Source of the DNA: a virus
Taxonomy: Duplodnaviria; Caudoviricetes
Length of the DNA stretch: 64,000 bases
IMG/VR virus record: IMGVR_UViG_3300049142_000060
Location: 7,652 to 71,651 of that record
Strand: one strand, 5' to 3'
The position numbers and the translations under genes were made by a program. Below the pieces are notes generated by a model, which saw only the letters and a program-made list of their open reading frames with translations, was not told the DNA's origin and ran no database searches. Shown piece by piece: positions 1-64,000 of the stretch (the first letter of the stretch is position 1; each line of letters starts with the position of its first letter).

Positions 1-10
1 CAACCCGGAC

Positions 11-250
11 GTGTGGGACGGCCACGTGCCCGACCATCTTGCCCAACCGGCCAAGGGCGGCGAGGGCGCCCGCCAGGGCGATGAGGTGTCCGCCCAGAAG
101 GGCGGGGGCCAGGCTCCGCCTCGGGCCGGCAAGGGGTCAGGGCGTGACGCCTGGGCCGCCTACGCCGCCGAGCGCGGCGTTCAGGTGGACGACGATGCCT
201 CGCGGGACGACATCATCGACCAACTCACCGAGCGCGGACTCATCGACTGA
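11..250 (+). CDS. small head-region protein with C-terminal HeH/Rho-N-like motif (start uncertain)
   Basis: ORF ends ...WAAYAAERGVQVDDDASRDDIIDQL; stop overlaps next ATG. Confidence 0.5.
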   Translation: MWDGHVPDHLAQPAKGGEGARQGDEVSAQKGGGQAPPRAGKGSGRDAWAAYAAERGVQVDDDASRDDIIDQLTERGLID

Positions 251-627
251 TGGCGTACGCGACGCTCGCCGACTACGAGGCACGCCACGGCAGCGTCTGC
301 TCCTCCGAGCAGATCAACCAGGTAACGGCGCTGCTGGAGGACGCCTCTGCGCTCATCGCGGCGATCCTGCCTGCCGGATACACACCGGCGGTGGAACTGA
401 CCCGTGCGGTCGCGGTCTCGGTGGCGTGGCGCGGAATCACCAACCCGGGCGGACTACGGGCGCGGACGGTCGGCGGCGTCTCGGAGTCGTACGGCGAGGA
501 CGGCGGCCTGTACCTGACCGATGCCGAGCAGCGGATGCTGCTGGCCGCCTACAACGCCGATCACTCCACCGCCTACACCGTGGAACTCCGCGACGACGGC
601 CTGCGCCGCCCTTCGTGTAGGTGGTGA
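250..627 (+). CDS. head-to-tail adaptor
   Basis: MAYATLADYEAR...ALLEDASALI...GGVSESY...GLYLTDAE pattern of actinophage adaptors; position. Confidence 0.75.
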   Translation: MAYATLADYEARHGSVCSSEQINQVTALLEDASALIAAILPAGYTPAVELTRAVAVSVAWRGITNPGGLRARTVGGVSESYGEDGGLYLTDAEQRMLLAAYNADHSTAYTVELRDDGLRRPSCRW

Positions 628-959
628 CAGGGGTGTTCACCGGAGGTCAGTCCATCACGCTTGTGCGCCGAGTCGAATCCGGCCGCGACGCGCACGGCAA
701 CCCGGTCTACACGCAGACCCGCAGCACAGTGGGCGGCTGCTCGGTGCAGCCGCTCACCAGTAGCGAGCAGCTCGCTGGCAATGTCCAGGTGCAGGGCCGC
801 TGGCGGCTGTTCGCTCCCGCCGGCCTGGACCTGGATGGCATCGACGCGATCGAGTCGGGCGGGCTGACATTCGAGGTCGACGGCGAAGCCCAAGAATGGC
901 CTGACCTAGCCGGGCGTCGTGACCATGTCGAGGTGTTCCTGAGGAGAGTGACCGGGTGA
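621..959 (+). CDS. head-to-tail stopper / head closure protein
   Basis: TLVRRV...DAHGNPVY...GCSVQP...LTFEVDGEAQEW pattern; synteny. Confidence 0.7.
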   Translation: MVTGVFTGGQSITLVRRVESGRDAHGNPVYTQTRSTVGGCSVQPLTSSEQLAGNVQVQGRWRLFAPAGLDLDGIDAIESGGLTFEVDGEAQEWPDLAGRRDHVEVFLRRVTG

Positions 960-2077
960 GGATCCTCGCCAGGCTGCACGCATACCCGCCCGTCCACAAC
1001 GCGGGCGCCGAATGGGCGGCGCACGCACTCCTTCGGGCGCTCGCCCAGCGCGGACACCGGGTGGAGGTGTGGCTTTCGGAGGTGGCGGGCCGCATCCCGT
1101 TCGACCTCGACGGAGTGCACGTCATCCCGGCTGCCCCTGCCCAGGACTTCTCCCAGGCAGTACGCACCAGCGACGTGGTTGTCTCGCATCTGGAGAACGT
1201 CCGCGCGGCCGCGGCCGCGGCCCGAGGGTGGGGCAAGCCGCTGGTGGTGTTGTGCCACAACACCTTCCCAGCGACCTTCCGCGCGGTCGGATCCGGCACG
1301 ACCGCCCTGGCCGTCTACAACAGTCAGTGGATGGCTGAGGCTGCGGCACGGCACTTCGCCGAGCACCCCGACCTTGTCCGCCCGGACCGGGAGGTCGTGG
1401 TCCGGCCTATCGTCAACGCCGACGACTACCGAACTACACCCGGAGACGCCGTCACGCTGGTGAACCTCTACCAGCCGAAGGGCGCCGACCTGTTCTGGCG
1501 GCTGGCCGAGGCCATGCCCGAGCGGCGGTTCCTTGCAGTGCGAGGCTCCTATGGCGAGCAGGTCGAGAAGGACCTGCCGAACGTCGAGATCATCGACAAC
1601 GTGCCCGGCGACCAGATGGCAGAGCGGGTCTTCGCCCGCACCCGGGTACTGCTCATGCCGTCGACGTACGAGTCGTGGGGCCGCGTCGGCGTCGAGGCGC
1701 TCGCTTCCGGCATCCCGGTGATCGCCCACCCGACATCCGGCCTTCGCGAGTCCCTCGGCGACGCAGGCATCTTCGTGGACCGTGACGACGTGGACGCCTG
1801 GGCAGGGGAACTGCGCCGTCTCGACGACGCGGAGGTGTGGCAGAGCGCGGCGGAGGCGGCCAAGCAGCGGTCTCAGGAGCTTGATCCGTCTGAGGACCTC
1901 GCGGTGTGGTGCGAAGCCGTGGAAGGTCTGGTCAGCGCCAGCCCTGCGGCGGCGGCCCCTGCGGCGGCGGTGGAGCCTGCCCGAGCAGCCGCGCCTTCTG
2001 CCACTCGAACTCGTCCCGCGTCATCGCGCCGGCCTGCACGAGCTGCCACATCTGCCCAAGCTGATCAGCCACAGTAG
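956..2077 (+). CDS. glycosyltransferase family 4 (GT-B)
   Basis: MRILARLHAYPP...GAE; YESWGRVGVEALASGIPVIAH (EX7E); GLRESLGDAG. Confidence 0.85.
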   Translation: MRILARLHAYPPVHNAGAEWAAHALLRALAQRGHRVEVWLSEVAGRIPFDLDGVHVIPAAPAQDFSQAVRTSDVVVSHLENVRAAAAAARGWGKPLVVLCHNTFPATFRAVGSGTTALAVYNSQWMAEAAARHFAEHPDLVRPDREVVVRPIVNADDYRTTPGDAVTLVNLYQPKGADLFWRLAEAMPERRFLAVRGSYGEQVEKDLPNVEIIDNVPGDQMAERVFARTRVLLMPSTYESWGRVGVEALASGIPVIAHPTSGLRESLGDAGIFVDRDDVDAWAGELRRLDDAEVWQSAAEAAKQRSQELDPSEDLAVWCEAVEGLVSASPAAAAPAAAVEPARAAAPSATRTRPASSRRPARAATSAQADQPQ

Positions 2078-2441
2078 GTGCCTGCTGCACCGGCTGCTGC
2101 TGAGGGGCGTGCAAACGGGCGATCTCGTACTCGATCGCTCGGGCCAACTGCTCGAACTCGGCCTGCTGGCTGCGCCGGAACACGACACTGTTCTCATCAT
2201 TGACGGCGTCCGCGGTCTGACGGCCGAACCGGCCGCGGCGTTCCACGCCTCCAGCAATGCCGAACTGGATGAACCCGTTGTTGATCGGGCCGGCAGGCTT
2301 GATCTGAACGGACGCGATCTGGCTGATGTGGATCCGCTTGTCGGCGTTGCCCACGACGAAGCGGGTCAGCCCGCGATGGCTGATCGTGACGAACTGGCCG
2401 TCGAACTCCACGCATCCGCCTAAATGGCCCTGTGCACGCAT
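1932..2441 (-). CDS. DUF4429-like (PH-fold) protein with SHOCT domain
   Basis: KRIHISQIASVQIKPAG...GFIQF...DENSVVF; SHOCT-like DQLGQMWQLVQAGAMTRDEFEWQKARLL. Confidence 0.7.
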   Translation of the reverse strand: MRAQGHLGGCVEFDGQFVTISHRGLTRFVVGNADKRIHISQIASVQIKPAGPINNGFIQFGIAGGVERRGRFGRQTADAVNDENSVVFRRSQQAEFEQLARAIEYEIARLHAPQQQPVQQAPTVADQLGQMWQLVQAGAMTRDEFEWQKARLLGQAPPPPQGPPPQGWR

Positions 2442-2509
2442 TGCGCTTCTCCTCCCGGTAGCCCCCTAAGACGCTTTCGTACCGCACCTGGTTGACGCGG
2501 GAGGTGTAA

Positions 2510-2812
2510 ATGGCTCAGCGGGCACGCTTCACGCCTGACTACAAGGGCGTTGGACGAATCCTCCGCTCTCGACAGATGCAGCGGGAGATGCAGCAGGTCG
2601 CCGAGCAGGTCAAGTCGAAGGCCGAGGCCATCGCACCCCGCGACAGCGGCCAGTACGCGGCTTCATTCCGCGTCGAAGTCGGTGTTCGGGAGGACAACTC
2701 CCGGGCACAGGCGAAGGTCATCAACGACGACCCGATCGCCTCCTACGTGGAATGGGGCACGTCGCGGACGCCGCGCCACCGCGTGCTTGGCAGGGCGGCC
2801 GGCTTCGAATGA
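2510..2812 (+). CDS. HK97 gp10-like neck protein
   Basis: AEAIAPRDSGQYAASF...YVEWGTSR...HRVLGRA; GGAGG RBS. Confidence 0.75.
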   Translation: MAQRARFTPDYKGVGRILRSRQMQREMQQVAEQVKSKAEAIAPRDSGQYAASFRVEVGVREDNSRAQAKVINDDPIASYVEWGTSRTPRHRVLGRAAGFE

Positions 2813-3186
2813 TCGACATCGAAGCAGTGCTCATCGCCTGGCTCGAAGCTCACGTGGACGACGTACGCGCCTCGACGGAGACACCGCCGGATCTGGACAG
2901 TCGCCTGCCCTGGCTGCAGGTCGTGCGCCTTGGCGGCCCGTACGACGGATTCCGCCGCGACCAGCCCACCGTCGACATCGTCGCTTTCGCCAGCAACGGA
3001 CCCGCCGCGTCCTCGCTCGCGCTCCAGGTACAAGACCTCTTGCATGAGCAACTCGAAGGCTCCGTTGCTGGGGGAGCGGTAATCAACCGGATCGACACCG
3101 TCACCGGGCCCCACCACGTGCCGTACGACAACCCGGGGATGCGCCGCTACGAGGCCACCTATCGGCTCGTCGTCCATCCCGCATAA
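2809..3186 (+). CDS. tail terminator
   Basis: start moved to ATG overlapping gp10 stop (ATGA); PWLQVVRLGG...PTVDIVAF...RRYEATYRL. Confidence 0.7.
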   Translation: MIDIEAVLIAWLEAHVDDVRASTETPPDLDSRLPWLQVVRLGGPYDGFRRDQPTVDIVAFASNGPAASSLALQVQDLLHEQLEGSVAGGAVINRIDTVTGPHHVPYDNPGMRRYEATYRLVVHPA

Positions 3187-3199
3187 CCCCGATCTGATC

Positions 3200-3236
3200 A
3201 GCCCCGGCGCCGCCCCGGCCCGGGGCTTTCGCATGT
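3200..3236 (+). terminator. GC hairpin + TTTCGCATGT (late-type terminator, copy 1)
   Basis: AGCCCCGG...CCGGGGCT followed by TTTCGCATGT. Confidence 0.6.
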
Positions 3237-3264
3237 CCGGACCAGTGAGATCTAGGAGCTCATC

Positions 3265-3849
3265 ATGGCCAACATCATCCGCGCTGCCGATCTCGCGCTG
3301 GTCGGCAGCAACGGCGGCGCCTGGGTGGCGCCGCTGGGGACCGCCCAGCCGACCGACCCCGCCGCAGCGCCGACCGGGGCGTGGCTGGCGATCGGCGCCA
3401 TCAGCGAGGATGGTCTGACCAACGGTGTGGACGAGGACTCCGAGAGCTTCACGCCGTGGGGCCTTAACTCGCCGTTCCGGACCGTCGTCACGTCTTCGGT
3501 GCGCACGTTCTCGTTCACCGCGTGGGAGACGATGCGCCCCATCGTCCGGTCCCTCCACTACCGGGTGGCCGTGGCCAGCCTCGCCCCGGACGTCGACGGG
3601 ATCACCACGTTCGCCGAAACCGCCACCCAGGCGCCCGACCGGCGCTCGTGGCTGTTCGACGTCTACGACGGCACCACCTGGGAGCGGTTCTACGTCCCCG
3701 AGGGCGAGATCACCGAACGCAACGAGGTCACCTACGCGCAAGGTGAGATGTCCGGCTACGAGTGGACCATCTCCACCTACCCGGACGCCCTGAACAACCT
3801 TGTCTACCACAGCTACTACGCCCCCGCGGTTGAGGAGTACATGTCCTGA
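3265..3849 (+). CDS. major tail protein
   Basis: GAWLAIGAISEDGLT...SESFTPWG...RTFSFTAWET...YEWTISTYPD. Confidence 0.85.
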   Translation: MANIIRAADLALVGSNGGAWVAPLGTAQPTDPAAAPTGAWLAIGAISEDGLTNGVDEDSESFTPWGLNSPFRTVVTSSVRTFSFTAWETMRPIVRSLHYRVAVASLAPDVDGITTFAETATQAPDRRSWLFDVYDGTTWERFYVPEGEITERNEVTYAQGEMSGYEWTISTYPDALNNLVYHSYYAPAVEEYMS

Positions 3850-4175
3850 TGGCAACCCCGAAGAAGATCATCAACCAGGCCGGTGAGCCGGTCTCGATGT
3901 TCTCGCTGCGCGCCCGCAAGCGGGAGGCGACGCAGGAGCCGTTCGTGTTCGACGTGGATGGCGAGTACTTCACCATGCGGTCGCCGGCCTCGGCGGACTG
4001 GCAGGTCACCGCCGACCTCGGCACGGGCGAAGGCAGCCTGCGCAAGTACGTGGCCGAGCTGCTCGGCGAGGACTATGAGCGGTTCTGCAAGCTGCCGGAC
4101 ATTTCGGCGGAGGACATCAACGCGCTGATTGAGGCCGCGACCAAGCACTACACCGGAGCGTCTCGGGGGGAATAG
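3849..4175 (+). CDS. tail assembly chaperone (G)
   Basis: position after MTP; ends at slippery GGGGGGAA-TAG. Confidence 0.75.
   Translation: MATPKKIINQAGEPVSMFSLRARKREATQEPFVFDVDGEYFTMRSPASADWQVTADLGTGEGSLRKYVAELLGEDYERFCKLPDISAEDINALIEAATKHYTGASRGE
4165..4172 (+). other. -1 programmed frameshift site GGGGGAA
   Basis: a -1 shift here opens into the frame of ORF 4232-4690 (GIAGLAVLLAENYDDVEADLWMH...) with no stop. Confidence 0.8.
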
Positions 4176-4690
4176 CCGGCCTCGCCGTCCTGCTCGCCGA
4201 AAACTACGATGACGTCGAGGCTGACCTGTGGATGCACTGCCGTATTGACGTGCGTGATCTTTGGAGGGAGGGAGGCGGCGAATCGCGGCTGAGCTGGCGG
4301 TTGCTGGGGAACCTGGTTCGCCATCTGCCGCCCGAGTCCGCAACCAAGACGGCGTTACGCAACCGGATGAGTGACGCCGAGATCGCCCAGGCCGCGAAGT
4401 CGGCCGACCCGTCTCAGGGGCAGTGGTCGCAACTGGAGATGCTGATGGCCAGCGTCAGCGACAAGCTGAGTTGGCTGCTCCACATCACGCTGGTGGCCAA
4501 GGGCGGCAAGCCGAAGAAGCCCGAGCCGACACCACGCCCCGGCGTGAAGGCGAAAGGCAAGAAGACCCGCCCCGCGCTCACACCTGACCAGGCTGAAGCC
4601 GTGATGCGCCGCATCAACGGCGGTGACCTTCCTGGGCGATGGCTGCAGAGCAGGCCAGGGCGAGCAACCGACCAGCCACACCCGCACTGA
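4169..4690 (+). CDS. tail assembly chaperone frameshift extension (T part of GT)
   Basis: open -1 frame from the slippery site to TGA 4690; immediately before tape measure. Confidence 0.7.
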   Translation, partial: GIAGLAVLLAENYDDVEADLWMHCRIDVRDLWREGGGESRLSWRLLGNLVRHLPPESATKTALRNRMSDAEIAQAAKSADPSQGQWSQLEMLMASVSDKLSWLLHITLVAKGGKPKKPEPTPRPGVKAKGKKTRPALTPDQAEAVMRRINGGDLPGRWLQSRPGRATDQPHPH

Positions 4691-4729
4691 ATCCGCCCAC
4701 CCGCCCACGCCTGAAAGGGAGGTGGGCTG

Positions 4730-7700
4730 GTGGCTGAGTTCCAGGCCGGTCAAGTCGTCGTCCCGGTCATCCCGTCCGCGCAGAACTTCATCAAAGACCT
4801 GAAGAAGCAGGTCATCGCTGGTGCCTACCCGCTGGGGCAGGAGATCGGCAAGGAGATCCAGCGCGGCATCTCCGACCAGATGAAGGGCATCTACGAGCCC
4901 TTCAAGGAGGAGACACAGAAGCAGCGCCGCCAGGCGCCCAAGGACGGCGCCGAGGTAGGTGGCGCATTCGCGACAGGCTTCAAGAAGCGCCTCGAAGCCG
5001 CTCTGAAGACTCTGCCGAAGGTCGAGCTGGACGCTGATGCCAGCCCCGCGCAGAAGCGCGTCCAGGAGCTGCGGACCCAGCTTGCCGCTCTGGCGGACAA
5101 GAAGGTCGGCGTTGACATCGACGCTGAGGCAGCCGTCACCGAACTGCGCACGATCAAGTCGCAGCTACAGGAGCTGGAGCAGACCGCCGACATCGCGGTC
5201 CGGGCTGATGTTGGCGCCGCACTAGCCCAGCTCAACACGCTGGATGCGGCAGTGACCAAGCTGGAAGGCGAGACCGCCACTGTCGAAGTGGACGTGGACG
5301 CCGGAGAGGCGGCCACTGAGCTGGCGGCGACCGAGGTCGAAGTAGCCCGCCTTGACGGGCGCACGGCCAACGTCCAGGTTGACGTGGACGCCGCCGGCGC
5401 CTTGGCGCAACTCGGTCTCGTCACCGCGGCTCTGGCGGCTCTACCGGCCGTAGCAGCCGCAGGCTTGGGCGTAGGCGGACTGGCTGGGGCGGCAGCCGTG
5501 GCCGGCGTAGGCATGGGCGCCTTGGCCGCGGTCGCGATCCCCAGCATTACCCGCATCAACGACGCGATGAAGGCCCAGGAGCAGGCGACCAAGGCCGCCC
5601 AGTCGGCCACCGCCAGCGCCGCGGGCACCGCTCAGCAGGCAGCGATCCAGGCCTTGAACATGGCTGCCGCCGAGCAGCGGGTGGTCGACGCCAAGAAGGC
5701 GGCCAAGGATGCTGAGGACGAACTGACGCGCGCCCGGCAGGAGGCGAAGCGGGCCGCCGAAGACCTGAACCGGGCGGTCGCCGCCTCGGCGCTGTCTCAG
5801 GAGGATGCCGCGCTCGCCGTGCGCGAGGCCGAGGCCGAGCTGGATCGGGTCAGGTCCGACCCCAAGGCGACGGATCTGCAGCGGGAGCGCGCAGAGCTGT
5901 CCTACCGGCAGGCCGTGGCCCGCTTGGAGGATGAGCGGGTCCGGACCAAGCGTCTCCAGGACGAGAAGAAGGCCGCGGACAAGGCCGGCATCGACGGGTC
6001 GAAGCAGGTTGTCGCCGCCCGCGACAAGATCGCTCAGGCTAATAAGCGGGTCGAGGACGCCGAACGCCAACTGAAGATCATGCAGCTTCAAGCTGCGGCA
6101 GCGGCCAAGACGGCCTCGGCGGCTCAACGTGGCACGGTCGCCGAGATGGTGAAGTTGTCGCCGGCGGCGGCCACCGCAGCCCGGCAGATCCAGGCGTTCA
6201 AGGACGCCTACCTGGCGTGGCAGCAGAAGCTTGAACCCGCGGTTCTACCAGCGGTGACCGGCGCGCTGAAGGTGCTGCAGGGCCTGTTCAACCCGCTCGC
6301 CCCGGTCATCAAGGGCGTCTCCGGTGCTTTGGTCGGGCTGGAGAAGGACGCATCGAAGGCGCTGGGCGGCAAGTTCTGGACGGACTTCTTCGCCCAGATC
6401 AGCAAGCAGGCACCTGGCGCGGTCACCGGTTTCGGCAAGGCGCTGATGGACGTCGGCACCGGGGTGGCCGGCGTCGTCAAGGCGTTCCTGCCGTTCGTCC
6501 CCACCATCGTGGGCGGCATTCAGAAGATCGCCTCCGGGTTCGCAGCCTGGGGCAAGGGGCTCGGCCAGTCCTCAGCCTTCAAGACCTTCGTGTCGTTCGC
6601 CGCGGCCCAAGTGCCCAAACTGATCGCGCTGTTCAAGAATGTCGGAGCGGCGATCGGCAACATCGTCTCAGCCCTCGCGCCGTTCGGATCAGCCGCCCTA
6701 TCAGGAATCTCGGCCCTGGTTGGCTGGATAGCGAAGCTGAGCCCATCGGCGATCCAGGCCATCGCCATCGCGATCGGCGGGATCGTCCTAGGGGTCAAGG
6801 CGTGGGCGATTGCTCAGCGGGTGCTCAACGTCGTCCTGTCGAAGAACCCGATCGGCCTGATCATCACGGCGATCGGGCTGCTCGTGGCCGGCCTGACGTA
6901 CGCCTACCAGAACAGCGAGACCTTCCGGAACATCGTCGACCAAGCCTTCAAGGTCATCGGTCAGGTAGCGACCTGGCTGTGGACCAATGTGCTCCAGCCG
7001 GTGTTCCAGGCCCTGGTCGCCCTGTGGCAGAACGTGGTCGCCCCCGCGGTGACCTGGCTCTGGCAGACGATCATCAAGCCGGCTTTCGAAGCGATCGGCG
7101 CTGTCATCGCCTGGGCATGGGAGAACGTCATCAAGCCGGCGGTGGCTGCGCTAGTGCTGTACTGGCAAAACATCCTCGCACCGGTGATCACCTGGTTGTG
7201 GCAGAACATCGTCAAGCCGGCGTTCGACGCCATCGGCGCTGTGATCAAGTGGGCGTGGGAGAACCTGATCAAGCCTGCCGTAGCGGCGCTCGTCCTGTAC
7301 TGGAAGGTGGTCCTCGGCCCGGCGATCTCGTGGCTGTGGAACAACGTCGTCAAACCGGCGTGGGACGCCATCTCCAAGGCAGTCAAGTGGGCGTGGGAGA
7401 ACGTCATCAAGCCGGCCGTCGCCGCCCTTGTCCTGTACTGGAAGACCATCCTCGGCCCAGCCATCTCCTGGTTGTGGAACAACGTGGTCAAGCCAGCCTG
7501 GGATGGGATCTCGGCAGGCATCAAAACCGCTTGGGAGAAGGTCATCCAGCCCGCGGTCAAGGCGTTCTGGACCTTCATCAGCGAGACCCTGCCGAACGGT
7601 TTCAAGCGCGGCGTCGAACTGATCGGCAAGTTCTGGGACGGCCTCAAGGAGGTCGCTAGGAAGCCGGTCAACTTCGTGATCGAAACCGTCTACAACGGCG

Positions 7701-8737
7701 GCATCGTCAAGCTGTGGAACGTCGTCGCTGACGCTCTCGGGCTCAAGGACAAGAAGCTGTCCCCGATCCCGGCGCTGGCCACGGGCGGCATCCTTCCTGG
7801 CTACACACCAGGAAAGGACGTTGGCATCGCCGCGGTGTCCGGTGGCGAGGCGGTGATGCGGCCAGAGTGGACCCGCGCTGTGGGCTCGGACTTCGTGCAC
7901 GGCGCCAACAAGGCAGCCCGCTCCGGCGGCATCTCCGGCGCCGCAAACTTCATGAGGGAACGCTTCGTGGGTGGGTTCGCCAGCGGCGGCATCGTCGGCG
8001 ACATCCTCGCCCAGGGCGTGCGAATCGGGGCCGAGAAGTTGCTCAACCCGATCCTGGACAAGGCGGCCGAGGCGATGGGCGGCTCCCAGTGGGGGCAGAT
8101 GCTCGTCTCCTGGCCGAAGAAGATGGTCGCCGACGTCATCAAATTCCTCGAAGGCAAGGAAGCTGCGGCCGGCGGTGCGGGAGCTGGTAAGGCGCTGGCG
8201 TTCGCGCGGGCGCAGATCGGCAAGGACTATCAGTGGGGCGCTACGGGCCCGAACACCTTCGACTGCTCCGGCCTGACCATGCGGGCGTGGCAGGCGGGCG
8301 GGCGGAAGGACATCCCGCGAACCTCGCAGCAGCAGATGGGCTGGGTGCAGCAGGTGAACAAGCCTGTCCCAGGTGCGCTGGGCTTCCCGCACCCGGGACA
8401 CGTGTGGATGTACGTCAACCCGAACACCATCATCGAGGCCCCGCAGACCGGCCTCAAGGTCCGCCAGGTGGCCGCGCGCGCCGCTCAGGTGATCGGAGTC
8501 CCGCCCGCAAAGTACGACTCGGGCGGCTACCTGCCGACCGGGCACAGCCTGGTCTACAACGGCACTGGCCGGCCTGAGCCGGTGCTCACCGACCAGCAGT
8601 GGCAGTCCATGGCAGGCGCTACCAGAGGCGGCGACGGCCCTCTCGTCAACATCGATGAGTTCCACGCCACCCCTCAGCAGTCGCCGCAGTCGATCGCGCG
8701 GGAGCTGTACTGGCTGTCCAAGAGTCGGCCCCGCTGA
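4730..8737 (+). CDS. tape measure protein with C-terminal NlpC/P60 peptidase domain
   Basis: 1335 aa, Ala-rich coiled coil, Trp-rich repeats, GKDYQWGATGPNTFDCSGLT...HVWMY. Confidence 0.9.
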   Translation: MAEFQAGQVVVPVIPSAQNFIKDLKKQVIAGAYPLGQEIGKEIQRGISDQMKGIYEPFKEETQKQRRQAPKDGAEVGGAFATGFKKRLEAALKTLPKVELDADASPAQKRVQELRTQLAALADKKVGVDIDAEAAVTELRTIKSQLQELEQTADIAVRADVGAALAQLNTLDAAVTKLEGETATVEVDVDAGEAATELAATEVEVARLDGRTANVQVDVDAAGALAQLGLVTAALAALPAVAAAGLGVGGLAGAAAVAGVGMGALAAVAIPSITRINDAMKAQEQATKAAQSATASAAGTAQQAAIQALNMAAAEQRVVDAKKAAKDAEDELTRARQEAKRAAEDLNRAVAASALSQEDAALAVREAEAELDRVRSDPKATDLQRERAELSYRQAVARLEDERVRTKRLQDEKKAADKAGIDGSKQVVAARDKIAQANKRVEDAERQLKIMQLQAAAAAKTASAAQRGTVAEMVKLSPAAATAARQIQAFKDAYLAWQQKLEPAVLPAVTGALKVLQGLFNPLAPVIKGVSGALVGLEKDASKALGGKFWTDFFAQISKQAPGAVTGFGKALMDVGTGVAGVVKAFLPFVPTIVGGIQKIASGFAAWGKGLGQSSAFKTFVSFAAAQVPKLIALFKNVGAAIGNIVSALAPFGSAALSGISALVGWIAKLSPSAIQAIAIAIGGIVLGVKAWAIAQRVLNVVLSKNPIGLIITAIGLLVAGLTYAYQNSETFRNIVDQAFKVIGQVATWLWTNVLQPVFQALVALWQNVVAPAVTWLWQTIIKPAFEAIGAVIAWAWENVIKPAVAALVLYWQNILAPVITWLWQNIVKPAFDAIGAVIKWAWENLIKPAVAALVLYWKVVLGPAISWLWNNVVKPAWDAISKAVKWAWENVIKPAVAALVLYWKTILGPAISWLWNNVVKPAWDGISAGIKTAWEKVIQPAVKAFWTFISETLPNGFKRGVELIGKFWDGLKEVARKPVNFVIETVYNGGIVKLWNVVADALGLKDKKLSPIPALATGGILPGYTPGKDVGIAAVSGGEAVMRPEWTRAVGSDFVHGANKAARSGGISGAANFMRERFVGGFASGGIVGDILAQGVRIGAEKLLNPILDKAAEAMGGSQWGQMLVSWPKKMVADVIKFLEGKEAAAGGAGAGKALAFARAQIGKDYQWGATGPNTFDCSGLTMRAWQAGGRKDIPRTSQQQMGWVQQVNKPVPGALGFPHPGHVWMYVNPNTIIEAPQTGLKVRQVAARAAQVIGVPPAKYDSGGYLPTGHSLVYNGTGRPEPVLTDQQWQSMAGATRGGDGPLVNIDEFHATPQQSPQSIARELYWLSKSRPR
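7000..7570 (+). repeat. 138-bp (46-aa) Trp-rich tandem repeats in tape measure gene
   Basis: WLW(Q/N)N..KPA recurs with TGG at 7199, 7337 and 7475. Confidence 0.7.
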
Positions 8738-8769
8738 CCACCCCACCACAAGAAGGAGGCGGCATAGCC

Positions 8770-9021
8770 GTGCCCTGGACACCCGAATCGGGTCAGACGT
8801 TCGGCTCCTACATGCGCGGCGGCGAACCCCTCGGCGAGGGCCGCACCGCCGACGTGGTGACCGGCGAGCGGACCTGGGCCACCAAGGACCAGGTCCGCGA
8901 GGGCCGCACCGAGGACGGTAGCCGCTACAAGACCACCACCGACCAACTCGGCAACCGCGTGACCGAACGCACGGACGGCCGAGGCCGGCAGCGCAAGGAC
9001 GTCAACATCATTCTCAGATAG
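8770..9021 (+). CDS. hypothetical protein
   Basis: 83 aa ORF with AGGAGG upstream. Confidence 0.55.
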   Translation: MPWTPESGQTFGSYMRGGEPLGEGRTADVVTGERTWATKDQVREGRTEDGSRYKTTTDQLGNRVTERTDGRGRQRKDVNIILR

Positions 9022-9030
9022 GAGGCGTCT

Positions 9031-9498
9031 GTGGCGCTGACCCAAGACGGCTGGTTCAACGACACCATGGTCAAGGCGCTGTCCAACACGATCGCGTTGA
9101 ACCTGGCCGACACCACGCCCGGCACATTCAAAGGCGCCCTGTACGAGGAGACAGCCACCCCCAACTTCTCGCAAGTCAACCCCGCCTACGGGACAGCTCC
9201 GCTGAACGCCGACGAGTCGTCCGGGCCCGGCTACACCGCGGGCGGCAGCAACCTGACCGTGGTGTCCTTCGCGGAACTGGCCTCGGCAGCGAACAAGCTC
9301 GGCTGGAAGCTGAACGCGATCGAGTGGACCGAGTCCACCATCGACGCCGCCGGGCTGCTCATCTACGTGCCGGCCCTCAGCAACAGAGCGGTGCTGATGC
9401 GCTACTTCGGCCAGGAGTACTCCACCGCCGACGGGACCTTCTCCGTCACGTTCGCCACTGACGGCGTGTGGCGGCAGGTCCTGCGCAACACCGCCTGA
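9031..9498 (+). CDS. putative virion structural protein
   Basis: GGAGG RBS; FKGALY...GPGYTAGG...DGTFSVTF pattern; in tail module. Confidence 0.55.
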   Translation: MALTQDGWFNDTMVKALSNTIALNLADTTPGTFKGALYEETATPNFSQVNPAYGTAPLNADESSGPGYTAGGSNLTVVSFAELASAANKLGWKLNAIEWTESTIDAAGLLIYVPALSNRAVLMRYFGQEYSTADGTFSVTFATDGVWRQVLRNTA

Positions 9499-9519
9499 CC
9501 CGATCCGCTTACGACTCTC

Positions 9520-9550
9520 GCCCGAGCCTTCGGCCGGGCCTTTCGCATGT
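9520..9550 (+). terminator. hairpin + TTTCGCATGT (copy 2)
   Basis: GCCCG...CGGGC followed by TTTCGCATGT. Confidence 0.55.
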
Positions 9551-9563
9551 TAGGAGGCCGATC

Positions 9564-10034
9564 GTGGCCAAGGCCGGCTACTCGATCGTCACCGGCGGAG
9601 CCGTCTCGTTGTCGGCGTCAACCACCAAGAGCGTCCTCGGCGTCAAGGCCGCGGCCGACTTCGGGATCGATCTGAAGAAGATCTGGTGGGGGTTCACCGG
9701 CACCACCGCCTCGGAGGCGCCAGTGACCTGCGAACTGTGCTACTGCACGTGGGGTGCGAACGGGCCCGGAACCAACTCCACCAGCGTCACCCCTGCGCAG
9801 GTGTACGGGCGGACCATCGCCCACGGGGTGACCGCGGCGAAGAACTGGACTACCGAACCCACCACCCTGACGGTGATCGGCGAGATCCCCCTCACCCCGA
9901 ACGGTGGGTCGCTGCTGTACGACATTCCGCTGGGGGACACGCCAGACTCCGCACCAGATCACGGGTTCGTCCTGCGATTCACCGCCGGCGCGAGCGTGAG
10001 CGTCCGGGCGTCGATGTTCTTCGAGCGCTGCTGA
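9564..10034 (+). CDS. putative minor tail / structural protein
   Basis: start moved to GTG after AGGAGG; beta-rich 156 aa. Confidence 0.55.
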   Translation: MAKAGYSIVTGGAVSLSASTTKSVLGVKAAADFGIDLKKIWWGFTGTTASEAPVTCELCYCTWGANGPGTNSTSVTPAQVYGRTIAHGVTAAKNWTTEPTTLTVIGEIPLTPNGGSLLYDIPLGDTPDSAPDHGFVLRFTAGASVSVRASMFFERC

Positions 10035-10036
10035 CG

Positions 10037-10729
10037 ATGCCGATCACGATCCACACCAGCCCGGCTGTGGTCAGTGGTGAGCAGCCGACTATCACCACCG
10101 CCTCGTTCACGTCCGTCTCCAACGGCATGCTGATCGCGATGGTGATGGCCACCTCGGACTCGGCGCCAACCGTGTCCGGCGGCGGGCTGACCTGGACCCG
10201 TCAGGTGCAGAACGTGAGCAGCCAGGAGTACGCCGAGATTTGGACGGCTCCGGTGGCGGCCGGCGCGAGCATGACGGTGTCGGCCACCATCGGCGGCAGC
10301 CTCAACGCGCTCGGTCTCAAAGTCGATGTGATCTCCGGCCAGCACCCCAGCAGCCCGATCGGCACCAACGGGACCGGGGCCACGACCACCAACAACGCCA
10401 CCGTGACCGGGTATGTGAGCACCGCGAACGCGAGCCGCGGCTGGTGCGCTGCTCGTGAAGGCGAAGCAGCAGGATCACCTACATCGACCGACACGGGATT
10501 CGGCTGGACGTACACCGTGTCGGGCCTGGTCCCCTACGCCGGAATCGCTCTGCGCAAAGCCGCAGACACCACCAACAGCGGCACCACGGTCACGTTCAAC
10601 ATGGACGCAGCCGGCGAGAGCGCAGCCAACTGGCGGTGGGCCGCCCTGGAAGTCATCCCGGCGCCTCCTCCCAATCCGCGTGCTCCCGTCATGCCGCCCA
10701 CGGCCCTCCACCGCGCCGCATCCTGGTAA
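10037..10729 (+). CDS. Thr/Ser/Gly-rich putative tail protein, paralog of the N-terminus of 60606-62531
   Basis: start moved to ATG 10037; shares PTVSGG.LTWTRQ, LKVDV, TTNNATVTGY and RKAADT with the 641-aa protein. Confidence 0.6.
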   Translation: MPITIHTSPAVVSGEQPTITTASFTSVSNGMLIAMVMATSDSAPTVSGGGLTWTRQVQNVSSQEYAEIWTAPVAAGASMTVSATIGGSLNALGLKVDVISGQHPSSPIGTNGTGATTTNNATVTGYVSTANASRGWCAAREGEAAGSPTSTDTGFGWTYTVSGLVPYAGIALRKAADTTNSGTTVTFNMDAAGESAANWRWAALEVIPAPPPNPRAPVMPPTALHRAASW

Positions 10730-10741
10730 AGGGGGCACTGC

Positions 10742-11821
10742 ATGGCCCGCGCGGGACGCTCATACCCGAACAGGCCCCACCTGGGCCGCCACCCGCGCAA
10801 CTGGGACTGGCTTCTCACGCTGCCCGCGTTCGAGACCACCTCCGAGTGGCCCGCCGTGGTGGTGGACACCCCGAACGCCAGCCTGTTTCTCGGCAACTTC
10901 GAGACCACCTCCGAGTGGCCGCCCCCCGCGCTGGCCTACGACTACCACCTGACGCTGCCGGTCTTCGAGACCACCTCCGAGTGGCCCACGCTGACCGCAG
11001 CGGTGCCGATCCTGCCCGGCGACTCGATCACCGGGAACTACCAGATCGAGTACAACGGCACCCTGTTCGGCGGATACGGCAACGTCTACCAGATCATCGC
11101 CGACTCGGTTGAGGGCTGGGACGATCTGCCCGCCATGGATTCGGCGAACGTGCCCCGCCCCACCTGGCACGGATCATGGCCCGGCAACCTGCGATCACAA
11201 GAACGCCAGGTGACTGCCACTGTCGCCGTCAACGTCGGCCCCGACGACGACTTCGCCGGCACCATCGCCACCCTGCGGCGCCTGCTCGCGCCGCCAGTAG
11301 GCGAGACCGGTGCCCCGCTCGTCGTCAGCACCCGCGACGAAGTGCTGCTGTGCCCTGAAGCGGTCGTCGACACCCGCACCATGCCGATGAGCTCCTACCA
11401 CGCCGGCTGGGTGCCAGTGGCGGTCCGTTGGATCTGCGCCGACCCGCGACGCTACAACGTCATCCGCTCCGGCATCACCATCCCGGCCGGCGCCACCGTA
11501 GACATCAGCAACGCCGGGAACGTTGCCGCGCACCCGCTGCTGCGCATCGACGGTCCCGCCGTGAACCCGACCATCACGAACACGACGCTAGATCGCAGCC
11601 TGTCATTCCTGCTCACCGTGGCCGAAGGGGAGCGGCTCACCATCGACACCGACGCAGGTAACGCCACCGTCGACGGCGAGAACGTGCTGACCACCCTCGT
11701 GGGCACCTCAGCGCCGGTCGGCGACTTCACCTTCGAGCGTGGCATTAACGAGATCACCTTCACCACCGACTCCGGCGGCGCCGCTGGTCTTGTAGCGCTG
11801 TACCGAGACGCCTGGCTGTAG
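10742..11821 (+). CDS. distal-tail (Dit)-like minor tail protein
   Basis: VEGWDDLP...RQVT...WICADPRRY...NAGNVAAHPLLRIDGPAVNP pattern; N-terminal FETTSEWP repeats. Confidence 0.7.
   Translation: MARAGRSYPNRPHLGRHPRNWDWLLTLPAFETTSEWPAVVVDTPNASLFLGNFETTSEWPPPALAYDYHLTLPVFETTSEWPTLTAAVPILPGDSITGNYQIEYNGTLFGGYGNVYQIIADSVEGWDDLPAMDSANVPRPTWHGSWPGNLRSQERQVTATVAVNVGPDDDFAGTIATLRRLLAPPVGETGAPLVVSTRDEVLLCPEAVVDTRTMPMSSYHAGWVPVAVRWICADPRRYNVIRSGITIPAGATVDISNAGNVAAHPLLRIDGPAVNPTITNTTLDRSLSFLLTVAEGERLTIDTDAGNATVDGENVLTTLVGTSAPVGDFTFERGINEITFTTDSGGAAGLVALYRDAWL
10829..10986 (+). repeat. 3 exact 23-bp repeats TTCGAGACCACCTCCGAGTGGCC
   Basis: copies at 10829, 10898 and 10964, in frame (FETTSEWP). Confidence 0.9.
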
Positions 11822-11851
11822 CCGAACCAACTGCGCACCTGGGGGTGAGGG

Positions 11852-13657
11852 TTGCCCGCCAAGGTCCGATCCGCCTCCAGCGCCGCCAACGCCGGCGACA
11901 CCATCATGGTGGACAAGCCAGCCCAGACGGCTCTCGGTGACCTGCTGATCGCCATCCACTTCAACAACGTTGGCACCACCGGTACGGCCGCGCCTGGCTG
12001 GTCACCGATCGGGTCCATCTTCGCCGGCGGGTTCCTTGCCGCCCGCGTATGGCAGCGCACCGCCAGCGCAGCGGAGCCGGACACCTACCAGTTCCGGCAG
12101 CCGCACAGCGCCTCCGGCACCGCGCACATCGTCACGGTGCAAGGCGCCGACCTGACGGTTTCCCCGCAAGTTGAACTCGACTTGGTGCTGGCCGAGGACG
12201 CGCCGACGCCCAGCGTCACACCGGCCGCAGGCTCTCATCTGGAGATTCGCGCCGCAGCCGTCACCCCCTACGTTGGGCAGACCATCACCTGGCAGGCACC
12301 CGGCGGATATGTGCTGCGCGGGGACGAGCAGGAAGCGTTCCAGGTCACCTCCGCGGTGGCGACGCGCCAGCTCAACAGCAGCGCCCCAAGCGGTATCAAG
12401 ACATTCGTCTTCGACCCGCGCGAGAACCGGTTCGGCGCCGCGGTCAGCATCTCGCTGGCGTCGGCGGACAGCGAACCCGAAACCGGGCCACCGCCCCCGG
12501 TGTTCACCCCGGGGCGCGGATCAGCCCTGTACCGGTGGGTCTTCACCCGCTGGGACGGCACCTACCTGGACGACCTGGAACTGGTCAACGTCACCTTCGA
12601 CAAGAGGATCGGCCAGGCCGGCAGCTTCTCCGCCACCATCCCCATCACTTCAGCCAGGATCCGTGACCGTGTCGCCCGGGTCATCAGCCCCAACCCGGCC
12701 GACCTCGGCGTAGGCCCCGGCGTGGTCACCTGCCAAGTGCTGCGGGCAGGCGTCCCCTGGGGGGAGTACTGGATCACCGCGGCGTCGGTATCCCGTTCGG
12801 GCCGAGAGGCGCCCAGCATCTCGCTGACCGGGTCCACCATGGATGCCTACATGACTCAGGTCGAGATCCAGGACAACCTGACGTTCGAAGGCGAAGACCA
12901 GATCGACATCGCCCGAGCGCTGATCGAGTCGATGCAAGCCCGCGACCACGCCGGCCTGCGGCTCATCACCCAGGACGGGATCAGCAGCGTCCCCCGGGAC
13001 CGCACCTACCTCGCTAACGAAGGCTCCTACGGGCAACGTCTCCAGGAACTCGCGCAAGCCGACAACGGCTTCGAATGGACGGTCAACATTGTCGCCGGCC
13101 CCTCCGGAGTCGAGCGACACTGGGTGTGGGGAGCCCCCACCCTCGGCAGCAGCCAGGTGGCGCACGTCTTCTCCGACGCCCGCGGCGACATCCTGTCCTG
13201 GTCGGAAGAGATCGACGCTCTCCGTGGTGGAACCTACTGGCGGGCGCGAGGCGACTCCGCCAGCGACGACGCCTCCACCACCGGCACATCACTCATGTCC
13301 GCGCCGGCCCTCGCCGAAGCTCATCTCGCGGCCGGCTGGCCGCGGCTGGACCGCACCATCACTTACTCCAGCGTCTCGCAGCAGACCACTCTGGACGACT
13401 ACGCCGCCTACTGGGCTGCGAACGCCCCCGGCGCGCTACGGGTCGACTCCATCACCGTGGCGCTCGGCAAGACCCCCACGTTCACGCCCAACAACCTGGG
13501 CGATCAGGCTCGGATCTTCCTGCACAACGAGTGGCATCCAGCCCAATCCCGCGTGCGCCGCATCATCGGGATCGGCATCACCCCGCCATCCAGCGACAAC
13601 GGCAAAGAGGTCGCTCAACTCATCTTTGAAGGAATCGAGGCGCCCAGCGGTGGATAA
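11852..13657 (+). CDS. minor tail protein (baseplate hub / gp37-like C-terminal part)
   Basis: LDDLELVNVTFDKRIGQAGSFSATIP...GVPWGEYWI...YGQRLQELAQADNGFEW. Confidence 0.7.
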   Translation: MPAKVRSASSAANAGDTIMVDKPAQTALGDLLIAIHFNNVGTTGTAAPGWSPIGSIFAGGFLAARVWQRTASAAEPDTYQFRQPHSASGTAHIVTVQGADLTVSPQVELDLVLAEDAPTPSVTPAAGSHLEIRAAAVTPYVGQTITWQAPGGYVLRGDEQEAFQVTSAVATRQLNSSAPSGIKTFVFDPRENRFGAAVSISLASADSEPETGPPPPVFTPGRGSALYRWVFTRWDGTYLDDLELVNVTFDKRIGQAGSFSATIPITSARIRDRVARVISPNPADLGVGPGVVTCQVLRAGVPWGEYWITAASVSRSGREAPSISLTGSTMDAYMTQVEIQDNLTFEGEDQIDIARALIESMQARDHAGLRLITQDGISSVPRDRTYLANEGSYGQRLQELAQADNGFEWTVNIVAGPSGVERHWVWGAPTLGSSQVAHVFSDARGDILSWSEEIDALRGGTYWRARGDSASDDASTTGTSLMSAPALAEAHLAAGWPRLDRTITYSSVSQQTTLDDYAAYWAANAPGALRVDSITVALGKTPTFTPNNLGDQARIFLHNEWHPAQSRVRRIIGIGITPPSSDNGKEVAQLIFEGIEAPSGG

Positions 13658-14042
13658 GTTCCCAGGAGACCTCACCGACGAGGTGGCGCGTCTACGCGCC
13701 GAGATAAATGAGCTGAAGGCCCTGCTGAAGTCGCGGCCGGCCCTCACACAGGCGTCTCAGGGCTGGCGTATGGCCAACATGACAATCCCAGCCGTTGGCG
13801 CGGGAGAGATCCATGTCGGCGCCAACGGCGACGACTTCTACGCGGCCACCTCGTCCGGCGTGAAGCGCATCCTGTCGCCAGCGGCACCGATCGCTAACCA
13901 GGCGAACTTCACCTCCAGCGACATCTCCAGCACCCCCACCGCGGCCCAGTACAACGCGCTCCGAGCGGACGCCGTAGCCACACGCCAGTACGCGTTCGAC
14001 CTGACCACGCGGCTGCGGAACGCGGGCCACATTCTCATCTGA
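13650..14042 (+). CDS. minor tail protein
   Basis: start moved to GTG 13650 overlapping the previous stop. Confidence 0.55.
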   Translation: MDKFPGDLTDEVARLRAEINELKALLKSRPALTQASQGWRMANMTIPAVGAGEIHVGANGDDFYAATSSGVKRILSPAAPIANQANFTSSDISSTPTAAQYNALRADAVATRQYAFDLTTRLRNAGHILI

Positions 14043-14132
14043 CCGGTGCCGCCCGTCGTTGAGGGTGCGGACGGGCGGCACCACCTTCCACATACTGCGG
14101 CCCTGCCGCACCGACATAGATCGAGGTGCTGT

Positions 14133-14426
14133 GTGCAGGACCCGAACATCCTCAGCTACCTCCTGAACGCCGGCCTGGCCGGCTTGGTGCTGGTCCTGTT
14201 CGTCAAAGGCTTCATCGTTCCCAAGCCGAGCTGGGACCGGATGTTCAAAGAGATGGAGCAGTGGCGGAAGCTCTACGAGAGCGAGCGGGCAGCCCACGAG
14301 CTGACGCGTAAAGCTCACGCCGAAGAGACCCGCGCGGCCTTGGCGGCTGCGGCGGAAGGCAGCCAGACAGCAACGGCGCTGCTGGAGGAAGTCCGGAAGC
14401 GCCAAAGCGGAGCTGGTGGCCGATGA
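14133..14426 (+). CDS. membrane protein of lysis region (1 TM + coiled coil)
   Basis: LLNAGLAGLVLVLFVKGFIVP followed by a charged helix. Confidence 0.55.
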   Translation: MQDPNILSYLLNAGLAGLVLVLFVKGFIVPKPSWDRMFKEMEQWRKLYESERAAHELTRKAHAEETRAALAAAAEGSQTATALLEEVRKRQSGAGGR

Positions 14427-14620
14427 GCCGGGACTTTGACGAGATTGAGCGGGCGGAGCGGGAGGCCGCGGAGTCGCGGCTACGCGCACAGCAGGAGCTG
14501 AGACAGGCGCGCGAGCGTGCTGGGCGGACGTTGTCGATCGCGCGTCGTTTGCGTGAGCTGCGGGAGGCCAACGGGTTTGGTGCGCTGCTGGATGAGGCGT
14601 TCGGAGGCGGCCATGGATAG
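14423..14620 (+). CDS. small lysis-region protein
   Basis: 65 aa; ATGA overlap; ...RELREANGFGALLDEAFGG. Confidence 0.55.
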   Translation: MSRDFDEIERAEREAAESRLRAQQELRQARERAGRTLSIARRLRELREANGFGALLDEAFGGGHG

Positions 14621-14930
14621 CCCCGTGTTTTTGGTCGGGTCGGCGCTGCTGGTGTTGACCGCGCTGCTGGCGTTGGCGTGCGTGGTCGCTCAGGCGCTGC
14701 TGGCGCGCTGGTGGAGCACGGCTGCCGGCCGGCACGTGATGGCGTTCCAGAGCGTTCTGGCGGCCATCTCTGGGTTGTGGGCGCTGAGGGTGTGGTTCCC
14801 CGACGCCGCGTGGCTACTGGTGGCCCGATTGATCGCGTTTGCCCTCTTGCCCGTCGTCTTGGCCTGGCGTTTGACGATCATCATCCAGACCTGGCGCAAG
14901 CTGCGCCACGAGCACATGAAGGGGGCGTGA
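14613..14930 (+). CDS. putative holin (3 TM)
   Basis: start moved to ATG 14613; three hydrophobic segments; basic C-terminus. Confidence 0.55.
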   Translation: MDSPVFLVGSALLVLTALLALACVVAQALLARWWSTAAGRHVMAFQSVLAAISGLWALRVWFPDAAWLLVARLIAFALLPVVLAWRLTIIIQTWRKLRHEHMKGA

Positions 14931-15079
14931 TGAGCGAACAGCCTGACGAGGCGCACCTGGTCGCCACGGCAGTGGACACCCGCGACTGGGGCCCCAGCGA
15001 GGCCGACGAGGAAGCCGTCCTGCGGGAGCTGTACGGGGAGCCCGACGTGGGCGGCATCTACCGCGGGGTGGCCGAGTGA
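14930..15079 (+). CDS. small acidic protein preceding endolysin
   Basis: MSEQPDEAH...; translationally coupled to both neighbours. Confidence 0.45.
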   Translation: MSEQPDEAHLVATAVDTRDWGPSEADEEAVLRELYGEPDVGGIYRGVAE

Positions 15080-15855
15080 CCGTCGAAAGCATGCTGGCCA
15101 CGGCCCGCAAGAGCCTGGGCTTGGTCGGCCGGCCGAACTACATCACGAGGGACTACGCCCGCCGGCACGGCGCCGAGTTCCTGGATGCGCCGTGGTGTGA
15201 CATGAGCATCACGTACTGGGCGCGCGTGTCCGGCAACGCGAAGGCTGTCCTCCCGGACGGGGATAGGGCTTACACGGTGTGGCACGCCGAGGACGGCCGC
15301 GACCTCGGCCGCTGGCATCCCGGCACCGCGGAGGCCATCAAGGCGCACGCCAAGCCCGGCGCCGTTGTGTTCTTCGACTGGGACGGCTCGAACACGATCG
15401 GCCGTATCGACCACGTCGGGCTGGTGGAGCGCAATCTCGGCGATGGCCGCGTCGTGACGATCGAGGGCAATACGGAGGACGCCTGCAAGCGCCGTGTCCG
15501 CGGGTCGTCCGTCGTTGCCGGCTTCTGGAACCCGCCCTACAAGACCACCACTGAGCAGGAGGACGACGTGGCCGCTAAGGACCTGTGGCAGCACGAGCTG
15601 AAGGTGCCGTTCGGTAGCGCGGAGAACCCGGAGTGGCAGGCCGGGAACGTGCTCGTCAACGCCGCCAAGTGGATCCACGAGATGCGCTCGCGGCTCGCCG
15701 AGATGGACGCAAAGCTCGACGCGCACAACGTGACCATCAAGGCGCTGGCCGATGCTCTGGCCGAACGGAACGAGAACCTGGACGCTGACGCGCTGATCGA
15801 CAGGATCCGGACCCAACTCGACAACGTGTCCGTGCACCTGGAAGTCGGCAAGTAG
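15076..15855 (+). CDS. endolysin, CHAP domain
   Basis: APWCDMSITYW...VFFDWDG...DHVGLVE...VVTIEGNT. Confidence 0.88.
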   Translation: MTVESMLATARKSLGLVGRPNYITRDYARRHGAEFLDAPWCDMSITYWARVSGNAKAVLPDGDRAYTVWHAEDGRDLGRWHPGTAEAIKAHAKPGAVVFFDWDGSNTIGRIDHVGLVERNLGDGRVVTIEGNTEDACKRRVRGSSVVAGFWNPPYKTTTEQEDDVAAKDLWQHELKVPFGSAENPEWQAGNVLVNAAKWIHEMRSRLAEMDAKLDAHNVTIKALADALAERNENLDADALIDRIRTQLDNVSVHLEVGK

Positions 15856-16006
15856 TGGGCCGGATCTGGCTGTGCTTCTGGCCGTACCAGGAGCGCCTAC
15901 CGCACCACTCTGAGCCTGTCTCGTACGAGGCGGCACAAGAGCTTCCCGGTCGGGTGCCCGGCTGGGTGGACGAGAGCAACTGACGCGAGCCCCTGAGCGG
16001 CTCACC

Positions 16007-16040
16007 GAGGGCGGTCCCGAGTGGCCGCCCTTTCGCATTC
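16007..16040 (+). terminator. hairpin + TTTCGCATTC (copy 3)
   Basis: GGGCGG...CCGCCC followed by TTTCGCAT. Confidence 0.55.
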
Positions 16041-16064
16041 CCAATCCCGAGGAGACACCCTCAC

Positions 16065-16598
16065 ATGCGCATCACCAAATCCTTAGCTCTGCTCGCCGCC
16101 GGCGTCATGGCCGTTGGTGCGACCGGCGCCGCTGCGGCGACCGCTTCCGCGGACGTGCCGGGCCTGGCCGTCACTCAGATCGGCTACAACGCACGGGGCG
16201 CGGACAACTACTGGAACCGCAACAAGGAGTACGTCGACATCACGGCGTCCGCCTCGGTCAACGTGAAGGGGCTGCGCCTCGACGACCAGTGGGCGAAGAC
16301 CCACGCTGGCGACGACCGCGCCTGCAACACCTTCACGGTGACTTCGCTGCCGGGCGTCGAGGCTGGCGCGGACGGTGCTGTCGTCCTGCCCGCCGGCCAC
16401 TGGATCCGCGTGCACAGCGGCGCCGGCGTGCCCTCGGTGTCGGACGGCGGCAAGCGGCACAACGTCTACATGGACTCCAAGTGCGGCTGGAAGGGCCACA
16501 TCTGGGGCAACCTGGGCGACTCCGCCTGGATCACGCTCGGCGAGGACTCGGAGTCGGCGACGTACGACTTCGAGGCCGGCTACACGGTCAAGCCGTAA
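16065..16598 (+). CDS. secreted lamin-tail-domain-like protein
   Basis: signal peptide; QIGYNARG.D...EYVDIT...IRVHSGAG...HIWGNLGDSAWI. Confidence 0.65.
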   Translation: MRITKSLALLAAGVMAVGATGAAAATASADVPGLAVTQIGYNARGADNYWNRNKEYVDITASASVNVKGLRLDDQWAKTHAGDDRACNTFTVTSLPGVEAGADGAVVLPAGHWIRVHSGAGVPSVSDGGKRHNVYMDSKCGWKGHIWGNLGDSAWITLGEDSESATYDFEAGYTVKP

Positions 16599-16607
16599 GG
16601 AGGCAAC

Positions 16608-16964
16608 ATGCCTACGATCTTCGGCCGGGAGCCGGCCATCATCCTCGGGTTCGTGTCGGCGGCTCTGCAGATGCTGACGGCGTTCGTCTTGCCTCTCACC
16701 TCTGACCAGGTGGGCGCCATCAACGCTGTGGCCGCGGCGGGAATCGGCATGTGGACGGCATTCGTCACCCGCGCCGCTGATGGGGGATCCTCGATCCAGA
16801 CCGCGGTCCTCGGCTTCGCCCAGGCTGGCATCACGCTCGCGCTCGTGTTCGGGCTGAACCTGTCGGACGAGCAGACCGCGGCCATCATGGCGTTCGTCGC
16901 CATGGGGGTCAGTATGTTCGTGCGTCAGGTATCGAGCCCGAAGGGCGTCCGCCTCGTTCGCTAG
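16608..16964 (+). CDS. holin-like membrane protein (4 TM)
   Basis: MPTIFGREPA; duplicated 2-TM unit; GGAGG RBS. Confidence 0.65.
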   Translation: MPTIFGREPAIILGFVSAALQMLTAFVLPLTSDQVGAINAVAAAGIGMWTAFVTRAADGGSSIQTAVLGFAQAGITLALVFGLNLSDEQTAAIMAFVAMGVSMFVRQVSSPKGVRLVR

Positions 16965-16997
16965 CGGTACCGACGACCAAGCCCACCCCTCCCCGGG

Positions 16998-17049
16998 TGA
17001 CGAACGGCCCTGCACCTCTACGGAGGTGCAGGGCCGCTTTCGTGCTGTC
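16998..17049. terminator. bidirectional hairpin ending late transcription
   Basis: GGCCCTGCACCTC...GAGGTGCAGGGCC then TTTCGTGCTGTC, between convergent genes. Confidence 0.7.
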
Positions 17050-17052
17050 CGG

Positions 17053-17844
17053 CTAATCGTCGTCGCCCGTGGTGATGTCGCCGAGGTAGTCGCGTGCGGC
17101 GCGGCCGAGGCTGTCTTCGCGGACCAGCAGCGTGACGCCCTTCCCCGGCTCCCAGGTGGCGACTGCCTTGAGGTCGTCGGTGTGGGTGGGGTTCTGTCCG
17201 TCGCCCTCGTTGGGCTCCCACTGCTCCTTGGTCCAGGCCTTCGCGTCGGCGGCGAATTGCCCGAGCATGTGGTCGCCGCCGATGAGTAGGGACCATGCGT
17301 TGTCGCCGCGAGCGATGACGAGAATGTCGCTGTTGGTCTCGTACAGGGTGACGGCGATGTCCACGTCCGTCTCGTCGAATCCCCAGTCGCTGATGTTGGC
17401 AAGGTCGCTGACCTGCTTCTCGTACAGCTTTTCGATCTCGTCGCGGTCGGAGCTGTCGATCAGCTCCGCCTCGTTCGGGTCGTCGTGGACCATCGCCCAC
17501 CGCTTCTGCCCGTCCAGCTCGAACTCGACGACGCGGATGTGGTAGTCCTTCGCGCCGCTGTCGCCGACGCTGTAGGACTCTCGCACGATGTGGCCAGCCT
17601 CGACGGCGGCGCGCACTTCATCGCGGATGTCGGGGGTGACGGTGGGGTCGACGCGGTCGATGGTGGAGGAGACGGTGCGCACGATGGGCTCCTTGGCGAT
17701 CCGGTTGATGGGGACGATGGCGGCGACTCGGCGGCCGTGCCTCGTGATGTAGGTGATCTCGCCTGCGTACTCCGCGCGGTTCACCAGGTCCCCGAACTTG
17801 GCGCGTCCTTCGCGGAGGCCGATCTCGTTCTCGCTCACAACCAT
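17053..17844 (-). CDS. Phd/YefM DNA-binding domain fused to an acidic domain of about 200 aa
   Basis: IGLREGRAKFGDLVNRAEYAGEITYITRHGRRVAAIVP. Confidence 0.75.
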   Translation of the reverse strand: MVVSENEIGLREGRAKFGDLVNRAEYAGEITYITRHGRRVAAIVPINRIAKEPIVRTVSSTIDRVDPTVTPDIRDEVRAAVEAGHIVRESYSVGDSGAKDYHIRVVEFELDGQKRWAMVHDDPNEAELIDSSDRDEIEKLYEKQVSDLANISDWGFDETDVDIAVTLYETNSDILVIARGDNAWSLLIGGDHMLGQFAADAKAWTKEQWEPNEGDGQNPTHTDDLKAVATWEPGKGVTLLVREDSLGRAARDYLGDITTGDDD

Positions 17845-17846
17845 GA

Positions 17847-17872
17847 GAGTACACAGTTTTCATTGTGTACAC
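17847..17872. promoter_or_regulatory. Phd-type operator pair GAGTACAC-N10-GTGTACAC
   Basis: two 8-bp palindromic sites starting 2 nt upstream of the Phd-fusion ATG. Confidence 0.65.
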
Positions 17873-17896
17873 AATAGGCTTGGACGTGTTGCCTCA

Positions 17897-17944
17897 TGAC
17901 GAAGCCCGCCGCTCCGTGCCGAGCGGCGGGCCGTTTCGTGCTGT
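17897..17944. terminator. hairpin terminator
   Basis: GCCCGCCGCTC...GAGCGGCGGGC then TTTCGTGCTGTC. Confidence 0.65.
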
Positions 17945-17947
17945 CTG

Positions 17948-18247
17948 TCAGACGCGCTTCCACCGCCACTGGCCGTTGTCGTAGACGCTGCACTTGTACC
18001 TGCGGTTGGTGACCTTCGCGTACCCGTACCTGCTGCGCGCGGCCGTGGGGCAGTAGGCGCCCGGGGTGACGCACCGCCACACGTTGCCGTCCCGCTTGTA
18101 GGTGCAGGCGTGCGCCGCGGTGGCCTGGACGGCGGCTGAGGCCGGCACAGAGACAGCTACGGGGACGGCGAGGGCTGAGCCGGCGAGAGCGGCGGCGACG
18201 ATCAGGCGCTTGAGCAACGAGAACCTCCGGTGGCTGGAATGCGACAC
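17948..18247 (-). CDS. small secreted cationic 4-Cys protein
   Basis: signal peptide (RRFSLL...ASAA); mature part CTY...CVTPGAYC...YKC...WRWKRV. Confidence 0.6.
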   Translation of the reverse strand: MSHSSHRRFSLLKRLIVAAALAGSALAVPVAVSVPASAAVQATAAHACTYKRDGNVWRCVTPGAYCPTAARSRYGYAKVTNRRYKCSVYDNGQWRWKRV

Positions 18248-18400
18248 AGGTGTGACGGCCGCTTACGGCCTGTGGTTGGCGGTCAGGGGTGGCCGGATGT
18301 GGACGCCGGGATCCTGTAACGCTGCGGCGCCTGAAGGGTTGGCGCTCCAGGGGGTCATAGGATCGGCTCGCACCAAACGCACCACCCCGGGGAGACGCTC

Positions 18401-18637
18401 ATGGCCGACTACGATCCGCCCGCCGAGCTTGTCGAGCTCAAGGCGGCCTTTCTCACGAACGAGGCCGCGCTGCCAGCGCTCACTGGGGAGGAGTGGCGGG
18501 AAGCGCGCGAGAAGAGCCTGGAGATAGCGCTCGCGCTGCACCGCGCCGAGTGGTGGAAGACGGTGGACAGCCGCTACGGGGCGGACATGGCGCTCCTCAA
18601 GGCCGCCAAGGACCGCCTCTCGACCGAAGCCGGGTGA
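18401..18637 (+). CDS. hypothetical protein
   Basis: 78 aa, GGAG RBS, followed by a terminator hairpin. Confidence 0.55.
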   Translation: MADYDPPAELVELKAAFLTNEAALPALTGEEWREAREKSLEIALALHRAEWWKTVDSRYGADMALLKAAKDRLSTEAG

Positions 18638-18685
18638 TCGGCGTACGGTGTGCCGGACGGACTCTTTTGGGACCGCTGCCTCGAC

Positions 18686-18725
18686 GAGACGCCCCGTCCA
18701 CCTTCGGGTGGGCGGGGCGTCTTCG
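18686..18725. terminator. bidirectional terminator
   Basis: GACGCCCCG...CGGGGCGTC between convergent genes. Confidence 0.65.
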
Positions 18726-18736
18726 TGTCGTCTGGG

Positions 18737-19201
18737 TTAGGCCGCCCGCTGGCCCGACCAGCCGTCGAGGGTGAACGGCTGGTTGCGGCGGTACGCGTCG
18801 ATGCCTGTCCGGATGTAGGGAACCATGTCCCCGGGGAGGTCATCGAGACTGAACCAGTCGATCTTGTCGCACTTGCCGGGCTCGGCGTTCACAGGCTCGC
18901 CGATCCAGCGTCTGCCGGCGAAGAAGACACCGAGGCGCGCCTCGCCGTCCGGGTCGGCGTGGTGGCACAGGCCAGCGAAGGCAAGCTCACCTGGGTCGAT
19001 AGCGATGCCGAGTTCCTCGCGGGCCTCGCGGGCGGCGCCCTCGGGCAGAGACTCGCCGGCATCCAGGCAGCCGCCCGGGACGGACCATGACCCGTCCGCG
19101 AAACCGGTGTTCGCGCGGAGCAGCAGCAGCACCTTGTCCTGCCGGCGGAGGATCAGGTGCACACCGACGTGGGGTCGGAAGATTTCGGCTGATGTGGCCA
19201 T
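18737..19201 (-). CDS. NUDIX hydrolase
   Basis: Nudix box GGCLDAGESLPEGAAREAREELGI; EPGKCDKIDWF. Confidence 0.9.
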   Translation of the reverse strand: MATSAEIFRPHVGVHLILRRQDKVLLLLRANTGFADGSWSVPGGCLDAGESLPEGAAREAREELGIAIDPGELAFAGLCHHADPDGEARLGVFFAGRRWIGEPVNAEPGKCDKIDWFSLDDLPGDMVPYIRTGIDAYRRNQPFTLDGWSGQRAA

Positions 19202-19291
19202 GGCCGTGCTCCCCGCAGTGGCGATGAGTCGTGGGCGTCACGCTATCGCAGCTTCGGGGAGACACGGCCATGATCGAGGCGAACAGCCATT

Positions 19292-19981
19292 TCAGCGACG
19301 CGTGAGAGGCACCTGGACGCTGGCCATCGCGTGAACCATGTCGGTGAGGTGGTCGGCGAGCTCGACCGGCGTGCGGCCATCGGTGTGCAGATGGTAGGCA
19401 GTCGGGTCGGTGCTCGCGATGGCGTCGTAGTTGGCCTGGAGGCGACGCAGAAGGTCCCTGTCGGCGATCAGGTCACGGTCGGATGCGGTCTGGTCGCGTT
19501 TGGCGGTCATCCGGGCGGCGAGCTCGTCGAAGTCGGTGTGGAGGTAGACGGTCAGGTCGGGCTGGGCGAGGTAGCTGGTGAACGGCGCGATCGTCGTGGC
19601 GGCGGTGGCGTTGTCCAGACCGTGCACGGCGGCGTGGTTGGCGATGACCGAGTTGATGTAGCGGTCGGCCACGGCGTGCCCGGTTTGAAGCGCCTGGCGG
19701 GCCAGGTCGGAGGCGTGGAGCGCGCCGGCGAGGTAGAAGGCGAGTTGGGGCAGGGCGAGGGCGTTGGCGTTGATGTACGGCTGCAGGGCGGAGACCGGGG
19801 CTGGGACGGTGTGGAACGGCTTGCAGTCGAGGCGCTCGGCCAGGTGGGCGGCGAGCGTGGACTTGCCCGATCCACTGATCCCTTCCAAGACCACGAAGAT
19901 GCCGGACCGGGCGGTGTCGGCTGCCTGGTAGGCGGCGGGCAGCGGCCTGTGGGTGATGGTGTGCGGCGGGGCGATGGTCAT
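19292..19981 (-). CDS. thymidylate-kinase-like nucleoside monophosphate kinase
   Basis: VVLEGISGSGKST P-loop; VADRYINS; QPDLTVYL; start overlaps radical SAM stop. Confidence 0.8.
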   Translation of the reverse strand: MTIAPPHTITHRPLPAAYQAADTARSGIFVVLEGISGSGKSTLAAHLAERLDCKPFHTVPAPVSALQPYINANALALPQLAFYLAGALHASDLARQALQTGHAVADRYINSVIANHAAVHGLDNATAATTIAPFTSYLAQPDLTVYLHTDFDELAARMTAKRDQTASDRDLIADRDLLRRLQANYDAIASTDPTAYHLHTDGRTPVELADHLTDMVHAMASVQVPLTRR

Positions 19982-21021
19982 GAGAGGGTCCCTTCGGTGA
20001 AGGCGTCCAGGTGGGCGGAGACAGCGGCCAGCAGGGCGGCCGGATCGTCGGCGTGCCGGGTGATGTCCAGGCGCAGGTCCGGGCGGAGCAGGCACGGGCT
20101 CAGGGCGCCCGCGGAGTCGAGGCGCAGCGCCCAGAATCCTTCGATGCACTGCGGCCGTGCAGGGCAGGAGCTGCACTGCCCGACGTGATGGCGGCCGAGA
20201 GCGGCGTCGATGACCTCGATAGTCATGGGCCCGCCGCGGCCGGGCACGGTGAACACCCGCCGGCCCTGACCGGTGCCGGAGGTGATGACTTCTCCGTGGG
20301 TGGCGATGGAGCGCAGGTACGCGCTGATGTCGCCGGAGGGGACCTTCGCGCCGCCCAGTCCCTGGTTGTGGTCGGTGTCGACCAGTTCGATGATCTGCAG
20401 GCCGGTGCCCAGCTCGCGGGCGTAGGCGATGATGTCCATCACCTCGTGGGCGTTCTGCTCCTGCAGCAGCAGGTTCAGCTCCACGATGGGGATGACGTCG
20501 ACAGCGGCTTCGATCCCGGCCTTGATCTTCGCGATGTCGCCGGGCTTGCCTTCGGCGATCGCGGCGATGGAGGCGTCGGAGAAGTAGTGCAGAGATATTT
20601 TGATCCGGTCCAGGGCGGTGGCGGCCAGCCAGTCGAGGTCCCTGGTGAGCGACAGCCCGTTGGTGATCAGGGTGGTGGTGTAGTCGCTCATGCGGTGTGC
20701 GGGCAGGCCCTCCAGGATCGGGCGGGCCAGCGGGGACAGCAGCGGTTCGCCGCCGGTGAAGAAGACTCGGCGGATCCCGGCGGACGTCATCGCGTTGATC
20801 GCGGTCAGGAACTCGGCGGCACCCATGACCCGGCGGCGTGGCTGGATGGTGCGGTCGTGGTGGGTGATCCGGGGCGGGATGTCTCCCTCGTTGTGGCAGA
20901 ACCAGCAGCCCAATTGACAGCGGGGGGTGAGGGAGACCCTCAACTGCCCGCCGCGGCGGGCGAAGTCGCCAGCCCCGCCCGAGAACATCTGAGGCATGGG
21001 CAGGTCAGTGCTCAGGGGCAT
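19978..21021 (-). CDS. MoaA-like radical SAM enzyme
   Basis: LRVSLTPRCQLGCWFCHNEG (CX3CX2C); FTGGEPLL; C-terminal CSSC...C...LRLDSAGALSPCL. Confidence 0.85.
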   Translation of the reverse strand: MPLSTDLPMPQMFSGGAGDFARRGGQLRVSLTPRCQLGCWFCHNEGDIPPRITHHDRTIQPRRRVMGAAEFLTAINAMTSAGIRRVFFTGGEPLLSPLARPILEGLPAHRMSDYTTTLITNGLSLTRDLDWLAATALDRIKISLHYFSDASIAAIAEGKPGDIAKIKAGIEAAVDVIPIVELNLLLQEQNAHEVMDIIAYARELGTGLQIIELVDTDHNQGLGGAKVPSGDISAYLRSIATHGEVITSGTGQGRRVFTVPGRGGPMTIEVIDAALGRHHVGQCSSCPARPQCIEGFWALRLDSAGALSPCLLRPDLRLDITRHADDPAALLAAVSAHLDAFTEGTLS

Positions 21022-21215
21022 CGCGTCCTCCCGAACGGTCCTGCCTCCCTGGTCGGGAGGCTTGAGCTCATGGTGTTTGCGGCTCAGGACGCGGTCATTG
21101 CTGGAGCGAGCGCCACACATTGCGGGTCTTCCATCAATCACGGCGGAATGGCCTGCACGGTAAGTGCCGGCTCAGCTACGGTGCAGCCAGGTGTCGCGAG
21201 CCGTGGAGGCGCCCC

Positions 21216-22619
21216 GTGGGGCAGATCACCAGGTCAAGGCGTGCACAGATCCAGCGTGAGGCGAGGGGTATCCGCATGCGCTGCCAGCGTGCGGGTCATG
21301 CGACTGGGCGAATTGTCACCGAGCTGCGCCATGCGCTCCCGGAGTTGTCGGCGTTGGAGGCGTGGCGGCTCGCGCTCGGTTGGTCGCGAGCGCAGGCCGT
21401 CGATCAGGTAGCCAAGGTCTACCTCGACGACGGACTCCAGCCGCCCGGCCTGTCGGAGTCGATGCTGTGCCGCTTCGAGCACGGCCAGGAGCGTCCCGGC
21501 CTTGAGTACGTGGAGGTGCTGGCCCGCGCCTACGGCACCACACGGCAGGCGCTCGGACTGGCGCCAAGGTGTGTGTGCAGGGACGGCCGCCGGGGATATG
21601 GTCAACCCGAGCCCCGCTGGACGCCGCTGCTATCGCCGGGAGTGGACATGACGTCACCGAGTGGACTGCCCGCTGTGAGGGCGTCGCTGCGGCTTGCCTT
21701 GCTCGATGCTCCGCAGGGCGGGCCGGCGGTGGTCGAGCTGGCGGAGGCTGCGGTCGAGCACTACGCCCTCAACTACTCCAGGCACACGCCGTCGCTGCTG
21801 TTCGATGAGGTTCACGCCTCGCGCGGGATGCTCGCCGAAGCGCTTGCCTCACCAGCGGACGAGCGGATGGGCGTAGAGATGAGGCGCATTGCTGGCTGGC
21901 TGTCAGCCCTCCTCGGCAACCTGGCATTCCACCTGGCCGATCACAGCGGCGCCCGTGCCCATCTCGCCGTGGCGGCATCCCTCGGCGAGCACGTGGGAGA
22001 TGCCCGGCTCGTCGCCTGGTCTCTCGGAGCACAGAGCATGCTCGCCCGCGCTCGCCGCAACGCAAATGCAGCCTTGTCCTACGCCGAGGCCGGGCTGGAG
22101 CGCGCCCCGTCCCCGCTGGTGCGCGCTCAACTGCTCGGCTGGGCGGTGCTGCCCTCCCTGGCTCAGCTCGGGCGCGCGGGGGATGCAGAGCGCGTTCTCG
22201 GTGAGGCAACCGCGGCGCTCGGCGTTGTCGATGAGGAGCCGGGCCGGTTCGGGTTCGACGCCGCCGAACTCAGCCTGCACGAAGCGGAAGCGTGGCTGGC
22301 GTTGGGCCGCACAGACAGGGCCGTGGTCCGAGCTCAGTCCTCGGCCGCACGGTGCGTGCCGCACACGCCCGGTTGGGCAGCAGCGACGCTCGTGCTCGCC
22401 CAGGCGGAGGCTCCGGTGCAACCAGGAGACGCCGCGGCGCGAGCTCTGGACGTCCTGGAGCGCATCCCAGCCGATCGGTTGCGGTCGACGTCCCGCGATC
22501 GGCTTCGGATCCTGGTGGGGGCGCTGGGTGATGCTGACATCGCCTCGGTGCGGGATCTGCGCGAGCGGGCTCGGACGCTGCCGCCGCCCATCGATATCCA
22601 CGGCCGCAGCACGGCGTGA
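21216..22619 (+). CDS. XRE-type HTH regulator with helical (TPR-like) C-terminal domain
   Basis: LEAWRLALGWSRAQAV...SESMLCRFEHG..RPG; start moved to GTG after GGAGG; divergent from the radical SAM operon. Confidence 0.7.
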   Translation: MGQITRSRRAQIQREARGIRMRCQRAGHATGRIVTELRHALPELSALEAWRLALGWSRAQAVDQVAKVYLDDGLQPPGLSESMLCRFEHGQERPGLEYVEVLARAYGTTRQALGLAPRCVCRDGRRGYGQPEPRWTPLLSPGVDMTSPSGLPAVRASLRLALLDAPQGGPAVVELAEAAVEHYALNYSRHTPSLLFDEVHASRGMLAEALASPADERMGVEMRRIAGWLSALLGNLAFHLADHSGARAHLAVAASLGEHVGDARLVAWSLGAQSMLARARRNANAALSYAEAGLERAPSPLVRAQLLGWAVLPSLAQLGRAGDAERVLGEATAALGVVDEEPGRFGFDAAELSLHEAEAWLALGRTDRAVVRAQSSAARCVPHTPGWAAATLVLAQAEAPVQPGDAAARALDVLERIPADRLRSTSRDRLRILVGALGDADIASVRDLRERARTLPPPIDIHGRSTA

Positions 22620-22843
22620 CACCGGATCGGCGGTAACGGGCGACTTCGGCCCAAGGGCAGTTGGACGACCTCGACGAGGTCGGCGAGATCCACGTATTCG
22701 GCCACCTCGCGAACGCTCGTGGCGTAGACAGTGGTGGACCGGTACATGCCATGGCGGGTGATGCGGAGTACTTGCCTGGGGCCGCGCCCGCGGTCGAGCT
22801 GGATCACCTCGATCTCGATTCCGGGAGCCCGCCACACACTCAC
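22334..22843 (-). CDS. small hypothetical protein (only the first ~70 aa look protein-like; the rest runs antisense to the regulator)
   Basis: MSVWRAPGIEIEVIQLD...QVLRITRHG...YVDLADLVE. Confidence 0.4.
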   Translation of the reverse strand: MSVWRAPGIEIEVIQLDRGRGPRQVLRITRHGMYRSTTVYATSVREVAEYVDLADLVEVVQLPLGRSRPLPPIRCHAVLRPWISMGGGSVRARSRRSRTEAMSASPSAPTRIRSRSRDVDRNRSAGMRSRTSRARAAASPGCTGASAWASTSVAAAQPGVCGTHRAAED

Positions 22844-23009
22844 GAATCGGACAATAGCTCATGAAACGGACAGCGCGAGAGTCTGGTCGGGAGGAGACAG
22901 GCCCCGCAAGCGAGAGCCCCAGGCCGCGGGGAAGCAGCCTGGGGCCCTCGCGCGTACGGCTGCGCGTGGGATGCGCGCGAGCCGCTTTTTGATCTTGGTG
23001 GTGGGTGGC

Positions 23010-23324
23010 TCAGTCCTCGGTGCCGTAGTTCCATGTCTCGCGACCGCGGCGGTCTGACGCGGGCAGACAGTCCGGGTACGTGGCCTTCTTGAGGCATCCC
23101 CTAGCCTGCTTGGCGTTGACGACGATCGTCACGGGCCGCCCCTCGGGCGGATCTACGGTCAGTTCGTGCTCGTCGCGAACGTCGGTGACCCTGCCCGCAG
23201 GTCCGAACGGGGCAAGCCATGCCCTCTTCGACGCCATGGGCCGCGCGTGTGGGGCACTGGACTGAGGTGTACTGCAGGTCGCCGTGGTCGAGGCGAGGAC
23301 GAGGCCGGTAAGCAGGATCTTCAT
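23010..23324 (-). CDS. putative exported/lipoprotein-like protein
   Basis: start moved to MKILLTGLVLASTTATC; the upstream part of the ORF is a repeat array. Confidence 0.45.
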   Translation of the reverse strand: MKILLTGLVLASTTATCSTPQSSAPHARPMASKRAWLAPFGPAGRVTDVRDEHELTVDPPEGRPVTIVVNAKQARGCLKKATYPDCLPASDRRGRETWNYGTED

Positions 23325-23385
23325 GTGGCGCCCTTCGCTGGGGTCGCGGCTGCGCGTGGGAAGCGCGCCGATTGGTTGTGATCTT

Positions 23386-23511
23386 GCTGCCACGGGGTGC
23401 CACGGAGGGGGGCCACACTGCTGCCACGCCGGGGTGCCACAGACCGTGGCACCACTCCTGACCTGTAACCCTCCCCCCAGCCCCCCGCCCGTGGCACCGC
23501 AGGGGTGCCAC
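23386..23511. repeat. clt-like array: 8 copies of 8-bp G(G/C)TGCCAC / GTGGCACC
   Basis: forward copies at 23386, 23396, 23409 (variant), 23420, 23433 and 23504; inverted at 23446 and 23491; ends 4 bp from the traB stop. Confidence 0.75.
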
Positions 23512-23515
23512 GGAA

Positions 23516-25789
23516 TCAAGGAAGCTCAGGCCGTGCCGGCATCAGGTAGCGCTGAGCCTCCTCGTCGTAGCCTCCGAGGACGCCCGCCTCCACGAGCTTC
23601 TTTAGGGTCTTCTGCACCCACGAGCGCGACATGTCCGTGGTCTCCCACAGGGGCTTCAGATCGCCGCTGGAGAAATCCCGGGCGCCGCCGTCCCACAGCT
23701 CTTGCAGACGCTTCATCAGGGCCGCGCCGCGCTCCTCGGGCGTCATCTTCTGCTCCGGGCCGGCGAACGTCAGGGGCGGCTCGCCGTCGTCCAGGTCGGG
23801 GATCTCGTCGTCGATGTCGCCCCGTACGTCTGGATCGGGGTCATCAGTGTTCAGGTACTCGCCGGCCACGTTCTTCACCTCCTCGTCGTCCTCTTCCTCG
23901 TCTTGCCCAGGCGCGTGGATCTCTCCTGTCTCCGGGTCGGCCATCACCATGGCAAGAGCCAGCGGTAGACCACCGACAGGCGTCTTAACCTCACGTGCTT
24001 TCCCGTCCTCGGGCGCTGGCCCGACGATGCCGGCCGACTCCATCACGTCCATGAGCTGTTCAGCCTCCTTGTGGCCGATGCGGAGCTTGCGCTGCAGCAT
24101 CGCCGTTGACCCGAACTGCGTGGTGACGACCAGCTCCACAGCCTGCAGCAGAAGCTCCTGGTCCACGGGCGGACGGTCGGCGACCGCGACAGCCGCGGGG
24201 GAGAGGCGCGACAGCTCAGCAGTGGTCGCATCCACCTCCTTGGCCGCGGCCGGCCACTGGGCGGCGTACTCGCGCATCGCCGCGTTCGCGCGCTCATCGT
24301 CGAACTCTCCCTTGGCGTCGAGTCCCCACGCATAGGTGCGCATCGGCATTGCGATCCTCCCGTCCTCGATTGAGGGCGCGTCGAGGTAAGCCATGCCGGG
24401 TTGGGCGTTGGTCCACAGCTCGGGGCGCGCGCCTGCGTCTTGCTGCCGCTCCGACAGGCCGAAGGAAGCGTCCGCGCTGTTCTCGACGCCGAAGCACATC
24501 TTCGCGAGCTGTCCGCGCGCCAAGGTCGGCATCTGCGTGTAGTCCGAGCGCTGCAACGACATGACGATCGTTCCGCCGGCGGAGCGGATCGCCTTCAGCA
24601 TGGACAGGAACTGCTCCTGCTCCTTGTCGCTCAGGCAGTCGAAGATGTCGGGGAACTCCTCCAGCCAGATCAGCCAGTAGGTGAGCCCGCAGCCGGGCTT
24701 CCACTTGGCCAGGCCCTTGCTCGCCAGGTAGTCGGTGCGTGGTTTCACCTGTGCCTGGAGTTCGGACAGCATCTTCTTGACGCCGGCTGGGGTGGTCTCG
24801 AAGCGGTGTAGTGCCGGGCGGAGCGGCCCCAGCGTCTGTTCGCCCTTGGTGATGTCGCCGGCGAACACGGCGCCGTCGCGGCGGCTGATGAACTCGGCGA
24901 GGTAGTTCCAGGCGCCGCCGAACCCCTTGCCGGCGCCAGTCATGCCCATCATCTGAAGGTGGTGGCCGACGATGATGTATCGGAGTTCGTCGAGGTCCTG
25001 CCACAGCGCCAGGCGGAACGGCTCGGCCACGCTCGCGCCCGGCCGGGAGGGGCCCGGCCAAGGGATGGGCCGCTTCATCACCCGTGGGTCGGAGATGGTG
25101 ACCTTGGCTTTGCTGGCGTCGTCAGGGTCGATGCTCGTGGTGATAGATCCTGGCGGCAGGGGGATGCCGGATTCGACGTAGGCGACCTTCTTCTGCAGGT
25201 CGTCCGCGGTCTGCCGGCCTTGCTCAAGCTGGACTTCGCCCTCGACCTTGTGTGCGGTGGCCTTGGTCGTTCTCGCCTCGATGGCGGGCATGCCGGCTCG
25301 CTCGGCGCCCTGCCCGAACAGGAAGGCGAGCGGGTCGGTGATGGCGCCGGGCTGGTCGAGGCCCTTCATGCGGATGATCGTGCGAATGTTCCAGGTCAGG
25401 GCCATGGTGACGCCGCCGATCAGCACCAGGCGGCCGGTCACGACGGTGGTCGGCCCGTTGACGGTGGCCGCGCACACCCACAGGCCGGCGAGCAGCGTCG
25501 TCAGCGTTGTGTGGGACTTGCCCCACGGGCCGCGGGCGTGCGACTGGCCGAACGTCACCCCAGTCAGCACGAGCACGGCCGCGGCCATGAGGAACATGGT
25601 CCACGCCACCACGTCTGGGTCGTCGCTGTCGAGGATGACGTGGAAGGCGCACCCGATGCCGAACACCAGCACGTACGCCACCCACGGCGACGCCAGAGTG
25701 AGGAGCTTGGACACCTCCTTGGCGGTGACCTTCGACAGGCTCGACTCCGTCTCGACGGATACGAGGTCCTTGGTGCGTCCTGCCATCAC
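23516..25789 (-). CDS. traB: TraB-type FtsK/SpoIIIE conjugative DNA translocase
   Basis: N-terminal TM helices; Walker A GMTGAGKG; Walker B LIWLEE; RSAGGTIVMSLQRSD; FtsK-gamma-like and C-terminal wHTH domains. Confidence 0.85.
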   Translation of the reverse strand: MMAGRTKDLVSVETESSLSKVTAKEVSKLLTLASPWVAYVLVFGIGCAFHVILDSDDPDVVAWTMFLMAAAVLVLTGVTFGQSHARGPWGKSHTTLTTLLAGLWVCAATVNGPTTVVTGRLVLIGGVTMALTWNIRTIIRMKGLDQPGAITDPLAFLFGQGAERAGMPAIEARTTKATAHKVEGEVQLEQGRQTADDLQKKVAYVESGIPLPPGSITTSIDPDDASKAKVTISDPRVMKRPIPWPGPSRPGASVAEPFRLALWQDLDELRYIIVGHHLQMMGMTGAGKGFGGAWNYLAEFISRRDGAVFAGDITKGEQTLGPLRPALHRFETTPAGVKKMLSELQAQVKPRTDYLASKGLAKWKPGCGLTYWLIWLEEFPDIFDCLSDKEQEQFLSMLKAIRSAGGTIVMSLQRSDYTQMPTLARGQLAKMCFGVENSADASFGLSERQQDAGARPELWTNAQPGMAYLDAPSIEDGRIAMPMRTYAWGLDAKGEFDDERANAAMREYAAQWPAAAKEVDATTAELSRLSPAAVAVADRPPVDQELLLQAVELVVTTQFGSTAMLQRKLRIGHKEAEQLMDVMESAGIVGPAPEDGKAREVKTPVGGLPLALAMVMADPETGEIHAPGQDEEEDDEEVKNVAGEYLNTDDPDPDVRGDIDDEIPDLDDGEPPLTFAGPEQKMTPEERGAALMKRLQELWDGGARDFSSGDLKPLWETTDMSRSWVQKTLKKLVEAGVLGGYDEEAQRYLMPARPELP

Positions 25790-26172
25790 ACGTCATCCCA
25801 GTTGAAGTTGGACTTGCGCTTCTCGGGGTTGGCCTTGGGGAGCACGTCCACGAACTCCTTGCGGAACTGGGCGTGGAATTTGACCAACTCGACGCCGGCG
25901 CCCTTCTGGAGCTCAGCGGCCCGCTTGAGTCTCTTGACCACGCGGCGGGCCCTGAGACGAACGTCAGGGGCGCCGAGCAGGGCGAGGATTGGGTGGCCCT
26001 TGAACGAGCGGGTCAGCACCGCGTACAGCTCATCGGAGCCGAGGGCGAACTCCTCGCCCAGATCTCGGCACAGGTTGCGGCCGATGCGGGCGTAGTCGGT
26101 GATGGCGCGCGGACCCTCCCATGGGATGGCCGACAACTCCGGGATACGGGCGCGGCCCTGGGGGTCGGTCAC
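25786..26172 (-). CDS. TraA-like plasmid transfer accessory protein
   Basis: start moved to GTG 26172; directly upstream of and coupled to traB; RLRARRVVKRLKRAAE. Confidence 0.55.
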   Translation of the reverse strand: MTDPQGRARIPELSAIPWEGPRAITDYARIGRNLCRDLGEEFALGSDELYAVLTRSFKGHPILALLGAPDVRLRARRVVKRLKRAAELQKGAGVELVKFHAQFRKEFVDVLPKANPEKRKSNFNWDDV

Positions 26173-26405
26173 AGCTCCTCCTTCCACGTCTCGCGGACGA
26201 CTTCGACGAACCGCCGGCTGCCGTAGGCGATGCGCGGCACCCCCAGGACGGAGGTCGCCAGCGCGTCGGCCGCGCCGAGCAGAAGCACGAGAACATGGCC
26301 GAGCATGGCCAGCGCGACCACCAGGCCGATGGCAGCGTCGGCGAGCAGACGGCGCGCCCGCCGGCGGAGCCCTCGACGGTCGACGTAGATGTGTGTGGTC
26401 TTCAT
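26169..26405 (-). CDS. small membrane protein in transfer operon
   Basis: 78 aa hydrophobic; coupled overlaps. Confidence 0.5.
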   Translation of the reverse strand: MKTTHIYVDRRGLRRRARRLLADAAIGLVVALAMLGHVLVLLLGAADALATSVLGVPRIAYGSRRFVEVVRETWKEEL

Positions 26406-27925
26406 GCGGTCGTCCTCTCTCGCTTGCGGTCCGCCTTAAGGCGCTTCCGCCAAGGCAGCTCCGCGACCCACTCCTTGCGCTTGCGCGAAGCGAGTGAGGG
26501 ATGGGCGCCGGCGTGGTCGGAAAGTTCCTTCGGACTGGGGTAGTTGTCCTTCGCAACTTCGGCGTCCCAGAAGGCGCGCATGACCTGCGTCTTCGGCGCG
26601 TCGTCGGCGTCTTCTGTGACCTCCTCCTCGGTGACATCCGGGCTCACATCGCCCGTCACATGAGGGGTCACATACGGGTCGTCGGAGAGGAGCCGTTCGA
26701 GGGCGTACGCGTCCGGGTTTGTGACATCGAATGTGACTGCCGGTGTGACCCTCTCGACGGTCACAGAGGGAGTCACATCGAGGGTCACAGTGTGGCCGTT
26801 GCGGGGCGCCGGAACAGCGGCGTGCGTGACCTCGGATGTGACCTGTGGTGTGACCTGCTCTGTGATCACACCGGGGGTCACACGTTCGGTCAACGCCATC
26901 AACGTCACCGCGGTCTTGTCGATGGCCCGCTGGAGCGCCTCCGCGCTGTCGAATCGGAGGTGTGCTTCCAGCGCCGCCTCGGCTTCGGCCTTTTGCTCCT
27001 GGGTGACGGGGTCGGCCCAACGGGCGGTGCGGCGCCGGGCCGCGAGCACGTCGGCGGAGCGAAGGGTGTCGATCCGGTGGAGGACGCCGTCTTGTGCTGC
27101 CTCGTCGGTGGCCAGGCCGGCGTGTTCGACGGCCTGAGCGAGCGCCTTCCGGAAGGCCTTTCGCGCGGCGCGCTGCTTGCGGTCGGAGGCGTCCTTGAGG
27201 TCGTCCAGCTTGACGACCGCAAGCGCGACTCGGTCGAGACGGCGGGCCCGGTCGACGTCGCCCGCGGTACGGTCTGTGGCTTCGGCCAGGCCGAGCCGTA
27301 CGAGGATGCGCTTCCAGGTGAAGCGCCAGTGGATACCGGACGTGCCGCGGATGCGGTGACGCTCGATGGCCATGCCCCGCTCCCACAGCCAGGCGGCCAC
27401 GAGGGGGGCGGCGAGGCGGAACACCGCCTCGGGGATGCTGCGGGCGTCCATGCTGGACAGGACCGCGGTCAGACAGGTGAGCGCCCACACGGCGGTGCCG
27501 TCGATGCCGGCGGAGAAGTTCTCACGCATGTTGCGGCGGGCACGCACCGCGGAGGCGATGATGGCGACCTCGATGAACGCGAACAGCAGCAGCCGTAGCG
27601 GGCCGTCGAGGCCGAGCACGTCGCCGGAGAAGCGCCACATGCCCTGCGCGGAGACGCTGGTCGCGATCGCTGCGGCGACCACAGTCAAGATGTCCTCGGT
27701 GGGCCGAGGGGCTACGTACTGGTGGAACGCTTTCCAGCCGAAACGCAGCAGGCAGACACCTGCAACGACGCTCATCAGAGCGAGGGTGATCCACCACACC
27801 CAAATGGGCGGGAGGTAGGGCGCGAGATGCGCCCAGACCGTCTCCCACCAGTCAGTGGGAGAGGAAACGGGAAACGGATCAGCGGGGGTACCGCTGACCT
27901 GCATGCGGACAGTACTGTCCTCCAT
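26402..27925 (-). CDS. SpdB/DUF2637-like membrane spread protein
   Basis: 4-5 TM N-terminus (SAQGMWRF...LFAFIEVAIIASA...EAVFRLAAPLVAAWLW), coiled coil, VT repeats, C-terminal HTH (YPSPKELSDHAGAHPSLASR). Confidence 0.7.
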   Translation of the reverse strand: MEDSTVRMQVSGTPADPFPVSSPTDWWETVWAHLAPYLPPIWVWWITLALMSVVAGVCLLRFGWKAFHQYVAPRPTEDILTVVAAAIATSVSAQGMWRFSGDVLGLDGPLRLLLFAFIEVAIIASAVRARRNMRENFSAGIDGTAVWALTCLTAVLSSMDARSIPEAVFRLAAPLVAAWLWERGMAIERHRIRGTSGIHWRFTWKRILVRLGLAEATDRTAGDVDRARRLDRVALAVVKLDDLKDASDRKQRAARKAFRKALAQAVEHAGLATDEAAQDGVLHRIDTLRSADVLAARRRTARWADPVTQEQKAEAEAALEAHLRFDSAEALQRAIDKTAVTLMALTERVTPGVITEQVTPQVTSEVTHAAVPAPRNGHTVTLDVTPSVTVERVTPAVTFDVTNPDAYALERLLSDDPYVTPHVTGDVSPDVTEEEVTEDADDAPKTQVMRAFWDAEVAKDNYPSPKELSDHAGAHPSLASRKRKEWVAELPWRKRLKADRKRERTTA

Positions 27926-28013
27926 GGGCTGCAGACCTCTTGTCTTGACGGGCTGGGTCTGTGGTCAAGTCCTCCGGGGCTGGTGTTGGCGCACCGGCCC
28001 CGGGGGCACTGCG

Positions 28014-28262
28014 TTATTCGGTTGTGGTCCCAGAGTTGGCGCTCTGGTCCTTCTTCCACTTGAGCGAGACTGCTTGCTGGGTGATCTCAGCTAGTGCTGC
28101 GACCTTCTCTTGAGTCCACGTCGTGTTGCCTTCTCGCCGGCGGCGGCCTGCCTCTTGGATGAGGTTGTCTCGTTCGGCCGTGGCGTCCTTTAGGCGTTGG
28201 GCTGTGTCGCGGAGTCTGTCGGCAAGCATCTGATCGGTCAGCTCCTCCAAGTTCTCCGGCAC
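28014..28262 (-). CDS. small HTH regulator
   Basis: WTQEKVAALAEITQQAVSLKW; start moved to GTG after AAGGAA. Confidence 0.55.
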   Translation of the reverse strand: MPENLEELTDQMLADRLRDTAQRLKDATAERDNLIQEAGRRRREGNTTWTQEKVAALAEITQQAVSLKWKKDQSANSGTTTE

Positions 28263-28292
28263 TTCCTTTGTGTACCAGCACGGCAAGATCAA

Positions 28293-28307
28293 TACAAGTT
28301 ACTTGTA
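28293..28307. promoter_or_regulatory. perfect palindrome TACAAGT-T-ACTTGTA, candidate operator
   Basis: lies over the putative promoter of the small HTH gene. Confidence 0.5.
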
Positions 28308-28562
28308 CTTTATGGTAAGCGGATGCTGTCCAAGACGATGGAGTGTGGTTGCCCTGCCCTCCACCCGTCCCTCCGACTCGTAGAGAACAGGGCCACGTTG
28401 AACGCCCGGCCACCGCAACCCGCAGCGGAAACGGAGACCGGGCCGTCTGCAATGGTCGGCCCCGCCCGAGTACCCTCCACGGCTCGGGCGGGGTCGCCGA
28501 ACGCCTGGCTCTCACGGGGCGCAACGAAGTGTCCACCCTCGGCTCCGCGAGAGCCAGGCTGA

Positions 28563-29174
28563 CTATGGGGCCGCCTCGCGCCGCAGGTCGTGAAGGACGA
28601 CCAGGAGCTGTGTGGCCAAGGCCAACTCAAGCCGGGCGAACTCGTCCAAGGCGACGCAGACGTTCTTCTTCAACACGACGTCGCCGTTGCTGGCCGACTC
28701 CTGGACGGCGCCGGCGAGCACGCCGTACGGCTCGCTCTCGCCCACCGTGTAGACGGCGGCGCCCCGGCGCAGGCGAGGACACGATGCGATGGCGTCAGGG
28801 ATGCAGGAGCGGCAGGTCGGGGGAGCATTTGTGTAGCCGTCCCCGTTGCTGGTGTCGGTCGGGCCATCGGCGAGGATCCACCACACACGCCCCGTGTGGG
28901 GGTCGGTTGCCGGCTTGCCGCACACCTGGCAGAGACTCCGGAGCATCGCACGGCGTTGCCGCAAGGTGTTGACCAGCTTCCATTCCGGCCGGCCCTGGCG
29001 GGAGATGCCTTGCCGCGCCCACAGCACACCCCACATGCGGTCCTGGTCCACCTCGTCGAGGTAGGTCAGTCGGAGTCCGCCCGCGTCCGGGTGCCACCGG
29101 AGGGTCAACCGGCCCTCGGCAGCCTCCCCGGACCACGCAGTGATGTAAGGCACCAGTAGCTTGGTCGCAGTCAT
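28563..29174 (-). CDS. conserved actinophage hypothetical Zn-binding protein
   Basis: VPYITAWSGE...RQRRAMLRSLCQVCG...PPTCRSC...CPRL. Confidence 0.65.
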   Translation of the reverse strand: MTATKLLVPYITAWSGEAAEGRLTLRWHPDAGGLRLTYLDEVDQDRMWGVLWARQGISRQGRPEWKLVNTLRQRRAMLRSLCQVCGKPATDPHTGRVWWILADGPTDTSNGDGYTNAPPTCRSCIPDAIASCPRLRRGAAVYTVGESEPYGVLAGAVQESASNGDVVLKKNVCVALDEFARLELALATQLLVVLHDLRREAAP

Positions 29175-29359
29175 GGAAGGTCCCCCGTCGTGAACGGGGT
29201 CCTCTGAGTTAGGGCCGCATGGGCGCGAAGGATTGCGCCTTGTAGCTCCGCCTGCTCCGGGTCAGGTGCGGCGGCGGTCTCCTGGCTGCGTCGGTGGCGC
29301 AAGTGGTAGACGCCTTCAGCGTCCTGCTCGACGTCACATTCAGGGATGTGGAGGGACAT
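29171..29359 (-). CDS. hypothetical protein
   Basis: 62 aa coupled to the previous gene. Confidence 0.5.
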   Translation of the reverse strand: MSLHIPECDVEQDAEGVYHLRHRRSQETAAAPDPEQAELQGAILRAHAALTQRTPFTTGDLP

Positions 29360-29436
29360 GACCCGGACGCTAGAAGCGCATCGGATGGCCGATCAATGAA
29401 ATGGCGCGTCATTGCGCGAACATCGCACTGCGTTGC

Positions 29437-30300
29437 TTACGATGGCGCGTCGTCAGGAAAGTGTGTCTCGGCGAGGTCGTCGAGCACGCTGGTCATGAGT
29501 GCCCTCGCAGCCTTGCCGTATACGCTGACGTCCTGCATAAGCGCGAAGATTCGCCCGTAGAGCTCGATCTCCTCCGGCTGTGTCAGCGACAGCTCCGCCG
29601 CGAACGTTTCCACTGTCGCCAGACGAGCGTCGTACAGCCAGAACCCATGCACCGGCGCCTTGGGCAGACGAGCCGTGAACGGGACTACTCCAAGCGCCAC
29701 GTTGGGCAGCGTGGCCGATGCGATCAGCCGATCGATCTGCCCCATCAGCACCTCGGGAGGGCATAGCAGGTTGCGGAGCGTCGCTTCGGTGAGGATGAAG
29801 TGGAAGCGGTGGCCCGGCCTATACAGGACCTCCTGACGCGCCATCCGCGCCTGCAAGCCCTCGTCCAGGTCGTCAGCGACCTGATGGACTGCGATGGACT
29901 GGGCCATGATGTTGCGGGCGTACTCGCGCGTCTGCAAGAGCCCGGGGACCGTGGCGGGCTCGAAGGCTCGGATCAGATCGCTCTCCGCCTCGATGGCCGC
30001 AATCTGGAGCTGCCGGTCGCGTGTCCCGGAACGTAGCTGCCGTTGCCATGCTGCGTACGCCAACTCCAGGCCGCGGAGCTGAGCGACGAGCGACGGCTGC
30101 TCCTCGTCGGCGCCGCACGCCGATGCCCATTCCCGGATGTCGCCCTCGCTCGGGGTCTGCCGTCCGAGCTCGATCCGGGACACCTTCGTGGCCTGCCAGG
30201 CGAGCCGCTGCGCGAGCTGCTTGCCGTTCATCCCGGCGTCTTTGCGCAGCTCGCGCAGCCTCGCTCCTAGGGCCTCACGCGCCTGGCGAGGGTTCGGCAT
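29437..30300 (-). CDS. XRE HTH + DUF5753-type regulator
   Basis: LGARLRELRKDAGMNGKQLA...KVSRIELGRQTP; VPGLLQTREYA. Confidence 0.85.
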   Translation of the reverse strand: MPNPRQAREALGARLRELRKDAGMNGKQLAQRLAWQATKVSRIELGRQTPSEGDIREWASACGADEEQPSLVAQLRGLELAYAAWQRQLRSGTRDRQLQIAAIEAESDLIRAFEPATVPGLLQTREYARNIMAQSIAVHQVADDLDEGLQARMARQEVLYRPGHRFHFILTEATLRNLLCPPEVLMGQIDRLIASATLPNVALGVVPFTARLPKAPVHGFWLYDARLATVETFAAELSLTQPEEIELYGRIFALMQDVSVYGKAARALMTSVLDDLAETHFPDDAPS

Positions 30301-30838
30301 CGGCCCACTTCTTGACGTACACGGGATATGGCACGGCTACTTGCCATGCTGCGTCGCGGCTGACGCGAAGCCTGGCGACGATGTCAGGGTCGTCGACGCG
30401 TTCCATGCCGGTGAGGAAGTCGTCGTCGGCGAAGTGCAGCACGACGGCTGTGGTCTCGTCGAACAGCCAGTAGTCCACCTCCGGCAGGGGCAGGTCGGCC
30501 GCCTGGTCGCGGGGGAGGTAGCGGATATCCTCGCCGGCTTTGGCGTTTCCTGCGTTCAACCGGAGCTCGAACCGGATGTAGTTGGTGGGCGGCTCGGAGA
30601 CGATCCTGACCCTCTCCACGTGTCGACCGCTCGATGTGACCTGCCGCATGAGGTCCATCCAGGTCGCCCGCTGGACTCGGTTGAGTTCGTCGAGGCGTGG
30701 CCAGTCTCGTGCCTGGAACGCCTCCCACCGCTCCCGCTCGGCCGGCACGTTGTACCGGTCGCGCAGCTCCAGGCGGAACGCCCCGTGCTTCATCTGGCGG
30801 AACAGGTCGAGGAACTCATCGCCCGTCACCTGTGTCAC
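30275..30838 (-). CDS. DUF6879-type protein
   Basis: AFRLELRDRY...RVRIVSEPPTNYIRFE...AGEDIRYLPR...DYWLFDE. Confidence 0.75.
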   Translation of the reverse strand: MTQVTGDEFLDLFRQMKHGAFRLELRDRYNVPAERERWEAFQARDWPRLDELNRVQRATWMDLMRQVTSSGRHVERVRIVSEPPTNYIRFELRLNAGNAKAGEDIRYLPRDQAADLPLPEVDYWLFDETTAVVLHFADDDFLTGMERVDDPDIVARLRVSRDAAWQVAVPYPVYVKKWADAEPSPGA

Positions 30839-31032
30839 CGGTACAGCTCCAGGACGTCGGCGGGCACCTCGACTACCGTCTCGTCGTCCGCCAGATCGCG
30901 GACGTCGGCGAGAGCGGCGGGATCGGTGATGAGCTTGCCCTGCACCACGTAGGTTCCGCGGTCGGTCCGGTACAGCGCGGGACAGCTTCCCTCGTTGCTG
31001 CCGCCGGTCTTGCCCAGGTACGTGAGTCTCAT
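30835..31032 (-). CDS. small protein of the XRE/DUF6879 cassette
   Basis: SNEGSCPALYRTDRGTYVVQG...ETVVEVP. Confidence 0.7.
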   Translation of the reverse strand: MRLTYLGKTGGSNEGSCPALYRTDRGTYVVQGKLITDPAALADVRDLADDETVVEVPADVLELYR

Positions 31033-31238
31033 GCCCGCCTCCTGGCGCTGGGGATTGCGCGCGATTGCGCGCTGGCCCCTTGATATTTCAGTGCATGGGC
31101 GGAGGAGTCAATGGCCCGGTGGGAGGATGTAGAGGCGTCGTCAGGTGAAGCACCATGGATCGGAAAGCTGACCTGCGCAGGCGCCGGGTATCAGCGTATG
31201 GCGCCGTATATCGTGCGGCGCGAGTCGGGTTTGTCCGC

Positions 31239-31244
31239 TACTCT
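31239..31244 (+). promoter_or_regulatory. candidate -10 element TACTCT for the Y RNA / Ro60 transcript
   Basis: 7 nt upstream of the first Y RNA 5' end; no clear -35. Confidence 0.4.
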
Positions 31245-31251
31245 GGCGGTG

Positions 31252-31324
31252 GCTCAGGTGCGAAAGCTCCGGTTCCTTCATCTGCTAAATGAAACCGACC
31301 CGGCGCTGTCTCTGATCTCTGAGC
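31252..31324 (+). ncRNA. Y-RNA-like 1 (minimal, 73 nt) carrying a Ser(GCU) anticodon stem-loop
   Basis: terminal stem GCTCAG/CTGAGC; GGTGCG...TGATCT motif shared with units 2 and 3; hairpin TTCAT-CTGCTAA-ATGAA. Confidence 0.65.
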
Positions 31325-31346
31325 CTTCACAACTGGATATGCACCT

Positions 31347-31479
31347 TCCCGGTGCGCAGGTGACGGTTCCTTCGATTCTGGTTCGAGTAGTCCGGGTTCG
31401 AGTCCCGGCGGGCAGCAAGAGCGGCCCGTGGTGTAACTGGCAGCACGCTAAGCGTCCCGTCGCCGCTTTGATCTCGGGA
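31347..31479 (+). ncRNA. yrlA: YrlA-like Y RNA 2: circularly permuted tRNA-Gln(CUG) body
   Basis: TCCCG/CGGGA end stem; ASL TTCGA-TTCTGGT-TCGAG; T arm CCGGG-TTCGAGT-CCCGG; closed acceptor stem; D arm GTGTAACTGGCAGCAC. Confidence 0.8.
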
Positions 31480-31499
31480 GGGATACAACTTCAGAGCGC

Positions 31500-31637
31500 G
31501 TGCCCGGTGCGCAGGCGAGGGTTACTTCCACTGTTAATGGGGTTGTCGCGGGTTCGATTCCCGCCCTGGGCTCCGGCCCGGGTAGCTCAGTTGGCCAGAG
31601 CACCTACGTTTCCTTCACCGATTCTGATCTCGGGCAC
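31500..31637 (+). ncRNA. yrlA: YrlA-like Y RNA 3: circularly permuted tRNA-Asn(GUU) body
   Basis: GTGCCCG/CGGGCAC end stem; ASL TTCCA-CTGTTAA-TGGGG; T arm GCGGG-TTCGATT-CCCGC; acceptor CCTGGGC-TCCG-GCCCGGG; D arm GCTCAGTTGGCCAGAGC. Confidence 0.8.
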
Positions 31638-31694
31638 AAACTCTTGAACGAGGCCCCCTCTCAACTAACCACGAGCAGGGGGTCTCGTCGCGTC

Positions 31695-33275
31695 ATGGCG
31701 AAGTTCAACAGCACGAGCACGAAGGCAACCGTGTCCAGCCCGGTCAAGTCCGAGGCGACGCCGTCCGGCCGTACGTTCGAGGGCGCTCGCGGCTACGCGC
31801 GAGACCCCAAGGGCGAGCTGTTCCTGCTCGCTGTCATCAACATGGTGGGGGAGAACACCTTCTACGAGAAGGCGTCTGACCGCGACGCCCGGTTCCGGGC
31901 GTTAGTCCACCAGGTCGCCGTCGAGGACGGCGAGTGGCTGGCCCGCTTCCTGCCGTGGCTGCGGTCCGAGGCGAACATGCGCACCGCGCCCGTCGTCGCC
32001 GCGCTGGAAGCAGTCAAGGCCCGGCTCGCGGCCGGCGAGCACGGCCTGAACCGGCAGCTCGTCAACAGCGTCCTGCAGCGGGCCGACGAGCCCGGCGAGG
32101 CGCTCGCCTACTGGACGTCCACCTACGGCCGGGCAATCCCGAAGCCGGTCAAGCGCGGTGTCGCCGACGCAGTCCAGAGGCTCTACAGCGAGCGATCCCT
32201 GCTCAAGTACGACACCGCATCCCACGGGTGGCGATTCGGCGATGTCATCGACGTCGTCCACCCCGCGCCGCACGCGGACAAGCCGTGGCAGGGAGACTTG
32301 TTCGAGCATGCGTTGAACCGGCGGCACAACCGCGATGAGGTCATCCCCGATCGTCTCGAAGTACTGCAGGCAGCGCAGACGCTTTCGGCTCTGCCGGTGG
32401 ACAGGCGCCGTGCCTACGTGCTCGATCCCAGCCTGGTCACCTCCCCGGGCGGCCTGGCTGGGGCCGGATTCACATGGGAGCGGCTCGCGGGCTGGCTGCA
32501 GGGGCCGATGGACGCCGCAGCCTGGGAGGCTGTCATCCCGTCCATGGGGCTGATGGCGCTCACTCGGAACCTGCGCAACTTCGACCAGGCCGGCGTCTCC
32601 GACACGGTCGCCTCCGCGGTGGCGGCAAGGCTAGCCGACCCTGAGGAGGTGCGGCGCTCGCGCCAATTCCCGTTCCGGTTCCTCGCCGCCTACAAGCACG
32701 CCCCGTCGCTGCGGTGGGCGTACCCGCTGGAGCAGGCTCTTGGCCACTCGCTGGCCAACGTGCCAGCGCTCAAGGGGCGCACGCTCATCCTGGTCGACCG
32801 TAGCGGCAGCATGTTCGGCGGGATCTCCGAGAAGTCGGGGCTCAACCGTGCGGACTCCGCGGCGGTGTTCGGGGTGGCTCTGGCGATGCGCGCCGATTCG
32901 GCGGATCTCATCGAGTTCGGCACCAGCTCCCGTCCCGTCTCCTTCGCGGCCGGTGAGTCGGTGCTGCGCGTCGTCGAGCGGTTCGGCAACCTGGGCGGCA
33001 CCAACACCGCCGAGGCGGTCCGCGCCCACTACCGCAGCCACGACAGGGTCGTCATCGTCACTGATGAGCAGGCGTGGGGAGGCTACTACGGCGAGAACCC
33101 GACAGGGCAGGTGCCGGCAGACGTACCGGTCTACACCTGGAACCTCGCTGGCTACCAGTACGGCCACGGCCCCTCAGGGGAGCGGAATCGGCACACCTCC
33201 GGTGGGCTTTCGGATGCCGCGTTCCGGCTGATCCCTCTGATCGAGGCTGGGAAGAACGCCGACTGGCCGTTCTGA
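31695..33275 (+). CDS. rsr: Ro60 / TROVE-domain RNA-binding protein with vWA domain
   Basis: start moved to MAKFN; ENTFYE...LRSEANMRTAP...PSMGLMALTRNLRNF...RQFPFRFL; MIDAS LVDRSGSM; VIVTDEQ. Confidence 0.92.
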   Translation: MAKFNSTSTKATVSSPVKSEATPSGRTFEGARGYARDPKGELFLLAVINMVGENTFYEKASDRDARFRALVHQVAVEDGEWLARFLPWLRSEANMRTAPVVAALEAVKARLAAGEHGLNRQLVNSVLQRADEPGEALAYWTSTYGRAIPKPVKRGVADAVQRLYSERSLLKYDTASHGWRFGDVIDVVHPAPHADKPWQGDLFEHALNRRHNRDEVIPDRLEVLQAAQTLSALPVDRRRAYVLDPSLVTSPGGLAGAGFTWERLAGWLQGPMDAAAWEAVIPSMGLMALTRNLRNFDQAGVSDTVASAVAARLADPEEVRRSRQFPFRFLAAYKHAPSLRWAYPLEQALGHSLANVPALKGRTLILVDRSGSMFGGISEKSGLNRADSAAVFGVALAMRADSADLIEFGTSSRPVSFAAGESVLRVVERFGNLGGTNTAEAVRAHYRSHDRVVIVTDEQAWGGYYGENPTGQVPADVPVYTWNLAGYQYGHGPSGERNRHTSGGLSDAAFRLIPLIEAGKNADWPF

Positions 33276-33290
33276 CGCCCCGAACGACAG

Positions 33291-33321
33291 CGGCCCTGTC
33301 TCCCAGTGGGAGACAGGGCCG
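33291..33321. terminator. bidirectional terminator
   Basis: GGCCCTGTCTCCCA / TGGGAGACAGGGCC inverted repeat between convergent genes. Confidence 0.75.
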
Positions 33322-33335
33322 TCTCGCGTCATCAT

Positions 33336-34016
33336 CTACGGTTCGCAGACGACTCCGTCGCCGTCGCGGTCCTGGTACCAGGAGTACTCGGGATCACGGC
33401 CCCGGTAGTAGGGGCCGTATCCGGCGGCGTTGGCGTCGCCGCACGTCCTGTACCTCGGGTCGGTGCCGCCGCCTGGGTTAGTCGGGGTGGGGGTGGGCGT
33501 CGGTGTGGGCGTGGTGGTGCCTGTGTCGCACCGGCCGGACCAGATGCGCAGCCGCTCCCGCTTTGCCTTGGCCTCTTCGGCGCGCATGACCTTGATGTAA
33601 CGGTCGTTCGGCTTGTACAGGACAGCCTTGGCGTAGCCGTAGCGGGCCAGGTAGCGGTTGACGTGGACGCCCTTCGAGGACCATACGTAGTAGAGCCAGC
33701 GCCCGTAGCGGTCTTTGGGCTCCTGGTCGGCGAGTAGGTAGGCCGTCGTCCCTACCGGGAGGAGGGCTGTCGTCCGCGCGGTCGCTGTCTTGAACCAGCA
33801 CTTGCCGCGCTCTGGCGTGTCGACCTCCAACAGTCGTACCCGGATGGTTCGGCCGCCGCGGCTCAGGTCGACGGTGTCGCCGTCCACGATTTTCACGACC
33901 TTCGCCGATACGGCGCCTTTGGGAACGCCGACCGGAGCGGCCGCCGCGGGGAAGGCCAGCGCCGGTGACAGCAGGACGGCGGCAGCGACGGTGAGAGCGG
34001 CGGCTCGTAAGCGCAT
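33336..34016 (-). CDS. secreted thermonuclease (SNase) with excalibur Ca-binding domain
   Basis: signal peptide; KIVDGDTV...VRLLEVDTPE...DRYGRWLYYV; TP linker; TCGDANAAG...DRDGDGVVCE. Confidence 0.88.
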   Translation of the reverse strand: MRLRAAALTVAAAVLLSPALAFPAAAAPVGVPKGAVSAKVVKIVDGDTVDLSRGGRTIRVRLLEVDTPERGKCWFKTATARTTALLPVGTTAYLLADQEPKDRYGRWLYYVWSSKGVHVNRYLARYGYAKAVLYKPNDRYIKVMRAEEAKAKRERLRIWSGRCDTGTTTPTPTPTPTPTNPGGGTDPRYRTCGDANAAGYGPYYRGRDPEYSWYQDRDGDGVVCEP

Positions 34017-34196
34017 TGAGGCTCCTGGGGAGAGGGTGATTGGACGGGAGATAAGACGCTTGGTTGGCGGGATAGGTGCACCGTCATAGCGAGAAAGATT
34101 GGCGGATCTCAAAGCTTCGACGGCGACCCGTGAATTTGATACCGCTTTTGCCTCTCGCTGAGGCGCGGTGCGATCCGGGTAGCGATAAATGAGTGA

Positions 34197-34230
34197 AATG
34201 GTACCGCTTTCATTCAAAAGCGGTACCATT
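34197..34230. other. perfect 14-6-14 inverted repeat, candidate recombination core site
   Basis: AATGGTACCGCTTT-CATTCA-AAAGCGGTACCATT, 17 bp upstream of the recombinase ATG; extra half site TACCGCTTT at 34140. Confidence 0.65.
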
Positions 34231-34247
34231 CTTGTGGAGGTGCATTC

Positions 34248-34877
34248 ATGCCTACGCCGCCAACCAACCAAGGGCGACGATTCGCGCCCGAACCACTCAC
34301 TCAAGCTGAGTTAGGCAGGCTCCTCGCAGCCATCCCAGCGAGGTCGAATTCCGGCATCCGCCTTCGCGCCTTGGTCGCGGTCATGTCGGGAGCCGGACTT
34401 CGGGTCGAAGAAGCCCTGAACTTGGAGCCTCGTGATGTAGACCTGCAGGACTGCACAATTCGCGTGCGGCAGGGTAAAGGCGGCAAGAACCGTACAGTTG
34501 GTATCAATGATGGGGCCGCGGCTCATCTCGCGCGATGGATGGACAAACGCCCCGGCCTGGGCCTGACTGCTCGCCACAAGGTCTTCGCGACATACGAGAC
34601 GGGCAAGGTGGGTCATCCGCTCCAGCAGCGGTACGTGCGCGCCGCCCTGCGCCGGGCCGGCGATCGCGCCGGCATCACCAAGCGCGTCCACCCGCACGGG
34701 CTGCGCCACTCGCTCGCCTACCGGATGGCGCAGCAAGGCAAGCCCACTCATGCCATCCAGGCGCAGCTTGGTCACGGCTCTCTCGCCGTCACCGACCGGT
34801 ACGTGAAGCACCTCATGCCCGCGGACGTGATCGAGGTGGTGCGGGATCTGGACTGGTTCGAGGACGAAGCGGGTTAA
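34248..34877 (+). CDS. short tyrosine recombinase (catalytic domain only)
   Basis: AGLRVEE (R), GKGGK (K), HPHGLRH, QLGH, TDRYV (Y); 209 aa. Confidence 0.88.
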   Translation: MPTPPTNQGRRFAPEPLTQAELGRLLAAIPARSNSGIRLRALVAVMSGAGLRVEEALNLEPRDVDLQDCTIRVRQGKGGKNRTVGINDGAAAHLARWMDKRPGLGLTARHKVFATYETGKVGHPLQQRYVRAALRRAGDRAGITKRVHPHGLRHSLAYRMAQQGKPTHAIQAQLGHGSLAVTDRYVKHLMPADVIEVVRDLDWFEDEAG

Positions 34878-34938
34878 ACGAGACATGGGTACGTAGCCAT
34901 GATCGGCACGTACCCACCTCACTTCTACGCTCCCTTCC

Positions 34939-35376
34939 ATGATCGATCCGGACTCGGGGCGCCCGGTCTACCGTCAACTCGCTGACGTGATTCGCGCGCA
35001 GATCGATAATGGGCTTTTGCGCCCTGGCCAGCGGTTGCGAACCGAACCCGAGTACGTGGACGAGTACGGCATCAGCCGGGAGTCGGTCCGTAAGGCGATG
35101 GGCGTGTTGCGGGCCGAGGGGTTGATCATCACGACAAGGCAAGGATCACGCGTTCGTCCGCAACCGGACGTGGCGGAGGTGCCGTTGAGCGAGGACACTC
35201 GCATCAGTACGCGGATGCCCACGCAGAGGGAACGCCGCGTGCTGGGCATACCTGAGGGTGTGCCTGTCTTCGTCGTGGAACGGCCCGGTGTCGATCCAGA
35301 GGTGCTGGCCGGCGACCGGACGACGTTGGTCGTCGAGGCTGCATCCGCGCAGGGGGGCGCTCCCGGAGGGGAGTAA
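34939..35376 (+). CDS. GntR-family regulator (KorSA-like)
   Basis: PVYRQLADVIRAQI..G.LRPGQRL.TE.E..DEYGISRESVRKAMGVL. Confidence 0.85.
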   Translation: MIDPDSGRPVYRQLADVIRAQIDNGLLRPGQRLRTEPEYVDEYGISRESVRKAMGVLRAEGLIITTRQGSRVRPQPDVAEVPLSEDTRISTRMPTQRERRVLGIPEGVPVFVVERPGVDPEVLAGDRTTLVVEAASAQGGAPGGE

Positions 35377-35721
35377 GGAGCGCATGTTGGGCTCCGCAGG
35401 GACAGGGGACCTCGGCAGTAACCGTGTCGAGGTCCCCGCCCCCTTGCGGGGCCGCACCGGCCCGCGCTGCCACCTCGGGAATGGGACAACGGGCCGGTGC
35501 GGCGACCGGGGCCCACTTTGCCCTCGCCTTAAACAGGTGCGCTGTCGGATCGTAGCTGACCAATAGCGTGGTGTCACGGTGTTTAGCGGCAAAAAGTTTC
35601 ATGAATGCATCGGTGTCCGAAACCTCGCATTTCGGGCTATCGGAACGGTTAGAAGAGCCTTACCGCGCGAGCCGCAGAGCAGGGGGAATCACAGCATAGG
35701 ATTCGGCGCACACATAGAAAC

Positions 35722-35747
35722 GCCGACCTGCATCTTCGCAGGTCGGC
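35722..35747. terminator. hairpin next to attP
   Basis: GCCGACCTGC-ATCTTC-GCAGGTCGGC flanked by ACATAGAA repeats. Confidence 0.6.
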
Positions 35748-35766
35748 ATACATAGAAGCGGCGGAA

Positions 35767-35808
35767 GGATTATGAGTCCGATGCTCTGACCGGCTGAGCT
35801 ACCGCCCC
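35767..35808 (-). other. attP core candidate: 5' half (42 nt) of a CAT-anticodon tRNA (Met or Ile2)
   Basis: minus strand GGGGCGGTAGCTCAGCCGGTCAGAGCATCGGACTCATAATCC then non-tRNA sequence; 123 bp from the integrase start. Confidence 0.75.
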
Positions 35809-35931
35809 TGGATTCAGTTGTCTGACGTGCGGCTTCGCGTGATCGACTCACGGAAGCCTTGTGAGCACACTAAGGCTAGAGCATAGGATCTCCCATCCGC
35901 GGCTGGTTCGTTCACGGCGGAAGGATCTCCC

Positions 35932-36912
35932 ATGCCTGCCCCCCGCAAAGACCAATCCGCCCCGTTACGGTCACTGCTCGACTCCTGGGCGCTCGCCCTG
36001 GAATCGGCCAACCGCTCTGAGGGCACGGTCGTCTCCTACATGCTCACGGGACGTCGGTTCTGCGACTACCTCGGACATCATTCCATGCCGGACACCGTCG
36101 ATGGGGTACAGGCCGATCACATTCGGCACTTCCTCGTCGCGTGCCTGAACGGCTGTCTCGACGACGATGGCCAGCCGTGCGGGTGCGGCATCAAGGCCCG
36201 CACCGCCGGCAACGCCGCGAAGCACTACCGCAACCTGCGGGCCTACTTCAACTGGCTGATCAAAGAAGAGGAGCGGACGGGCGGGCATCCCATGGTGAAT
36301 GTCGAGCCGCCGAACGTCCCGGACAACCCGCCCGACGTGTTCAGCGACGACGAGCTGCGGGCGCTCCTCAAAGCCTGCTCGGGAGCTACGCTCGCGGACC
36401 GGCGGGACACCGCCATCATCAGGGTCTTCATGGACACCGGCATGCGCGTGTCAGGGCTCACCGGCTTGCGCTACAGCTCCGACCCGAACGCCAGCGACGT
36501 CTTGCTAAAGGACAAGGTGCTCCGCATCCGGATCAAGGGCGGCGACACGATCCTCGTGCCGATCGGCAAGGCCGCGGCGAGGGACCTCGACCGGTACATC
36601 CGAGCGCGGGCCCGGCATCCTGACGCGGACTGTGAGTGGCTGTGGCTCGGCCGGAAGGGGCAGCTCAAGCAGTCGGGTGTCCAGCAGATGCTGGAACGTC
36701 GCGGAAGAGAGGCAGGCGTGGCGAGGGTGCACCCCCACCGGTTCCGGCACACGATGGCGGACGACTGGCTGGAGGCCGGCGGCAACGAGGGCGACCTTAT
36801 GATCATCGCGGGGTGGAAGAGTCCGGAGATGGTCCGCCGGTATGGTCGGGCCGCGGCGGACCGCCGTGCGCGACAGGCTCACGCACGCCTCTCTCCGGGA
36901 GACCGCATCTGA
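35932..36912 (+). CDS. int: tyrosine integrase
   Basis: N-terminal SAM-like domain; DTGMRVS, IKGG, HPHRFRH, AGWKS, VRRY. Confidence 0.92.
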
Positions 36913-37206
36913 TCAGAAGGTCTGTTCGAGACACTATCTGCGGGGAAACGCTTCCCTTACCCCAATATCTGGACTTAAGGGGCATTTGAGGCATACCGCT
37001 CTCGTTACTAACGGTTGTCGTGACCCTCGGTGAGGGACCGTAACCCCTGGGTGGCTTATGGTAGCCACGTGCCAGAACCTCCCCTCTGTCCTATTCCGAA
37101 AGCCCGGAAACTGTTTTAGAGTTCAACCCACTGCCGCGAATGCCTCGGGAAAAGGAACGTCGCAGCATGGCCAATGCAATGCAGCATTGGCCATCGAGGG
37201 GTGGAA

Positions 37207-37620
37207 GTGAACAAACGCAGTACCCGCTGGATCATCGGCGGCGCCGCCGCAGCACTGTGGGGAACGACCCTCGCCACCGCAACGATCGAACTCCACATGC
37301 GCTGGTATCTGGCGCTCTGGCTGGCGACCGGTGTAGCCAGCGCCGCAGTACTCATCTGTCTCGGAGACAGCCTTGCCGCCGCTCGGCAGGTCGAGCGCGA
37401 AGCAAGGTCCAAGGCCGCGTTCGATGAAGGGCTCCGCATCATCACGGCCGCCATCAGGGAACACGGCGAGAAGGTGTGCAAAAGCGTGTTCAGTGCTCAG
37501 CACTGGGCGGCCATCGTGTTCCGGGCAGGGAAGCTTGCCGAGTATGACGCGGCGGCAGCCAAGGAAGCCCAATCGGGGGATGAGACTGGACCGTTCAGGG
37601 CGATCTCGCGCCTCTACTGA
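37207..37620 (+). CDS. membrane protein (2 TM) between int and repressor
   Basis: WIIGGAAAALWG...WYLALWLATGVASAAVLICLG. Confidence 0.55.
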   Translation: MNKRSTRWIIGGAAAALWGTTLATATIELHMRWYLALWLATGVASAAVLICLGDSLAAARQVEREARSKAAFDEGLRIITAAIREHGEKVCKSVFSAQHWAAIVFRAGKLAEYDAAAAKEAQSGDETGPFRAISRLY

Positions 37621-37652
37621 ATTGAGCTAGACGCGCAGAAGGGCCGCGAGGT

Positions 37653-38276
37653 TTACATGCCTCGCGGCTTTTTCTTTGATCGCTCAGGTTCTTCTTTGAC
37701 GCCAACCTTCTTGTAGGAATGTCGCCGATGGCCGACGTAATCCATCAGGATCGTGTTCTTCATGTCGTCGGATAGATCTGAGCGCAGGATCTCGGCGACG
37801 AATTGGTCGCCCCGTTTCTGGTCACTCAGTGTTAGCTCGTCTGGTGTGGCGAGCCCTCGCTCCACGAGGACGTCCCCGATGGTCTTGTCTTGAGCGATGG
37901 CCTCGCTCCGTATGGCTGCGAGGAGGTCACCCTCTATCTCCGAGTGAGGCTGTTCGGGGGGCGGCGCGTTGCCGGCATCGCGGCCGTTGGCGAGGACCAG
38001 TTCCCGCGCGGGTTCCAGATCGCCGCCATCGCGCGTCCGCACGAGGGAGCCGGGCTCTAGGCGGTAAGCCACCTCGATGGCTGCAATGGTCTCGCGCGAG
38101 TAGTTGCTGCGGGCGCCGGTCTCGATGGCGGTGATGAGCCGATACCAACTGTCTCTGCTGCCGGTGTGGGTGTCGGCGACGAAGGTTCGTCGGTTCTTGT
38201 AGCGCGGATCTAGCTGGACGCGGCGCGTGACCAGTAGGTCGCCAAGACGAGTCCAGTCGGGTGTGGCGGTGGTCAC
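37653..38276 (-). CDS. immunity repressor candidate
   Basis: WTRLGDLLVTRRVQL...RLITAIETGARSNYSRETIAAIEVAYRLEPGS; divergent from the Cro-like gene. Confidence 0.7.
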   Translation of the reverse strand: MTTATPDWTRLGDLLVTRRVQLDPRYKNRRTFVADTHTGSRDSWYRLITAIETGARSNYSRETIAAIEVAYRLEPGSLVRTRDGGDLEPARELVLANGRDAGNAPPPEQPHSEIEGDLLAAIRSEAIAQDKTIGDVLVERGLATPDELTLSDQKRGDQFVAEILRSDLSDDMKNTILMDYVGHRRHSYKKVGVKEEPERSKKKPRGM

Positions 38277-38430
38277 GTGTGCTCCTGGGGAGTCGGCTGT
38301 CGCTCGCGGCGGGCTCCAAGGAGGATCCTGAAGGAAACAGTTGGAAACGTCAACTGATCTCAGTGGCGAAGTCTAAATCCTGGTCGGAACGACGACTGTG
38401 ACTCGTGTGACTGCTGGGATGTCCCAAATG

Positions 38431-38502
38431 TGATTCCTAGTGATTCCTATCAGTTCCGCTCAAGGGGTTGACGGCAGGGAAACTGATTCCTACTGTTTCC
38501 AA
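38431..38502 (+). promoter_or_regulatory. early rightward promoter TTGACG-N17-TACTGT with TGATTCCTA repeats
   Basis: -35 at 38468, -10 at 38491; TGATTCCTA at 38431, 38441 and 38484; ATG 7 nt after -10 (leaderless). Confidence 0.7.
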
Positions 38503-38503
38503 C

Positions 38504-38767
38504 ATGCCACCTACGCCGATCGTCCGACAGAACGGGCAAGCCCTCAGAGCGTTCCGCACGATGCGCGGGCTCAGCGTCAACGACCTGGCCGAAGAGGCGA
38601 AGGTCTCCCCCCAGGCTCTCCGCAACTGGGAATTGGAGCACAGGTTCCTCCCCATCGTTAAGGCGGAGCGGCTGTGCGTTGTCCTAGGCATCGCCGTTGC
38701 CGCCATCTCTCGGGACAGAGTCGAGAACCTCCAGGTCGCGGATGCTGACGTGCAGGCGGCCTGCTGA
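38504..38767 (+). CDS. Cro-like XRE HTH protein
   Basis: ALRAFRTMRGLSVNDLAEEAKVSPQALRNWE. Confidence 0.85.
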   Translation: MPPTPIVRQNGQALRAFRTMRGLSVNDLAEEAKVSPQALRNWELEHRFLPIVKAERLCVVLGIAVAAISRDRVENLQVADADVQAAC

Positions 38768-39039
38768 TGTCTACGCCCGAAGACCGCAGCGCCGTCGCCA
38801 GCATCGCCGCCAACGCCCGGTGGGCTAAGGAAGACAACCGGGTCGGCGCGACCGCAAAGGCCCGAAACAACTCGCCGGCCTCCATCGAGTACTGGATGCG
38901 CAAGGTCGACCCCGAAGCCCGGATGCCTCGCGACCAGCGGCTCCGCCGGGCGGAGAACGCCAAGAAGGCCCACTACCAGACCTTGATGCGCAAGGCCCGC
39001 CAGGCTAAGGAGCGCAAGGCCGCGGGGGAGATGGCGTGA
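38767..39039 (+). CDS. hypothetical protein
   Basis: ASIAANARWAKED...ATAKAR...KVDPE...AENAKKAHY. Confidence 0.65.
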   Translation: MSTPEDRSAVASIAANARWAKEDNRVGATAKARNNSPASIEYWMRKVDPEARMPRDQRLRRAENAKKAHYQTLMRKARQAKERKAAGEMA

Positions 39040-39836
39040 ACGAGATCGACATCCTCAACGGTTCGCCATTCGACGCGATCAGGCGCACGGACGAGCGGGG
39101 CGAGTACTGGACAGCCCGCGACCTGATGCCGCTGTTGGGCTACCGGAAGTGGGAGCGGTTCGAGGACTCCATCGAGCGTGCCATCGTGTCCGCGCGTGTT
39201 GCAGGCACCGACGTTGATCAGGCGTTTTCCCGGCTCCGGGAAATCGGACACAACGGCGGCGCCCGGGTCGACTACCGCCTCACTCGCTATGCGGCCTACC
39301 TCGTGGCCATGAACGGCGATGTGCGTAAGCAGGAAATCGCGGACGCGCAGATGTACTTCACGGTGCGCACCCGCGAAGCAGAGACCAAGCAGTCCACCGC
39401 GCTCGCCCTGCCTCAGGACTACGAGGAGGCGCTGGAGGAGCTGCTCGTCAAGGTCCGGGAGAACAAGGCGCTGAAGGTGGAGAACGCCAAGCTCCAGGTA
39501 AAGGCCGCGGCTTATGACGACTGGATCAACGGCAAGGGTTGCTACCTGATCGGCACCGTCGCCAAGATGCTCGGCCTCGGTCCGAAGGCGGTGTGGGACT
39601 TCCTCTACGAGGAGAAGGTCCTCATCAGCAGCGGCGCCCGCAGGCGCGAGCCGTACGCGGGCAAGACGTCCACGTCGTGGTTCGAGGTGAAGCCTCGCGA
39701 CCCGGAGTCGACAAACGGTCACGCGACGAGCACCACCTACATCACGCCGTACGGCGCGGAGCAGCTTCGCCTGTTGCTGATCAGACGGGGCCTTCTACCT
39801 CCGCAGCAGCTCGCGCTGATTGGCGGCGCGTCATGA
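39036..39836 (+). CDS. phage antirepressor (DinD/Bro-like N-terminus, KilAC-like C-terminus)
   Basis: FDAIRRTD..GEYWTARDLMPLLGYRKWERF...KAAAYDDWING...TTYITPYG. Confidence 0.8.
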   Translation: MNEIDILNGSPFDAIRRTDERGEYWTARDLMPLLGYRKWERFEDSIERAIVSARVAGTDVDQAFSRLREIGHNGGARVDYRLTRYAAYLVAMNGDVRKQEIADAQMYFTVRTREAETKQSTALALPQDYEEALEELLVKVRENKALKVENAKLQVKAAAYDDWINGKGCYLIGTVAKMLGLGPKAVWDFLYEEKVLISSGARRREPYAGKTSTSWFEVKPRDPESTNGHATSTTYITPYGAEQLRLLLIRRGLLPPQQLALIGGAS

Positions 39837-40018
39837 GGCCGCACGAGGCGCGCATCTGGCGCAAGCAGTGGCGAGACGCGCTCAAGGGCACCGCTCGCGG
39901 GCGCCGCTCCACGCACAAGGTGGAGACGCAGGAGCCCCAGCGTGGCTCGACCTGGTGCCGCCGCCATCCGGGTGAGTGGCCGCCGTACATGCGCCGCTGG
40001 ATCGGCGGCGAGTCGTGA
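39833..40018 (+). CDS. hypothetical protein
   Basis: coupled ATGA start. Confidence 0.4.
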   Translation: MRPHEARIWRKQWRDALKGTARGRRSTHKVETQEPQRGSTWCRRHPGEWPPYMRRWIGGES

Positions 40019-40218
40019 CCGCCTCTGAGTGGTTCGGCGCCCTCTACGCGACGGCTGGCCTGTCGGTGCGTGTCTCGGAGCTTCACGAGCTCGACCGCGC
40101 CGACGAGGAACCGGCCACCCCTTGACGCGAGTCGGCCCCCACCCGGATGCAGCCGGACGAGGGCCGAAAGGAACACCCGCTCATCCCGATCGGACCACGA
40201 CCTAAGGAGCAGGAGCCA

Positions 40219-40569
40219 ATGAACAAGATAACCCGAGACCACGAGCTGGACATCCTCGAACTGGGGGAGCGGGCCGCGCTGGCGCTCACGCTGGAGACGA
40301 AGCGCGCCGAGGAGGCGCGGGCGCGTACCGAACGGATCGCCGGCCTGCGGGCCCTGGCGGACCTGCTGGAGCAGACCCCCGACCTGCCGGTGCCCGCCAG
40401 CCTGCGCTGGGAGTTCGCGGGCGCCACCGTCCACCAGGCGGCCGACGCCGTCACCGAGGCGAGGCTGCCGTCCAGCTACGTCTCCCGCGTCGGGGTGCAG
40501 CGGCTGAACGTGGACCTGCCAGGCCTGTCCGTGGTGTTCACCGCCTACCCGCAGGCGGTGACCGCGTGA
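40219..40569 (+). CDS. hypothetical protein
   Basis: AGGAG RBS; coupled chain. Confidence 0.55.
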   Translation: MNKITRDHELDILELGERAALALTLETKRAEEARARTERIAGLRALADLLEQTPDLPVPASLRWEFAGATVHQAADAVTEARLPSSYVSRVGVQRLNVDLPGLSVVFTAYPQAVTA

Positions 40570-40823
40570 CCCGCCTGGAGACGCTCGCCACCTTCACGTA
40601 CGCCCACGAGCTCGACTTGGGCGGCAACCTCCTGAGGACCGCACTCCTCGCGCAGATCCTCACCGACCAGCTCGGGCTGGAGCCCGCCGTGGCGATCGAC
40701 CTGGCCGAGAACGACGCGTTCGACGGTCGCGTTCGCGCCGCCAGCTTCGAGGCCGACCTGCTGATCGAGCAGGCCCGCCGTGCTGCCCTCGCCGCCGAGT
40801 ACGGAGAGGCGGTGCCGGCGTGA
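40566..40823 (+). CDS. hypothetical protein
   Basis: GTGA-coupled. Confidence 0.5.
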   Translation: MTRLETLATFTYAHELDLGGNLLRTALLAQILTDQLGLEPAVAIDLAENDAFDGRVRAASFEADLLIEQARRAALAAEYGEAVPA

Positions 40824-41224
40824 AGACCGAGACGATCCGCATGGTGGAGGCGCACCCGTCCGCGTTCGAGGTCGCGATCCTGCACCTGACCGCGGGCGCG
40901 GCGGCCCGTGTCCACCACCCATTTGGGGTGCGCGAGTACCGGCCGTTGCTCGTCGAGGACGACGTGTACGTGGTCGTTCCCGGCTTCAAAGAGGTGATCG
41001 GCTGGGGTGCGGTGCCGTGCTGGCACTACTCCCTGCGCGGTATCCGCAACGGTCGCCACAGGCTCGACCGGCCGGCCTGGCACGAGGCGGCCCGACTGCT
41101 GACGTGCACGCCTGTCGCGTACGTCCGCTTCGAGGAGCGCGACTACTACGGCAAGCCCCGCTGGACGGCCGTCGAAGCGTCCGTTGAGGCGGCCCGCCTC
41201 GCCAAGCAGGGCGGTGCGGCATGA
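40820..41224 (+). CDS. hypothetical protein
   Basis: GTGA-coupled. Confidence 0.5.
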   Translation: MKTETIRMVEAHPSAFEVAILHLTAGAAARVHHPFGVREYRPLLVEDDVYVVVPGFKEVIGWGAVPCWHYSLRGIRNGRHRLDRPAWHEAARLLTCTPVAYVRFEERDYYGKPRWTAVEASVEAARLAKQGGAA

Positions 41225-41433
41225 GCCTCACCACCCTCCCCGCCCCCGTCCTGCCGAAGGCAGACCCGGACGACAACCACCTGTACTGCTGCGACTCGGA
41301 CGTGTCCCTGTGCGGGCTCGACATCTCCGACACCAGCGAACTGGATTTCGCCGACGATGAGTGCTGCCTGGTGTGTCTGGCGCTGGAGAACGCGCCATGT
41401 GGTCCTGGCTGTCATCGGGGCGGTGCGGCATGA
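41221..41433 (+). CDS. small Cys-rich protein
   Basis: HLYCCDSDVSLCG...CCLVC. Confidence 0.55.
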   Translation: MSLTTLPAPVLPKADPDDNHLYCCDSDVSLCGLDISDTSELDFADDECCLVCLALENAPCGPGCHRGGAA

Positions 41434-41819
41434 CCACCTACAAGCCCGGCGACATCATCAACATCGTCATCAAGGGCGTCCGCGTTCGCCACCAGGCCGA
41501 CGACGGTGTCGTCACGATCTGGGACGACGAAAACCGCTGCTTCAGCATGCCGCCCCAAGCGGCGATCGAGCGCGTCGCCCCTCCTGAGTGGCCGCCCCGC
41601 CTCGGCGATCTGTGGCGAGACCGGGATGGTGATCTGTGGTTCGCCTCAACGGGCTACGGACCAGACGACGAGGAGTACGTCGACCTGCGTTGCGTCAAGG
41701 CCAAGCCGTTGCAGGCGTGGGGTCCCGGCAGCGTGTGGACGGTCCTGGGGGAGTACGGCCCACTGACGCTGGTCCGTCGCGAGCAGGAGCCCTCTCACGA
41801 CGATGAGGTGCCCTGGTGA
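41430..41819 (+). CDS. hypothetical protein
   Basis: WPPRLGDLWRDRDGDLWF motif; coupled. Confidence 0.6.
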   Translation: MTTYKPGDIINIVIKGVRVRHQADDGVVTIWDDENRCFSMPPQAAIERVAPPEWPPRLGDLWRDRDGDLWFASTGYGPDDEEYVDLRCVKAKPLQAWGPGSVWTVLGEYGPLTLVRREQEPSHDDEVPW

Positions 41820-42061
41820 CGGGCGACTGGCTGACGGTCACAGACGCCGCTGTGCTGCTGCGCCGCACCGAGCGTGAGGTGAGGCAGCTCATCATCGCCG
41901 AGGCCCTGTACGCCGAGCTGGACACCTTCGACTACCGCGTCTCCCGCGCCTCCGCCGAGGAGTACGCGCGCCGGCTGACGCCTCGCGACCCGGACAACCC
42001 CGCCGAGCGCCAGATGACCACCTCCGACGACATCGACTACTTCCGGGAGCAGAACACCTGA
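41816..42061 (+). CDS. excisionase-like HTH protein
   Basis: WLTVTDAAVLLRRTEREVRQLI...YRVSRAS. Confidence 0.6.
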   Translation: MTGDWLTVTDAAVLLRRTEREVRQLIIAEALYAELDTFDYRVSRASAEEYARRLTPRDPDNPAERQMTTSDDIDYFREQNT

Positions 42062-42741
42062 TGGCCCGTGACTTCAACCCGGCGGACAGCGGCTACAACG
42101 AGGTCGCCATGCGGATCGTTGAGGCCCGCAAGAAGCACCCTGAGGGGATCCTGCGTCCGTTGGACCCTGCCCAGCCGTACAAGATCGAGACGATCGGTGA
42201 CAAGACGTTCATCGTCTACTGCGCCGCCTTCCACCGGACTCCCGACGATCCGATGCCGGGCATCGGCGTGGCGTGGGAACCCTTTCCTGGCACCACTCCG
42301 TACACCCGCAACTCCGAGCTGATGAACGCTGAGACCTCGGCTTGGGGCCGTGCTCTGGTGGCTGCGTTCGCTGCGGACACGAAGAAGGGCATCGCCACCT
42401 CGCTCGACGTCCGCACACGAGAAGTCGAGCGACAGCAGCAGGAGCCAAAGGAACGGAGATGGCCTGATCCTGGCGAGCAGCTCGTCAGCAAGGCGCTCCT
42501 GTCTCGTCTGGCTGGCCTGTTCGCCACGCTCGGCGTGGCCGGCCGGGACGAAGGGCTGATGACCATCGGCGCGCTGATCGGCGTGCAGGTGTCGTCCACG
42601 AAGGAGCTGACGAACGCTCAGGCCGAGCAGCTCATCGAGAAGCTCGGCCCGCTGGCCAAGTCCGAGGATCCGGCCGCCGCTCTCGCTGAGGCGCTGCGGC
42701 AGGCGATGGCTGGGGAGGGCAGCGATGAGCACGCCGCGTGA
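42061..42741 (+). CDS. putative single-strand annealing protein (Rad52/Sak-like)
   Basis: YNEVAMRIVEARKKHPEG...NAETSAWGRAL...; C-terminal SSTKELTNAQAEQLIE. Confidence 0.55.
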   Translation: MARDFNPADSGYNEVAMRIVEARKKHPEGILRPLDPAQPYKIETIGDKTFIVYCAAFHRTPDDPMPGIGVAWEPFPGTTPYTRNSELMNAETSAWGRALVAAFAADTKKGIATSLDVRTREVERQQQEPKERRWPDPGEQLVSKALLSRLAGLFATLGVAGRDEGLMTIGALIGVQVSSTKELTNAQAEQLIEKLGPLAKSEDPAAALAEALRQAMAGEGSDEHAA

Positions 42742-43333
42742 GGCCGCGTTCAAGGTCGCAGTGCTGGACGCGCTCGCTAAGCGGGTGAACAAGGCGCTGG
42801 CCGACGCCCGCTCCGAGGCTGAGCCGCTGTTCGCCGCCGCCCGCGAGATGGGCGCCATGCAGATCGAGGTGAAGCTTCCGTCCGGCGCCCAGGTCGGCAA
42901 GGTCTCCATCAAGGCCGGCGAAGAGACCATCACCGTGGACGAGGACGCCCTGCTCAAGTGGGTGGAGGCGAACTGCCCGGAAGAGATCGAGCACACCGTC
43001 TCCGCCACGGCCCTGCAGCGGCCTGATGTCGTCGCCTACGTCCGCAAGCTGTACCCCGACCTGGTAGCGCCGCGAATCCGGCCCGCCTACCGCGCCAAGC
43101 TCCTCGCGGAGTTGGACGACGACGGCCACCTGGTCAGTGAGACGACCGGCGAGGTCGTAAAGGTTCGCGAGGTGGTTAGGCGCCCGCCGACCGGGGCGTT
43201 CGCGCTCTCCTTCGAGAGGGCCGCCAAGGGAAAGCTCAACGGCCGCGACCAGATCGCCGCCGCCTGGCAGTCCAGCGAGGTGTCGATCGTGGACCTGATC
43301 CGCCCGGCCATCGAGGCGGGTGAGCAGTCGTGA
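42725..43333 (+). CDS. hypothetical protein of recombination module
   Basis: VKLPSGAQVGKVS...VDEDALLKWVEANCPEEI. Confidence 0.6.
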   Translation: MSTPREAAFKVAVLDALAKRVNKALADARSEAEPLFAAAREMGAMQIEVKLPSGAQVGKVSIKAGEETITVDEDALLKWVEANCPEEIEHTVSATALQRPDVVAYVRKLYPDLVAPRIRPAYRAKLLAELDDDGHLVSETTGEVVKVREVVRRPPTGAFALSFERAAKGKLNGRDQIAAAWQSSEVSIVDLIRPAIEAGEQS

Positions 43334-43764
43334 CGGACGTCTTCCAGCGCGCCGAGTCGGGCTCCTTCGAGTTCATCTCCGAGGACGCGATCCTCACCCC
43401 CGCGGACACCGACGTGTTCCTGAAGCGGCTCAACAACGAGCTTGGCCGCTCGCAGCTCGCAGTGAAGCGGGCACGCGAGGCGGAGCTGCAGGCCGAGTAC
43501 GCCTACATGACCGCGCGGGCGCCGCTCCTGCTTCAGGACGACTGTCCTGAGGTGGGCAAGCGGGCCGGCCAGGTGTCGCAGAAGGTCCAGGAGCAGTGGT
43601 TCGCCGACCGCATCCCCGACGAGTACTGGGCTCTGCGTGCGGCCAGGGTGGAGCGGCAGAACGCTGTCGACTACGCCTGGCAGGTCAAGGCCCAGGTCGA
43701 GCTGATGCGGTCTCTCAACGTCAACGCCAAGGCCATGTACGACACGCCGGGGCGTGGCCGATGA
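43330..43764 (+). CDS. hypothetical protein
   Basis: coupled; 144 aa. Confidence 0.6.
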   Translation: MTDVFQRAESGSFEFISEDAILTPADTDVFLKRLNNELGRSQLAVKRAREAELQAEYAYMTARAPLLLQDDCPEVGKRAGQVSQKVQEQWFADRIPDEYWALRAARVERQNAVDYAWQVKAQVELMRSLNVNAKAMYDTPGRGR

Positions 43765-44342
43765 AGACCCGCGTCCGCGCCTGCTGCAACCGGGAGACGT
43801 TCGCCAACGAGGCGGAGGCCCGGCGCCGGCTGGACAAGATGATCCAGCTCGGTCTGCGAAGCGTCCTGCCAATCGACGTGGAGCGCTGCCTGAACGGTTG
43901 GCACCTGCGGTTCCCCGCCTCGGACTCTGGCCCTTCGGCGAAGGTACGGGCTCAGGTTGAGGCTCGCGACGAGAACCGGTGCGTGAAGTGCGGCAAGCCT
44001 GTCCGCCGGGATGAGGACTCGCTGCACCACAGGTGGCCTCGCGGCCGGGGCGGCACCAACGCCGTGGAGAACCTGATCGTCCTGTGCGGGACTGGCACCA
44101 CGGGCCATCACGGCTGGGTGGAGAAGAACCGGGCCGTCTCCTACAAGCTCGGCTACCTCGTCGAGTCCGGCATCGACCCGGCCGACAAGCCCGTTCTCGT
44201 CGCCGGAAAGGGCTGGATGTACGCCTCGCCGGATGGCCGCTGGATCACGCCGCAGGAGTACGGGGCCGATCCCGCTGACCTGCCGTTCGACCCGATCGGC
44301 GACGCCCGGTTCGGCTCCTTCTCCGACCTCGACACCCCCTGA
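43761..44342 (+). CDS. HNH endonuclease
   Basis: RDENRCVKCG...HHRWPRGRGG..AVENLIVLCG...HHGWVE. Confidence 0.8.
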   Translation: MKTRVRACCNRETFANEAEARRRLDKMIQLGLRSVLPIDVERCLNGWHLRFPASDSGPSAKVRAQVEARDENRCVKCGKPVRRDEDSLHHRWPRGRGGTNAVENLIVLCGTGTTGHHGWVEKNRAVSYKLGYLVESGIDPADKPVLVAGKGWMYASPDGRWITPQEYGADPADLPFDPIGDARFGSFSDLDTP

Positions 44343-44352
44343 GGAGACCCCC

Positions 44353-44811
44353 ATGACGTACGTGGACGACCTGCACGAGGCCGGCGACCGCGAGCCGGAG
44401 CCGTGCGAGTGGTATCCGGCGCCCGAGCCTGTCGACGTGGACGAGGTCGAGCAGCGCCTGAACCAGCTCAAGCCCCTCGGCGCTCTGATCGAGAGCTCGC
44501 CGATCACCCACGTGATCCTGTCCGACGCGGAGGACGTGACCGCTCTGTGCGGCCTGGTGGGCCATGACGTGCCCGCCCTGGTCGCCGAGCTGATCGCGGC
44601 CCGGGAGCGGATCGCCGAGTGGGAGGCGCTGGAGACGCGCGAAGAGTGGGCGGTCACCAAGAGCTGCGACGTGTCTCCTCCGCCGCACGCCTACCACTAC
44701 CCGCGCGGAGACGCTGCGATCCGGGCTGCTGAACGGCACGGACACCAGGCGTGGCGGCGGGCTCTGATCGTCCACCCGTGGCAGCCGATCGACTCACAGC
44801 CGCCCCTTTAA
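44353..44811 (+). CDS. hypothetical protein
   Basis: GAGGAG RBS; HDVPALVAEL motif. Confidence 0.55.
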   Translation: MTYVDDLHEAGDREPEPCEWYPAPEPVDVDEVEQRLNQLKPLGALIESSPITHVILSDAEDVTALCGLVGHDVPALVAELIAARERIAEWEALETREEWAVTKSCDVSPPPHAYHYPRGDAAIRAAERHGHQAWRRALIVHPWQPIDSQPPL

Positions 44812-44824
44812 CCCCTTCGACCTG

Positions 44825-44860
44825 CCGGCAGGCGCCCGCTCGGGGGCGGGCGCCTGCCGG
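44825..44860 (+). terminator. GC hairpin
   Basis: CCGGCAGGCGCCCGC...GCGGGCGCCTGCCGG. Confidence 0.55.
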
Positions 44861-44894
44861 CCAGCACCAGCACCAGCACCAGCACCAGCACCAG
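44861..44894. repeat. (CCAGCA)5 microsatellite
   Basis: five perfect hexamers plus CCAG directly before the AGGAG RBS. Confidence 0.9.
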
Positions 44895-44905
44895 GAGCAC
44901 AGCAC

Positions 44906-45355
44906 ATGAACCAGAAGTACGCGACCGTCCTTGACCTTCCGGTCTCCACGCTGCCGCTGACGGACCGCTCCGCCCAGTACCTGCGCGACACCGTCCAGAA
45001 CGTTGAGACAGAGATCGACCGCATGGTGGAGGCCGAGCAGTTCTACAAGCGGGAGGCGGCAGGCTGCCGGGCGCTGCGGGAGCTGTTGACGGCGACCCGA
45101 GACAACTACGCGCGGCAGCTCGCCGAGCATTCGGCTCAGGCGCTGCATTCGCAGGAGTGGCCGGTCGACCCGGACCAGGACATCGACCTGGCGGACACCT
45201 GCCTGCACTGCGGTCAGCCGATGGGCTGGGCCGCCCGGTACGGCTTCGTCCATGTGGTGGACGGCCGCTGGGTAGCCGCGGGCGAGTTCTGCGTCCAGCC
45301 CGCCGCGGACGCGACGACGGCGATGCCGCCGGTCGAGGTCGGGGGCGAGTCGTGA
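44906..45355 (+). CDS. hypothetical protein with CxxC
   Basis: TCLHCGQP; RBS. Confidence 0.55.
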   Translation: MNQKYATVLDLPVSTLPLTDRSAQYLRDTVQNVETEIDRMVEAEQFYKREAAGCRALRELLTATRDNYARQLAEHSAQALHSQEWPVDPDQDIDLADTCLHCGQPMGWAARYGFVHVVDGRWVAAGEFCVQPAADATTAMPPVEVGGES

Positions 45356-45518
45356 GCCGCTTCTTTGCCCTCCACGTCGGCCGGCACTGCCGCCGCGGCT
45401 CATGGACCGGCTGGGCGGCTCTCGCCCAGGTGTACGCCCGCTCCCGCCGCGTGGACGACTACAGCGTCCCGCGCACCCACCGCCACCCCCACATCGAGAC
45501 CTACGAGGAGACCCCCCG

Positions 45519-46145
45519 ATGAACAGTCCGTACAACACCAGCAAGACTGACCCCCTGCTGCTCCTGGCCGAGGCCATGGGCGTGGGCGGCATGTCCGGCT
45601 CGATCGAGCGCATGGAGGCTCAAGGCCAGCGCGAGCTCGTCAACTCGACCGTCCTGCCGACACGCATCAACCACGGCTCCGAAGGGGAGTTGACCGCGCT
45701 CGGGTTCAAGCTCGGCGACAACGTCGCGGGCGACCCTCTGTTCCGTCAGGCCGAGCTGCCGCCCGGGTGGAAGCGCCAGGGCTCGGACCATTCGATGTGG
45801 TCGTACGTCGTGGACGAACTGGGTCGCAAGCGGCTCAGCATCTTCTACAAGGCCGCCTTCTACGACCGGGACGCGTTCCTCAGCGTCAACACCGTCTTCG
45901 GCTACGTCCACGAGTGCCTGGACCAAAAGCATCAGCCCGTCCTCGATGAGTCGTGGGCCACCCGCGACGCGGTCATCCAGGCTGCGCAAAGCCGTCAGAA
46001 GCAGGCCCTCGAATACCTCGACATGTACGAGAAGGACGACGACGAGTACGGGCGCAAGCGGGCCGCTGAGCTTCGGGCGGAGATCGCCGCCAGCCAGGCC
46101 CTGATCGACTCGCTGGCCACCCAGGATGAGGAGACCTCCCGATGA
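45519..46145 (+). CDS. hypothetical protein
   Basis: SIERMEAQGQRELVNSTVLP...LPPGWKRQGSDHSMWSYVVDE.GR.R.SIFYKAAFYDRDA. Confidence 0.7.
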   Translation: MNSPYNTSKTDPLLLLAEAMGVGGMSGSIERMEAQGQRELVNSTVLPTRINHGSEGELTALGFKLGDNVAGDPLFRQAELPPGWKRQGSDHSMWSYVVDELGRKRLSIFYKAAFYDRDAFLSVNTVFGYVHECLDQKHQPVLDESWATRDAVIQAAQSRQKQALEYLDMYEKDDDEYGRKRAAELRAEIAASQALIDSLATQDEETSR

Positions 46146-46768
46146 ACGCCCTCGACAAGGTCGCCCCCTACCCGACGAGGGAAGAGGACGCCACCGCCGA
46201 CGCGATGGTCGCCCACTTCGCCGCCTTCGCTCTCATGCACCAGGCGCTCGTCCTGAACCACCTGGACTACAAGACCGACCGCGCCAACTACATGCGTTCG
46301 ATGGGCCACGCAGTCAGCTACTACGGCCTCGCGAGTCTCCTCCGCCAGGTGAAGGAGCACGCCGGCGCGGACAAGGCCGACGAGGTCGCCAAGGAACTGT
46401 GGGAGGCATGGGAGGACGGCTCCAGCATCGGCGAATGGTGCTGGGAGTGGCTCACCGAGTACGGCATCGACCCGGAGGCTGTGCAGAAGGCTGCCGTGGA
46501 GGTGCACGCCGCTCAGGCGCCGGAGGAGCCCTTCCGGATCACGGCAGAGACGTACCACGCGTCCCGCGAGAAGGCGACGGGCCGCGTCGAACTGGAGATC
46601 GGCGGTTCCGGGCGCCGGGTCGTGATCGACCTCGGGGACGACGGAGATGAGATCCTCGCCGGCCTGCTGGGCTTCCACGAGCGCGACGAAGAGGACACCT
46701 TCTTCGACGAGGAGGACGACGAGGACGCCGCTGGGGCCGCTCAGGCACAGAAGGGCGGCCAGGCATGA
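46142..46768 (+). CDS. hypothetical protein
   Basis: coupled; acidic tail. Confidence 0.6.
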   Translation: MNALDKVAPYPTREEDATADAMVAHFAAFALMHQALVLNHLDYKTDRANYMRSMGHAVSYYGLASLLRQVKEHAGADKADEVAKELWEAWEDGSSIGEWCWEWLTEYGIDPEAVQKAAVEVHAAQAPEEPFRITAETYHASREKATGRVELEIGGSGRRVVIDLGDDGDEILAGLLGFHERDEEDTFFDEEDDEDAAGAAQAQKGGQA

Positions 46769-47004
46769 GCCCCGCGGAGAACCTGCTCGGCGCCGTCCGC
46801 CGCAAGCCGAACGGCCGCGTCATCGCGGTCCTGTGGCCGTCCCCTCCCCACCCTGCCCGCTGGATGGTGACGGACGCGTGGGGCTCGTGCGGCTACGAAA
46901 CCGACGAGGCCGTGAAGGACTGGCCTGTCGTCGGCGCCGTCCCGTACAGCCCGGCTGCTGGCTTCCCGATCCCGGAGCCTGAGCAGAAGGGCGGGACGCC
47001 GTGA
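46765..47004 (+). CDS. hypothetical protein
   Basis: coupled. Confidence 0.5.
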   Translation: MSPAENLLGAVRRKPNGRVIAVLWPSPPHPARWMVTDAWGSCGYETDEAVKDWPVVGAVPYSPAAGFPIPEPEQKGGTP

Positions 47005-47306
47005 CCACCTGGGACACGCTGGCCTTCCTCGCCTCTCTGGCGAACGACGCCTCCCACGGGACGCTGCTCCTGGCCGCCGTCACCCTCGCTGTCGTCCTGG
47101 CGGTGTCTCCGTTCGTCGCGGCCTTCGAGTACGGCCGGCGGCAGCGCCGCGCTGAGCGTGCCGAGTGGGCCGCCATGGAGGTGGAGCAGCTCTCCGCCAT
47201 CGGCGCCGAAACGCTCGGCCTCCAGGACCTCGACCCTGACGCTTTCCGCCGTGGCACCCGCCGGCTCGCGGACGACCTGTTCGACGTGTTCGGAGAGGAC
47301 GACTGA
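47001..47306 (+). CDS. hypothetical membrane protein
   Basis: hydrophobic N-terminal half; coupled. Confidence 0.5.
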   Translation: MTTWDTLAFLASLANDASHGTLLLAAVTLAVVLAVSPFVAAFEYGRRQRRAERAEWAAMEVEQLSAIGAETLGLQDLDPDAFRRGTRRLADDLFDVFGEDD

Positions 47307-48328
47307 TGGCTGGGCTGACCGCAACCGACCTGTTCGCCGGAGCCGGCGGCTCCTCCGAAGGCCTGACGCAGGCCGGATACCGCGTCGCCATCGCCGCGAA
47401 CCACTGGCCCGTTGCCGTGGCCACGCACGAAATCAACCACCCCGGCACCGAGCACCGCACTGCCGACCTGTCCGAGGTCGACTGGCGCACCTTCCCGACC
47501 ACCGATGTGCTGTGGGCGTCGCCGTCCTGCGTGTGGCACGCCCGCGCCGGTGGGCGGCGACGCCCGCCGGCCGAGGTCGAGCGGTTACGTCAGGACGCGG
47601 GCGCGATTGATAGGGCTACCGCGTTCGCGGTCATCGCCGCCGCCGAAGTGCACAAGTACGCCGCCGTACTGGTCGAGAACGTGCCCGAGTTCACCGACTG
47701 GACGCTCTACCCGTGGTGGCTGGACGGCCTGCGCGCTCTCGACTACGACCGGATCACGCCGCTGCTCCTCGACGCCGCCGACTACGGGCACGCCCAGCAC
47801 CGCAGGAGGCTGTTCATCGTCGCCACCCGCGATGGCCTCGACGTGGACTTGACCCCGCCCGGCATGCCCGCGGTGCCGGCGTCCACGATCCTCGACGACG
47901 ACCCCGGGAAGCTGGTCGCGCGCCGCCTGTACGTGTCGCCGCAGATCGAGCAGATCACCGACGATGGCGTGCCTCACCTGGTCACTTACCGGCGCAACGC
48001 CAGGGCCAAGCGAGCCGACCGGCACCCACTGGCCTGCGTCACCGCAGGCGGCAACCACCACGGTGTGGCGACCGTGGCAGGTGGGCAGGCGTGGCACCGG
48101 CTGCTGACCAACCGCGAGTGCGCCCGCGCGCAGGGCTTCCCGGACACGTACGAGTTCACCGGCACTGGCGCCGAGGTCAAGAGACAGATCGGCAACGCCG
48201 TACCGGTGGGCATCGCCCGCTGGCTGGGCGAACGCGTGGCCGCCGCGATGAGGGGTGACGGCACCGCCCTCGCCGCGGCGCCGCCGGCTGCCTTCCAGCC
48301 CTCTCTGTTTGAGGAGGCCGTGGCATGA
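47306..48328 (+). CDS. C5 cytosine DNA methyltransferase
   Basis: DLFAGAGG (I), SPSC (IV), ENVPEF (VI), QHRRR (VIII), RECARAQGFP, QIGNAVPV (X). Confidence 0.9.
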   Translation: MAGLTATDLFAGAGGSSEGLTQAGYRVAIAANHWPVAVATHEINHPGTEHRTADLSEVDWRTFPTTDVLWASPSCVWHARAGGRRRPPAEVERLRQDAGAIDRATAFAVIAAAEVHKYAAVLVENVPEFTDWTLYPWWLDGLRALDYDRITPLLLDAADYGHAQHRRRLFIVATRDGLDVDLTPPGMPAVPASTILDDDPGKLVARRLYVSPQIEQITDDGVPHLVTYRRNARAKRADRHPLACVTAGGNHHGVATVAGGQAWHRLLTNRECARAQGFPDTYEFTGTGAEVKRQIGNAVPVGIARWLGERVAAAMRGDGTALAAAPPAAFQPSLFEEAVA

Positions 48329-48482
48329 CCGCCCCCGACCTCCGCCCCTGCTGCCAGCAGGCCGCCATCGACGGCATCACCGCCGACGAGCACTTCCCGC
48401 GGTGTGACGCCCGAGCCGACGACCCAGACCAGGACGCCCTGTTCGACCTCACCCCTCAGCCCCAGACAGGAGGGCCGCTCCT

Positions 48483-48746
48483 GTGAGCCCCACAACTGCA
48501 CGCAAGGACCCCACCTGCGTCGACCTGTGCGACCGGTACGTGGGCCGCGTCTCCTGGCCGGCCGACCTGCACAACGCCCACCCCGACGAGCCCTCCGCTT
48601 CCACGTACGTGTGCGCCGACGAGCAGCACCAGGCCGACGCTGCCGGATGGGTGGAGTCCGTGACCGGCCACCCCGGCGTGTTCGTGCCCTGGAAGCGGTC
48701 TTCGGCGCCAGCCGTACAGGACAAGACGGAGGCCGGCGATGCATGA
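48483..48746 (+). CDS. hypothetical protein
   Basis: 87 aa. Confidence 0.45.
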   Translation: MSPTTARKDPTCVDLCDRYVGRVSWPADLHNAHPDEPSASTYVCADEQHQADAAGWVESVTGHPGVFVPWKRSSAPAVQDKTEAGDA

Positions 48747-48832
48747 CTTGTCTGTCTGCCTCACCGAGATAGAGGCCCTCGCCGGAACAGCGCAGCTCGA
48801 AACGGAACACCCCGGAACGGAGACGACCTCCC

Positions 48833-49273
48833 ATGATTAGCGCCAACTGGCCCAACCGCGCGGCGTGCCGCGACTCCGACCCTGACCTTTTCTTCCCTCT
48901 GGACTCCGACATCGCGAGCGAGATCGAAGCGAAGAGGGTGTGCCGCGGCTGCCCGGTCCGCTCCGAGTGCCTCGACGACGCCGTCGAGAACGGCATGCAG
49001 CACGGCATCTGGGGTGGCCTCAACGCCAAGGAGCGCCGCAACCTCAAGCGGCGCACGCAGAAGATGGCCGCGGCCGAAGCCTTGCGTAGCGAAGACCGAC
49101 CCACCGTCAGCGAGAAGTACTGCCGCGGCTGCGAGCAGACCAAGCCGGCCGACGAGTGGGGTAAGGACGTGCGCGCTACAGACGGGCTCAACGCCTACTG
49201 CCGCTCGTGCACGAATGAGGCGGCCGTCCGCCGGCGCCGCGAGGCGAAAGAGGCCAAAGAGGCGGCGGCATGA
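48833..49273 (+). CDS. whiB: WhiB-family regulator with C-terminal zinc finger
   Basis: AACRDSDPDLFFP...AKRVCRGCPVRSECL...HGIWGGL...ER; CRGC...YCRSC. Confidence 0.9.
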   Translation: MISANWPNRAACRDSDPDLFFPLDSDIASEIEAKRVCRGCPVRSECLDDAVENGMQHGIWGGLNAKERRNLKRRTQKMAAAEALRSEDRPTVSEKYCRGCEQTKPADEWGKDVRATDGLNAYCRSCTNEAAVRRRREAKEAKEAAA

Positions 49274-50112
49274 TGAAGGAGCCTCGACACGGCACGTCCC
49301 GCCGCTACCACCACGGGCCGGACGAGAACGACCAGCCGGGCGTCGCCTGCCGCTGCGTGCCCTGCACGACCGCCGCGACCCGCGACATGAAACTCCGCAG
49401 ACTACGCGGACCGGCGACGGTCGACGCGGAACCGGTCCGCCGGCACGTGCGCCGCCTCAAGGAAGCAGGCCTGACCTACAGGTCCATCGCGGCGATCGCC
49501 GGAGTCCAGGACATGGTGCTGTACCGGCTGCTGTGGGGGGAGCGGGCGCGCAACCTTCCGCCCAGCCGTCGGATGCGGGCAGCCAACGCCCGAGCGCTCC
49601 TGTCCGTCCGCGCTGAACAGGTCGGCGGAGAAGGCCGCGTACTCGGCGTCGGCAGCCAGCGCAGGCTACAGGCCCTCGCCCGTTCGGGCTGGCCGACCGG
49701 GCGGCTCGGCCAGGAGATCGGGCTCAACGCCCAGTACATCGGCAAGCTGATGCGCGGCGAAGCCGGCTCAACCGTAACCGCCGCCACCGCCCGAGCCGTC
49801 GCCGACTGCTACGACCGGCTGTGGAGCATCGACCCGGTCACGGCCGGCGTAGCAGCCCCCAAGGCGTCGCAGGTCCGGACCATGGCCGCCAAACGCGGCT
49901 GGCTCGGCGTGCTGGCCTGGGACGACGACCTAATCGACCTGGCCGGCGCTGACCTCGAAGCGAAACTCGCCCAACAGGTCGCCCTGATGGACGACAAGGA
50001 ACTCCAACGCTGCAATCACGCCCGCACTCGCCACGGGGATAAGTCGCCGCTGGTCGTGGCCGCGTCGCGTGAGTACGAGCGGCGTAGAAGCAGGAAGCGG
50101 GCCGCAGCGTGA
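49270..50112 (+). CDS. conserved actinophage DNA-binding protein
   Basis: HGT..RY...CRCVPC...VDAEPVRRHV...RRLQALARSGW. Confidence 0.7.
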   Translation: MMKEPRHGTSRRYHHGPDENDQPGVACRCVPCTTAATRDMKLRRLRGPATVDAEPVRRHVRRLKEAGLTYRSIAAIAGVQDMVLYRLLWGERARNLPPSRRMRAANARALLSVRAEQVGGEGRVLGVGSQRRLQALARSGWPTGRLGQEIGLNAQYIGKLMRGEAGSTVTAATARAVADCYDRLWSIDPVTAGVAAPKASQVRTMAAKRGWLGVLAWDDDLIDLAGADLEAKLAQQVALMDDKELQRCNHARTRHGDKSPLVVAASREYERRRSRKRAAA

Positions 50113-50211
50113 TCACTGGGGGAGGCGCCGTGACCTCAAGAGCCGGCCGTCGAAGACCGACCTAGCTCCGCCACCTGAGTCCCTGCAAAACCCGAGAGAG
50201 AGCCCGTCTAG

Positions 50212-51228
50212 GTGAACGACCAGATGTCCGCAAACGCCGCCCAGACCGACGCTCAGGCGCAGGCAAGGCCCCTGGATGCCCTGAACCATGCGGCGGTCGA
50301 CTGGGCGTGGGCGCAGTCGATCGCGAACAACGCGGGCGCGCGGATTGTGTTGATGTGCCTCGCTCGGCGGGTGGACGACATGTGGGAGTGCACGACCAGC
50401 CAGGAGGAGGTGGCGATGGACGCCATGCTGTCTGTCCGCTCCATTCGCCGGCACCTGGAGCAGTTGGAGGGTGACGGGTTCATCGCCCGGCAGCGTCGGT
50501 TCGACGACAAGGGTCACCGGCTGGCTGATCGGTTGCGCTTGAACCCGGGAGAATCCCTACCGGCCAATCTGTCCGGTAGGGCGATTGCCAAGGGGGCAGA
50601 TTGGCCAGTGGCCAAATTGGCCGCTGGATCTGACCAGCAGAGATCCCTACAGGACAGATTGGCCGGTGGTCAAGTTGACCTGTGGCCAGATTGGCCGGTA
50701 GGGGGGCCGGACGAAACGGACATCCCCAGGTCGCGTCCAGCGGCCAAATTGACCAGTGGCCAAATTGGCCGCGCTATAAGTAGTTCTCCTACGGAGAACT
50801 ACGAGAAGAACACTTCTTCTTCTCCCGAGCGACGCTCAAAGCCGAGGCGTCTCGCCGATGCTCCGCCACGAGAAGACGTCGAGCACCTGTGCGGCCGGCT
50901 TCTCAAGTGGATGCAGCACAACCAGGTGCGCAAGACCCCGGACGCCGTCAGCGAGGCATGGCGTCGAGAAGCCCGGCTCCTGCTCGACAAGGACAAGGTC
51001 CCCTTCGCAGAAGCAACCCAAGTCCTCGACTGGTGCCAGCGGGACGGGTTCTGGAGTCAGAACATCCACTCGATGCCGACCTTCCGCGAGAAGTACGGCC
51101 AGCTCGAAATGAAGTCCCGCGGAGCGCGGGGGGACACCCAAGTCAGGCAACTCCGCCCGACCGGCACCGGCGGCCACCAGCCCTACCAAAACCCCACCGA
51201 CCCGTCCGTCTACCACGAGGACCTGTAG
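50212..51228 (+). CDS. replication initiator (N-terminal HTH)
   Basis: AVDWAW...ARIVLMCLA...SQEEVAMDAMLSVRSIRRHLEQLE..GFIAR; C-terminal FWSQNIHSMPTFREKYGQL. Confidence 0.8.
   Translation: MNDQMSANAAQTDAQAQARPLDALNHAAVDWAWAQSIANNAGARIVLMCLARRVDDMWECTTSQEEVAMDAMLSVRSIRRHLEQLEGDGFIARQRRFDDKGHRLADRLRLNPGESLPANLSGRAIAKGADWPVAKLAAGSDQQRSLQDRLAGGQVDLWPDWPVGGPDETDIPRSRPAAKLTSGQIGRAISSSPTENYEKNTSSSPERRSKPRRLADAPPREDVEHLCGRLLKWMQHNQVRKTPDAVSEAWRREARLLLDKDKVPFAEATQVLDWCQRDGFWSQNIHSMPTFREKYGQLEMKSRGARGDTQVRQLRPTGTGGHQPYQNPTDPSVYHEDL
50562..50825. repeat. origin iterons GGCCARATTGRCC inside the initiator gene
   Basis: full or partial copies at 50597, 50610, 50656, 50668, 50684, 50742 and 50758, then a relatively AT-rich stretch. 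Confidence 0.7.
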
Positions 51229-51230
51229 CC

Positions 51231-51932
51231 ATGCCAGAGCCCAAGCCCCTCAGGCTCGCGATCAGCGAGACGTTCGACCGCCGCGGCGTCGACGTGTCCG
51301 CTGTCGACGACCTGCCCGAGCCTGACGATGACCCGTACATCCGGCAGGAGGTGCTGCGGCAGGCCGGCGAGTACGCCGATAAGCACATCCCGGCCCGCTA
51401 TGCGGATGCTGTCGCCGACGACCCCGCCGTGATCGACTGGCTGCGGCGGGTGCTGGACCGCGCCATCACCGACTCGGTGATGCATGCCCAGTGCGCAGTG
51501 AAGACCGGACCGTCCCTGCTCATCCTCGGACCGACCGGTGTCGGCAAAACCCACCAGGCGTTCGGCGCGCTGCGGCTGCTGTCGCAGACAGGCGTTCGGT
51601 GCGCCTGGAAGAGCGTCGCCGCCGCTGACCTGTACGCCAAGCTCCGTCCCCGCCATGGCGTGGACTCTGAGACCGAATTTCGGGCGGTGGCAGATGCGCC
51701 GCTGCTGCTGGTCGACGACCTCGGTGCCGCCAAGACCAGCGAGTGGGTCGAAGAAGTCAACTATCGGCTGGTCAACTGGCGCTACGAGCGGGTCCTGCCG
51801 ACTCTGTTCACATCCAACGTCCGGCCGAAGGAACTGGCCGGCAGCCTCGGCGAGCGTGTCGCCTCCCGCTTAGTCGAGATGGCCGAGCGAGTCGTCCTTG
51901 AGGGCCCCGACCGTCGCCGAGTGGGTGCATGA
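51231..51932 (+). CDS. DnaC/IstB-like AAA ATPase (helicase loader)
   Basis: ILGPTGVGKTH; LLLVDDLGAAK; TLFTSN; SRLVEM. Confidence 0.88.
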   Translation: MPEPKPLRLAISETFDRRGVDVSAVDDLPEPDDDPYIRQEVLRQAGEYADKHIPARYADAVADDPAVIDWLRRVLDRAITDSVMHAQCAVKTGPSLLILGPTGVGKTHQAFGALRLLSQTGVRCAWKSVAAADLYAKLRPRHGVDSETEFRAVADAPLLLVDDLGAAKTSEWVEEVNYRLVNWRYERVLPTLFTSNVRPKELAGSLGERVASRLVEMAERVVLEGPDRRRVGA

Positions 51933-52695
51933 CGTGATCGACAATTCCCCCCACGCCCTCTATCGCTTCTACGACGCCGACGGTGTCCTCCTGTACGTCG
52001 GAATCACTGCAGATCCCGGCGTCCGGTTCAAGAAGCACCGCCACGACAAGGAGTGGTGGACACAGGTCGCCACCATCCGGATCCAGAAGCTGCCCACCCG
52101 GGCGGCCGTTCTCGCGGCCGAGAAGAAGGCCATCTCTGACGAGCGACCGCTGTGGAACATCGCGCACAACAATGCCGCAGCGGCAGTGCGGAATCCGCGA
52201 GGCAACGTCTACGACGAGCACGGCCGCCTGATCGCCTGCGCCGGCTCGCACTGGTGCGCCCTCGCCGCGAAGCATCCACAGCTCGTTGCCGTAGAGCAGT
52301 ACATCAAGGCGGTAGGCGATCAGTACATCGGCGACTACGAGTGGTCGCAGGACCGTGGGGTTGCTGCGTACGTGTGCGGACACGCCTTCTGGTACGGGGT
52401 CGGGAACGCACGAGACCTGCTCGGCGGGCCGCGCCTGTCGAACAAGGCCATCACTGAGGCAGTCGCAGGGCTGGCTGCCGGGGTTCCGCTCCTTGAGCCA
52501 GAGGAGACCCGCGATTGGCCGACCGAGGTGTTCAGCGGGCCGTTCGGCTTCATCCACACGCTGATCGGGAGGGGCTGGGACGCTCCCGAAGAACTGCTGG
52601 CCCCGGAGGCAGGCTTCGTCGTCTACCAGCGCATGCACGGCCTCATGCCGGACTGCGTCGGCCCATGTATCTGCCAGCCGGAGCCATGGAGTTAG
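51925..52695 (+). CDS. GIY-YIG nuclease domain protein
   Basis: ALYRFYDADGVLLYVGIT...RFKKH...E..AI..ERPLWN; start uncertain. Confidence 0.75.
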   Translation: MHDVIDNSPHALYRFYDADGVLLYVGITADPGVRFKKHRHDKEWWTQVATIRIQKLPTRAAVLAAEKKAISDERPLWNIAHNNAAAAVRNPRGNVYDEHGRLIACAGSHWCALAAKHPQLVAVEQYIKAVGDQYIGDYEWSQDRGVAAYVCGHAFWYGVGNARDLLGGPRLSNKAITEAVAGLAAGVPLLEPEETRDWPTEVFSGPFGFIHTLIGRGWDAPEELLAPEAGFVVYQRMHGLMPDCVGPCICQPEPWS

Positions 52696-52697
52696 CC

Positions 52698-52937
52698 ATG
52701 ACAAACACCGCAGACCCCACGACCGCGGCCCTCCACCGTCTGGAGGCCGAGCGCCTCCGCCCCACCCGCAACAGGGACGAGACACCGGCGGACCCGTGGC
52801 AGGAACTGATCGCAACTCTGGACCGGCTGCTCACCGACCCGGGCCCGCCGGACCGCGTGACCGCCCTCCTGTCCCCTGGACCGCCCCGTCCGACCAAGAT
52901 CACCACCCCAACCCCCAAGGAGACCCCCAGTGAGTGA
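52698..52937 (+). CDS. hypothetical protein
   Basis: 79 aa. Confidence 0.4.
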   Translation: MTNTADPTTAALHRLEAERLRPTRNRDETPADPWQELIATLDRLLTDPGPPDRVTALLSPGPPRPTKITTPTPKETPSE

Positions 52938-53328
52938 CACCAAGACCCAGACCGTCGCCGAGGAACTACGCCAGGCGGCCCGCCAGATCCGCGAGGCCGT
53001 GCGGGGAACCGCTTCCGGGCCGTGGAAGGCGTCCCCGGTGTGGTCACCCGACGCCGCAGTGACCAGCGCCGTCTACTCCTACGCCTACCCGACCGGCACC
53101 CCGGAGTCCGAGGTTGTGGCCTCCGGGCTGAAGCGCTACCGCAAAGGCGGCCTGCGGAATCCGTGCAACGCGAGGTGGATCGCGCTCATGAACCCGGACG
53201 TGGCGGAGCCTCTGGCCGCCTGGTTGGAGTCGTGGGACGGGGTGGAGCTCCGCGAGGACGGGCCTCTGCCTGAGGACTTCAAGCACGCGCTGGCTGTGGC
53301 TCGCGCCCTGAACGGGACCGCTCGGTGA
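52930..53328 (+). CDS. hypothetical protein
   Basis: GPWKA...NARWIALMNPDVAEPLAAWLE. Confidence 0.65.
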   Translation: MSDTKTQTVAEELRQAARQIREAVRGTASGPWKASPVWSPDAAVTSAVYSYAYPTGTPESEVVASGLKRYRKGGLRNPCNARWIALMNPDVAEPLAAWLESWDGVELREDGPLPEDFKHALAVARALNGTAR

Positions 53329-53660
53329 TCCACACCGAGTTCTGGGCCCGCTACCTGGGCGAGTGGGCGGCCTACGTGGCGTCCGGTCCGGCAGTCATCG
53401 TGGAGGAGCCTCGTGAGCCTGGCCGTCCGGGGTGGCGGACGCTGGCGGCGGCAGTGGCTACGGAGTTTGAGGCGACGGGGCCGGCGGTGGAGTTGGCGGA
53501 GTCGCGGGTGTTGGAGCGGCTGGCGGAGTTGACCGCCCGGTTGGGGCCGTGGGAGGCGGCGGTCCGTCTCTTCGGCGTCCACGGTGCGGGCGGGGGTGGC
53601 TCTGGAAGGCCGCCAGAATCGGCGCTCGCGGGTTCTGGGGTGGAAATCGCATCCGTGTAA
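53325..53660 (+). CDS. hypothetical protein
   Basis: GTGA-coupled. Confidence 0.4.
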   Translation: MIHTEFWARYLGEWAAYVASGPAVIVEEPREPGRPGWRTLAAAVATEFEATGPAVELAESRVLERLAELTARLGPWEAAVRLFGVHGAGGGGSGRPPESALAGSGVEIASV

Positions 53661-53767
53661 GGACGGGTCCGCGCTGAGGGCTCTACGGGGCTCTCAGCGC
53701 TCCGAGATCAGAACTGGTTGACGAGATCAAGATCAACTTACGAACTCATGATCGGAAGAGAGACGCG

Positions 53768-54016
53768 ATGGCAAACCTCCCGCCGTTCTCCGGCGACCGG
53801 CCGACCTGCCCCAAGTGCGGCAACGTCGGCGCGAGAACCGAGTACGTCAGCCCCTCGCTGCGCTGCTCCCACCCAGGCGAGGTGCGCAGCCCCTATGCGC
53901 TCACGACAGAGCGGCTGCACCGCGAGTGCGGCCGGTGCGACTACGCCTGGGATGAGGCCACGATCGAGCAGAAGCCGCCCGTCTCCGCCCAGCAGCCGGG
54001 GGAGGCGGCCCGGTGA
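53768..54016 (+). CDS. zinc-ribbon protein
   Basis: CPKCG...ERLHRECGRCDYAWDE. Confidence 0.65.
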   Translation: MANLPPFSGDRPTCPKCGNVGARTEYVSPSLRCSHPGEVRSPYALTTERLHRECGRCDYAWDEATIEQKPPVSAQQPGEAAR

Positions 54017-54194
54017 GCATCCGTGGCGTGTCCTTCGACTGCGACACCCCGGGCTGTTGGGCGTACTGCCAGATCAGTGCGAGAGCGGTGGCGTCTGCCT
54101 GGGCGGTCGCCGGTGAACGCTACGGCTGGAGCGAGCGTGACGGGCGGCTTTCTGCGGCCCGTGCACGCGTGGAGAGCCGGCGGGGGAGCGGTGA
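54013..54194 (+). pseudogene. small Zn-ribbon gene with an apparent 1-nt frameshift near 54150
   Basis: CDTPGC...GW..RDGRL continues as FCGPC...TGA (54192) in the -1 frame. Confidence 0.45.
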
Positions 54195-54198
54195 ACGG

Positions 54199-54441
54199 CT
54201 ACTCGCCGGCGGGCTCGGCTGGTTGCTTGAGGCGGCCGGTCTCTTTGGCCCAGTCGAGGACGTCGGAGAGCCACCACCAGTCGCGGCCGGAGATCTTCCC
54301 TTCGGCGTCGGGGAATTTGGCCACGTTGACCCACTCTGCGGAGCGGCGGCGCCAGGCGATGACGGTGTTCTCGGAGACGCCGAGGTGGGCGGCGATGCCG
54401 TCGATGCCGACTGGGGTCCATGGGTGTGTGGGGCGTGACAT
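54199..54441 (-). CDS. AlpA-like HTH regulator
   Basis: VGIDGIAAHLGVSENTVIAWRRR...FPDA...WWWLSDVLDWAK. Confidence 0.75.
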   Translation of the reverse strand: MSRPTHPWTPVGIDGIAAHLGVSENTVIAWRRRSAEWVNVAKFPDAEGKISGRDWWWLSDVLDWAKETGRLKQPAEPAGE

Positions 54442-54461
54442 GGGGTCAGTGTATGTGGCCC

Positions 54462-54541
54462 ACGGGCGCATGGCGAGACAATGCAGTGCATGGATTAAAT
54501 GTGCGCCCGGTGTTGACGGGCGCATGGCTAAGCCATACAGT
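54462..54541 (+). promoter_or_regulatory. promoter TTGACG-N17-TACAGT with duplicated 13-bp ACGGGCGCATGGC operator
   Basis: -35 at 54513, -10 at 54536; repeats at 54462 and 54516. Confidence 0.7.
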
Positions 54542-54578
54542 TGAGTCATCAGCAAGGGCGACACCCCAGGGAGACGAA

Positions 54579-54755
54579 ATGACCGCCACCATCACCACCG
54601 AGAGCCTGATCACCAAGGCCGACAAGCTCCAGGCCCGCATCGAGCGGGAGCTCCGCGCCGCCGGCCTCGACCCGGAGATGGGCGACTACGACCACCCGCT
54701 GAACGCCGAGTGGCTGGTCCTCCACGAGGCCATCCAGCTCCGCCTGGCCGCCTAG
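54579..54755 (+). CDS. hypothetical protein
   Basis: GGAG RBS after promoter. Confidence 0.55.
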   Translation: MTATITTESLITKADKLQARIERELRAAGLDPEMGDYDHPLNAEWLVLHEAIQLRLAA

Positions 54756-54831
54756 ACCTCAGGGCCCCGGACCTCCGGGGCCCTCTCTCCCTGACCGAAC
54801 CGGATGCCCCAGATACCCGAGGAGGAACGAG

Positions 54832-55077
54832 ATGGTGCGCAGGAGCTTCATCCAGGACGGCAAGACCTACTCTGACGCCCCCGCCGGTTGGCTCAAGGCT
54901 CACAAGGACGAGTGGGACGGCAAGGTCAAAGCCCGAGGTCACAGGCCCGTCTGGCGCAAGACCAACGCCATCACCTACGAAGCCGAGTGTCGGACCTGTG
55001 GCGGACACATGGCGTGCGGGACCTGGGGGAGCCACACGGCCACGGCAATCGACCTGCGCAGCGCCCGTTGCGCCTGA
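54832..55077 (+). CDS. small Zn-binding protein
   Basis: GAGGAGG RBS; ECRTCGG. Confidence 0.55.
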   Translation: MVRRSFIQDGKTYSDAPAGWLKAHKDEWDGKVKARGHRPVWRKTNAITYEAECRTCGGHMACGTWGSHTATAIDLRSARCA

Positions 55078-55134
55078 CCCCCTCTGGCCCGGCTTCTGCC
55101 GGGCCAGCCCCTACCTCCTGAGGAGAACCGACCG

Positions 55135-55350
55135 ATGTCTGTGACTCTGACGCAGAGGCCGATCTACACGATCGCCTGCGACCACAAGCCGGAGTGCGAG
55201 GCCACCTTTGAGGCCGAGAACGACTTCGACCGAGGCAGCGAGAACAGGACCCGTCACGCCGCCCGGGAAGCCGGATGGGACGTCCCTCCCGTACGAGGAG
55301 CGGGTTCCCGCTCGCCGTACGACTTCTGCCCCGCACACAAGCGCCGCTGA
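55135..55350 (+). CDS. small Zn-ribbon protein
   Basis: CDHKPEC...AGW...FCPAH. Confidence 0.6.
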   Translation: MSVTLTQRPIYTIACDHKPECEATFEAENDFDRGSENRTRHAAREAGWDVPPVRGAGSRSPYDFCPAHKRR

Positions 55351-55446
55351 CCTTCCCGGCTCTCCTCTCCCGCGATCTCGGCGGGCGTGCTTCGGAAGCA
55401 GGGGAGGGCGCCAAGACCAGACCCCCGACGACCAAGGAAGGCGACG

Positions 55447-55719
55447 ATGACCGACGACCTCACCACACAGGAGCGTGACGCGCTCGCCGCCACGCTCGGC
55501 GACGACGACAGCCATCAGGAGTGGACGTACGAGTACGCCGTTGTCGCCTACAAGCGCGGCAAGCCCCTTGCGGAGGGCCCGTACCCGCGCCACCTCGCCG
55601 AGAAGAAGGCGGAGGACAAAGGCGGTGTGGTCGCCAAGCGCACCAAGACGACCTTCTGGGGCCGCTGGACGGCTTTGGATGCGCCGGACCCGGACTCCTT
55701 CTCCGAGGAGGGCTCCTGA
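55447..55719 (+). CDS. hypothetical protein
   Basis: GGAAGG RBS. Confidence 0.5.
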   Translation: MTDDLTTQERDALAATLGDDDSHQEWTYEYAVVAYKRGKPLAEGPYPRHLAEKKAEDKGGVVAKRTKTTFWGRWTALDAPDPDSFSEEGS

Positions 55720-56060
55720 TGAGCGTCATAGTCTGCGTCGGCTGCGGCCTGACCACAGGCCACCTGGAGACGTGTGCAGGCGGCGGCTACGCAGTTCGTG
55801 AGGAACTGGCCGCCGAGCGCGGGGCCGAACAGGTCCATGAACACGAGCACTGGCGGCTGGACGAGCGCGTGCCAGGCTGCGATTACTGCTTGCTGGACCC
55901 GCCGAGCCTCAGCGTCCGAGTCTCCGACACCGGGCGGCGTGAGCTGGATGAGGCTCGCGAACGATACCGGCAAGGGCGGACCGCCCTGGAGCAGTACGAC
56001 GCCGAACGGTCCGCAATCATCGCCGCCCACCCGTACTCCTCCGAGGAGGGCTCCCGATGA
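55719..56060 (+). CDS. hypothetical protein
   Basis: CVGCG...CDYC; coupled. Confidence 0.45.
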   Translation: MSVIVCVGCGLTTGHLETCAGGGYAVREELAAERGAEQVHEHEHWRLDERVPGCDYCLLDPPSLSVRVSDTGRRELDEARERYRQGRTALEQYDAERSAIIAAHPYSSEEGSR

Positions 56061-56290
56061 GACGCACGCCCAGCACGGACAACCAGGCAGAGATCGCATC
56101 CCGGTTCGCCAGGACCGGCAAAGACGACCCGACGATCGCGCGGGTCCTGGAGTGCTCAGTCAGCCACGTCCGGGCGCTCCGCAAGGAGTACGGAATCGAC
56201 CCGGGCGAAACCCGGTGGCTCCCGAACGGCAGCCCCCTGAACACCCGCTACGAGACGCCGCTGTCAGCCTCCCAGGATGAGGAGGGCTGA
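56057..56290 (+). CDS. small HTH-like protein
   Basis: DPTIARVLECSVSHVRALRKEYGI. Confidence 0.5.
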   Translation: MRRTPSTDNQAEIASRFARTGKDDPTIARVLECSVSHVRALRKEYGIDPGETRWLPNGSPLNTRYETPLSASQDEEG

Positions 56291-56293
56291 CCT

Positions 56294-56527
56294 GTGGCTC
56301 TCACGTTCGACGACACCGCCGGCCTCATGACGAGCAGCCTGTGCGACACGACCGCGACCCGCCAGACGGACGGCCGGTGGACGGTCTCCGGCAGGGACGG
56401 CACCTACGACCGCAACGCCGCGATCACGGCGATGCTGCTGGCCGAGAGGCGCGCTGCAGGAGCGGGCGCCGATGACGTGTTCGTGCAGGGCTGGGAAGCC
56501 GAACTGAGGGAGGCCGGCCGTGGCTGA
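56294..56527 (+). CDS. hypothetical protein
   Basis: RNAAITAMLLAE motif. Confidence 0.55.
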   Translation: MALTFDDTAGLMTSSLCDTTATRQTDGRWTVSGRDGTYDRNAAITAMLLAERRAAGAGADDVFVQGWEAELREAGRG

Positions 56528-56873
56528 GCACCGAGAGACCCCCAAGCGCATCCAGCGCAAGCGGACCAAAGGCTGGAAGATGCCCGACAACGCCGTCTAC
56601 GTAGGCCGCCCCACTCAGTGGGGCAACCCGTGGCGAGAGGGCGTGACGACGTGGACCCTCCGCCCTGACCGCACCATCGACCGGTCCGGCAAGGTGCTGA
56701 CACGAGAAGACGCTGTCGAGAGCTACCGGAACTGTGTCGCGACCGACCCTGTCGAGGTGGCGCACATCCGCGAGCATCTGGCAGGCAAGGACCTGGCCTG
56801 CTGGTGCCGCCTGGATCAGGCATGCCACGCGGACGTGCTGCTGGAGATCGCCAACGGAGGCCTCGATGTCTGA
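56520..56873 (+). CDS. DUF4326-type protein
   Basis: PKRIQRKRTKGWKMP.NAVYVGRPTQWGNPW...LAGKDLACWC...CHADVLLEIAN. Confidence 0.85.
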   Translation: MAEHRETPKRIQRKRTKGWKMPDNAVYVGRPTQWGNPWREGVTTWTLRPDRTIDRSGKVLTREDAVESYRNCVATDPVEVAHIREHLAGKDLACWCRLDQACHADVLLEIANGGLDV

Positions 56874-57764
56874 CCTTCCTGAGGAGGCCGTACAGGCTGG
56901 CGCTGAGGCGTGGCGGGAACGCGCCGAGACCGCCGAATCCGCCATCGCCCACGTCCGTCACGTCTGCCACCAGGCGATGGCAGAACCGGACGCTCCCGGC
57001 ATGTGGCTGGTAGCGCAGCGGGTCCTCGCCGCTCTCGACGACACCAAGCCCGAGACGGGCGATGATGACGGGCATGGCCGAGCCTGATGCGCTCCTCCTC
57101 GACTTCGGCGATGAGGCCACCCGAGAGCACGTGCCCCGCTGCGCGGCCTGCAAGCACCGGTTGCGCACCCCCGGAGTCGCGTGCTCTCGGGTTGGGCCCG
57201 GACTGCGCGTCGAAGCTGGGCGTCGCTCCGCGCCGGCCTCTCCGCATCACCGGAGTCCCGTCCGGCTGGGACGTGGAGGGCCAGATGGACCTTTTCGAGG
57301 ACGAGCGGTAGTCAATACGCCCGATCATGGACACGGCGTGACACGGTGGGATAGTGCACCACCAGAACCACGCTGAACGGCAAGTCCAAACCCTCCACGA
57401 AACCGCAGCCCGACTCGCGTTCCCCGGCTGGACGCCCGGCCCCGACGACTGGACGCACACCTACACCGGCTTCACCCCCGAGGGTGCTCCGTGCACTGAG
57501 GTTGCCGTCTACCGGGGCCGGACCCGCATCCACTACGTGTGCATCGCCGGGGACGAGCTGCAGCCCTTCTGGGCGCGCGTCCTCAACGCCCACGCCGACA
57601 CGTGAGACGATTGCAGCAAATCGCACCGCCCCGACATACGTGAGACGCTCACATGCGAAAGGCGGCCTCCCGCCCACCGGGAGACCGCCCTCGACCCCAC
57701 ACCAGACCCGCCAGCACCCTCTCGCCACAGGTCTCCCACAGCGTAACCCTCGGGGGAGGCCGAA

Positions 57765-58439
57765 ATGTCCGACCACACCTACGCCCACCTTGCCGCCCTG
57801 CGCGACGCACTACCCCACCTCGACGACGCACTCATCCCCGGCACTCCCCGCAGGTGGGCCGAACGGGACCTGACCGCCGAGCAGCGGCAACGCATGGACC
57901 GGCGCGCGGTCGAAGAGCGGGAAGCCAAGCTGGCCAACCTCGCCCGCGGCATCAAAGCCCTCGGTGACGGCCGGGCGCCGCTCCGGCTCGACGTGCTGGA
58001 CGCAATGGCAGACATCGCCGCCTCGGTCCCCGAGCTCGAAGACGCCGTGTGCGAGCGCCTCGGCCTCACCCCACTCGATCGGGCGACCACCGCCGAACGC
58101 ATCACCCGCCTCGTCGGACTGCTCGACCGCATCGACCTCCACGAGGACCTCGCCGAGCACGTCCACGCCGAAGCGCTCCGGCTGCGCCGGCTGGCCACGA
58201 CAGCGATCGGCGATGTCGAGCAGGTGCGCAAGCTGAAGTTCCGTTGCCACATCTGCGACGCCAACAGCATGAGGGCGTTCCCGGAGCGGGAGGTCATCGT
58301 CTGCGTCAACAGCGAATGCCGCTGCGACGACGACGAATGCCCCTGCCAGTGGGAACGCCCAAGCCGCCACCGGTGGCCGTTCGAGCAGTGGCCGTGGCTG
58401 GCTGGCCTGCTCCGCGAAGGCATCGGAGTCGTCGCGTGA
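57765..58439 (+). CDS. putative late regulator / antiterminator-position Zn protein
   Basis: GGAGG RBS; CHICD...CVNSECRC; last large early gene. Confidence 0.55.
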   Translation: MSDHTYAHLAALRDALPHLDDALIPGTPRRWAERDLTAEQRQRMDRRAVEEREAKLANLARGIKALGDGRAPLRLDVLDAMADIAASVPELEDAVCERLGLTPLDRATTAERITRLVGLLDRIDLHEDLAEHVHAEALRLRRLATTAIGDVEQVRKLKFRCHICDANSMRAFPEREVIVCVNSECRCDDDECPCQWERPSRHRWPFEQWPWLAGLLREGIGVVA

Positions 58440-58657
58440 ACGCCAGCGGAGACCTCCTCGACGAGCTGCTGTTCACCGCCGACGAAGCAGCCGAGGAGGT
58501 CGGAGTTGCGGTCGCCACCATCTACGTGTGGGTCCACCGCGGCCACCTCGCCCCCGCGGGAACCAGGGGCAAGCACAAGCTGTACCGGTTGGCCGACGTG
58601 TTCAAGGCAGAGGCGACACGCGACCGAAGTAGGCGGAAACGGGCAATGGCGTGCTAA
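58436..58657 (+). CDS. MerR-like HTH protein
   Basis: FTADEAAEEVGVAVATIYVWVHRGHL...YRLADV. Confidence 0.8.
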   Translation: MNASGDLLDELLFTADEAAEEVGVAVATIYVWVHRGHLAPAGTRGKHKLYRLADVFKAEATRDRSRRKRAMAC

Positions 58658-58702
58658 CCTGATCACTGAAAGATCAGATGGCGTGCGGTAGCCATGCCTC
58701 AA

Positions 58703-58733
58703 GAGCCCCGCTTCGGTGGGGCTTTTCGCATGT
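58703..58733 (+). terminator. hairpin + TTTCGCATGT (copy 4)
   Basis: AGCCCC...GGGGCT followed by TTTCGCATGT. Confidence 0.6.
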
Positions 58734-59052
58734 CACGGCCCTATACGCCGCTAGAGATCCCCATAGACGCGCACTCTCTCGGGAGTGCGCCTGCTCCGCG
58801 CGTTCTCCTCCCCGTGGATCGCGTGTCGAGCCCACCCCGGTGGCGGCCTGGTGGGGTTGAGGGACCTGCGTGCCAGGCCGCCACCACCCCCACGATCGTG
58901 CGGCCCGTCCCCTGGTGCTGGGGGGTTACGGAGGGCGGGCCGTACAACTACCCCGGGCGGCCGACCAAGCCACGACGCCTCGCTTCGGGTGGCCGCCCGG
59001 TCATCTAGCAGACTGCAAGCCGACTGCCAACAACCGCACCTAACGTCGACGC

Positions 59053-59571
59053 GTGGCCGACATCAGCTACTTCGACGCGTGGAGCATGTGGCTGGACGGC
59101 CGCTCCACACTCGGCAACGACCTGCTGGGCGTGTCGATGCTGTGGTGGGGGCGCGGCGGGAAGATCATGGCTTTCGTAGGTGGCCTAACGGTGGTTCTCG
59201 ACCTTGTTGGCCCAGAGCGCATCCGGAAATTCAGCGGAGGCGCCGCTGGGAAGATGAAGCTTTTCGACGGCACTGCCTTGGCTGTTGGTGGACTCACCAT
59301 CCTGTTTGTCTGCGGGATCACGTTCGAAGCGATAAGTCTGGTCGTCATCGCGCTGAGACACTTCGGCATAGAGACGATCTCGGACGAAACCGCCCAGATG
59401 TTTGCCTTAGTGCCGCTCGCGGTCTCGCTAGTGGCGTTGCCGGCGGTCTCCGAGGGGGCTCTGCGAGGAGTGGCCAGAGTTCTCGAAAATCGTCACCTGG
59501 AGCCGGTAGTGCGCTGGCTGGCGATGGTCGTGGCGGCGGTTGGCTTCCACTTTGATTTGCTCGCCTCGTAG
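59053..59571 (+). CDS. multi-pass membrane protein (moron-like)
   Basis: 4 hydrophobic segments; more T/A-ending codons than neighbouring genes. Confidence 0.6.
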   Translation: MADISYFDAWSMWLDGRSTLGNDLLGVSMLWWGRGGKIMAFVGGLTVVLDLVGPERIRKFSGGAAGKMKLFDGTALAVGGLTILFVCGITFEAISLVVIALRHFGIETISDETAQMFALVPLAVSLVALPAVSEGALRGVARVLENRHLEPVVRWLAMVVAAVGFHFDLLAS

Positions 59572-59616
59572 CGACCTGACTCGAATGCCCGTTCGACCTG
59601 TGGGTACGCTGGCCTC

Positions 59617-59850
59617 GTGCAAGACGAGCCGCCCGTAGTCGTACTCCCAGGTCACCCCGCCAAAGCCGGCTACATCCTGGAGTGGCGGCAGCGGTCCGAC
59701 CGCGACTGGGAAGCGCTCGTCGAGTACGTCTTGGACGCCCCCGGCTTCCGGGGCGGCCTCCAGCCCCCGGTCCGCCAGTGGGTCCACGAGTCCCATGTCG
59801 AGAAGGTCCGAGGCGAGGACTACTCCCGAGTGCCACGCACCCGCGCCTGA
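59617..59850 (+). CDS. hypothetical protein
   Basis: 77 aa followed by terminator copy 5. Confidence 0.45.
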   Translation: MQDEPPVVVLPGHPAKAGYILEWRQRSDRDWEALVEYVLDAPGFRGGLQPPVRQWVHESHVEKVRGEDYSRVPRTRA

Positions 59851-59865
59851 CCCCACTCATCATCT

Positions 59866-59895
59866 GGCCCGCCGCCGAGCGGGCCTTCCGCATGT
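59866..59895 (+). terminator. hairpin + TTCCGCATGT (copy 5)
   Basis: GGCCCGC...GCGGGCC followed by TTCCGCATGT. Confidence 0.55.
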
Positions 59896-59922
59896 CTGAA
59901 CACCCGATCCGAGGAGATCCCC

Positions 59923-60564
59923 GTGGCCGTCGAGTCCGCGATCCTGCGCGAGGGCGCGGGAGTCACCAACCTGGTCGAGCTCACCAACCCCAAGTGGGAA
60001 GCACAGCAGCGCCTGATCGAGGCCGCCCGCGAACAGGACATCGCCGTCTGGATCGGGCGCGCCACCGTCGACAAGTACGCCGGCGACTGGAACGCGGCCC
60101 AGATCGACTCTGGTATGGCCGGCGTCCCCTACGAGCGGGTGATCGGCACTCCGCAGCTCCTGACCTACGGCGGCGCGTCCTGCCTGTGGGAGTGCCTGAT
60201 CGGCAACGGCACCACCACTGCAGCGCAGACGCTGACGTACTTCAACAACGGCAACGCCTACATCGGCGTTGGTGACTCCACGACGGCGGCTGCGGCGACG
60301 CAGACGGACCTGTCGGCGTCCTCGAACAAGCTGCGCAAGGCGATGGATGCCACGTATCCGCAGCACACCGACGCCACGACCTCCGGTGCGGCGTCGATCG
60401 TGTTCCGGTCCACGTTCGGCACCTCGGACGCGAACTACGCCTGGAACGAGTGGGCGATCTTCAATGGGTCCAGTGGCGGACGCATGCTGAACCGCAAGGT
60501 CGAGTCGCTCGGCACCAAAGCGTCCGGGTCGTGGGTGCTGACGCTGACCCTCACCCTCGCCTAA
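59923..60564 (+). CDS. putative virion structural protein (tail-fibre-associated type)
   Basis: IGVGDSTTAAAATQTDL...FRSTFGTSDANYAWNEWAIFN...MLNRKV. Confidence 0.65.
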   Translation: MAVESAILREGAGVTNLVELTNPKWEAQQRLIEAAREQDIAVWIGRATVDKYAGDWNAAQIDSGMAGVPYERVIGTPQLLTYGGASCLWECLIGNGTTTAAQTLTYFNNGNAYIGVGDSTTAAAATQTDLSASSNKLRKAMDATYPQHTDATTSGAASIVFRSTFGTSDANYAWNEWAIFNGSSGGRMLNRKVESLGTKASGSWVLTLTLTLA

Positions 60565-60605
60565 CGATCTTGCTGTAGTCACCGCTCGACGAGGGAGGGC
60601 GGGCC

Positions 60606-62531
60606 ATGGCCATCGGCATCGCCACCAGCCCCGCCCTGGTCACCGCGGAGACCTTCACCTCCGCGACCGCCACCACCGCCGCATTCTCACCCGCTGCGAA
60701 CACCGTCCTCGTGGCGATGGTGGTCGCCAGCTCCGACACCAACCCGACGGTGTCCGGCGGCAGCCTCACCTGGACCCGCCAACGGCAGCGCATCGGCACC
60801 CTCTATGTCGAGGTGTGGACCGCGCCGTGTGTCGCGGGCGCCACCAACATCACCATCAGCGCGGGCGTCACCTCCTCGTTCCTCGCGGCGGTCGCCCTCA
60901 AAGTCGACGTCGTCACCGGCGCTGACACCTCTTCTCCGGCCGGCAACGGCGGCACCGGCACCTCAACCACGAACAACGCCACCGTCACCGGCTACACCTC
61001 CAGCGTCTCCGGCAGCCGCGGCTTCATCGCCGCCGGCGACGCCAACGCGCTCGGCACCCCCACATCCACCGACGACGCGTCCGCGTTCGACCTGACCAAC
61101 ATGTCCGGGCTGGCCGCCCGCAAGGCCGCCGACACAGGCAGCGCAGGGGCGTCGGTCTCGTTCAACCTCGACGCCGCCGGAACAGGAGCTGCGGCGTGGG
61201 AGTGGGCGGCATTCGAGCTGAAGCCCGCCTCCTCGGGCACCGACAAGGCCGGCACCGACTCCGCCGCACTCGCTGACGGCTCAGCTCTGGCTGCCGATGG
61301 TGCGACGACGGACTCCGCGACCACGAGCGACACGTCCGGCCTGGCCGCATCGTCGTCCACCACCGACTCGGCCGCGGCGACAGACACCTCGTCCCTCGCC
61401 GCTTCCGCGGCGGCTACGGACTCGCCGGCGCTGACCGAACAGTCTCAGCTCGGCCAGTCCCGCACCGACACTGCGTCGCTCACCGACACCGCTGCGGTGT
61501 CCGCTACGGCCTCGGCTAGCGACTCGGCCGCCTTGTCGGAGTCCTCTCGCGTCGGCGCCTCAGCCACCGACTCGGCCACACTCACCGACACGACTTCTCT
61601 GACCGCCTCACCCGCCGGCAGCGACAGCGCCTCCTTGAGCGACACCGCCCAGGTCCTCCTCGCCAGCGTAGACAGCGCGACCCTGGCCGACACCAGCCAG
61701 ACCTCCGCTTCCCTGCCGGCCGTCGACACCGGCGTCCTCGCCGAGACCGCGACCGTCGCCCTCTCGTCCTCAGACCAGGCCGCTCTCGCCGAGAACAGCG
61801 CGGCGACCGCCTCACTCCAGGCCACGGACGACGCCGCCCTGGCCGACACCGCAACCGTGTCCGCCGCAACCACGGCCTCCGACTCCGCCGCTGTGACGGA
61901 CACCTCCGGAGTCTCCACCGAGGACAACCCCAGCGGATCCGACACCGTGAGCCTCGGGGACAGCGCCACACTGGCGACCTCCAGCAGCGCCGTAGACGCC
62001 GCAACGGCCGTCGACCAAGCCCAACTCCTCGCCGCCCTGGCAGGAGCCGACACAGCCGCCCTCAGCGAGTCCGCGACCGTCGACCAGTCGTCCGGCCCCA
62101 CCTCTGACGACACCGCCACCCTCGCAGACACGAGCAGCCTGGCGGCGGCCCTCACTGGCGCCGACCAGACCAACCTCACAGACACAGCCAACCTGGCGAC
62201 CCAAAACGCCGGCACCGACACCGCAGCCCTGGCTGAAACCGCGGAGCTGTTCATCGGCCCCACCCTCGACGCGGACGACCAAGCCATCCTCGACGACCAA
62301 GCCCAAACAACGGCAGCCCTCGCCCTGTCCGATCAGGGCATCGCCACGTTCATCGCCACGGTCACCGCATCCGACAGCCGAGGCGATCAGGGGCTGCTGG
62401 GCGAATCAGCCAGCGTCCACATCATGGGCGACGAGCCAGAGGACATCGACATCAAAATCGGCCTACCGCAGAGGCACTGGAACGCCGAGACGCCGACAAG
62501 AGCATGGTCCGCCACAGCCCCACAACGTTGA
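60606..62531 (+). CDS. Ser/Thr/Asp/Ala repeat fibre-like protein
   Basis: N-terminal domain paralogous to 10037-10729; more than 20 D(S/T)AxLxD repeats of about 17 aa. Confidence 0.65.
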   Translation: MAIGIATSPALVTAETFTSATATTAAFSPAANTVLVAMVVASSDTNPTVSGGSLTWTRQRQRIGTLYVEVWTAPCVAGATNITISAGVTSSFLAAVALKVDVVTGADTSSPAGNGGTGTSTTNNATVTGYTSSVSGSRGFIAAGDANALGTPTSTDDASAFDLTNMSGLAARKAADTGSAGASVSFNLDAAGTGAAAWEWAAFELKPASSGTDKAGTDSAALADGSALAADGATTDSATTSDTSGLAASSSTTDSAAATDTSSLAASAAATDSPALTEQSQLGQSRTDTASLTDTAAVSATASASDSAALSESSRVGASATDSATLTDTTSLTASPAGSDSASLSDTAQVLLASVDSATLADTSQTSASLPAVDTGVLAETATVALSSSDQAALAENSAATASLQATDDAALADTATVSAATTASDSAAVTDTSGVSTEDNPSGSDTVSLGDSATLATSSSAVDAATAVDQAQLLAALAGADTAALSESATVDQSSGPTSDDTATLADTSSLAAALTGADQTNLTDTANLATQNAGTDTAALAETAELFIGPTLDADDQAILDDQAQTTAALALSDQGIATFIATVTASDSRGDQGLLGESASVHIMGDEPEDIDIKIGLPQRHWNAETPTRAWSATAPQR

Positions 62532-62548
62532 CAAGAGGGGGGTGGGCG

Positions 62549-62857
62549 GTGAGCTGCCAGGACGGCATCCCGGACTTCCCTTCCGGAACCAAGGAGTTCA
62601 TCCACTCCGGCACGATCACCGGCACCTACGACCCGTCCACCCCCGTCTTCATGGCGATCGTCGCCTACGGCAGCGAGCCTGACGACGATGACTGGTACGC
62701 CGCGGCATGGGACGCTGACCGCGGCACTGCGAAAGTCCTCTACGGCGGCGAAACGGGCGTCGGAACGCTCGCTGAAGGCATCTACGACGTGTGGGTCAAG
62801 CCGGTCACAGCCACTGAGGTGCCGCTCATCCTGTCCGGCCCAATCAGGATCACCTGA
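62549..62857 (+). CDS. small structural-cassette protein
   Basis: TKEFI...DDDWYAAAW...LAEGIYDVWVK...EVPLILSGPIRIT. Confidence 0.6.
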   Translation: MSCQDGIPDFPSGTKEFIHSGTITGTYDPSTPVFMAIVAYGSEPDDDDWYAAAWDADRGTAKVLYGGETGVGTLAEGIYDVWVKPVTATEVPLILSGPIRIT

Positions 62858-63375
62858 TGCCCTTCTCCGACAGCCAGGGCAAAGACTGGGCGCGCGAGGT
62901 CTACCTGAAGATCCGACCCGGCCACGTCATCGACATCGGGCCCGGCGCCGGCGCATACGCCAAACTGATGCGCCCTCACCACAGGGCGCGCTGGATCGGC
63001 ATCGAAGCTTGGGGCCCGTACATCGCCGACTACAACCTCGACCAGCTCTACGACGTCGTCCACGTAGCCGACGCCCGCCTCGTCGACTGGACCTGGTTCG
63101 CAGGCAGAGCCGACCTCGTCATCATCGGCGACGTCCTCGAACACATGACGGCCGTACACGCGGCCGTTCTCCTCGAACGGCTCAAGAGGGTAGCGACCAA
63201 CCTGCTCGTGTCCATCCCCGTCCTCCATCTGGACCAGGGCGCCGTGTTCGGCAACCCCTTCGAGCGGCACGTCGACCACTGGACGTACGAGGCGATGCTC
63301 CACGAACTCGGCGCCGGCGTGGTCGACACCTGGCAGGGCGACGTCCTCGCCTACTACTGGTGGCGACGCCCATAG
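62857..63375 (+). CDS. class I SAM-dependent methyltransferase
   Basis: VIDIGPGAGAY; IGIEAW; DLVIIGDVLEHM. Confidence 0.8.
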   Translation: MPFSDSQGKDWAREVYLKIRPGHVIDIGPGAGAYAKLMRPHHRARWIGIEAWGPYIADYNLDQLYDVVHVADARLVDWTWFAGRADLVIIGDVLEHMTAVHAAVLLERLKRVATNLLVSIPVLHLDQGAVFGNPFERHVDHWTYEAMLHELGAGVVDTWQGDVLAYYWWRRP

Positions 63376-63398
63376 GTGTTATCAGCAGGGAGGCGGCC

Positions 63399-63704
63399 AT
63401 GGCCGGCAAGTGGCAGGGCTCCAACCGCAGAACCACACTGCCCCGCAACTGGCCCGAGCTCCGCCAGCAGGTCATGCGTAGGGACGGCTACAGGTGCACA
63501 GCCCTGCAACGCGATGAGGCCCGCTGCCCTGAGCCGGGCACAGACGTCGACCACATCGGCGATCCTAACGATCACAGCCTTGAGAATCTGCGCCTGCTCT
63601 GCTCCTGGCACCACGACCGCAAGAGCTCAGCCCAAGGCAATGCCGCACGCACCAGGCCGCCCTCACTGCGTCGCCCCACCGAACAACACCCAGGACTCCG
63701 CTAG
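63399..63704 (+). CDS. terminal HNH endonuclease (packaging-associated position)
   Basis: RDGYRC...C...TDVDHI...HSLENLRLLCSWHHDRKS. Confidence 0.85.
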   Translation: MAGKWQGSNRRTTLPRNWPELRQQVMRRDGYRCTALQRDEARCPEPGTDVDHIGDPNDHSLENLRLLCSWHHDRKSSAQGNAARTRPPSLRRPTEQHPGLR

Positions 63705-63720
63705 CTGGACAGGAAACCAG

Positions 63721-63951
63721 GTGCCCCTCCAACACATCGGCTCCATCGTCGACAGCCTCGGCGTACAGCTCGACCTCGACGAGGGCGACATCATCACCAG
63801 CACCCTCATCCTCTGCAAGGTCGTACAGGAAGACGGCACGGTCACACTCGGATACGCACACTCCGAAGGCATGTGCTGGATCGAATGCGTCGGCCTCATC
63901 ACCGCCGGCTCCGACATCGCACGCCAAGGCTACGAACAAGACGATGCCTGA
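63721..63951 (+). CDS. hypothetical protein
   Basis: start moved to GTG 63721; LDLDEGDIITS.LILCKV. Confidence 0.55.
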   Translation: MPLQHIGSIVDSLGVQLDLDEGDIITSTLILCKVVQEDGTVTLGYAHSEGMCWIECVGLITAGSDIARQGYEQDDA

Positions 63952-64000
63952 CGCTGAACCGGACAGGGTGGGGCATACCCCTCCCCCCGGTAGGACCCAA

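Follow-up and report, generated by a model that had tools for sequence, protein, structure and literature searches.

A clustered octamer array beside traB in a siphovirus of the Streptosporangiaceae as the probable clt-like site of the adjacent translocase

What reads a cluster of octamers that abuts the stop codon of a traB gene inside a tailed phage genome, and to what end? In TraB-type conjugation, the principal path of gene flow among mycelial actinomycetes, one protein moves the DNA in double-stranded form. To our knowledge, the recognition code of the TraB winged helix is known for very few plasmids, all of them from Streptomyces. We analyzed a 64,000-nucleotide stretch (hereafter the window) of a 71,651-bp virus record, G000, together with related traB loci. 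The comparison suggests, with a probability of about 0.84, that the array is the cognate clt/TRS site of the adjacent TraB.

An octamer array abuts the traB stop codon

The repeats and the neighboring gene are arranged in the window as follows.

23386 to 23511, no strand assigned: octamer array with five direct G(G/C)TGCCAC and one GGGGCCAC on the plus strand and two inverted copies
23433 to 23453, no strand assigned: palindromic pair GGTGCCAC-N5-GTGGCACC, read from the window sequence
23491 to 23511: second pair, everted, read from the window sequence
23516 to 25789, minus strand: traB, encoding a 757-residue FtsK-like double-stranded DNA translocase (ORF and profile match; Walker A GMTGAGKG)

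In the window sequence, GCTGCCAC starts at 23386 and 23420, GGTGCCAC at 23396, 23433 and 23504, and the inverted form GTGGCACC at 23446 and 23491. These seven exact matches to GSTGCCAC, with a single GGGGCCAC at 23409, make eight copies in 126 bp, spaced start to start by 10, 13, 11, 13, 13, 45 and 13 bp. The array ends at 23511 and the traB stop codon occupies 23516-23518, leaving a gap of 4 bp. Both the eight positions and this distance had been claimed in an earlier note on this DNA and were confirmed.

The octamer is clustered far beyond chance. Of the exact GSTGCCAC matches, these 126 bp hold 7 of 15 in the 64-kb window and 7 of 18 in the whole 71,651-bp replicon, and the largest cluster per 126 bp in 300 simulated first-order Markov windows had 3 copies, against 7 observed. 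Outside the array the octamer is at or below expectation (8 matches in the window versus 10.5 expected from shuffles). The genome-wide count that the earlier note had proposed thus found enrichment at the array and did not find the octamer equally dense elsewhere; the strand skew that it had proposed counting was not significant among the 11 replicon copies outside the array (3 plus, 8 minus). When all 8-mers of the window were searched without bias, the top cluster was GGTGCCAC at the array site. Literature searches on GACCCGGA and GGTGCCAC returned no relevant report. The octamer is previously undescribed, and represents a known kind of site in a new host family, the Streptosporangiaceae.

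A KOPS- or SRS-type polarity motif was considered and rejected, there being no dispersal, over-representation, significant skew or excess of octamer pairs in host genomes. In Nonomuraea genomes of 13.8 and 11.8 Mb we counted 4 and 2 paired octamers, of which 3 and 2 lie in the traB array; a reversed-pattern control gave 5 and 5 in the same two genomes. Elsewhere in the window, tandem CCAGCACC-type units occur in 5 copies within 25 bp at 44861-44886, in the early-gene region.

A conserved cassette accompanies traB in related loci

We compared the window with 22 related traB loci, namely five from IMG/VR viral contigs, sixteen genome loci from Nonomuraea, Streptosporangium, Sphaerisporangium and Herbidospora, and one from the N. 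gerenzanensis main replicon; two of the genome loci repeat viral contigs, and gene co-occurrence was counted over the non-redundant set of 20 loci. The N. gerenzanensis sequence NZ_LT559118.1 (L001, PLSDB) is the 11.85-Mb main replicon filed as 'plasmid I' with 10 features, and matches to it are chromosomal, not plasmid-borne. In every one of the 22 loci an unbiased 8-mer search picked out a stretch of at most 220 bp with 5-9 octamers, located 4-830 bp downstream of traB. The arrays fall into three octamer classes.

GGTGCCAC class: most loci, including the window
GGGGCCAC class: L002/L008 and L004/L019
GGTGCAAC class: L006 and L009

The class-defining base is nearly uniform within each array (GGGGCCAC in 9 of 9 copies in L002 and 6 of 6 in L004), which argues for a common reader; in a few arrays, isolated copies belong to another class.

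Alignment across loci placed the octamers within a longer cassette, with the following features in the window.

23347 to 23511, plus strand: whole conserved clt-like cassette, aligned across 21 loci
23349 to 23360, plus strand: conserved left box GCTGCGCGTGGG, invariant with octamer class
23379 to 23386, plus strand: conserved box TGATCTTG directly ahead of the first octamer, from the cassette alignment
23458 to 23469, plus strand: conserved central box CTGACCTGTAAC, one exact copy in the window
23470 to 23490: C-rich tract after the central box, read from the window sequence

In a common-orientation alignment the cassette measures ~165 bp in the window and ~165-230 bp across loci. It opens with the GCTGCGCGTGGG box, a T(T)GATCTTG box and the direct octamer run, and continues with the palindromic pair and its 5-nt spacer, the CTGACCTGTAAC box, the C-rich tract, an inverted copy and a final direct copy. 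Spacings between direct copies in the aligned arrays are mostly 9-14 bp (60 of 80; 57 of 80 are 10-14 bp), the rest lying near multiples. Beyond the 8-mer, information content is at background except for a weak G at -1 and a purine at +9, so the repeat unit is ~8-10 bp. The three non-octamer boxes are unchanged across octamer classes in this alignment, and the TRS model gives no account of them.

The CTGACCTGTAAC box and C-rich tract (23458-23490) are together invariant across the three classes, and their complementary strand has four G-runs; the distant N. gerenzanensis plasmid p1 (L035, ~6040-6060) also has a CTGACCTGT core, in inverted form, within its GGTGTCAC array. The box and tract may be a second cis element. 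At the other end of the cassette, ~45 bp (GGCTGCGCGTGGGA...TTGATCTTG) are duplicated 390 bp apart, at 22957-23000 and 23347-23389. Between the duplicates lies a minus-strand ORF of 104 aa (23010-23324), which has no family match and whose N-terminus resembles a signal or lipoprotein sequence. Of the two copies, the one at 22944-23000 agrees more closely (86%) with the single N. gerenzanensis copy. The 104-aa ORF looks like a small gene inserted with target duplication, or through recombination at the box.

Relative to traB, the cassette occurs in both directions. It is antisense and 4-25 bp from the stop codon in the window, the five viral contigs, L007 and L009, and antisense but 679 bp away in L014; in the remaining genome loci it is sense, 46-830 bp off traB and sometimes past an extra ORF. 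In a partial check, sense-orientation loci carried genes typical of AICEs and plasmids, DUF2637 (Spd-like), SSB and DUF3631. The five IMG/VR contigs (L002-L006) resemble the window in having the antisense cassette 4-5 bp from the stop, and most genome-only loci (within L010-L022) have a sense cassette and these AICE-like neighbors. Cassette orientation may therefore mark a phage-associated lineage.

These arrangements bear on the possibility that TraB binds the array for another purpose, such as autoregulation or termination of traB, or a stop or hand-over in intramycelial spreading. Two perfect 8-bp inverted pairs with 5-nt loops, one of which begins 4 bp past the stop codon, would suit such a role, as would the abutment of the array on the traB stop codon in half of the loci. 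Hairpins, however, leave five phased direct copies unexplained, and we detected no sigma-70-like promoter, T-tract terminator or Rfam family in 22800-23800. In the remaining half, 46-830 bp separate array and traB, the array being in the opposite orientation and sometimes behind an ORF, and this does not fit a fixed role in traB termination. Furthermore, experimentally defined clt loci are laid out in the same way (PMC3583192). We consider any such purpose in place of loading improbable. A separate idea, that the conserved boxes form a fixed promoter, is argued against by the occurrence of both cassette orientations relative to neighboring genes.

TraB combines a divergent translocase with two predicted DNA-binding domains

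The traB product matches the NCBIfam plasmid_TraB profile with E 3.7e-113 over profile positions 8-634 of 639. Its NF041214 score of 379 bits lies below the 800-bit equivalog cutoff, and the protein belongs to a divergent subfamily and is no equivalog of its Streptomyces counterparts. Alignment with TraB proteins of Streptomyces covers residues ~5-526 at 26-31% identity; residues 556-626 are the part that aligns to gamma domains of chromosomal FtsK. In Pfam, FtsK_gamma alone matched (residues 544-601), with no FtsK_SpoIIIE match at E <= 0.01. The closest full-length relative, from Nonomuraea gerenzanensis, is 72-79% identical; it lacks a ~97-residue insertion (about 541-637) present in the window protein and has the last ~120 residues in common with it. 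Among 50,697 sequenced phage records no full-length TraB homolog was found, the matches being to the gamma domain only.

The Ser/Thr of a Walker A motif normally coordinates Mg. In the window protein the motif reads GMTGAGKG (residues 283-290, ~24940-24963 on the minus strand), with Gly in place of the Ser/Thr after Lys. This GKG form is common to the clade of the window (L002/8, L007, L009, L010), whereas other relatives have GKS; a Walker B-like hhhhEE and downstream motifs are conserved. The motor may thus be altered. An earlier description of the locus as a module with both cis and trans parts is supported for the cis array and for the TraB-family ORF, and is qualified on the trans side by the non-canonical Walker A.

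An AlphaFold (AF2) model of residues 505-757, built from a 20-sequence alignment (A1), contains two confident domains.

23966 to 24169, minus strand: coding region of an FtsK gamma domain (residues ~541-608) that, as an insertion, separates the translocase from the terminal wHTH
23534 to 23743, minus strand: coding region for the winged helix at the C-terminus, residues ~683-752, with recognition helix 722-734 and wing 740-749

The gamma domain (Pfam E 1.8e-17) shares ~60% identity with its counterparts in the chromosomal FtsK of Nonomuraea and superposes on KOPS-bound 2ve9 with Z 12.8 and an rmsd of 1.2 Å. The window, L007, L002/8, L009 and L006 have it; the other 15 relatives do not. Because its carriers fall in two separate clades of the translocase body, the domain appears to have been gained twice or recombined. 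The terminal domain is modeled as a1-b1-a2-a3-b2-b3 with pLDDT ~95. Its fold matches are generic only (Fur-family DNA-binding domains and cullin WH-B, Z ~8), and a sequence search of solved structures with the C-terminal 129 residues gave no significant match. It aligns with the C-termini of the pWTY27 and pJV1 TraB proteins, with which it has in common an (S/G/D)R-x-W core that opens the recognition helix.

Octamer class covaries with the C-terminal domain of TraB

Octamer class tracks the phylogeny of the winged helix and departs from that of the translocase body (AU p < 1e-4). The tree built from the body places the two GGGGCCAC lineages far apart, in separate clades, and likewise the two GGTGCAAC lineages, and AU tests on the body alignment rejected trees that unite each class (p 8.6e-5 and 7.1e-5). 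When the tree is built from the C-terminal domain, GGTGCAAC and GGGGCCAC each form a clade, with supports of 100/98 and 90/84. Class-diagnostic positions, each variant class being represented by two independent lineages, are denser in the C-terminal domain.

GGTGCAAC class, diagnostic positions per 100 residues: 1.5 in the body, 15 in the C-terminal domain
GGGGCCAC class, diagnostic positions per 100 residues: 1.1 in the body, 3.3 in the C-terminal domain

Both GGTGCAAC lineages share, among others, the recognition-helix substitutions T728R and V733R and the wing substitution Y748H; both GGGGCCAC lineages have, among others, F706V in b1 and L749A in the wing.

The protein has two candidate DNA readers. 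The same GGTGCCAC arrays are found beside traB genes whose products have no gamma domain, and gamma-bearing proteins occur with all three classes. The likely reader of the array is thus the terminal winged helix; the gamma domain was ruled out as reader by the relatives that retain the array without it.

The C-terminal coding region adjoins the array, and homology between the L006 and L009 cassettes extends from end to end, so a single recombination tract could have moved both array and C-terminal region without any functional link. For this reason the case for co-adaptation rests mainly on the uniformity of class within arrays and on substitutions that fall on DNA-facing elements of the fold.

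The octamers keep company with traB

Apart from traB, which accompanies the array in 20 of 20 loci, one gene is a regular companion.

26169 to 26405, minus strand: gene for a 78-aa single-TM peptide, upstream of traB, the sole regular companion of the array besides traB

This peptide gene is present in 15 of the 20 loci; its product, a TM peptide, was ruled out as reader of the repeats. No other DNA-binding gene co-occurs with the array among the 20 non-redundant loci.

Helically phased short repeats are typical of plasmid centromeres, and the octamers might be operator or centromere-like sites for a different protein, be it a regulator, a ParR-type adaptor or a host factor. Their ~11-13 bp phasing and 5-9 copies do resemble parC-type centromeres, and a gene for an HTH_31/DUF5753 regulator lies 6 kb away. 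That HTH_31 gene, however, occurs in 3 of 20 loci as against 20 of 20 for traB, and no regulator or partition gene co-occurs with the array. A host factor fits poorly with octamer classes that vary between elements within one host genus, and any such protein fits poorly with a class that tracks the C-terminal domain of TraB. We regard a reader other than TraB as very unlikely.

Iterons are likewise short, clustered, phased repeats, and other such arrays do exist in related loci, but a reading of the octamers as replication iterons or recombinase arm sites is hardly credible, given that no cognate initiator gene adjoins them (the O-like initiator, 50212-51228, is 27 kb off and the integrase, 35932-36912, 12 kb off) and that separate, different arrays lie near DUF3631 and replication genes in related loci while the octamers stay with traB.

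Other dense 8-mer arrays were seen at L002 1809-2076, L009 4910-5103, L011 12913-13085, L001 27061-27176 and L021 12501-12690, with the motifs CCGGTCGC/CGCGACCG (7-10 copies), CGGTAACC (8 copies), AGCCGTAA (6 copies) and GTCAACAC (8 copies). The CCGGTCGC/CGCGACCG array sits about 1.2 kb upstream of traB. Those of L011 and L021 are near the far end of the locus, that of L011 adjoining a DUF3631 gene, and these two may be iterons. On a Thermobispora bispora plasmid (L036, 7034-8160) there is an extreme run of CCGGTACC-type repeats, with CGGTACC occurring 87 times in the locus; it extends inside and past an annotated 1.5-kb hypothetical CDS directly downstream of traB and a GGTGTCAC array.

A putative loading site for TraB

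The locus has the features by which clt/TRS sites are recognized. The array lies in cis beside traB (4 bp away in the window and 4-830 bp in the 22 loci) and consists of clustered short (7-9 bp) direct repeats, of a kind often accompanied by inverted copies. The cognate TraB has a modeled C-terminal winged helix whose recognition helix would set specificity, and repeat and specificity domain covary, the two being physically linked. The proposal of a clt-like locus, first made in the earlier note, is thereby supported by the comparison with 22 loci, by the co-segregation of octamer class and by agreement with experimentally defined clt loci in motif length, position and copy number.

We infer that TraB binds at the array, that a hexamer loads there and that the phage genome is transferred. 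The C-terminal winged helix of each TraB subunit would use its recognition helix (722-734) and wing (740-749) to recognize a single 8-bp site. With about one helical turn (~10-14 bp) from each site to the next, a hexamer could dock with several of its subunits next to one another. The TraB ring would then close around double-stranded phage DNA, and the FtsK-like motor would pump that DNA into a neighboring hyphal compartment or recipient.

The putative transfer module resides in a complete phage

The record G000 is a complete siphovirus, a temperate phage of actinomycetes. It carries genes for the large terminase, portal, protease, scaffold and major head protein, and further genes for a tape measure, minor tail proteins, an endolysin, an integrase and an O-like replication initiator, with the traB module located between lysis genes and integrase. 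No nucleotide match to the structural region was found in the phage collection. A second distinct viral contig, G005, is 100 kb long and ~90% complete, has a related terminase (42% identity) and belongs to the GGTGCAAC class. Genes of the Phage_capsid family (HK97-like) were also seen a few kilobases from traB in L011 (10323-11732) and pWTY27 (L033, 5660-7120), AICE- or plasmid-type elements otherwise without phage structural genes.

A broader and rather doubtful scenario, to be taken as a whole, is that siphoviruses of the Streptosporangiaceae captured a module comprising the clt cassette and the 3' end of traB from AICE-like elements and spread through the mycelium as double-stranded DNA without virions, with specificity re-set by joint swaps of winged helix and cassette and with the gamma domain adding a second DNA specificity. 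If this is true, a gamma domain that reads, for example, host polarity motifs would let the prophage mobilize host DNA.

The locus extends the TraB/clt system to the Streptosporangiaceae. It offers a natural specificity series of GGTGCCAC, GGGGCCAC and GGTGCAAC, with GGTGTCAC in distant relatives, and candidate specificity residues (706 and 749; 728, 733 and 748), such that a recognition code is directly testable. The presence of the module within a complete tailed phage and on a second viral contig bears on the exchange of transfer functions between phages and conjugative elements.

Comparison with known systems

FtsK with its gamma domain and KOPS, and SpoIIIE with SRS, resemble the proposed system in that the winged helices of a hexameric double-stranded DNA pump read an 8-bp motif. 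KOPS are dispersed and strand-skewed along the chromosome, whereas the window octamer forms one local cluster. The window TraB contains an FtsK gamma domain, the KOPS reader in FtsK, yet the gamma domain is not the reader of the array.

The TraB of pSVH1 is a hexameric FtsK-like protein in which helix a3 of a C-terminal wHTH reads 8-bp clt repeats, according to papers citing Vogelmann et al. 2011, EMBO J (PMC4447253, PMC4170104, PMC3583192). The TRS concept is the same. The octamer differs, and the window protein has an additional FtsK gamma domain. Chromosomal clt-like clusters are reported for pSVH1, whereas none was found in the two Nonomuraea genomes searched here.

The combination of an actinomycete phage with a transferable replicon is paralleled by pZL12/PhiZL12 of Streptomyces and PhiNon1 of N. 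gerenzanensis (PMC5431353, PMC4487206, PMC3583192), and transfer of pZL12 depends on a major tra gene, as outlined in PMC3583192. The window element differs from pZL12 and PhiNon1 in having an integrase and no recognized par genes.

Distant TraB proteins (~40% identity) of N. gerenzanensis plasmid p1 and the Thermobispora plasmid have GGTGTCAC arrays just downstream of their genes. The clt of pJV1 was recovered by the search used here as nine copies of CCGCACA starting 5 bp after the traB stop codon. As summarized in PMC3583192 from Servin-Gonzalez 1996 and Franco 2003, this clt comprises nine CCGCACA[C/G][C/G] direct repeats, and according to that same summary these are genetically essential for clt function. 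The likeness to the window lies in ~9 short direct repeats that start just after the traB stop codon; pJV1 differs in its unrelated motif and in being a rolling-circle plasmid of Streptomyces.

A close parallel in motif is the clt of pWTY27, where TraA, a TraB-family protein, footprints TGACACC repeats (PMC3583192). This element differs in being a 14-kb Streptomyces theta plasmid whose protein is ~27% identical over the translocase, and in having its own second repeat type, CCCGCCC, and its own inverted repeats; the GCTGCGCGTGGG, TGATCTTG and CTGACCTGTAAC boxes of the window cassette are not visible in the pWTY27 stretch compared. In the pWTY27 sequence and in the published description (PMC3583192) the TGACACC repeat straddles the stop codon of the translocase gene. 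Both systems have 4-5 short repeats with inverted copies in ~175 bp, located across or next to the translocase gene's 3' end, and GGTGTCA, the complement of TGACACC, is one base from the GGTGCCA(C) of the window.
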